DNA of 20,000 nucleotides from an uncultured virus (IMG/VR IMGVR_UViG_3300035698_024761) (taxonomy: Duplodnaviria; Heunggongvirae; Uroviricota; Caudoviricetes), in the IMG/VR virus record IMGVR_UViG_3300035698_024761, one strand, 5' to 3'. Both the position numbers and the translations under genes were made by a program. The first letter of the stretch is position 1. The number at the start of each line of letters is the position of its first letter. Of the stretch, positions 1-20,000 are shown one piece after another. The notes under the pieces are model-generated. The model saw only the letters and a list, made by a program, of their open reading frames with translations, was not told the origin of the DNA and did no database searches.

Positions 1-2
1 AA

Positions 3-293
3 ACAATACGTTTCGTAGGGGAGTTCTTCAAGGAAAGTCGCATTGACCTCTACTTCGCAGTATTCGCCATTGGCTGCCCAAATCGCTCTGGCCAATCGCT
101 CGGCAAACTCCTCTTCGGTTTCTCCACAAAGGTTCGAATTGCCGGATGTTATCAATTGGTGGCTGCGAGGACCCCACCGATTACAAAACCACGAGTCAAA
201 CGCCCATTCGGCTTCGGCAGCTTGTTTAACGGGATCAATTTTCTCCGATTTGACGCCGGAGAGGACGATAGACATACCATAGTAACGACTCAC
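3..293 (-). CDS. hypothetical protein, runs off window edge (MSRYYGMSIVLSGVKSEKIDPVKQAAEAEW...ERLARAIWAANGEYCEVEVNATFLEELPYETY...)
   Basis: Translated by hand (not in ORF track). GTG at 293 overlaps the TGA of the upstream gene (GTGA), with GAGGAG upstream; frame is open to the window edge. Confidence 0.75.
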   Translation of the reverse strand, partial: MSRYYGMSIVLSGVKSEKIDPVKQAAEAEWAFDSWFCNRWGPRSHQLITSGNSNLCGETEEEFAERLARAIWAANGEYCEVEVNATFLEELPYETYC

Positions 294-1357
294 GCGTTTC
301 GCTCCTCCGCACCCGTGTTAGTGAGCGCACGATCGTCCAGAAGCGAAACATCCATTGGCACGGCAATCCTGATAACTGTATGGCCAACTGTCCATGTGAC
401 TAAACACACGCGCTTACGATCATTGCCGCCTGCGGAATCCGGAAAAGGCTCCGCATTCTGCACCAGGTACGGGGTTACCTCCGCATTCGCGGGGGCGACC
501 TGCTTATACCGACAAAGCAAAGCATATTCGGCATCGCTGAGCGAATCCAACTCGCTAGACTCGTCCCATTCACCCCACGGTTGCCAGATACGATAGTCAA
601 CATCGCTACAGGCTATACGTTGAATCAACATGTGGATCTCATCTTCTGTAGCAAAACCTGCGGCATCGCGATCCCGCACTGCCTGCGGCAAGCGAGCATA
701 GATCGCGGCCTGGGCGGCGTCGGCAGTGACCTCGCGGACCCGTCGCTTATCGCGAATATCGAGCAATGCAGGCATTGCAACGACGATCGCAGCCTCGCGA
801 GCCTGTTCGCTAGCTGCTACGGCAACAGCATACTTATTGCGCATCTCGTCGGATGCGTTATCAACGCATTCCAAGGGTCCAGGGATCGAATACGTAACTG
901 TCGTCGACGCGTACCCTCCGCGAGCAACGAGTACTCCATCCCGATCGATCTCCACGCGCATCGAGTCCTCATGCGGATTTGCAATCGCCTCCTCGACATA
1001 TCCGTCCCACAATATTCGCCGCTCCTTGCGTGCGTCGTCGTTCATAACGGCTCTCTTGTCGCGATTGATCAACATATTTGTGATGGCTTCCCGTAGCCCA
1101 TCCAAATCGGGCTGCGGCAATACCATCCCGTCCCCGACAAACTCTCGCCGCTTAATACTGCTCGGGTCATCTTCTAAGGCGTATCGCGAACAATCAAGGC
1201 TGTCATCCATGATGGCAGCTAACACCTCACGCTCGATACCGGTCAAGTTCTCAGGTGTCACAGATAATGCAAAGCGATCCGTGGGCCCGTCATATGGCAT
1301 ATCAATGCCTCGTCGTAGCGACTCCGCTCGATCCACACGAAAAAACAGTTTCATCAT
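290..1357 (-). CDS. hypothetical phage protein (355 aa)
   Basis: Long ORF with AGGAG RBS before ATG; coupled to the downstream gene; no family recognised. Confidence 0.8.
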   Translation of the reverse strand: MMKLFFRVDRAESLRRGIDMPYDGPTDRFALSVTPENLTGIEREVLAAIMDDSLDCSRYALEDDPSSIKRREFVGDGMVLPQPDLDGLREAITNMLINRDKRAVMNDDARKERRILWDGYVEEAIANPHEDSMRVEIDRDGVLVARGGYASTTVTYSIPGPLECVDNASDEMRNKYAVAVAASEQAREAAIVVAMPALLDIRDKRRVREVTADAAQAAIYARLPQAVRDRDAAGFATEDEIHMLIQRIACSDVDYRIWQPWGEWDESSELDSLSDAEYALLCRYKQVAPANAEVTPYLVQNAEPFPDSAGGNDRKRVCLVTWTVGHTVIRIAVPMDVSLLDDRALTNTGAEERNA

Positions 1358-1384
1358 ATCACTCCTGTTAAATAGACATGTACG

Positions 1385-1573
1385 TTAGTCGTCGGCAGTC
1401 ACACGCACGCGCGGCGACTGCAATTCGGCATTGCTGGCAAGTATATCTTTCGTTAACTGCAAGGCGTTACCGCCATACAATGCACACAAAACAATGGACG
1501 TAGTAACGGGGCTATGCGGATCGATATTGATCCTTAACACTTTCTCGCCTCTAGCGTCTTTTACGCTCGTCAT
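1385..1573 (-). CDS. small hypothetical protein (62 aa)
   Basis: GGAGGAG RBS; ATGA overlap with the upstream ORF. Confidence 0.6.
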   Translation of the reverse strand: MTSVKDARGEKVLRINIDPHSPVTTSIVLCALYGGNALQLTKDILASNAELQSPRVRVTADD

Positions 1574-1749
1574 ATAGCTCCTCCCGGCGCATGCCGCGCC
1601 GTCGGATTATCGTCGCATAGGCCTGGCGCCCAACAATAGACGCACCACACATACGGATTTCCAGGTTTTTGACAGCCGGCCCATTCAATACGCGCTCCGC
1701 ACCTGTGACAATGCCGGCCGGCAACTGCCGTTGTGCGATGCGCGGACAT
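1570..1749 (-). CDS. small CxxC...CxxC zinc-ribbon-like protein (59 aa)
   Basis: C-terminal part of track ORF 1570..2082, with CHRC and CVYC motifs. Start chosen at ATG 1749 to avoid overlapping the upstream gene. Confidence 0.5.
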   Translation of the reverse strand: MSAHRTTAVAGRHCHRCGARIEWAGCQKPGNPYVWCVYCWAPGLCDDNPTARHAPGGAI

Positions 1750-1822
1750 CAACGCCAAGACGTACGGGCGCCGCTCGCAACGAGACGGCAATAACGGCGG
1801 TAGTGCACAGTCAGAGAATGCG

Positions 1823-2275
1823 CTAGCCATCACGGCTAGCCGGCATACCAAAGACATTGATGGTATCCAGCACACGCGGTTGTGCAGACTTCGCGTAGAT
1901 CTTCGATAGAAACGGCTCCATAGCATCAACCATGGCAGTATTGATATCACAATAGTCCGTATCGTGCTGCCAATAAGTATCACCATACTCGATCGAGACA
2001 CATCCTTTATCGCGATCGAATTGGGTGCAAAACCAAGCCGCGGTAGTTGGATCAACAAAATACTCTTCGAAAAATTCCACACGAGAATAATGTGCGATGA
2101 AACAGCAGTTCTGCATCACATGCTGATATAGCCGACGCGTGAACGCCCGCTCCCGCTGCGCACGATTGTTAATGGTTGCAAGCGTCTTGACAAAATGCTT
2201 CCAGTCTCGAAGGACCAGCTCCTTCTCCTTGGCAGTCATAAACGTCGTGTCTCTCAACTCCGGTCTAGTCATCAT
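1823..2275 (-). CDS. hypothetical phage protein (FMTAKEK...CCFIAHYSR...EYF)
   Basis: Track ORF 1823..2284; GGAG precedes ATG ATG at 2275/2272; protein-like composition. Confidence 0.75.
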   Translation of the reverse strand: MMTRPELRDTTFMTAKEKELVLRDWKHFVKTLATINNRAQRERAFTRRLYQHVMQNCCFIAHYSRVEFFEEYFVDPTTAAWFCTQFDRDKGCVSIEYGDTYWQHDTDYCDINTAMVDAMEPFLSKIYAKSAQPRVLDTINVFGMPASRDG

Positions 2276-2312
2276 CTTCTCCACGGCGGTGGTCTAGTCA
2301 TCATCTTCTCCA
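2262..2312. repeat. 22-bp perfect direct repeat GGTCTAGTCATCATCTTCTCCA x2, 7 bp apart
   Basis: Copies at 2262-2283 and 2291-2312. Confidence 0.95.
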
Positions 2313-2497
2313 AGGCCAAGAATAGCCATCCCATCGGCAAGCCGCTTCGAATACGGTGGATGCGGCGTACCTGCAGAGGTGACATCGAGTTCGCTGTCTT
2401 CGGCGTTAATGGCGCGCGTATTGGCGTTGTCAGTGGCGCCGAGACTCGCAGGATCGCACCCGCGCTTTCGCTTACGGCTCGGCCAATATGTATCCAT
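2294..2497 (-). CDS. small hypothetical protein (67 aa)
   Basis: GGAG upstream of ATG 2497; part of track ORF 2294..2590. Confidence 0.5.
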   Translation of the reverse strand: MDTYWPSRKRKRGCDPASLGATDNANTRAINAEDSELDVTSAGTPHPPYSKRLADGMAILGLGEDDD

Positions 2498-2528
2498 GTA
2501 ATAACACTCCGATATTAGTTTATTCGCG

Positions 2529-3473
2529 TTACACGTCTCGAAAAAATTTCCGCGTATACTCGTTGGCGTGACGACCCCGCAAAAATTCAAAGATCCGCGG
2601 ATGCTCGTCTAGCACGGCAAATAGCATGGTACGCGCTCGACGCGCTTGCCGCTGGTAACCCTGCAAGTTACCCGCAAGAGCTTTCTGGGCCTGTTTATCT
2701 GGATGCTTGAGCAAATTGCACCATCGCCCGTAGTGATAGTACTCTGATTGCGCCTTCCTCGAACGGGCGAGTACGGCCACCGACTCGCCCGCTTGCGTCA
2801 TCACATGCATAGTCAAGCTTAGCGCCGTTTGCTCACAGAAATACTTATTTGCTAGAGGTCCCCGCTTAACCTGCTTCCAAAGCTGCGACCATGTACGGAT
2901 AAACTGCTGCCGCAACGGCAAGTCGATGCCTACTAAACCCCCATTTACAAGCTCTGGGCCTAAAAAATCATCATCATGCATAACCCGGTCCGCCGGCAAT
3001 GCCACCCCAGCATGCTTGAAAATCTGTTTCCAGCTATTCCGCAGAAATTTGCCGGCGCTGCGTCCCACGCGTCGCAGTACAATCCGCGAATCAAACCACT
3101 TGCCATACGTTATAGGCTGCCAACAAATCTGATCGCTGTCAAGAAAGACAACCATATCACAATCTTTTGGCTGCTCCAAGCAGACCCATTTGTTTGTAAA
3201 AAATGGCGCCTTCTCCTTACCAGTATACCGCTGACGCCGCACCCGCGGCGGTGACATATACGCGTTGCGCGCCTTCACCACCTCTACATCCAGATCACGC
3301 AGAATCTTTAGCGATATCGGCGACGGCGTGCCAAAAATACGTGAAGGCAACGGTACAATAGCCACCAATTTGGCAGGAAAAGTCAAATGTCGTCGCATAG
3401 ACGCTGCCAGTACCATCGCCTCGCACTCTAATTGCCCATCTTGACAGATAAACGTATAGGTGATGCTTTTCAT
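2529..3473 (-). CDS. GT-A fold glycosyltransferase-like protein (GT8-like)
   Basis: N-terminal beta strand plus LAASMR helix, NKW, DxD motif (VVFLDSDQI), NGGLV and EQTALSL motifs typical of GT8-like nucleotide-sugar transferases. Confidence 0.7.
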   Translation of the reverse strand: MKSITYTFICQDGQLECEAMVLAASMRRHLTFPAKLVAIVPLPSRIFGTPSPISLKILRDLDVEVVKARNAYMSPPRVRRQRYTGKEKAPFFTNKWVCLEQPKDCDMVVFLDSDQICWQPITYGKWFDSRIVLRRVGRSAGKFLRNSWKQIFKHAGVALPADRVMHDDDFLGPELVNGGLVGIDLPLRQQFIRTWSQLWKQVKRGPLANKYFCEQTALSLTMHVMTQAGESVAVLARSRKAQSEYYHYGRWCNLLKHPDKQAQKALAGNLQGYQRQARRARTMLFAVLDEHPRIFEFLRGRHANEYTRKFFRDV

Positions 3474-3610
3474 ATTGTTAGGGCCGACATGCCCCCCGTC
3501 GTGGTTAATGGATTACTCGATAAGCTACCAGCGCAGTCTAGCAGCAAAGTAGATAGTCGCCCAATAACAGCATCGCCAGTTATCATATTCGTGAATCGTG
3601 TCGCGGTAAC

Positions 3611-3758
3611 TAAGATACATAGTATCTTATATACAGCTAAGTTCCAGTTTTGAATCATAGTCGTGAATTGTATCAAATCGTAGAAGATACGTAGTATCTT
3701 ATATACAGCTAAGTTCTTGCCCTCCAGAACTTAGCTGTATATAGCCTTAACGGCTATA
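3611..3758. repeat. AT-rich direct/inverted repeat complex
   Basis: 33-bp direct repeat AAGATAC(A/G)TAGTATCTTATATACAGCTAAGTTC at 3612-3644 and 3684-3716. Perfect 18-bp inverted repeat at 3700-3717/3726-3743. Smaller hairpins at 3611-3629, 3684-3700 and 3740-3758. Confidence 0.9.
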
Positions 3759-3861
3759 ACTCCAGCACGGCTCGGTCTGCGACCTCCCCAGCTGCAGTTG
3801 TTGTTACTTCTTTCTTTTTGACTAGTGTTAGTATTGGTGTTAGTGAATAGCTGGCAATGCA

Positions 3862-4290
3862 GACATGGTAGGCCAGGGTTTCAACGCGATCGCGGACTGT
3901 AATGTCAAGCAACTATTCAATGGGTTTCATCAGCAATTTGGCCAAATATGTTAAGGCAACGGCCCAATGGGTTTCACAGGCAACACGGCCAGATACGTTA
4001 AGGCAATCTATCCACGAGTTTCACTGACAATTCGGTCAAATATGTTGAGGCAACTCCTGGGCGGGTTTCATTATTTTCCTGGCCTCAATTTTCTTGCTGA
4101 CAAAAATATAGCTGGCAAACCGCCGTGGGGTTTCATCTCGAGAATGGCCAGATATGTTAAGGCAAAGCCTCGGTGGATTTCATGACGGTAATGGCCAAAT
4201 ATGTTAAGGCACCAGTTGAATGGGTTTCAGGCTCGCAACGGCCAGATATGTTAAGGCAAGTCGTCTTCGGGTTTCACGGGTTTAATGGCG
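3862..4290 (-). ncRNA. TIGR-like dual-spacer array, cluster A (9 units)
   Basis: Plus-strand pattern GGCA-N10-GGGTTTCA-N10-GGCC(ARATATGTTAA). Loop repeats at 3876, 3922, 3969, 4016, 4063, 4128, 4175, 4222 and 4269; mostly 47-bp period; unique spacers. Confidence 0.85.
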
Positions 4291-4306
4291 ACAACAGTCT
4301 ATTACG

Positions 4307-4471
4307 TCAAGCTTCTACCCTAACAGAACAATACTTTCTTTCTCCTGTCCAACTTTCGCTCTTTACCCACTCTTTGGCTTCTTCTTCCGTGTTGACTGTT
4401 TGCCCTGTTGGCTTCGGGCTTGAACGAAGCGTTCCATCACCATCCTCCATCAAAACGTAAACTGTCCTCAT
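4307..4471 (-). CDS. small protein between array clusters (54 aa, MRTVYVLMEDGDGTLRSSPKPTGQTVNTEEEAKEWVKSESWTGERKYCSVRVEA)
   Basis: Translated by hand (below track cutoff). Strong RBS GAGGAGATATAA-ATG; fills the gap between clusters A and B. Confidence 0.8.
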   Translation of the reverse strand: MRTVYVLMEDGDGTLRSSPKPTGQTVNTEEEAKEWVKSESWTGERKYCSVRVEA

Positions 4472-4480
4472 TTATATCTC

Positions 4481-4704
4481 CTCACATCCTTTTCGGGTTT
4501 CAGAGAGAGTGCGGCCGAATACATTAAGGCACGACCGGCCCGGGTTTCAAATCACAGAAGGCCAGATATGTTAAGGCACACGGGTAACGGGTTTCAGTCA
4601 CACGACAGCCAGATATGTTAAGGCAAGTCCTTAGCGGGTTTCATTTCGCACTCGGCCAAATATGACAAGGCAGGCAATTAGTGGGTTTCACGCGACGATC
4701 GGCC
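4481..4704 (-). ncRNA. TIGR-like dual-spacer array, cluster B (5 units)
   Basis: GGGTTTCA at 4495, 4542, 4589, 4636 and 4683 (exact 47-bp period), each flanked by 10-nt variable segments and the edge repeat. Confidence 0.85.
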
Positions 4705-4731
4705 TATTATGTTTCTGTACTTCCAATTCGA

Positions 4732-4926
4732 TTACAGGATAGTGTTTGTCGCCGTTACGGCCGCGTAACGGGCCGTAAGGCCCATTTTCTTTGCTCTTGC
4801 GTTCCGTTCCTCGGCCGATTCCTCGGCCGATTTCAGGTCGTTGTAGCCTTGCACTACGTCGCCGTTTGCGTGAAGCACGCGGAAAGGCCTCGTCAGGTAG
4901 TCTGGGTTTTTCTTCTCAGTGGACAT
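4732..4926 (-). CDS. small protein between array clusters (64 aa, MSTEKKNPDYLTRPFRVLHANG...)
   Basis: C-terminal part of track ORF 4732..5106. ATG 4926 follows a purine-rich leader; the upstream extension is array sequence. Confidence 0.7.
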   Translation of the reverse strand: MSTEKKNPDYLTRPFRVLHANGDVVQGYNDLKSAEESAEERNARAKKMGLTARYAAVTATNTIL

Positions 4927-4999
4927 CGTTCTTTTTCTCGAAGTTAAAATTACGTGATTAAGACTCCAACATACGAATAGTGCAGCCAAATACGTTAAA

Positions 5000-5288
5000 A
5001 GCATCCCGAACCTGGATTTCAAGGCGCCAATGGCCAAATATGTTAAGGCAGGGCTGTCGCGGGTTTTACCGACTAAACGGCCAAATATGTTAAGGCAATA
5101 CATCAATGGGTTTCATTGCCTGTGCAGCCAAATATGTTAAGGCAAGCGCTTCAAGGATCTCATCGCGGCCTCGGCCAAATATGTCAAGGCATACCCCCGG
5201 CGGGTTTCAAAGTCGGACTAGCCTCAATTTTTTTGCTGACAAAAATATAGCTGGCATTCCTGCCACAGGTTTCACAAAGACTTCAGCC
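5000..5288 (-). ncRNA. TIGR-like dual-spacer array, cluster C (6 units, plus an extra edge repeat at 4984-5003)
   Basis: Loop repeats at 5014, 5061, 5108, 5155, 5202 and 5267; 47-bp period except across one long edge repeat. Confidence 0.85.
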
Positions 5289-5301
5289 GGCTATGGCGAC
5301 T

Positions 5302-5880
5302 TTAGGTTGTAGGGTAACCCTGGCCAAACGGATTAAGGGGATCGCAGACTGGACTTAGCGCGCTTGCGGCGGCGGTCAGCGCCAATGCTAGCCGTCTCGC
5401 ATCCGAGTCCGGCTGCGATTCCGGCTGCGATTCCGGCTGCGATTCTTCCTGCCGTGACAGCATCCGATATGTGTGCATAATCATTTCGCTGAGTGTGTTG
5501 GCAGCGCGCTGCGGAAAACGCCGGGCGTACTCCACGACAAAGCCGTGCGCACAAGCAAATTCGAAATTCGACTTGCCGATGGACATCGCACTTTTGATAG
5601 CATAATGCAGGCCCACATGCCTATTAAAACTATCACGAGGATTCAGCGCAGAGGCGCCAATGCAAATGCAAGGTCCCGTATCTAACACAAAGGCAACACC
5701 TATCGGCCGGCCGCGGCCTGCGTAATAGGCCATGCCGGCCATTTTCTTACTTAGCTCTTCGGCGTTTACAGGACACCTGTGATCGTCGCGAACAATCCGC
5801 ACCCACGGGTGCTGCGTTCGTCGAAATCCATCGGCCTCCTCACGACATTGCTCAATAAACGCTTGGCGTGATTTTGCCAT
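5302..5880 (-). CDS. hypothetical phage protein (192 aa) with C-terminal ESQP repeats, between clusters C and D
   Basis: AAGGAG RBS and ATG; GxS...DxFxxxxG pattern like small phage proteins. Confidence 0.8.
   Translation of the reverse strand: MAKSRQAFIEQCREEADGFRRTQHPWVRIVRDDHRCPVNAEELSKKMAGMAYYAGRGRPIGVAFVLDTGPCICIGASALNPRDSFNRHVGLHYAIKSAMSIGKSNFEFACAHGFVVEYARRFPQRAANTLSEMIMHTYRMLSRQEESQPESQPESQPDSDARRLALALTAAASALSPVCDPLNPFGQGYPTT
5408..5443. repeat. 12-bp tandem repeat TCCGGCTGCGAT x3 (in-frame ESQP)
   Basis: Directly visible in the sequence. Confidence 0.9.
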
Positions 5881-5923
5881 TGATAATCTCCTTTTAGATT
5901 CCCTTGATTAAACGTTAGCGGCG

Positions 5924-6085
5924 GACAGCTGTCGTTTGGATTCCACCCTTGTATCTAAATAGTAGGCAAAATTCCCAGAGATTTCACGTCGAACACGGCC
6001 CACTATGCCTTTGGGTTTCATAGTCCATATGGGCGGCCAAATATGTTAAGGCACGCGCGGTTCTGCTTTCAGAAGTCGTACGGCC
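5924..6085 (-). ncRNA. degenerate TIGR-like cluster D (about 4 units)
   Basis: Loop variants GGATTCCA 5938, AGATTTCA 5979, GGGTTTCA 6013 and TGCTTTCA 6064 with 10-nt spacing. Perfect edge repeat GGCCAAATATGTTAAGGCA at 6035-6053. Confidence 0.65.
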
Positions 6086-6432
6086 GGGGTATATCGCCAG
6101 ACGATTCGCTCGACGAGCATTTCATTTGCCAGGTATACCTGATACGGACTATGTGATTTGGGAAGCACACCTCGCACACGACAACGCACGATGGCTTTGG
6201 GTGCTACGTTCTTGAATCGCGAAAGAAGGCTCTTAGCGTCATCCAGCCGCAGGAAAATGTGCCATCCAGAGGTATACCAAGTCGTGCCGCCGTCACGCAC
6301 GCGCTTCCGCTCTGCCTTGAGCCACATATTCCGAGGAATCGTACGCGATCCGTGAAAGCCGTGGAATAGGGTTTTGATATTTGGCCCGGCAACGTCTACG
6401 AGTCGATAGGCTACAGTTTCTTCGCTTTTCAT
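6046..6432 (-). CDS. hypothetical basic phage protein (128 aa; KTLFHG...YTSGWH)
   Basis: ATG 6432 overlaps the TAA of the upstream gene (TAATG); the stop codon lies in an array edge repeat. Confidence 0.75.
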   Translation of the reverse strand: MKSEETVAYRLVDVAGPNIKTLFHGFHGSRTIPRNMWLKAERKRVRDGGTTWYTSGWHIFLRLDDAKSLLSRFKNVAPKAIVRCRVRGVLPKSHSPYQVYLANEMLVERIVWRYTPAVRLLKAEPRVP

Positions 6433-6974
6433 TATCCGTAATCCACGTCCGTATTTTTGGGGAGGCTTACGGTCTGATCGCCTACGAAAACATCCAATGA
6501 GCTTTCCTCCTGTTCCCATTTGCCATTAGCGAAGCCGGAATTGTCGTCATAGTGTAAATAGGCAGACTGTATGCAGGTATCATAGAGACAAAGCTGATAC
6601 GCACTACCGTCCTTTATCGCAACAAACGCAAACCGATTGCTGTTGCTATTGCAACCCTTGCGAACGACTAATAGCCCGTTGTTGTTGGCCCACGCTGCGA
6701 CGTCTGGCGGAATTTCACCTTTATGCGGAAAGAGGAGCAGCTGCGGATACTTGTGTAATTGCAAGCGTGGCGACATCTGCCGCGTCCGCTTGCCCGTGTC
6801 ACGCACGATCTGAATATCAAAATTAAAGCCATGCTTGTTGCACATGCCCACTTTCGTGACTGTGATGCATTGCCATATGCCTTTACGTGTTATTTTGAGC
6901 AATCCTAAATCCCCCACTTTGGCATTGCCAGCAGGGAATCCATGCGGCTTGTGTGGCTTCTCAGACTTTTTCAT
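6432..6974 (-). CDS. hypothetical protein (180 aa)
   Basis: GGAG RBS, ATGA overlap, coupled to both neighbours. Confidence 0.75.
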   Translation of the reverse strand: MKKSEKPHKPHGFPAGNAKVGDLGLLKITRKGIWQCITVTKVGMCNKHGFNFDIQIVRDTGKRTRQMSPRLQLHKYPQLLLFPHKGEIPPDVAAWANNNGLLVVRKGCNSNSNRFAFVAIKDGSAYQLCLYDTCIQSAYLHYDDNSGFANGKWEQEESSLDVFVGDQTVSLPKNTDVDYG

Positions 6975-7234
6975 GCTAACTCCGAATCTCCTTCGGCTTC
7001 CTCAACAGTAATGTGTGTCGCTACCTTAATGACAATAGCGTCGGCGTGGCGAGCATCCGGCAACGATCGAAATAGATTTGCCCAATGCTCAGCGACAACT
7101 AATCGCGGGAATATCGTGGCTTTCTCCGCGTTGCTTAGATATTCGCCGCCGGGCGTATCAGCGTCCAAATATAGCGATTTGGTGTTGTCTACCCGTCCAT
7201 GCGGGCGATAGCAGATTGCATATTTGATTAGCAT
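6971..7234 (-). CDS. hypothetical protein (87 aa)
   Basis: Coupled to the downstream ORF; purine-rich leader. Confidence 0.65.
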   Translation of the reverse strand: MLIKYAICYRPHGRVDNTKSLYLDADTPGGEYLSNAEKATIFPRLVVAEHWANLFRSLPDARHADAIVIKVATHITVEEAEGDSELA

Positions 7235-7325
7235 GTAGCTTGCTCTTTCTTAGGAGACTAGGCTTTCCCGTTTGAAAAAGTCTGCTCTCTCTGTAATAAT
7301 GAACTTCGGCAGAAAGGAGTTTGCC

Positions 7326-8177
7326 ATGAGTTTTAGCAGAATGCTAATACCCTTTCGCGTGCTGGCGTTGCCGCTATTGTTTGCAATCAACGCCTTTGGT
7401 CAGTCGCCCGAATGGATCGAGGTGCCGGCGCTTCGACAGGTTAGTACCCGCATTGGCACAGTCTTGGCTGATATCGATAGTCGACTGCCGGCAACAAGCA
7501 ACCAATACACGTTTAGCAGTAGCACCTATCGCGACGCGGATTTATCTTGCTGGGCGCACGAGGCGACCCATGGTGTCAACGCCCGCATTCGCAACCAGTA
7601 CGGCGACAGCACGGGCGTCGATAACGGATTCTATGTACTCCACGGACGAGGCGTACTTATTAGAGAACCCTGTCCGTTGACGTTTCCCGAGGTGTCCCGG
7701 CAAGTACCGCTAGCATTGCGTGCGCAAGGCTATCCGCTCTACATGGTGCAGCAGGCGCAGGTGTGGCGAGAGCATCCACTCAATATCGTGGATGAGTGGA
7801 CAGCCTACGTTAACGGCGCGTACGCAACGATGGAATACGAAGCGACTGGCCGTCCGCACCACGGATCCCACGATGTAGCTCGCGCGGTAGAAATGGGCAT
7901 CTATACGCTCGTGCTAGCCCGGCAGATTGCGATCGGCATCCACAAGCAAACGCTCGCTTATGACGATACACAGTTCCGCTTTTATACAGGCTGGCATTGG
8001 TGTCGTACTCGCGATCTGATGGCCAAATCCGCTAAGTATCCGCGTCTTCAGGGCGGGGATCCGATGGCGTTGCTTGACAAACTTCGTCTGTCGCGAGACG
8101 CTCAGACGGCGAATCTTCGGGATTGGTTGCGGGTGTACTTTGGGAAGGCGTGGTGCCAGGCGGTACTCGACTTTTGA
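7326..8177 (+). CDS. putative secreted zincin-like (HExxH) metallopeptidase
   Basis: AAAGGAG RBS before ATG 7326; signal-peptide-like N-terminus (RVLALPLLFAINAFG|QS); WAHEATHG motif and downstream DEW as a possible third ligand. Confidence 0.65.
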   Translation: MSFSRMLIPFRVLALPLLFAINAFGQSPEWIEVPALRQVSTRIGTVLADIDSRLPATSNQYTFSSSTYRDADLSCWAHEATHGVNARIRNQYGDSTGVDNGFYVLHGRGVLIREPCPLTFPEVSRQVPLALRAQGYPLYMVQQAQVWREHPLNIVDEWTAYVNGAYATMEYEATGRPHHGSHDVARAVEMGIYTLVLARQIAIGIHKQTLAYDDTQFRFYTGWHWCRTRDLMAKSAKYPRLQGGDPMALLDKLRLSRDAQTANLRDWLRVYFGKAWCQAVLDF

Positions 8178-8565
8178 CCCTGCCTGCTTCCACCAATTCA
8201 TCCCACGACGCCACTACATTCTCCGGCAACTTCGCGGGAAGAAGATCTTTGAGGGCATGCAAATCGCCAATAATCGCCAGATATACAGCAGGGATCGACT
8301 CGCCCACACGCCAAACGACTGCTAGAAATTCGGCCATTACAACGCCGATGGTGGTGAACACTGCCATAACATCGAAGAGTTCTATCGAGCGACTGACGCG
8401 TTCGCCATCAAGATATAAGAAATGGCCGTAGGTTTCAGGCTCGTTGGGCCGACTGGCCGCTGTCTCGTTGACTAGCTGTATTCGCTCAGGGCAAACTTTC
8501 GCCATCTTTTGGCAGATCTGTATCAAGCGACTCGAAACGCTTTCGTGCTTTGGTTCCTCAATCAT
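8032..8565 (-). CDS. hypothetical protein (about 177 aa), C-terminus overlaps the convergent gene
   Basis: AAAGGA RBS and ATG 8565 overlapping the upstream gene end. Confidence 0.6.
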   Translation of the reverse strand: MIEEPKHESVSSRLIQICQKMAKVCPERIQLVNETAASRPNEPETYGHFLYLDGERVSRSIELFDVMAVFTTIGVVMAEFLAVVWRVGESIPAVYLAIIGDLHALKDLLPAKLPENVVASWDELVEAGRVKSRVPPGTTPSQSTPATNPEDSPSERLATDEVCQATPSDPRPEDADT

Positions 8566-8884
8566 GCTGCTTTCCTTTGAGTTTACGAATCTTGAATACT
8601 GTAGGGCGAAGCTGCTTATAGAGTACCAGTCCCGCTTTACCGAAACGGCGCTCGACAGCTGCCAAGGGCAATTCTTTTGGCAGCGGCCTAACGACTTCCG
8701 CAATAAACTTCTTGTCGTCGAGCCCTTTGACATTGTCAGGCCAAAACGCGGTAAGATCTACTTTGAATAGTTCGCGGACTGCCGCATAGTGATGCATATG
8801 GGTCACGCCATGGAGCGTAATAGTTCGCTGCATTGTGCTGGACACATCCGACGAGTCGCGGCTAGCTCGCTGCTTTTTTGTCAT
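8558..8884 (-). CDS. hypothetical protein (108 aa)
   Basis: Overlaps both neighbours in an operon-like run. Confidence 0.65.
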   Translation of the reverse strand: MTKKQRASRDSSDVSSTMQRTITLHGVTHMHHYAAVRELFKVDLTAFWPDNVKGLDDKKFIAEVVRPLPKELPLAAVERRFGKAGLVLYKQLRPTVFKIRKLKGKQHD

Positions 8885-9851
8885 CTTTCTCGCGTAGGGG
8901 GTTATAGAACTCGGTGAAGCAGCAATGTTGCCGAAGATTTCGCGGTTTGGGTTTCCGCCGCGTAATTTCGAAGTCCATCCATTCGCACAGCTGCGCTGCG
9001 GCTTGCTTCCAACTTTTGCGCGTACGGACCAGCGTGCGCTTCCATTCTTGCTTGAATGTCTGAAACGCGGCTAGTTGGCGATGGGCATTCAATCCATATA
9101 CCATATTAAAAATCTGCACTGTTTGTTTTAGCACGTATGCAGCGTTCTGACGACTACTGTAATAGCTTGAATGGTTGGACATCCACGTACCAATATTATC
9201 GAGCTCAAGCTCACTCGCAAACTTATAGGTAAGGCAAGCGACAGTCGGCGCAGTGACAAAAAGGTCTTGCGGCCTCTGTAGCTCGCGACGGCGTGCAAAC
9301 GCGCGTGCTTTCTTGGGATTGTAAACGATCTCGTTTGCATCGCTGAGGTGACAACCGGCGGCATATAACCGCTTTCGTTCCGTTCCGTTGTAGCTCGCGT
9401 AAAAAAATGATTTGGTCAACTTATTGCATATAATACGCCCATGCGATTTAGCCAACGAAATCGCCTCTTCAATATCGTCGCCGAAATACATCGGATGATC
9501 CCACACGCGTAACGTATCTTCCTTGCCGGCCGGCCCGCCATCATGCGCATAATTAGGCGAGGTAGATCCGTACGCCGCATAGGTGTAAGTAGTGCCGAAA
9601 ACCGTAACGCGAGGCAAGTCGCGATGCGGTGATGGAAATCGCTTATGTAGCGCCGCGACGGCGTCCTGGCGAGTTTTCGCCAGGACGCACTCGGATCGCG
9701 GCGCTGCCATCAATTTGTCAAGATTTGTGCACGCATCCCAAAACGAAGGCTCTTCGCTGCGTTGGATAAATCCTAGAACCTCCGGCCACTGAGTGGCTGC
9801 GGGTACGCGCGTTTCCTTCGTTTGTGATGGCACTGTGACGATCGCAGGCAT
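8862..9851 (-). CDS. hypothetical protein (329 aa)
   Basis: Long ORF starting 2 nt after the upstream stop; no family recognised. Confidence 0.8.
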   Translation of the reverse strand: MPAIVTVPSQTKETRVPAATQWPEVLGFIQRSEEPSFWDACTNLDKLMAAPRSECVLAKTRQDAVAALHKRFPSPHRDLPRVTVFGTTYTYAAYGSTSPNYAHDGGPAGKEDTLRVWDHPMYFGDDIEEAISLAKSHGRIICNKLTKSFFYASYNGTERKRLYAAGCHLSDANEIVYNPKKARAFARRRELQRPQDLFVTAPTVACLTYKFASELELDNIGTWMSNHSSYYSSRQNAAYVLKQTVQIFNMVYGLNAHRQLAAFQTFKQEWKRTLVRTRKSWKQAAAQLCEWMDFEITRRKPKPRNLRQHCCFTEFYNPLREKDDKKAAS

Positions 9852-9852
9852 C

Positions 9853-10539
9853 TTAGCCTACCGAAAGCCTTTTCATGTCCTCAACGACATTGTCGTTGAG
9901 CATTGAGAGCACCTGACGACCGGTTTCCGTGGCGTTCAAGCGAGCTGCAGCCAGTCGTCCTTTCGCCTTTCGCTCATAGCTATCCAGATTGTCCAACTTG
10001 TGTCGCCAGTCGTACTGCGCGTCGCGAGCTGTGGCGACTTGTGCTTCGAGGGCGTGACGTTTTGTCTGCAATTTTACGGTGGGGGCGGCGGCGTCGCAGC
10101 TGAAATGGATAGCCGCTTCGGGATTATCGCGGTGACTTTTTACGGCTACAAGCACTTTTCCGTTTATTTTGATCGTCGATCCGCTTATAAACGTAGTGGC
10201 CTGGATCTTTGTGATCGGGTCGTATTTCAGCGACTTAAACGCGGCGTTGAGTTGCTTTGCGGCTGTCGCGGCGAACCTCTGCGCGGTTTCATTGCATTGC
10301 AGCTGTATCTGCGAGGCGATCGCATCGATTTCTTTGCCTAGTCGGTGCTGCTCGCTACGGAAGTTGTTAATCTGCTCTTGGCAGACGTCTTCGGCGCGAG
10401 ACATGGCCAGGGCCAGTACATCGTCTTTGTCCAATTCGGAATGCAACGGAAACTCGTCGCCTTGTAACACTGGAATACCTTTGATCGGTGCGATATGCGT
10501 GGTCGGTGCCTTGCTATTCGCGCGTGTGTGCTTCGCCAT
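9853..10539 (-). CDS. coiled-coil-rich hypothetical protein (228 aa)
   Basis: AGGAG RBS; two heptad-rich helices flank a beta-rich centre. Confidence 0.8.
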   Translation of the reverse strand: MAKHTRANSKAPTTHIAPIKGIPVLQGDEFPLHSELDKDDVLALAMSRAEDVCQEQINNFRSEQHRLGKEIDAIASQIQLQCNETAQRFAATAAKQLNAAFKSLKYDPITKIQATTFISGSTIKINGKVLVAVKSHRDNPEAAIHFSCDAAAPTVKLQTKRHALEAQVATARDAQYDWRHKLDNLDSYERKAKGRLAAARLNATETGRQVLSMLNDNVVEDMKRLSVG

Positions 10540-10553
10540 TTCGGCATCTCCTG

Positions 10554-10850
10554 TTAACGTGGATTCCTTTTGCTCAAAAACTCTTCCCAGCGGGCGACGT
10601 CAGAAACCATATCTAACGGATTCATCCCGGATACGATTGCGCGACGGCCCATTACAACTATTTCGGTCTCGCCATTATTTCTGATTGCCCGATCAGAGAC
10701 CACAACATACTCACTAGCATGCGGACCGGGCGCGAAACGATAGTAAACGAGTAGCCCTCGCTTTATCTTTATGCCATCAAACGTAATAACGGCGTCTGTT
10801 GGTAGCTTTACTAGCTCCACTACAGGGCAGCGGGCAATGCTGGCACTCAT
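10554..10850 (-). CDS. hypothetical protein (about 98 aa)
   Basis: GGAG RBS before ATG 10850 (MSASIAR...) within track ORF 10554..10877. Confidence 0.65.
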   Translation of the reverse strand: MSASIARCPVVELVKLPTDAVITFDGIKIKRGLLVYYRFAPGPHASEYVVVSDRAIRNNGETEIVVMGRRAIVSGMNPLDMVSDVARWEEFLSKRNPR

Positions 10851-10997
10851 GGCGTTATCTCCATGCGGGTTATCCAATTTGGTTTTTACAGCACCAGCGG
10901 GATTTGGTAAACTGAGGAATGCTCCAAAACACCTGCTCGCGCAGAAGATTTACCAAGGCGTGAAACTTCACCGAGCATTGAAAGCGAGGCAACTCAA

Positions 10998-11495
10998 ATG
11001 GCCATGGATAGGCGATCCAGGAAACGTAAGGCTCTCGATGAGCTTGACCAACTATCATAATATGCACACCTATCAGAAGATGAGAAACTTTCCAAGATTC
11101 GTGAGCTCGAACGTAAGCTCGCGACAGCCGAGGTCGAACAAAAGGCGTTGGCCGAAAAGCACAAGCAGGCTGAGGGCCAACGGAGGCCGCCATCTACGCT
11201 CAGAATCACCTCTATACCGGAATAGAGCGGCTAATAAAGGCGGCGAATGTCTCCAATATACTGTTTACCGCTAATCACGGCAACCACGGACGTGCTACAC
11301 AACGAAAACGAATCAGCACGGGTTGGAAGACATCTTGGGAGTGGATGACCTGCAACAATATCGCGCTACGCTACTCCGATAATCCAAAAGTGCAATGCAA
11401 GCTAGCCAAAGGTTACATTAACCTTGTAAACATTCAAGGACATCCCGCGCGCTTTCATCACGGGGATGCCATGCGTTTCCAGGGCGGCGTAGGTT
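10998..11495 (+). pseudogene. decayed calcineurin-like metallophosphoesterase gene with N-terminal coiled coil
   Basis: ATG 10998 gives MAMDRRSRKRKALDELDQLS*YAHLSEDEKLSKIRELERKLA... with in-frame TAA at 11058. A different frame from 11174 gives GPTEAAIYAQNHLYTGIERL...NHGNHGR...SWEW...RFHHGDAMRFQGGVG. GNH and HGD motifs are present; DxH, GD and the C-terminal GHxH motifs are missing. Confidence 0.7.
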
Positions 11496-11904
11496 GCATG
11501 CGGCAACCGGCTGTCGATAGAATTGTAGCAGTACATCGGCGGGTTTCATGCCAGTAGCGGCTATCGATAGAACAGTGGCAGATCTCTCGCGGGTTTCACA
11601 AGTTGCTTGGCCGTATAGGAGGCAGCATATTCAATTCGGGTTTCAAATCAATCACAGCTGCCGTTAAATGTCATGGCAAAACGAGGTCAGGTTCCATTGC
11701 GGCATCGGCCATATAAAGGATAGCAGTTTAGGAACGGGTTACACGCAACGCTTGAAAGCAACGCAACGCACGTTTGGGATGCATGGCCGACACGGCGCTA
11801 TGTAGATTAAAGGGCAAAACTCAGCTGGAATGCATTCATTGTTTGGCCTTTATGGTATTATAAAAGTAGGCAATTGCCATCTAGATTTCATTGTACGTCT
11901 GGCC
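11477..11904 (-). ncRNA. TIGR-like dual-spacer array, cluster E (8 clear units plus a junction unit) with variable edge repeats
   Basis: Loop repeats at 11491, 11541, 11591, 11638, 11689, 11736, 11776, 11827 and 11883, nearly all in (A/G)GCA-N10-loop8-N10-(G/A)GCN context. Confidence 0.8.
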
Positions 11905-12024
11905 TACTCAAACAGGAGAATCGTATGAGACTATTCCTTGCCAATATAGTGAATCCGTGACGAGCCGGCGGCAATGCGTCGCTAGCAGTACAATCACAGT
12001 ATTGTGAAATAATGGAGCAAAGTT

Positions 12025-12528
12025 ATGGCGCGTAACAAGTTGCCGACACTTGCAATTTGTGGGCATGGTCGCTGCGGTAAAGATACGGTGTCCGTATGGT
12101 TGGCAGAGCATACACGACTGCGATACTCTAAAAGCACTAGCGAGGCCAGCGCTATGCTATGCTATGAGCAGCTAAAGGACAAATATGGCTACGCAAACGT
12201 GCAAGACGCCTTTGCCGATCGACATAACCATCGCAGAGAATGGGCTAAATGCATCTGGCAATACAATCAACCGGACGGGCTCACTCTCTACCGCGACATG
12301 GCTGACAGCACGGACATATTCAACGGTACGCGCAGGGCGGCCGAGTTGACTGCATGCATAGCCGCGGGTATTGTTGATTTGAGTATTTGGATCGACAGAT
12401 ACGTGCCCATAGACCCATCGTGCGAGCTTGCGATGCAAGATTGCGATATCGTGATCCAGAACCATACGACGCTTCCGGCGCTATATGTGAAGCTTGCGAA
12501 TTTCTCGCGAGCACTAAACAGATTTTAG
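12025..12528 (+). CDS. deoxynucleoside monophosphate kinase-like P-loop protein
   Basis: N-terminal Walker A LAICGHGRCGKDT, GxR..E motif, IWIDR and C-terminal DIVIQN typical of phage dNMP-kinase-like proteins; GGAG RBS. Confidence 0.75.
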   Translation: MARNKLPTLAICGHGRCGKDTVSVWLAEHTRLRYSKSTSEASAMLCYEQLKDKYGYANVQDAFADRHNHRREWAKCIWQYNQPDGLTLYRDMADSTDIFNGTRRAAELTACIAAGIVDLSIWIDRYVPIDPSCELAMQDCDIVIQNHTTLPALYVKLANFSRALNRF

Positions 12529-12579
12529 AATAAGCGAGTACGGAATGCTTCCGTACGCAACTGAAGCGGAGAAATAACA

Positions 12580-12750
12580 GTGACCAAACGTATTATCAAA
12601 CAGAATCCTTTTGCGGCTTTAGCTGCTGCCCGTCGGAGTATCTCTCCACGCAAGCTTCGCGGAGAAAAACTCAAACTGTGGGCACAACTAATCAAGCGAA
12701 TCGCCGCCGGTGAATACGACGGTATCGGCCTAGAGGAGCTGCACGAATGA
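12580..12750 (+). CDS. small basic protein (56 aa); frame stays open past TGA to 12843, possibly truncated
   Basis: GGAGAAATAACA-GTG start; MTKRIIKQNPFAALAAARRS...GLEELHE*CTEHLGLTC... Confidence 0.5.
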   Translation: MTKRIIKQNPFAALAAARRSISPRKLRGEKLKLWAQLIKRIAAGEYDGIGLEELHE

Positions 12751-12839
12751 TGCACTGAGCATTTGGGACTCACTTGCACGTCCGCGTGTACCGGCTTACA
12801 TATCCGTCGGGCAATCGCCGCCCTGAAAACGACTAACCG

Positions 12840-13277
12840 TTAGCCGAATTGCAACGTATTTACGAGAGCCTTAAGTCGTTCTCCGGTCAGCTCACTAGTC
12901 TCAAACATACCGTTGCCGTGCTTAGGGTGCCCTTGCCAATATATCGAATCATCAGAAATGACAACGGTAAGCGCCGCTACGGGCAATGGATCTTCCGCCA
13001 AATAGGCGTCATCAGCTAATTCTCGAAATTCACCACGTTCAATTTCGTCGAGATCTTCGCCGATCAATTCAATCTCGCGAAAGTATTCCGCATTATTGTC
13101 GAAGAATGACAAGGCATAGAACACGCTAGTAGTCAGCGCGTGCTGTGCCGCTGTTATATCTTTGGCTTTCTGCATCATACGCAACAACCATTTTACATAG
13201 TCCAGATCGATATCAATGATGGCGAAATTATAATCGCTTACAGTGTCATCGCCGGAGCATGTACAACCTAATCGCAT
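12840..13277 (-). CDS. acidic hypothetical protein (145 aa)
   Basis: AAGGTGAG RBS and ATG 13277 within track ORF 12840..13391. Confidence 0.75.
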   Translation of the reverse strand: MRLGCTCSGDDTVSDYNFAIIDIDLDYVKWLLRMMQKAKDITAAQHALTTSVFYALSFFDNNAEYFREIELIGEDLDEIERGEFRELADDAYLAEDPLPVAALTVVISDDSIYWQGHPKHGNGMFETSELTGERLKALVNTLQFG

Positions 13278-13579
13278 GATCTCACCTTTGGCCGCCAGCA
13301 AGGCAACTCTGATAACGGTTTGATTTGAATAACGGAAGCACTGTCCCATACAAAATGGTCCAGCAACCATAAACTTCCAAAGGAACGACAATCATCTTCG
13401 TCGAATACGACCATAGGATAGTCGAAATCATTTTCGACAGCCCAATGCCGTGCAGTGTTGTAATGCCGTCCGTCATCTACATGTTTTTGGGTGGCTTGCA
13501 CTTTAACGAATGCGAAGTCGGGGTCGCCGTTCTGGTTGTGGCATGCGATCACAATTTTAATGGCTCGCATTTTGGCCAT
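13268..13579 (-). CDS. hypothetical phage protein (103 aa; AC...GDPDF...GRHY...FDEDD)
   Basis: AAGGAGG RBS before ATG 13579. Confidence 0.8.
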   Translation of the reverse strand: MAKMRAIKIVIACHNQNGDPDFAFVKVQATQKHVDDGRHYNTARHWAVENDFDYPMVVFDEDDCRSFGSLWLLDHFVWDSASVIQIKPLSELPCWRPKVRSCD

Positions 13580-13618
13580 CGTTATCCTCCTTCTTTGCAT
13601 CTTTCTGTTCGCGAATGA

Positions 13619-14071
13619 TCAAATCTCGCTGTCCGCGGTCAGAGCGCGCTCAATCAACTTAAGCTTTTCTAGTAGCTTCGCGATTTTGCTGTCGCGTTCG
13701 CATAGCTCGCAGTTACAGGCGGCACCGTCGCTAAGCATGCAACAGCCGTCTCGAGCCCGTAAAGCGTTTTTTAGCTGCACGATCTCTGCGTCCTGTTCGC
13801 GAATGGCCTTATCTCGTCGGTCGCGACCCGCGTCTGTAGCCGTACGAAGTCGGCGCAGTTCCGCGACCTCAGCCGATAAAGCCATAGCGGTATTGTAGGC
13901 CCTACAGAATTCCTCATCGTCGTACCAATCACAATGTGGCCATCGATCGCTCGTAACGAGTTTTGCCTGCCGATCGTCAAACGCTTTACGGTCCTGCATC
14001 GCCAAGCTTAGTGGCTCTTGACACTTTTCTATGCGATTTGCGACTTCAGGTTGACTTACTTTAATTGGCAT
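13619..14071 (-). CDS. hypothetical coiled-coil protein with Cys cluster (150 aa)
   Basis: Overlaps the upstream gene end; heptad-rich. Confidence 0.7.
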   Translation of the reverse strand: MPIKVSQPEVANRIEKCQEPLSLAMQDRKAFDDRQAKLVTSDRWPHCDWYDDEEFCRAYNTAMALSAEVAELRRLRTATDAGRDRRDKAIREQDAEIVQLKNALRARDGCCMLSDGAACNCELCERDSKIAKLLEKLKLIERALTADSEI

Positions 14072-14534
14072 CGGCTTCTTTCAATTGCTTATCGTTTTCT
14101 GCTGTCGTGCTGGTTACGTATGTCTCAACGGCCTCGTACAGCATGCGATCTTTTAGCTCGTCAGACTGGCATGACTCGAACCAAGCTACGGCCTTGTCCG
14201 CGACTGCCTTTAGTTTGGCGACATTGGCTCTGCCAACTTGGCTCCATCCCAACCAATCAAGGTGGCCCTTCAGGCGAGCAACGCGCTCTTTCAGCAGCGA
14301 AATCATCGACTGATGCTCCGAATTTTTCCGTTCGCTTTGCAACAATTGCCCTTTAAGCTGCTCGTAGTTAAGTAGCCGCTCGTCAGGGGTTTTATAACGG
14401 GCGTTCTCTTCCTGTAGTAGGACAATCGCGGCCGCCATGGTAACGCGATCCCTCTCGGAGATTTCCAATATTTCAGGTCTATACTCCGCCCAAAAAGACG
14501 CTCGTTTCAGCGCTGCGTCTAATTGTTCACTCAC
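14061..14534 (-). CDS. hypothetical coiled-coil protein (157 aa)
   Basis: GTG start in an operon-like run. Confidence 0.7.
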   Translation of the reverse strand: MSEQLDAALKRASFWAEYRPEILEISERDRVTMAAAIVLLQEENARYKTPDERLLNYEQLKGQLLQSERKNSEHQSMISLLKERVARLKGHLDWLGWSQVGRANVAKLKAVADKAVAWFESCQSDELKDRMLYEAVETYVTSTTAENDKQLKEADAN

Positions 14535-14566
14535 TTTTATCCCCTATCGCATTTGTGGCGCTGGTT

Positions 14567-15289
14567 TTATTCGTCATCCGAATCAAATGGATTGTCCGTC
14601 AACGCGTCAAGCGTCTTCCACGCCTTACAGGTTGGACATTCCGGCATATATTCTGGGCATCGCTCCCCGAAGAACATCGTCAACAATCGCTCGCCCGCAT
14701 CGCGCGTGTGTGCGGCCATCCTAGCAAATTTATCGTAGTCGCTTATCTGCCCGCGCGTACAAAGGTCATCCGCGTCTGCGACTATAGGTTTTTGGTCAAT
14801 CTGCTTGGAAAGGTCTGTAAGGACATCTTGGTCAGAAAGTCTTGCATCCATTTCATCACAGGTCTCAGGATTGCAGTGCAACCCGGCCACTATAGTGAGA
14901 TAGAATTCACACCAAAAATCCCGCACATGTATGTCGGGGTGCTTGTAGCAAATGATCTCCGCCGCGTGCATTAAGTGCATCAAGAAATGATGTGGATAAG
15001 CGTCCGGATCATCCACCACAGTAGACATTGCCACCCGAGTTGATCCATCTCTTTCCCCCAAAAACGTCCGCTTAGGATTATTAGGCCTAGCCGACCGCAT
15101 AAACGCGGCCCGCAACGCACGAGTCAAGATCTTGGACGGATCATTCTTACTAAAACCATCCACACCCCGCACCGCCGTTAGCAACACTGACTGCTGCATC
15201 ATTGGAATGTGCTGGGTCCATGCCTGGAGAACTGATCTCCATACGTGTGGATGGGCAAATGCACCGCTCTCAATCGCATCCGGTCTCAT
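14567..15289 (-). CDS. hypothetical phage protein (240 aa; SVLQAW...QQSVLLTAVRG.D...PHHFLMHLMHAAEI...LH.NPE)
   Basis: GGGAG RBS, ATGA overlap, His-rich helical motif; function unknown. Confidence 0.8.
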   Translation of the reverse strand: MRPDAIESGAFAHPHVWRSVLQAWTQHIPMMQQSVLLTAVRGVDGFSKNDPSKILTRALRAAFMRSARPNNPKRTFLGERDGSTRVAMSTVVDDPDAYPHHFLMHLMHAAEIICYKHPDIHVRDFWCEFYLTIVAGLHCNPETCDEMDARLSDQDVLTDLSKQIDQKPIVADADDLCTRGQISDYDKFARMAAHTRDAGERLLTMFFGERCPEYMPECPTCKAWKTLDALTDNPFDSDDE

Positions 15290-15480
15290 GATTTCTCCCT
15301 TGCTGCTTCGGCGGCTGCCATGGATTGCCGATCAATTATCCATCTCAGGTTCGAACCCGCTTTAGGATCGAGTTCCGTGTGACCTCGTAAGATGCCTTTT
15401 TTGATCAATTTTCGTACCCTATCCTTGGAACATCCCAAACGCCTTGCGGCCTGCTTGATTGTAATGCCATACTCAGTCAT
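15286..15480 (-). CDS. excisionase/MerR-like helix-turn-helix DNA-binding protein (64 aa)
   Basis: ITIKQAARRLGCSKDRVRKLIKKGILRG...WII fits the HTH_17 pattern; TGATG coupling. Confidence 0.8.
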   Translation of the reverse strand: MTEYGITIKQAARRLGCSKDRVRKLIKKGILRGHTELDPKAGSNLRWIIDRQSMAAAEAAREKS

Positions 15481-15698
15481 CACCCGCCCCAATGCCGCCA
15501 CTTTTCAGGTTTGGCTATCGGCTTTGCTTTTTCGTTTAGCACATCAACAACCCACTGAATGATTCGTGTGTCTTTCTCGGTAACTTCTTCCTCAACACAT
15601 CGTTGAAAAACGATACTGCCAGTTGCGTCGCAAATATCAAGTGCATTGGTGCATGTTTGTTCAATTTTCAGCGGGAAAGACAATCCTTCTATCATCAT
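15480..15698 (-). CDS. small hypothetical protein (72 aa)
   Basis: ATGA overlap with the upstream ORF. Confidence 0.6.
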   Translation of the reverse strand: MMIEGLSFPLKIEQTCTNALDICDATGSIVFQRCVEEEVTEKDTRIIQWVVDVLNEKAKPIAKPEKWRHWGG

Positions 15699-15961
15699 CG
15701 TATTGTTTTCCCATTGTCCCGCTCCTCGCGTTTGGCTATGCGATCCATTGTTTCCTTCGCGCGTTGCTGCCAACCGGCCGGCACCACCAGTCGTTTCTCG
15801 GCCATTACCGCCGGCGAGGTGTCGAAGTCATCGATAACCCATCGCAGCGCGTGATAAGCCTCATAACACTCTTGCCGAAGTTGCGCCGCCCGCGTTTCAT
15901 CCTTAGCGAGCCGCCGCAGTCGGTATATTTGTTTCTGGATTGTTGATTTAGCCTTCATCAC
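15695..15961 (-). CDS. hypothetical protein (88 aa)
   Basis: GGGAG upstream; coupled to the downstream ORF. Confidence 0.65.
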   Translation of the reverse strand: MMKAKSTIQKQIYRLRRLAKDETRAAQLRQECYEAYHALRWVIDDFDTSPAVMAEKRLVVPAGWQQRAKETMDRIAKREERDNGKTIR

Positions 15962-16024
15962 TCATCTCCCATGTCGATGACATTTGATCTCATGGCTTCT
16001 CCTTTGCCGTCTCTACGGCTTCAT

Positions 16025-16372
16025 TTATCGGTACAGCACCCGCAAATGATAAGTTTGCCATTTGTTTGTCAAGCCAAGGCTGGCAGCGTTATCTATCAAC
16101 ATATTCTTGAGTGTGACATAAAAGGAGCCACGCATCTCTATATTCGCACACCGCCAAGACGGATAGCCGTCTAAACATAGTTTGACAGGTTGGCTAGCTT
16201 GTGTAGGCTTAGTCGATAACTCGAGCCAATATTCCTTGGCGTCGGGAATCACGAATAGTTTCCGCAATATGGTCAAGCAGACAAATTCATTCCACGACGT
16301 AGCAGTAACTAGAGTGTCACGCCCGCTTATCCAGTGTCTGTATATCACAAGACGCGGACTAGTACGTTTCAT
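16025..16372 (-). CDS. hypothetical protein (115 aa)
   Basis: AAAAGGA RBS before ATG 16372. Confidence 0.65.
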   Translation of the reverse strand: MKRTSPRLVIYRHWISGRDTLVTATSWNEFVCLTILRKLFVIPDAKEYWLELSTKPTQASQPVKLCLDGYPSWRCANIEMRGSFYVTLKNMLIDNAASLGLTNKWQTYHLRVLYR

Positions 16373-16382
16373 AGTTTTCCTT

Positions 16383-16895
16383 TTATGGAGCGACAACTGA
16401 TCCACATAACCCATCGGGGCACAATTGCCGCATATCCTTAGCCCACTCCGCGCTCTTTTCGGGGCAACACTTTTCCATACCTATCCACGTACAGTGGGAC
16501 CAGCTACGGATAAACTCCCGCATTTCTGTCGTTGTTTGGTCTGTCCAATCAGGACCTAGTCCGGCGGTATGCATCGTATCTATTTGCGTGTGCAGTTTAT
16601 CGAGTTCCGCTATAGCATCCATACAAATCTTTACTGCTACGGTATCGCCAGCCGTTTGCGATCCGTTAGCTAAATTGTATAGCTCACTCGTTATGGCGTC
16701 CGTTGTTCGCTTTTCTTTTGTCGCATCACACATGTCGTCGATCGAGTTCTTCATGTGATCGATTTCCAGGACAGTTAAATGCGTGTCATCCTTCAGCAAA
16801 ACAACAGCCATTTGTTTAGGCCATGTGGGCAAAATGACGCCCATGCTGATTATCATTTCCTTACTGGTTACCAATTTCTTGCCGTCAATTTTCAT
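16383..16895 (-). CDS. hypothetical protein (170 aa)
   Basis: GAGGAG RBS before ATG 16895. Confidence 0.7.
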   Translation of the reverse strand: MKIDGKKLVTSKEMIISMGVILPTWPKQMAVVLLKDDTHLTVLEIDHMKNSIDDMCDATKEKRTTDAITSELYNLANGSQTAGDTVAVKICMDAIAELDKLHTQIDTMHTAGLGPDWTDQTTTEMREFIRSWSHCTWIGMEKCCPEKSAEWAKDMRQLCPDGLCGSVVAP

Positions 16896-17003
16896 TGATC
16901 TCCTCTCGATCAACAGGTCGCACCTTAGCACTAATCAACGCTTGATTTTCAGCTTTCAGCTTATTCCGCCCGCTCGCCATGGCGGTGGTTATGCGTTGCA
17001 TTG

Positions 17004-17183
17004 TCAATCCCTTGCCGCGTCAGGTTTCTTGAATAGCTTACTTGGCCATTGAACTTCCCGCTGCTCTTGGATTGTCACCCACCCCATGCCACCACAGCCG
17101 CGGCAAGCGGTCGTGCAGCCTGGTCTACTCGATGGTTGCTTGCCACTACCGCCACACACAGGACACCTCTCAGCATGACTCAC
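17004..17183 (-). CDS. small CxxCxGxG (DnaJ-type) zinc-finger protein (59 aa, MSHAERCPVCGGSG...CRGCGGMGWV...)
   Basis: Translated by hand; GGAGG upstream, GTGA overlap, two CxxCxGxG motifs. Confidence 0.75.
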   Translation of the reverse strand: MSHAERCPVCGGSGKQPSSRPGCTTACRGCGGMGWVTIQEQREVQWPSKLFKKPDAARD

Positions 17184-17842
17184 TCCTTACCTCCCGCCGC
17201 GTCTGCGGCTATCGCGGCCACTTCCTCCAAAAACGCCTGTGCCTTCTTGCCTATAGCTGCCACCGAATGTTGCGACTTGCCCCTGGCCTCAGCCGCTTGA
17301 GTAATATCCCACATCAGTTTGTTCACGAGCTCAATCATGGCATCGAGATTTGCCTCCCGCATACCATCCACGGCGTGGTCCCCAATGGGCTGAATCGGCC
17401 CGATCAACTTTTGAATAATGTCATAATGAGTCATTGGTTCCTCTGCTTGTGTGGCTTTCCTTTTCGCTTTACAGCCATCACATTCATCTGTAACCACGCC
17501 AGGCTTGTACATTACACAAGAACACGCCTCAGCGGCTACAACCTCAAACGCTTTAATTGCGTTCATCAAGGCCGAATTCGCCATGTTCTGCATCTCAGGC
17601 GAGGCATTGGCCATCCGTTCCACTTGCCGGCGGAGAAAACCAGCCCCTGGACTTGTCGCCCAGTCGGCGGCCTCGGTAGCTGTTATCATCACATCTTTCC
17701 ATGCGTCGAATACCTGTCGCTGCCGAAGAATGGCGGAATTGGCTTGAAAGAGGTCGGTACGCAGCTGCGCGACTTCTGCCTGTAGCGCGCACGACCGGCA
17801 ATCTGGGCTCTCAAACGGTCCTATTAGTATGCCGCTATACAT
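17180..17842 (-). CDS. hypothetical protein (about 220 aa), possibly two fused modules
   Basis: GGAGG RBS before ATG 17842; a second in-frame GAGGA-ATG precedes MTHYDIIQKLIG. Confidence 0.7.
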   Translation of the reverse strand: MYSGILIGPFESPDCRSCALQAEVAQLRTDLFQANSAILRQRQVFDAWKDVMITATEAADWATSPGAGFLRRQVERMANASPEMQNMANSALMNAIKAFEVVAAEACSCVMYKPGVVTDECDGCKAKRKATQAEEPMTHYDIIQKLIGPIQPIGDHAVDGMREANLDAMIELVNKLMWDITQAAEARGKSQHSVAAIGKKAQAFLEEVAAIAADAAGGKE

Positions 17843-17893
17843 CGTTGTCCTCCGGGAACACTGCCCATCAGTTAAAGTCATCTGTCACGATCT

Positions 17894-18184
17894 TCAACAC
17901 AGCGCCGCTGCTTTTACGATCTTCCGAATAGCGTCTTCTAGATTATTCGCCGCCCACGCTCCGTCGATGTAATACCCGTAGCAGCAACTTTCTTCACACC
18001 AGCTCCAGGCTCTTCGTTCTGGATTACGCAACAGGTCGATCGCCAAATCTCGTTCCGCTTGCATCTGCTCGAGCGCCTCGACCGCCTCGTTCACCTGTTT
18101 TCTGACTGTGTCGCGATCGGTAGAAGTGCCGCCGATGGCATCATACCGTAAGGTTGCGCGCAACCGCTTCGCAATATCACTCAT
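17894..18184 (-). CDS. hypothetical protein (96 aa)
   Basis: GGAGG RBS; TAATG coupling. Confidence 0.7.
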   Translation of the reverse strand: MSDIAKRLRATLRYDAIGGTSTDRDTVRKQVNEAVEALEQMQAERDLAIDLLRNPERRAWSWCEESCCYGYYIDGAWAANNLEDAIRKIVKAAALC

Positions 18185-18369
18185 TAGTTCCTCCCGTCGC
18201 TTTTGCGATCCGTTACTTCTGTGATGACGCGCCCTGTCCCGTCGCACACCTTGCAAGGAAACGGCCCCATCTGCGTATCCGTCCATGTCTGCTGATCCCC
18301 CGCTACCCTTGGCGGGCGTGAGACGAGGCCTGTTCCGTCACATGCTGGGCATTTATGCACTGTGTCCAT
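18184..18369 (-). CDS. small CxxCxGxG (DnaJ-type) zinc-finger protein (61 aa)
   Basis: CPACDGTG and CKVCDGTG motifs. Confidence 0.75.
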   Translation of the reverse strand: MDTVHKCPACDGTGLVSRPPRVAGDQQTWTDTQMGPFPCKVCDGTGRVITEVTDRKSDGRN

Positions 18370-18604
18370 TGTTATCTTCCGTCACGTCTGTGACTTGGTC
18401 GCCTAAACTTTCATCTTTGTCGAATATGTTCCCGATCTCATCCCAGTCAAGCACAGCCTCGGCACAATTGCAGGCGTAGGCAATCTTATCTACGTGCTTG
18501 GCTGCATCGACATCACGTGTCCTGACTGTTGCCGCAACGCTTTCCGCCAGCTTTCTTATCGCATCAATTTGACCACACAGCCAAAAACGTGTAGCTGTAT
18601 TCAT
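18353..18604 (-). CDS. hypothetical protein (83 aa)
   Basis: GGGAG RBS; ATGA overlap. Confidence 0.65.
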   Translation of the reverse strand: MNTATRFWLCGQIDAIRKLAESVAATVRTRDVDAAKHVDKIAYACNCAEAVLDWDEIGNIFDKDESLGDQVTDVTEDNNGHSA

Positions 18605-19164
18605 ATTTTTTCTCCCGTCTCTTCTGTCGCTTCGCGATATGCTTTATTTCTTATGTCCATGTCGACGTGCTGTGAGTGGCCACGCCAATCGCGAGCCTGA
18701 AGGTACCTCCGGACCGCCTCGGAGAGACAACTAGCAGCATTGACGAGGGTCCGCAACCGGCGGATACAATCTAGCGGTTCCGGGTGGCAGGCGCTCCCCG
18801 TGTCTAAATCGAGCACCGTCGAGTCGGTCAATCCGCATCGCGTGCACGTCTTCATCGTTTTACTTCCGCTGGTTGCGTCTTGCTTAGCCTTAATCTTCGC
18901 CATGGTCACCTCGCCCGCGCGAATAAGGGACGCGGGCGTCTCCACGCACCGAATCTGGCTCGCGTGCTGCGGAACATCTAGCTTATATGCGTATTCTTGC
19001 AGCTGCTTGATCTGGGCCCGTAAACCAGCAAGCTCGGCTGCCTTTTGGGCCGCTACTTTAGCGTCGAACGCTTCACGTTGTGCTGCCATTCTACGTTTTT
19101 GTTCCTCGCTGCCGGAACTGCGATCGTAAAAGTCGTCGCATGTGGTATTTCCAGTGTTCGCCAT
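18601..19164 (-). CDS. hypothetical protein (about 187 aa) with CxxC...HxxxxxC motif
   Basis: AGGAGGTGA RBS before GTG/ATG. Confidence 0.7.
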   Translation of the reverse strand: MANTGNTTCDDFYDRSSGSEEQKRRMAAQREAFDAKVAAQKAAELAGLRAQIKQLQEYAYKLDVPQHASQIRCVETPASLIRAGEVTMAKIKAKQDATSGSKTMKTCTRCGLTDSTVLDLDTGSACHPEPLDCIRRLRTLVNAASCLSEAVRRYLQARDWRGHSQHVDMDIRNKAYREATEETGEKI

Positions 19165-19288
19165 CACTCACCTCCTGCTTTGATTTCCTCGGATCTCTTC
19201 TTCAAAATACCGTAAGTCTCATTACGAGATGGGACTCCTGGCTTTTGGCGCTTATCTTCTTTGACGGTTTCGTATCGCACAATCGCGG

Positions 19289-19576
19289 TCAGTAGCTCAT
19301 CCGCCCCTCTGGAGTAGATCGAGGACGATAATTCTCGGCCATTGCTTCCAGCCGCCAGCGATTGTCAAGCAACACGTTCGCAAGTGCTGTTAGCCGGGCA
19401 ATCTCCAGCTGCGCGGCCATTGATTCGGCCCTAAGATCTTTGATTTCGTCGTCGATGTCTTGCAGTCGCCCGACTTCAGCAGCAAGCACCCGTCTATCTA
19501 CCCATTCTCTTGAGACTGGCCAACTTGTTGTTCGAGCATTGCCTGCCCGAGCCATCGCATCGCTTACGTCGCTCAT
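19289..19576 (-). CDS. hypothetical coiled-coil protein (95 aa), possibly frameshifted
   Basis: ATGA overlap with the upstream ORF. Confidence 0.6.
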   Translation of the reverse strand: MSDVSDAMARAGNARTTSWPVSREWVDRRVLAAEVGRLQDIDDEIKDLRAESMAAQLEIARLTALANVLLDNRWRLEAMAENYRPRSTPEGRMSY

Positions 19577-19836
19577 ACTTCACTTTCCGCCGCCTTCACG
19601 GCTTTTCCAACGTAACGCAACTTAGTGTTTGATACGCACTGCCATCGCTCGGGGTGGACTAAGTGGCTATGCGTTATTGATGCAAAAACCCATGAATATC
19701 CTAGGCCGTTCTCGTGCAACTCTGTCAACAGCGCCTCGCCGTTAGGGTGATCCTCCAGCTTGTTCAATAACCCCATTATGTTGTCCGACAAACGCTGCAT
19801 TCGTGCGGTTATTGCAACCACTTCGCCATCAGTCAT
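19573..19836 (-). CDS. hypothetical protein (87 aa)
   Basis: GGGAG RBS; TGATG coupling. Confidence 0.65.
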   Translation of the reverse strand: MTDGEVVAITARMQRLSDNIMGLLNKLEDHPNGEALLTELHENGLGYSWVFASITHSHLVHPERWQCVSNTKLRYVGKAVKAAESEV

Positions 19837-20000
19837 CACTCCCCCCCCGCCTCAGCGGCTTCACGAGTACTGTAACACAGCCCTACATTGCAGACATCAC
19901 ACCAATCACCTATGTCTGGCTGAGACGTACATACTTTGCATTCCAATATCGGGTCGCCGGGTAAAAAAACCGTGTCCGTCCACGGCACCACCGCCACCCC
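19836..20000 (-). CDS. partial hypothetical protein (...CKVC...CDVC...CYSTREAAEAGGE)
   Basis: Open frame from the window edge to TGA at 19836-19838. Confidence 0.55.
   Translation of the reverse strand, partial: GVAVVPWTDTVFLPGDPILECKVCTSQPDIGDWCDVCNVGLCYSTREAAEAGGE

Follow-up and report, generated by a model that had tools for sequence, protein, structure and literature searches.

Complementary terminal bases in paired TIGR spacers suggest a 17-letter DNA target

Introduction

The TIGR-Tas systems make up a recently described family of DNA-targeting, RNA-guided systems that, according to the papers describing them, have already been used in genome editing, and for which the same papers list the natural targets and the origin of the spacers as open questions. 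In the published systems, spacers A and B pair with opposite DNA strands. The founding paper (Faure et al. 2025, PMC12045711) described an 18-bp target and spacers without obvious covariation, and dismissed an overlap between the 2 spacers because no such covariation was seen there; the DNAs tested in that paper include a 1-bp-overlap substrate (Table S3). Designed 18-bp targets are reported to work for TaTasR and ParTasR, and 18 bp is also the length that the solved complexes are said to read. For the TaTasR complex, the Science paper describes pairing of all 9 nt of each spacer with DNA, and according to its section 8 different protomers bind the 2 box D elements, the one after spacer A and the one after spacer B. 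The preprint places box C at the unwinding junction and gives heteroduplex lengths of 8 bp for SpTasH and 9 bp for TaTasR and PlTasA. In the yeast study, mismatches at the spacer edges were reported to be partly tolerated, and about half of the designed guides to be inactive without known cause.

Here, we describe a complementarity between the last bases of the 2 spacers of a TIGR unit, for which we found no earlier report in the literature. The paired end bases suggest a DNA target of 17 rather than 18 letters.

Results

A TIGR Locus With Long Edge Repeats

The window, by which we mean the whole stretch of 20,000 nucleotides analyzed here, is a fragment from an uncultured virus of the Caudoviricetes (IMG/VR record IMGVR_UViG_3300035698_024761). 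Judged from its repeats, it contains one TIGR (tandem interspaced guide RNA) locus that consists of 5 mini-arrays and is predicted to be transcribed from the minus strand. The mini-arrays and one example of the edge repeat are located as follows.

3862..4290, minus strand: TIGR mini-array A, 9 units; loop anchors (starts of plus-strand GGGTTTCA) at 3876-4269
4146..4164, minus strand: one example of the 19-nt edge repeat, plus-strand GGCCARATATGTTAAGGCA
4481..4704, minus strand: TIGR mini-array B, 5 units; anchors at 4495-4683
5000..5288, minus strand: TIGR mini-array C, 6 units; anchors at 5014-5267
5965..6085, minus strand: TIGR mini-array D, 3 degenerate units; anchors at 5979, 6013 and 6064
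11477..11904, minus strand: TIGR mini-array E, 8 units with divergent edge repeats; anchors at 11491-11883

The 31 units, each spanning anchor-14 to anchor+21, were kept by eye from 63 loop-like anchors, with GGCA-like and GGCC-like flanks as the criterion and with the minus strand as the reading strand; the other 32 anchors were left out as isolated chance matches. On the minus strand, the order within a unit is CCR, the 9-nt spacer A, UG, AAAC, CCR, the 9-nt spacer B, UG, and a 15-nt edge gap, and every spacer is flanked by CCR and UG in both repeats. The 2 alternating repeats and the 2 variable spacers (mean pairwise spacer identity 0.26) recur in tandem with a period of 47 nt. The edge repeat reads UG-CC-UUAACAUAUYU-GG-CC on the RNA strand, corresponding to box D, a 2-bp closing stem, an 11-nt linker, and box C. 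Its halves can pair, with columns 1/36 complementary in 24 of the 31 units (plus 2 with G/U) and columns 3/34 in 30 of the 31. Each unit would yield a tigRNA composed of GG, CCR, spacer A (9 nt), UG, AAAC, CCR, spacer B (9 nt), UG, and CC.

A canonical 36-nt unit with 4-nt gaps in both repeats was not found in the window: the loop gap was 4 nt and the edge gap 15 nt, and it is because of this long edge that the period is 47 nt in place of 36 nt. Since the core amounts to 36 nt when the 11-nt linker is subtracted, the window array was treated as a putative variant with a long edge, intermediate between the dual-repeat and the stem-loop type. A box C/D guide RNA was also considered and rejected, as the RUGAUGA and CUGA K-turn boxes were absent and the boxes in the window were CCR and UG only.

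The TaTasR and ParTasR arrays, as given in the founding paper (PMC12045711), share with the window the loop repeat UGAAACCC(A), the window loop UGAAACCC being equal to the TaTasR loop in Table S3. They also share a CCA-like box C, a UG box D, 2 9-nt spacers per unit, a short stem formed by the 2 edge halves, and complementarity at spacer position 9. The window differs from them in its period (47 nt, not 36 nt), in its edge gap (15 nt, as CC + 11 + GG, not 4 nt), in having A or G as the third base of box C, and in that its arrays are split into 5 mini-arrays between small genes. The SpTasH system of Salicola phage CGphi29 (NC_020844) is likewise phage-borne, with dual repeats and a CCA box C before each spacer, but its box D is AG and its heteroduplexes are described as 8 bp in length; position 9 in its array is almost always A and therefore cannot covary. 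The TasA-linked arrays that we collected (L019, L022/L074, L024, L030, L062, L188/L199, and L194) have the same loop and boxes as the window, and edges with a closing stem and a linker, these edges being longer and variable. They differ from the window in that a TasA-like gene is located beside or around the arrays.

TasA is found alongside the same-loop arrays elsewhere, but no tas gene was detected in the 20-kb window by Pfam searches of its 24 ORFs, by a profile of 5 TasA relatives run against the six-frame translation (best E-value 1.1), or by a motif scan. The exact edge repeat of the window had 0 matches in viral_contigs, and a search of the phage collection with the window gave no match. 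A looser unit pattern produced 18 single matches, all of which were attributed to chance, and many later viral matches were coding 9-bp repeats that were discarded at a mean spacer identity > 0.4. DNA contigs from four runs contained variant arrays, with no informative change at position 9.

Complementarity Between the Terminal Spacer Bases

The covarying plus-strand bases are located at anchor-10, the first base after GGCA, and at anchor+8, the first base after GGGTTTCA; their complements are position 9 of spacer B and of spacer A, respectively. These 2 bases formed a Watson-Crick pair in 23 of the 31 units, a G/U pair in 5, and another combination in 3. For the 28 units of mini-arrays A to C and E, the numbers were 22, 4, and 2, which exactly reproduces the count in the original prediction, whose example coordinates and 17-mers were also correctly built. 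In 200,000 shuffles of the 31 units, the mean was 9.3 (sd 2.3) and the maximum 20, and the observed value of 23 was never reached. Position 9/9 had the highest mutual information (0.97) of the 630 column pairs in the 36-nt unit, and the covariation survived automatic unit finding, with Watson-Crick pairs in 21 of 28 units against 7.9 expected. The preceding position was at chance level, as had been claimed (10 of 31 for position 8 vs position 8), and so was the pairing of spacer B with spacer A of the next unit (6 of 23 against 7.3 expected).

Position 9 was Watson-Crick paired in 7 of the 8 units of mini-array E, while the 3 units of mini-array D, which were absent from the original count, had G/U, A/G, and C/G. 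The degenerate unit at 5267 in mini-array C was among the nonpairing exceptions. The composition at position 9 in the window was skewed, with spacer A being A-rich and spacer B U-rich.

The covariation recurred in 18 other, related arrays, with 102 Watson-Crick pairs in 209 units against 56.5 expected (sd 5.8), and in 30 canonical TasR-type GAGCCA/UGNAACCCA arrays, with 143 in 288 units against 88.5 (sd 6.7, maximum 116 in 5000 shuffles). Among the 9 x 9 position combinations of the pooled units, only position 9/9 stood out (z = 8.0; next highest 2.3), and the 4 types of Watson-Crick pair were all enriched, 1.5- to 2.4-fold. Controls taken across the edge repeat were flat (34/159 against 40.8 and 71/200 against 65.6), which confines the covariation to the 2 spacers of one unit. 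In the visible parts of the published Table S1, read by eye, the terminal bases were complementary in 8 of 8 units of the ParTasR array and in 3 of 6 units of the TaTasR array. The position-9 rule spans the window, about 50 further arrays, and the published ParTasR array, and the covariation is limited to position 9/9, to one unit, and to strict Watson-Crick pairs.

In most arrays, complementary units made up only about half of the total, the fraction varying from about 30% to 100% between arrays. Among the TasA-linked arrays, covariation was shared by L074 (12/19), L194 (15/26), and L199 (10 Watson-Crick and 12 G/U of 26), whereas L024 (3/11), L030 (3/11), and L062 (5/16) showed nothing at position 9. 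Position 9 was a constant A/A in the CCU-box arrays L019, L025, L191, and L217, and 16 of 52 canonical arrays had purine/purine combinations, mostly G/G.

It had been argued that the A/C and C/A exceptions on the plus strand are G-U wobbles on a minus-strand RNA and thereby support this strand as the transcript. However, G/U pairs were at or below the composition expectation, with 4 in the window against about 4.5 expected, 24 against 37.2 in the canonical arrays, and 36 against 38.6 in the same-loop arrays. The wobble argument therefore fails, and the idea that the G/U exceptions mark an RNA helix was rejected. The assignment of the minus strand as the RNA strand was upheld because of the orientation of box C and box D (CCR ... 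UG), not because of wobble pairs.

Target Register and Searches for Natural Targets

The published 18-bp target oligo of TaTasR tigRNA1 (Table S3) consists of spacer A and, directly after it, spacer B in reverse complement, which agrees with the location of the covariation: the spacer ends involved are those that come together at the center of the target. When we aligned the oligos of Table S3 ourselves, the overlap of 1 bp was the only register in which the wcaD site of E. coli, which TaTasR nicks, matched spacer A at 6 of 9 positions, the adjacent register giving 4 of 9; the text of the founding paper quotes "6 out of 9" for this site (PMC12045711).

A search for spacer A joined to the reverse complement of spacer B at different spacings had been suggested for locating natural targets. 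In the DNA gathered for comparison in this analysis, exact co-occurrence of positions 1-8 of the 2 spacers was found 7 times at the 17-bp spacing, where 0.74 would be expected, and 0-1 times at each of the others, the single match at 18 bp being of low complexity. A further 1.8 Mb of DNA did not reproduce this peak: 1 new match was obtained against 0.84 expected, and the background there is over-dispersed, as a meaningless cell reached 5 where 0.88 would be expected. Matches with one mismatch were not enriched (42 against about 39). Position 9 agreed with the center of the 7 natural 8+1+8 matches for 4 of the 14 terminal bases, which is chance level, and for 1 of 4 Watson-Crick units. Searches of the units against their own locus and against four whole viral records gave no enrichment at any spacing; a single 17-bp match with 1 mismatch at L194 1789-1805 was not significant after allowing for ten spacings. 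The genome loci that contain three of the co-occurrence matches had been fetched for CTGAAACC microsatellites and are not TIGR arrays.

Discussion

The explanation that we prefer, with somewhat less than even confidence, is that natural spacer pairs in the window and in many other TIGR arrays come from and read a 17-bp site in which the 2 position-9 bases share the central base pair. In the published systems, the 5' ends of the spacers, on the box C side, each lie at one of the 2 unwinding junctions, and the 3' ends, on the box D side, come together at the target center, as the TaTasR target oligo confirms. With this polarity, an overlap of 1 bp would place exactly the two position-9 bases on one pair, with guide positions 1-8 covering 8 bp on each side of the center and each position 9 pairing with one base of the central pair; the terminal bases would be complementary because both read that pair. 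We infer both the overlapping 17-bp register and the actual pairing of the 2 position-9 bases with DNA. The covariation in the window and in the independent arrays, the flat controls, the wcaD register, the 17-bp co-occurrence peak, the ParTasR and TaTasR arrays, and the differing heteroduplex lengths count in favor of this explanation. Counted against it are the unfitting centers (4/14), the failed replication, the roughly one-half complementary units, the flat arrays and those of the G/G type, the skewed position 9, the working 18-bp targets, and the failure to detect a tas gene in the window. The lack of G/U enrichment is predicted if both bases are copied from one DNA base pair, and is less expected for an RNA helix.

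A close rival, plausible but carrying a smaller share of our belief, also has a 17-bp site (8 + 1 + 8), in which the position-9 bases pair with each other rather than with DNA, bridging the inner ends of two 8-bp heteroduplexes over a central DNA pair that is left unread. An RNA-RNA pair of this kind would account for natural centers that bear no relation to position 9, and relatives can have a constant, nonguide position 9, such as the A in the SpTasH array with its 8-bp heteroduplex, the constant A/A in 4 arrays, and the frequent G/G in the 16 canonical arrays. The skewed composition and the reported partial tolerance of edge mismatches in yeast point in the same direction. However, it would stand as a lone pair, G/U is depleted like any mismatch in the canonical arrays, and the set of natural matches is small and was not replicated. 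Moreover, the Science paper describes different protomers holding the 2 box D elements and, in the solved TaTasR complex, DNA pairing along the full length of both spacers. It is plausible, though less likely than not, that natural TIGR guides form a symmetric composite duplex of 17 positions on their target, to which spacer A and spacer B each contribute 8 bp with DNA, while the RNA-RNA position-9 pair lies between them on the dyad, over an unread central DNA pair. If so, position 9 would serve as a clasp of the structure, fixing the register, and not as a guide letter, and TIGR systems would fall into register classes with a constant purine, a self-paired, or a fully guiding position 9.

It is improbable, in our view, that the complementarity is only a footprint of how units are made, with the spacer pair copied from a short duplex with a 1-nt overlap, no role in targeting, and a position 9 later free of selection for target pairing. 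The strictly Watson-Crick complementarity that does not favor G/U and the spread of complementary fractions between arrays, as expected from decay, are compatible with such a history, and spacer acquisition is an open question in the published papers. Mutational decay should nevertheless give G/U and A/C alike, along with many purine/purine and pyrimidine/pyrimidine combinations, whereas 28 of the 31 units in the window still pair when G/U is counted. Furthermore, if units derive from a 17-bp site, their guides would be reading it in any case, and the footprint then merges with the shared central pair.

Least probable is an adjacent 18-bp target with a preferred central homodinucleotide (AA, CC, GG, or TT), which agrees with the 18 bp used in all solved complexes and engineered guides as described, and with the fact that adjacent half-sites with complementary position-9 bases have identical top-strand bases 9 and 10, but for which no physical reason is known to us, which needs GA, AG, TC, and CT steps to be disfavored while AA and GG are favored, and which gave 1 low-complexity co-occurrence, compared with 7 at the 17-bp spacing.

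If 17 bp is the natural register, protospacer searches should use 8+1+8 patterns or overlapping 17-mers instead of 18-mers, models of acquisition must explain how a single short duplex yields the 2 spacers with an overlap of 1 nt, and guide design may gain an extra rule, which may be compared with the inactivity of about half of the guides in yeast.

An IS110 bridge RNA was rejected as the identity of the locus, since the window contains a 31-unit array and no IS110/Transposase_20 match among its 24 ORFs. The bridge RNA is one structured, two-loop noncoding RNA located at the end of an IS110-family recombinase gene; it also has donor-binding guides and has no box C/box D array. The parallel drawn in the original prediction holds as a resemblance and no further: 2 short guides in one RNA address the two opposite strands of a site with a core at its center, and in the bridge RNA this core is common to both guides.

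Structure of the Array Units

A 47-nt repeat was organized in 5 clusters between positions 3862 and 11904 of the window, with the following unit:

3862-11904, minus strand: GG, CCR, 9-nt spacer A, UG, AAAC, CCR, 9-nt spacer B, UG, CC, 11-nt linker UUAACAUAUYU

TIGR arrays are defined, in Faure et al. (2025, PMC12045711), by a CCA-like "box C" and a UG "box D" that flank two 9-nt spacers, and in Table S3 of the same paper the loop repeat of TaTasR is that of the window, UGAAACCC. The window unit departs from the canonical 36-nt TIGR unit only at the edge, which has CC, 11 nt, and GG in place of the 4-nt gap. The way the boxes are oriented establishes that the array RNA corresponds to the minus strand.

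At 4081-4117 and 5220-5256, the edge between two units was longer, about 37 nt (GGCCTCAATTTTYTTGCTGACAAAAATATAGCTGGCA) rather than the usual 19 nt, giving a unit spacing of 65 nt; this longer edge may act as an internal promoter or represent a variant of processing. Immediately beyond array A, on its downstream side when read along the RNA (3582-3745), a 72-nt direct repeat of 1.9 copies preceded a 12-bp inverted repeat, CAGCTAAGTTCT ... AGAACTTAGCTG, which may serve as a terminator. Small open reading frames of about 55 and 64 codons were located between the mini-arrays on the minus strand (4290-4480 and 4735-4930), so that guides and tiny genes alternate along one strand; neither had a family match.

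Covariation at Position 9 in the Window

From 63 loop-like anchors, taken as the plus-strand start of the loop repeat, 31 units with unit-like flanks were retained. Position 9, the 3'-terminal base of each spacer, was Watson-Crick complementary between spacers A and B in 23 of these units, a G/U combination in 5 and another combination in 3, and none of 200,000 shuffles reached the observed 23 (mean 9.3, maximum 20). The original prediction had reported this complementarity for clusters A to C and E, where we recovered the same count (22/28 Watson-Crick, 4 G/U); it also bore out in the mutual information of all unit columns, in which position 9 against position 9 ranked first of 630 column pairs, with a value of 0.97. 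An automatic unit finder gave 21/28 Watson-Crick pairs in the window, with 7.9 expected. Position 8 against position 8 was at chance (10/31), and an across-edge control, in which spacer B was compared with spacer A of the next unit, showed no pairing excess (6/23 versus 7.3).

A related array, L032, shared one identical spacer B with the window (unit at 1279 in L032, anchor 5108 in the window). The corresponding spacer A sequences were unrelated, but both ended in A, so the terminal pair was kept.

Covariation in Other Arrays

The covariation at position 9 is real and general. Further arrays came from single scans of metagenomes and of genomes and from several scans of viral sequences, and loci with "spacers" more than 40% alike were dropped because these were coding 9-bp repeats. 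Since a constant column cannot covary, arrays with constant A/A (L019, L025, L191, L217) or G/G (L319, L320, L324, L325, L364, L365) at position 9 were omitted before the first pooled count. Excluding the window, the 18 arrays left, with 209 unique units, contained 102 Watson-Crick pairs, compared to 56.5 expected (sd 5.8). Across the 9 x 9 combinations of spacer positions, pooled over these arrays, the sole departure from chance was position 9 against position 9 (z = 8.0; next highest 2.3), and the across-edge control gave 34/159 versus 40.8. The signal was clear in individual arrays such as L074 (12/19), L194 (15/26), and L252 (10/12), and was not seen in L024 (3/11), L030 (3/11), and L062 (5/16).

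A scan for TaTasR/ParTasR-type units identified 52 canonical arrays with 497 unique units. Purine/purine combinations, mostly G/G, occupied position 9 of both spacers in 16 of the 52 arrays (193 units). These were set aside, and the 30 arrays with at least 4 units among the other 36 (288 units) contained 143 Watson-Crick pairs versus 88.5 expected (sd 6.7, z = 8.2), with 71/200 versus 65.6 in the across-edge control.

Published arrays were scored by eye from the visible part of the cells in Table S1 of Faure et al. (2025, PMC12045711). Among the units visible there, position 9 was complementary in 8/8 for ParTasR, 3/6 for TaTasR, about 4/9 for FpTasA, and 2/4 for PlTasA. In the SpTasH array it was nearly always A, as was confirmed on the phage record.

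The canonical arrays (loci L394-L470) were thus of 2 kinds by position 9, purine/purine or variable and self-complementary, and both kinds of unit were mixed within L445, L446, and L460. The 4 arrays with constant A in both spacers had CCU as box C, and this A could form an A-U pair with the box's third base. Pattern matches in 2 Saprospirales-type genome records (L082, 4900-5150; L092, 4960-5120) were rejected as TIGR arrays, being long CTGAAACC-type microsatellites that mimic the loop motif.

Strict Watson-Crick Complementarity

With expectations derived from the composition within each array, each of the 4 Watson-Crick types was enriched 1.5- to 2.4-fold. G/U combinations were not enriched in the canonical arrays (24 versus 37.2), the same-loop arrays (36 versus 38.6), or the window (4 versus about 4.5), and the earlier argument that G-U wobbles identify the transcript therefore does not hold. 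The assignment to the minus strand stands on the box orientation and loses its support from wobble.

Target Geometry and Natural Targets

According to Table S3 (PMC12045711), the 18-bp target oligo of the published TaTasR guide tigRNA1 reads as spacer A and then the reverse complement of spacer B, and the 3' ends of the spacers thus abut at the target centre. A 2026 preprint locates the unwinding junction at box C and gives heteroduplexes of 9 bp in TaTasR and PlTasA and 8 bp in SpTasH. With central 3' ends and box C at the junction, a 1-bp overlap would bring position 9 of both spacers to a single base pair. In tigRNA1 the position-9 bases are C and G, and among the substrates for fig. S7D, Table S3 has one named "1 bp spacer A/B overlap". 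Aligned to spacer A, the oligo for wcaD, the E. coli site nicked by TaTasR, would match at 6/9 positions in the overlap register and 4/9 in the adjacent register; 6 of 9 is also the figure given in the text of Faure et al.

A central base pair read by both guides, as originally proposed, is our tentative reading, at somewhat short of an even chance. A doubtful but still sizeable possibility is that the position-9 bases pair with each other, RNA to RNA, above an unread centre. Both readings imply a natural site of 17 positions. Subsequent preprints and an NAR paper of 2026 describe TIGR targets of 18 bp and call the natural ones undetermined.

Self-targets were not enriched within the loci or in 4 whole viral records. 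In a scan of 712 units against both strands of 4.87 Mb of DNA, exact matches to positions 1-8 of spacer A and to the reverse complement of positions 1-8 of spacer B were sought together, with expected counts from mismatched spacer partners. The 17-bp spacing gave 7 exact matches versus 0.74 expected (one low-complexity, one inside a collagen-like repeat), 0 or 1 were seen at 16 bp and at each spacing from 18 to 22 bp, and 3 other spacer arrangements gave at most 3. The one-mismatch class showed no excess, and the 17-bp excess was not repeated in a further 1.8 Mb (1 new match versus 0.84, with 5 versus 0.88 in a meaningless cell). These co-occurrences are weakly suggestive of a 17-bp footprint. 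The central base fitted position 9 in only 4/14 terminal bases and in 1/4 Watson-Crick units, which leans weakly against a target centre that is read, as the shared base pair would have it. The remaining, smaller probability covers a footprint left by spacer acquisition and an 18-bp site centred on a homodinucleotide.

Faure et al. note no obvious covariation of the spacers. The covariation is apparently new to the literature: no report of a position-9 rule was found in full-text searches on tigRNA, and closed supplements or other papers might still contain one.

tas Genes and Occurrence

No tas gene was found in the 20-kb window with Pfam and PHROGs on 24 ORFs, a TasA profile built from 5 relatives against the six-frame translation, and a motif scan. 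Metagenomic and viral arrays sharing this loop were adjoined by a TasA-like gene. Of the window's sampled words, a fraction of 0.23 to 0.68 was present in 4 runs labelled salt lake metagenome. In L024 (1092-2462) and L022 (2507-3811), guide units were located in frame, inside or ahead of a TasA-like reading frame, with the loop translated as Glu-Thr-Gln; the 2026 preprint describes intragenic TIGR arrays.

What the first reader, a model, noticed from the sequence alone, without database searches (positions are those of the whole stretch)
4291..5923. Protein-coding genes interleaved cassette-like between array blocks
Seen: the array is split by three intact co-oriented ORFs, 4307-4471 (54 aa), 4732-4926 (64 aa) and 5302-5880 (192 aa), each nearly filling the gap between clusters. 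The unit at 4481-4516 runs into the GAGGAG RBS of the 54-aa gene. Inference: one transcript would yield both guide RNAs and mini-mRNAs, so array processing could release or regulate these messages. Alternatively the repeats act as recombination sites that capture cargo genes, or units spread into intergenic gaps. The small proteins are candidate accessory or anti-defence factors.
Basis: partly seen in the sequence, partly recalled or inferred. Interest (0 to 1): 0.72.

Follow-up and report, generated by a model that had tools for sequence, protein, structure and literature searches.

The report
Phage genes interleaved with TIGR guide array
A salt-lake phage carries a guide-RNA (TIGR-type) array that is broken into four blocks by three small genes on the same strand, so guides and messages probably share one transcript, but nothing yet shows that the genes work with the array.

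Summary
On the minus strand, 3862-6085 contains 23 units of GG-CCR-N9-UGAAACCCR-N9-UG-CC (36 nt), mostly joined by 11-nt linkers (period 47). They form four blocks separated by ORF192 (5302-5880), ORF64 (4732-4926) and ORF54 (4307-4471). The last unit of block C ends in ORF54's GAGGAG ribosome-binding site.

The repeats fit published TIGR rules only on the minus strand. Their loop matches the loops of arrays beside tas homologues in two public phages.

ORF192 is a real gene: it has 10 distant relatives and a confident alpha/beta model with no known fold and no Nop/Tas likeness. ORF64 and ORF54 have start signals and phage-like codon usage but no relatives.

No tas gene was detected in the 20-kb window, and no RNA data exist. 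Co-transcription is therefore inferred. An accessory or anti-defence role is unsupported. Cassette capture has only weak hints: an uninterrupted related array and one possibly chimeric hybrid contig.

Gordonia phage Morrissey also has a non-tas gene between TIGR units. This scan noted two similar cases on other DNA (unchecked AI notes). I class it as a new variant of a known kind, of moderate interest.

The parts
5965..6085 (-). Array block A: 3 units (6050-6085, 5999-6034, 5965-6000). The middle unit has edges GCCC/TGGG and joins the third unit without a linker.
6046..6519 (-). Upstream 157-aa ORF (a later ATG gives 128 aa). Its last 12 codons are the first array unit, and its TAA stop (6046-6048) lies in the edge linker UGCC-UUAAC.
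   Evidence: per-codon score best in its own frame; no family hit
5302..5880 (-). ORF192: a real gene with an AAGGAG site 7 nt before the ATG. Residues 1-139 are conserved in a small family. The C-terminal tail has an ESQP repeat whose 12-nt unit varies in copy number between samples.
4984..5288 (-). Array block B: 6 units plus a complete terminal edge. A 29-nt long linker lies at 5224-5252.
4732..4926 (-). ORF64: a candidate small gene with a weak GAGAAA site. It has one non-synonymous SNP (4811, E39A) relative to the near-identical contig L001.
4481..4704 (-). Array block C: 5 units. It starts with a 5'-truncated edge, and the last unit's 3' edge is replaced by ORF54's ribosome-binding site.
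4307..4471 (-). ORF54: a candidate small gene with a strong GAGGAG site at 4478-4483 overlapping the last 3 nt of unit 4481-4516.
3862..4290 (-). Array block D: 9 units. A 29-nt long linker lies at 4085-4113, differing at one position from the one in block B. The array ends in a 3'-truncated edge followed by TGCCAGCTAT.
11477..11904 (-). Second, degenerate array: about 7 units with the same 36-nt core but variable linkers (11-15 nt between the five contiguous units). It lies in the 1.1-kb gap upstream of the minus-strand genes that begin at 10877.
3582..3743 (.). Region just downstream of the array on the minus strand: two 72-nt tandem copies, each with the palindrome AAGATAC-N3-GTATCTT, plus a perfect 18-bp hairpin (-30.7 kcal/mol, z -5.7) with no U tract. 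It may be a boundary or operator region before the 314-aa gene.

Best explanation
Positions 3862-6085 hold a TIGR-type guide-RNA array read from the minus strand. It is spread over four successive intergenic gaps of a leftward phage operon. The functional unit is the 36-nt piece GG-CCR-N9-UGAAACCCR-N9-UG-CC: two 9-nt spacers, each preceded by a box-C-like CCR and followed by a box-D UG, with an A-rich loop and a 3-bp closing stem. Units are joined by an 11-nt linker that starts with a CUU motif spanning the unit's 3' boundary. ORF192, ORF64 and ORF54 lie between the blocks on the same strand. Most likely (inferred) the whole stretch is transcribed as one long RNA from a promoter upstream of 7234. 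Excision of the guides, by a Tas protein encoded outside this window or by a host RNase, would then cut that RNA into guide RNAs and gene-sized messages. The three genes are most likely ordinary, fast-evolving phage early genes that share the transcript, not dedicated partners of the RNA-guided system. Shown here: the anatomy, the strand (by motif and by comparison with other arrays), the reality of ORF192, and the absence of a detectable tas gene in the window. Inferred: transcription, processing, and the absence of a functional link.
For: Array and unit anatomy come (20 matches against 0.01 expected).

The strand is supported by four points.
- Both repeats start with UG (T in 43 and 42 of 43 units, G in 42 and 43 of 43) and end in CC followed by a purine (42 and 38 of 43) on the minus strand only. 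This matches 'start UG, end CCA' in Faure 2025.
- The loop UGAAACCCR matches the loops ACGAAACCCA and CG(A/T)AACCCA of arrays that run in the same direction as tas homologues in Microcystis phage Mvi-JY20 and Gordonia phage Morrissey. The Mvi-JY20 array ends in a plus-strand intrinsic terminator.
- CUU lies at the unit's 3' boundary in 16 of 23 units (14 in register as CC|UU, 2 shifted by one base), as described for stem-loop tigRNAs.
- In 3 of 3 loci (array 1, array 2, L002) the array follows or precedes genes on the same strand.

The closing stem is paired in 89.7% of its cells and shows A-U, C-G and G-U variants.

The genes are supported as follows. All three ORFs score best in their own frame of six (0.08-0.13 per codon, against 0.08-0.21 for the 17 training genes). 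Shine-Dalgarno sites are visible in the sequence. ORF192 has 10 relatives at E up to 0.001, the best at 2.6e-32, and an AlphaFold model with pLDDT 87.4 built on 11 sequences.

The packing is tight and no convincing internal signal was found. Contigs from three of the four runs laid (X1, X3, X4) bridge ORF-array junctions in the same arrangement (records 3, 4, 5, 6, 20, 26, 27). Morrissey has TIGR units in three successive gaps (44|43, 43|42=tas, 42|41), with the last degenerate unit abutting the next gene's ribosome-binding site. Sharing intergenic space with co-oriented genes is therefore normal for this array type.
Against: No tas gene was found in the window. Pfam, PHROGs and NCBIfam gave no hit on 31 or more ORFs. 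phmmer with SpTasH gave a best E of 0.47, and a 4-sequence Tas profile gave a best E of 6.2, over 289 stop-to-stop ORFs. The system is therefore incomplete as seen.

The strand and co-transcription are inferred, not observed. ORF64 and ORF54 have no relatives, so they may not be genes. The scans cover sigma-70 promoters and simple terminators only, so phage-specific signals would be missed. The two near-identical 29-nt long linkers and the TGCCAGCTAT motif at the array end remain unexplained and could be internal starts or stops. A weak terminator-like hairpin lies at 5252-5265 on the minus strand.
Confidence: 0.5

Rival explanations
1. The embedded genes are functional partners of the array: accessory or anti-defence factors, or genes whose expression is controlled by guide processing. 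For example, Tas bound to the terminal truncated unit could mask ORF54's ribosome-binding site, and cleavage at the edges could set the messages' ends.
For: The ORF54 ribosome-binding site lies inside the last unit of block C. The stop codon of the 157-aa ORF lies in an edge linker. ORF192 sits in the slot that tas occupies in Morrissey. Two exact 10-nt spacer-A matches fall inside ORF192, at 5652-5661 and 5781-5790, where about 0.05 are expected for that gene. Two earlier notes of this scan describe genes fused to TIGR edges in other phages (unchecked).
Against: No family, fold or motif links any of the three proteins to RNA-guided systems. ORF64 and ORF54 are lineage-specific. The related array in L002 runs through 13 units without any embedded gene. 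The spacer matches lack a matching spacer B beside them, and tandem matches do not exceed shuffled controls. Morrissey gp43 is unrelated to ORF192.
Confidence: 0.15
2. The repeats act as recombination substrates that shuffle or capture gene cassettes. On this view the three genes are cargo that entered the array by recombination at repeats.
For: L002 has the same repeats in a different neighbourhood, downstream of a DEDD-exonuclease-like ORF and a RuvC-like ORF (both are leads only). It shares an identical 37-nt segment (edge, spacer B, loop) with window unit 5094-5129. One contig of run X2 follows the window from 4881 to the loop of that unit and then continues as L002 (record 13 and table 7). 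The 29-nt long linkers are near-identical in blocks B and D, which indicates segmental duplication.
Against: The hybrid contig has depth 4 and crosses a 37-nt shared segment, so it may be a k-mer assembly chimera. Among the laid contigs that cross a gene-block junction (runs X1, X3, X4), none shows a form lacking ORF54, ORF64 or ORF192. No integrase or recombinase was found in the window. The sequence at the ORF borders shows no clean split-repeat signature.
Confidence: 0.15
3. ORF54 and/or ORF64 are not genes. On this view the 190-nt and 279-nt gaps are non-coding spacers between sub-arrays, like the roughly 450-nt spacers between the three sub-arrays of the published Peromyscus-gut TasA locus.
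For: Neither ORF has a homologue beyond ORF64's own near-identical copy. The only SNP in ORF64 is non-synonymous. ORFs of 54-64 codons are not rare by chance in sequence of about 50% GC (my own estimate). Published arrays do have non-coding gaps.
Against: Each ORF is best in its own frame of six, with a positive per-codon score. ORF54 has a strong, correctly spaced GAGGAG site. Both ORFs have the operon's orientation and fill 71-87% of their gaps.
Confidence: 0.15
4. The repeats work as DNA rather than RNA, for example as iterons or centromere-like binding sites.
For: The spacing is a regular 47 bp with conserved 19-bp and 8-bp motifs.
Against: The unit architecture and the loop sequence match TIGR arrays beside tas homologues. 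The variable segments have a fixed length. No Rep or ParB family protein was found in the window.
Confidence: 0.03

Closest known systems
Stem-loop / intermediate TIGR arrays of phages, e.g. the gp42 (Tas homologue) locus of Gordonia phage Morrissey (MH271305; units identified here)
   Same: The unit plan is CCA-N9-CG(A/T)AACCCA-N9-CG between paired stems. Units run in the same direction as the genes and occupy successive intergenic gaps. A non-tas gene (gp43) lies between units, and the last degenerate unit abuts the next gene's ribosome-binding site.
   Different: In Morrissey, 9 of the 10 pattern matches lie within about 1 kb of tas (the tenth, at 1324, has one mismatch). Its stems are long (about 12 bp) and differ from unit to unit. 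In the window the stem is a conserved 3 bp, the linker is conserved, there are 23 + 7 units, three non-tas genes are embedded, and no tas is detectable in 20 kb.
Dual-repeat TIGR-Tas, e.g. Salicola phage CGphi29 TasH (NC_020844; Faure et al. 2025, PMC12045711)
   Same: Edge and loop repeats alternate with two short spacers. The repeats end in CC(A). The core is 36 nt, the element is a phage, and the habitat is saline.
   Different: CGphi29 has a 36-nt period, 10-nt repeats, 8-nt spacers, and a single uninterrupted block directly after tasH that ends in an intrinsic terminator. The window has a 47-nt period, a 19-nt edge with an excisable 11-nt linker, four blocks, and no terminator of that kind.
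Peromyscus-gut TasA stem-loop array in three sub-arrays, and tasParB-tasA loci with arrays between genes (Faure 2025, passages seen)
   Same: The array is split into sub-arrays and all of them are expressed. Arrays can lie between two protein genes.
   Different: In those loci the gaps are called intergenic, or the genes are tas or tasParB themselves. Here the gaps hold three unrelated genes. I could not see figs S13 and S14 or table S1.
Intragenic tigRNAs in tas coding sequence (Xu et al. 2026 preprint, 10.64898/2026.09.09.750476, sections 5, 11, 13)
   Same: Guide units and coding sequence share a transcript or even the same bases. Here the first unit forms the last 12 codons of a 157-aa ORF. 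The authors leave open whether such units are co-transcribed or have their own promoters.
   Different: Those cases are described for tas itself, not for unrelated neighbouring genes.

Membership tests
TIGR array (guide component of TIGR-Tas) | Two alternating conserved elements (edge, loop) separated by two short variable spacers of fixed length (8-12 nt) | tested here: met
   43 units were aligned without gaps. The loop is 8 nt, the edges are 4+4 nt, and the two variable segments are 10 nt each (R + 9).
TIGR array (guide component of TIGR-Tas) | Both repeats begin with box D (UG) and end with box C (CCA), the same in edge and loop | tested here: met
   Minus strand only: UG in 42-43 of 43 units at both repeats, and CC followed by a purine in 42 and 38 of 43 (A in 11 and 21). 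The rule is taken from passages of PMC12045711. The deviation is CCR instead of CCA.
TIGR array (guide component of TIGR-Tas) | Adjacent tas gene with a Nop / IS110-type RNA-binding domain | tested here: inconclusive
   None was found in the 20-kb window. As a positive control, Pfam PF02371 finds SpTasH and the Mvi-JY20 Tas but misses Morrissey gp42. The rest of the genome is not available.
TIGR array (guide component of TIGR-Tas) | Transcribed and processed into about 36-nt tigRNAs | not testable with these tools
   No RNA run was listed.
Dual-repeat TIGR class | Uniform 36-nt period with an 8-12-nt edge repeat cut once in the middle | tested here: not met
   The period is 47 nt. The edge is 19 nt (UGCC + 11-nt linker + GGCC), and in array 2 the linkers vary (11-15 nt between contiguous units).
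Stem-loop TIGR class | Units closed by a stem, joined by linkers, with CUU at the stem base | tested here: met
   The closing stem is 3 bp and paired in 89.7% of its cells, with few covariations. CUU lies at the 3' boundary in 16 of 23 units of array 1. Unlike typical members, the stem sequence is conserved and short. The loop is conserved, as in the 'intermediate' arrays mentioned.
Integron-like cassette array (considered for the capture idea) | Integrase gene plus attC-type recombination sites bounding each cassette | tested here: not met
   No integrase or recombinase family was found in 31 or more ORFs. The ORF borders do not carry a common site.
CRISPR array | Single repeat of 25-36 nt alternating with spacers of similar size | tested here: not met
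   There are two different repeats and the spacers are 9-10 nt.

The most novel reading that the evidence does not exclude
Guide-RNA maturation doubles as operon processing. Cleavage at the edge linkers would turn one early transcript into tigRNAs plus three defined mini-messages. The truncated terminal unit that carries ORF54's ribosome-binding site would let the Tas protein gate that gene's translation. The embedded proteins, above all the ORF192 family that sits in the 'tas slot', would then be previously unrecognised TIGR-associated factors that act with a tas gene encoded elsewhere, or even replace it.
Probability: 0.1. Interest if true: 0.75.

Novelty: new variant of a known kind. Interest (0 to 1): 0.42.

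Why it matters
TIGR-Tas biology still lacks answers on three points: how arrays are transcribed, how they grow, and what they target in nature. A locus in which guide units and unrelated genes alternate on one strand, with a ribosome-binding site and a stop codon built into repeat edges, is a natural test case for one question: do guides and messages come from one precursor, and does processing affect gene expression? The Xu 2026 preprint leaves that open even for tas itself. The locus also shows that TIGR-type arrays can lie many kilobases from any recognisable tas gene. The published array finder works around tas loci, so it would miss such arrays. If the genes are only bystanders, the locus is an ordinary example of how compact phage genomes tuck guide units into intergenic gaps.

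Tried and rejected
- **Whole genome:** none is held for this window.
- **Close DNA relatives:** none in the phage collection. The repeat patterns are absent from viral contigs and genome contigs.
- **Metagenome scan:** it returned only a near-identical fragment (L001) and the short L002 contig.
- **ORF192 relatives' contigs:** single-protein scans of viral contigs and genome contigs gave no relative. One marginal hit (L004) I regard as spurious.
- **ORF192 function:**
  - The word-based search found nothing.
  - The Atlas gave only weak unnamed phage clusters.
  - PDB by sequence gave nothing.
  - tblastn against phages gave nothing.
  - The single-sequence fold was useless (pLDDT 43.6).
  - For the good model, Foldseek against PDB gave no match at E <= 0.001 and no Tas chain among the rows shown.
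  - BFVD gave two uncharacterised phage proteins (probability 0.96-0.97, TM 0.51).
  - VIA-align wide gave a best Z of 5.6, a generic alpha/beta arrangement.
- **Self-targets:** tandem spacer A+B matches in the window do not exceed shuffled controls.
- **Rfam:** 0 matches.
- **RNA folding:** block C as naked RNA is no more stable than shuffles (z -0.33). Single units have no common fold.
- **RNA evidence:** no RNA holder is listed. The four runs laid are low-depth DNA contigs, and parts without cover say nothing.
- **Joints in X1:** the joints 4691>5172 and 5144>4651 have short sides (20 and 41 nt) and probably come from repeat cross-alignment.
- **Long linkers as promoters:** I looked for sigma-70-like or Bacteroidota-like promoters in the 29-nt long linkers by eye and found none convincing.
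- **Morrissey gp43 versus the ORF192 family:** unrelated.
- **L002 165-aa ORF:** only a lead to DEDD-type exonucleases (Atlas scores 0.85-0.89), and nothing relevant in PDB.
Full report
**What is there**

The window is phage-like. Nearly all ORFs are ORFans on the minus strand. One plus-strand gene (12025-12528) resembles phage deoxynucleotide-monophosphate-kinase-like genes (34 phage records). The sequence occurs in salt-lake metagenome runs.

Between 3862 and 6085 a 47-nt periodic repeat is obvious. Read on the minus strand, it resolves into 23 units. Each unit is GGCC-N10-TGAAACCC-N10-TGCC (36 nt). Neighbouring units are mostly joined by an 11-nt linker, TTAACATATYT. The core pattern has 20 matches, all on the minus strand, against 0.01 expected.

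The units form four blocks:

| Block | Coordinates | Units |
|---|---|---|
| A | 5965-6085 | 3 |
| B | 4984-5288 | 6 |
| C | 4481-4704 | 5 |
| D | 3862-4290 | 9 |

The blocks are separated by ORF192 (5302-5880), ORF64 (4732-4926) and ORF54 (4307-4471), all on the minus strand. So is the remark that the unit at 4481-4516 runs into the GAGGAG site of the 54-aa gene.

I add three observations:
- The first unit forms the last 12 codons of an upstream 157-aa ORF, and the edge linker supplies that ORF's TAA stop.
- Two 29-nt long linkers, differing at one position, replace the 11-nt linker at 4085-4113 and 5224-5252.
- A second, degenerate array of about 7 units lies at 11477-11904. It has the same 36-nt core but variable linkers, 11-15 nt between its five contiguous units.

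The variable linkers of the second array argue that the 36-nt core, not the linker, is the conserved working piece.

**Is it a TIGR array, and which strand?**

From Faure et al. 2025 (PMC12045711) I read passages found by term search and the whole of section 6. [quoted passage not shown] Both repeats start with UG (box D) and end with CCA (box C). The loop is A-rich, and the mature tigRNAs are 36 nt.

I aligned 43 units: 23 from array 1, 7 from array 2 and 13 from the related contig L002. On the minus strand both repeats start with UG (42-43 of 43). Both end with CC followed by a purine (42 and 38 of 43). The spacers are therefore effectively 9 nt. The plus strand would give GG...CA.

From Xu et al. 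2026 (bioRxiv 10.64898/2026.09.09.750476) I read the abstract, sections 5, 11 and 13, and passages found by term search. That preprint describes a CUU motif at the stem base of stem-loop tigRNAs. Here CUU lies at the 3' boundary of 16 of 23 units, on the minus strand only (14 in register, 2 shifted by one base).

As an independent check, I located arrays next to tas homologues in public phages. The starting point was SpTasH of Salicola phage CGphi29; its accession NC_020844 came from a passage of PMC13421893.
- CGphi29 has a 36-nt-period array after tasH, on the same strand, ending in a terminator.
- tblastn found three further phage Tas homologues.
- In Microcystis phage Mvi-JY20 the array follows tas on the same strand and ends in an intrinsic terminator. 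Its loop is ACGAAACCC(A).
- In Gordonia phage Morrissey the stem-loop units read CCA-N9-CG(A/T)AACCCA-N9-CG in the sense of tas.

The loop in this window, UGAAACCCR, is the same motif on the minus strand. The closing stem (columns 1-3 with 34-36) is paired in 89.7% of its cells, with a few A-U, C-G and G-U variants. This is weak covariation: 16 of 500 shuffles reach the observed pairing. Naked RNA shows no significant fold, as published for tigRNAs.

I conclude that this is a TIGR-type array of an intermediate kind. It has a conserved loop like dual-repeat arrays, and a short stem plus linker like stem-loop arrays. It is read from the same strand as the ORFs.

**Are the ORFs genes?**

ORF192 is a gene.
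- It has a well-placed AAGGAG site.
- It scores best in its own frame.
- In the near-identical contig L001 it differs by an in-frame 12-nt repeat copy.
- An exhaustive phmmer search found 10 relatives at E up to 0.001, the best at 2.6e-32 and 45% identity over residues 1-139. Conserved motifs include GRGxPIGV and GAS..PRD.FN.
- With that 11-sequence alignment, AlphaFold gives pLDDT 87.4.
- The fold is alpha/beta and matches nothing informative. Foldseek against PDB gave no hit at E <= 0.001. BFVD gave two uncharacterised phage proteins. VIA-align gave a best Z of 5.6.
- It does not look like the all-helical Nop domain of Tas. That description of the Nop fold is from my own knowledge.

ORF64 and ORF54 are less certain. 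Each scores best in its own frame. ORF54 has a strong GAGGAG site. But ORF64 has only its own near-identical copy in the databases, and ORF54 has nothing. The single SNP in ORF64 is non-synonymous. I treat them as probable but unproven genes.

**Where is the effector?**

No ORF of the window matches Nop or IS110-type domains in Pfam, PHROGs or NCBIfam.
- phmmer with SpTasH gave a best E of 0.47 over 289 stop-to-stop ORFs of the window and L002.
- A profile of four phage Tas proteins gave a best E of 6.2.
- A helix-hairpin-helix motif search hit only unlikely frames.

The Pfam control shows limited sensitivity. PF02371 finds SpTasH and the Mvi-JY20 Tas but misses Morrissey gp42. The window reaches 3.8 kb beyond one end of array 1 and 14 kb beyond the other. 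tas is therefore either further away in a genome I cannot see or too divergent to detect. That question remains open.

**Relatives and variation**

- L001 is the same sequence (window 4572-10396) with three differences: two SNPs and the 12-nt repeat copy (14 differing alignment columns). It ends inside the array.
- L002 (1664 nt) carries 13 uninterrupted units with the same repeats but different spacers. They lie directly downstream of unrelated genes on the same strand. Those genes are an exonuclease-like ORF (a lead only) and a RuvC-like fragment (my reading of its motifs; no family hit).
- One L002 unit shares its spacer B, loop and edge (37 nt) with window unit 5094-5129.
- Laying contigs of four salt-lake runs on 3300-6700 showed the window's ORF-array junctions bridged in three of them (X1, X3, X4).
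- One depth-4 contig of run X2 follows the window from inside ORF64 through three units and then continues as L002. This could be a real recombinant at the shared segment or an assembly chimera.
- Among the contigs that cross a gene-block junction, none shows a form lacking an ORF.
- No RNA run was available, so expression could not be examined.

**Targets**

Neither the 10-nt nor the 9-nt spacers give tandem A+B matches in the window beyond shuffled controls. Two exact spacer-A 10-mers both fall inside ORF192. About 1.75 exact matches are expected in the whole window and 0.05 in that gene (my arithmetic). Neither has a fitting spacer B beside it. I record this as a curiosity.

**How it most likely works**

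The whole stretch from about 7234 down to at least 3862 is one minus-strand gene string. I found no convincing sigma-70 promoter or intrinsic terminator inside it. Stops lie 13-27 nt before the next unit. One ribosome-binding site and one stop codon are built into repeat edges.

The simplest model has three parts:
- One precursor RNA carries both guides and messages.
- Excision of the 36-nt units at the CUU-bearing linkers is done by a Tas protein or a host RNase. Which one is open in the literature too.
- The pieces left between blocks serve as the messages of ORF192, ORF64 and ORF54.

Morrissey shows the same habit on a smaller scale. It has units in three successive gaps. A non-tas gene (gp43, unrelated to ORF192) lies between them. 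The last degenerate unit touches the next ribosome-binding site. This makes me read the embedded genes as neighbours that share intergenic space with guide units, not as cargo or partners. I hold that reading at about 50%.

**Comparison and novelty**

In the texts I read, arrays are described upstream of, downstream of, flanking or inside tas, between tasParB and tasA, and as three sub-arrays separated by about 450-nt intergenic stretches.
- The terms 'interrupted' and 'orphan' do not occur in Faure 2025.
- 'Orphan', 'interrupt', 'interspersed' and 'subarray' do not occur in Xu 2026.
- A library search for TIGR arrays together with small ORFs or polycistronic transcripts listed nothing relevant beyond these two papers (listings only).
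- I could not see the supplements.

This scan's own notes list two similar cases on other DNA: e1-6026259 (arrays fused to gene boundaries) and e1-5845539 (a 58-codon gene inside an array). These are unchecked AI notes and count as leads only.

The finding is therefore a new variant of a known kind: a hybrid-architecture TIGR array in four blocks, with three unrelated embedded genes and no nearby tas. It would become really interesting only if processing is shown to control the messages, or if the ORF192 family turns out to travel with such arrays.

Noticed in passing
window 11477-11904 (minus strand): A second, degenerate TIGR-type array of about 7 units. It has the same 36-nt core but variable linkers (11-15 nt between the five contiguous units). 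It lies in the 1.1-kb gap between the plus-strand kinase-like gene and the minus-strand genes that start at 10877.
   Followed up: partly
window 4085-4113 and 5224-5252 (minus strand); also 3850-3860: Two 29-nt linkers (AGCTATATTTTTGTCAGCAARAAAATTGA), differing at one position, replace the usual 11-nt linker inside blocks D and B. The same start, TGCCAGCTAT, follows the last unit of the array. They could be fused sub-array ends or internal signals. I found no convincing promoter, only a weak terminator-like hairpin at 5252-5265.
   Followed up: partly
window 6046-6085: The first array unit encodes the last 12 residues of the upstream 157-aa ORF, and the edge linker UGCC-UUAAC supplies that ORF's TAA stop.
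   Followed up: partly
window 3582-3743: Two 72-nt tandem copies, each containing the palindrome AAGATAC-N3-GTATCTT, plus an inverted third copy that forms a perfect 18-bp hairpin (-30.7 kcal/mol, z -5.7). This lies between the array end and the 314-aa gene and looks like an operator or boundary region.
   Followed up: partly
window 5652-5661 and 5781-5790 (inside ORF192): Exact 10-nt matches to spacer A of units 5000-5035 and 4669-4704. These are the only two exact spacer matches in the window and both fall in the embedded gene. Neither has a fitting spacer B beside it.
   Followed up: partly
window 5404-5445 and 4807-4832: 12-nt tandem repeats lie inside ORF192 (ESQP repeats, one more copy in contig L001) and inside ORF64 (SAEE repeats, which carry the only SNP in that ORF).
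   Followed up: partly
L002 36-165 and 365-400: The last three L002 units are near-identical duplicates, a sign of recent unit duplication. One unit shares spacer B, loop and edge with window unit 5094-5129, and a run-X2 contig joins window-type and L002-type units at that point.
   Followed up: partly
L006 / L008 (Gordonia phage Morrissey MH271305, record 32318-34164): Unannotated stem-loop TIGR units lie in three successive gaps around gp42 (a TasH homologue by tblastn that Pfam misses), with gp43 between them. In Mycobacterium phage Rich, units lie inside gp51 and inside gp50, the Tas homologue.
   Followed up: partly
L003 15290-15490 (Salicola phage CGphi29): The annotated 66-aa 'hypothetical protein' SLPG_00019 overlaps the start of the TIGR array and is probably a spurious gene call.
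   Followed up: no
window 15286-15501 (minus strand): A 71-aa ORF has a clear helix-turn-helix domain (PF12728, E 9.8e-8). It is the only confident Pfam domain found in the window.
   Followed up: no
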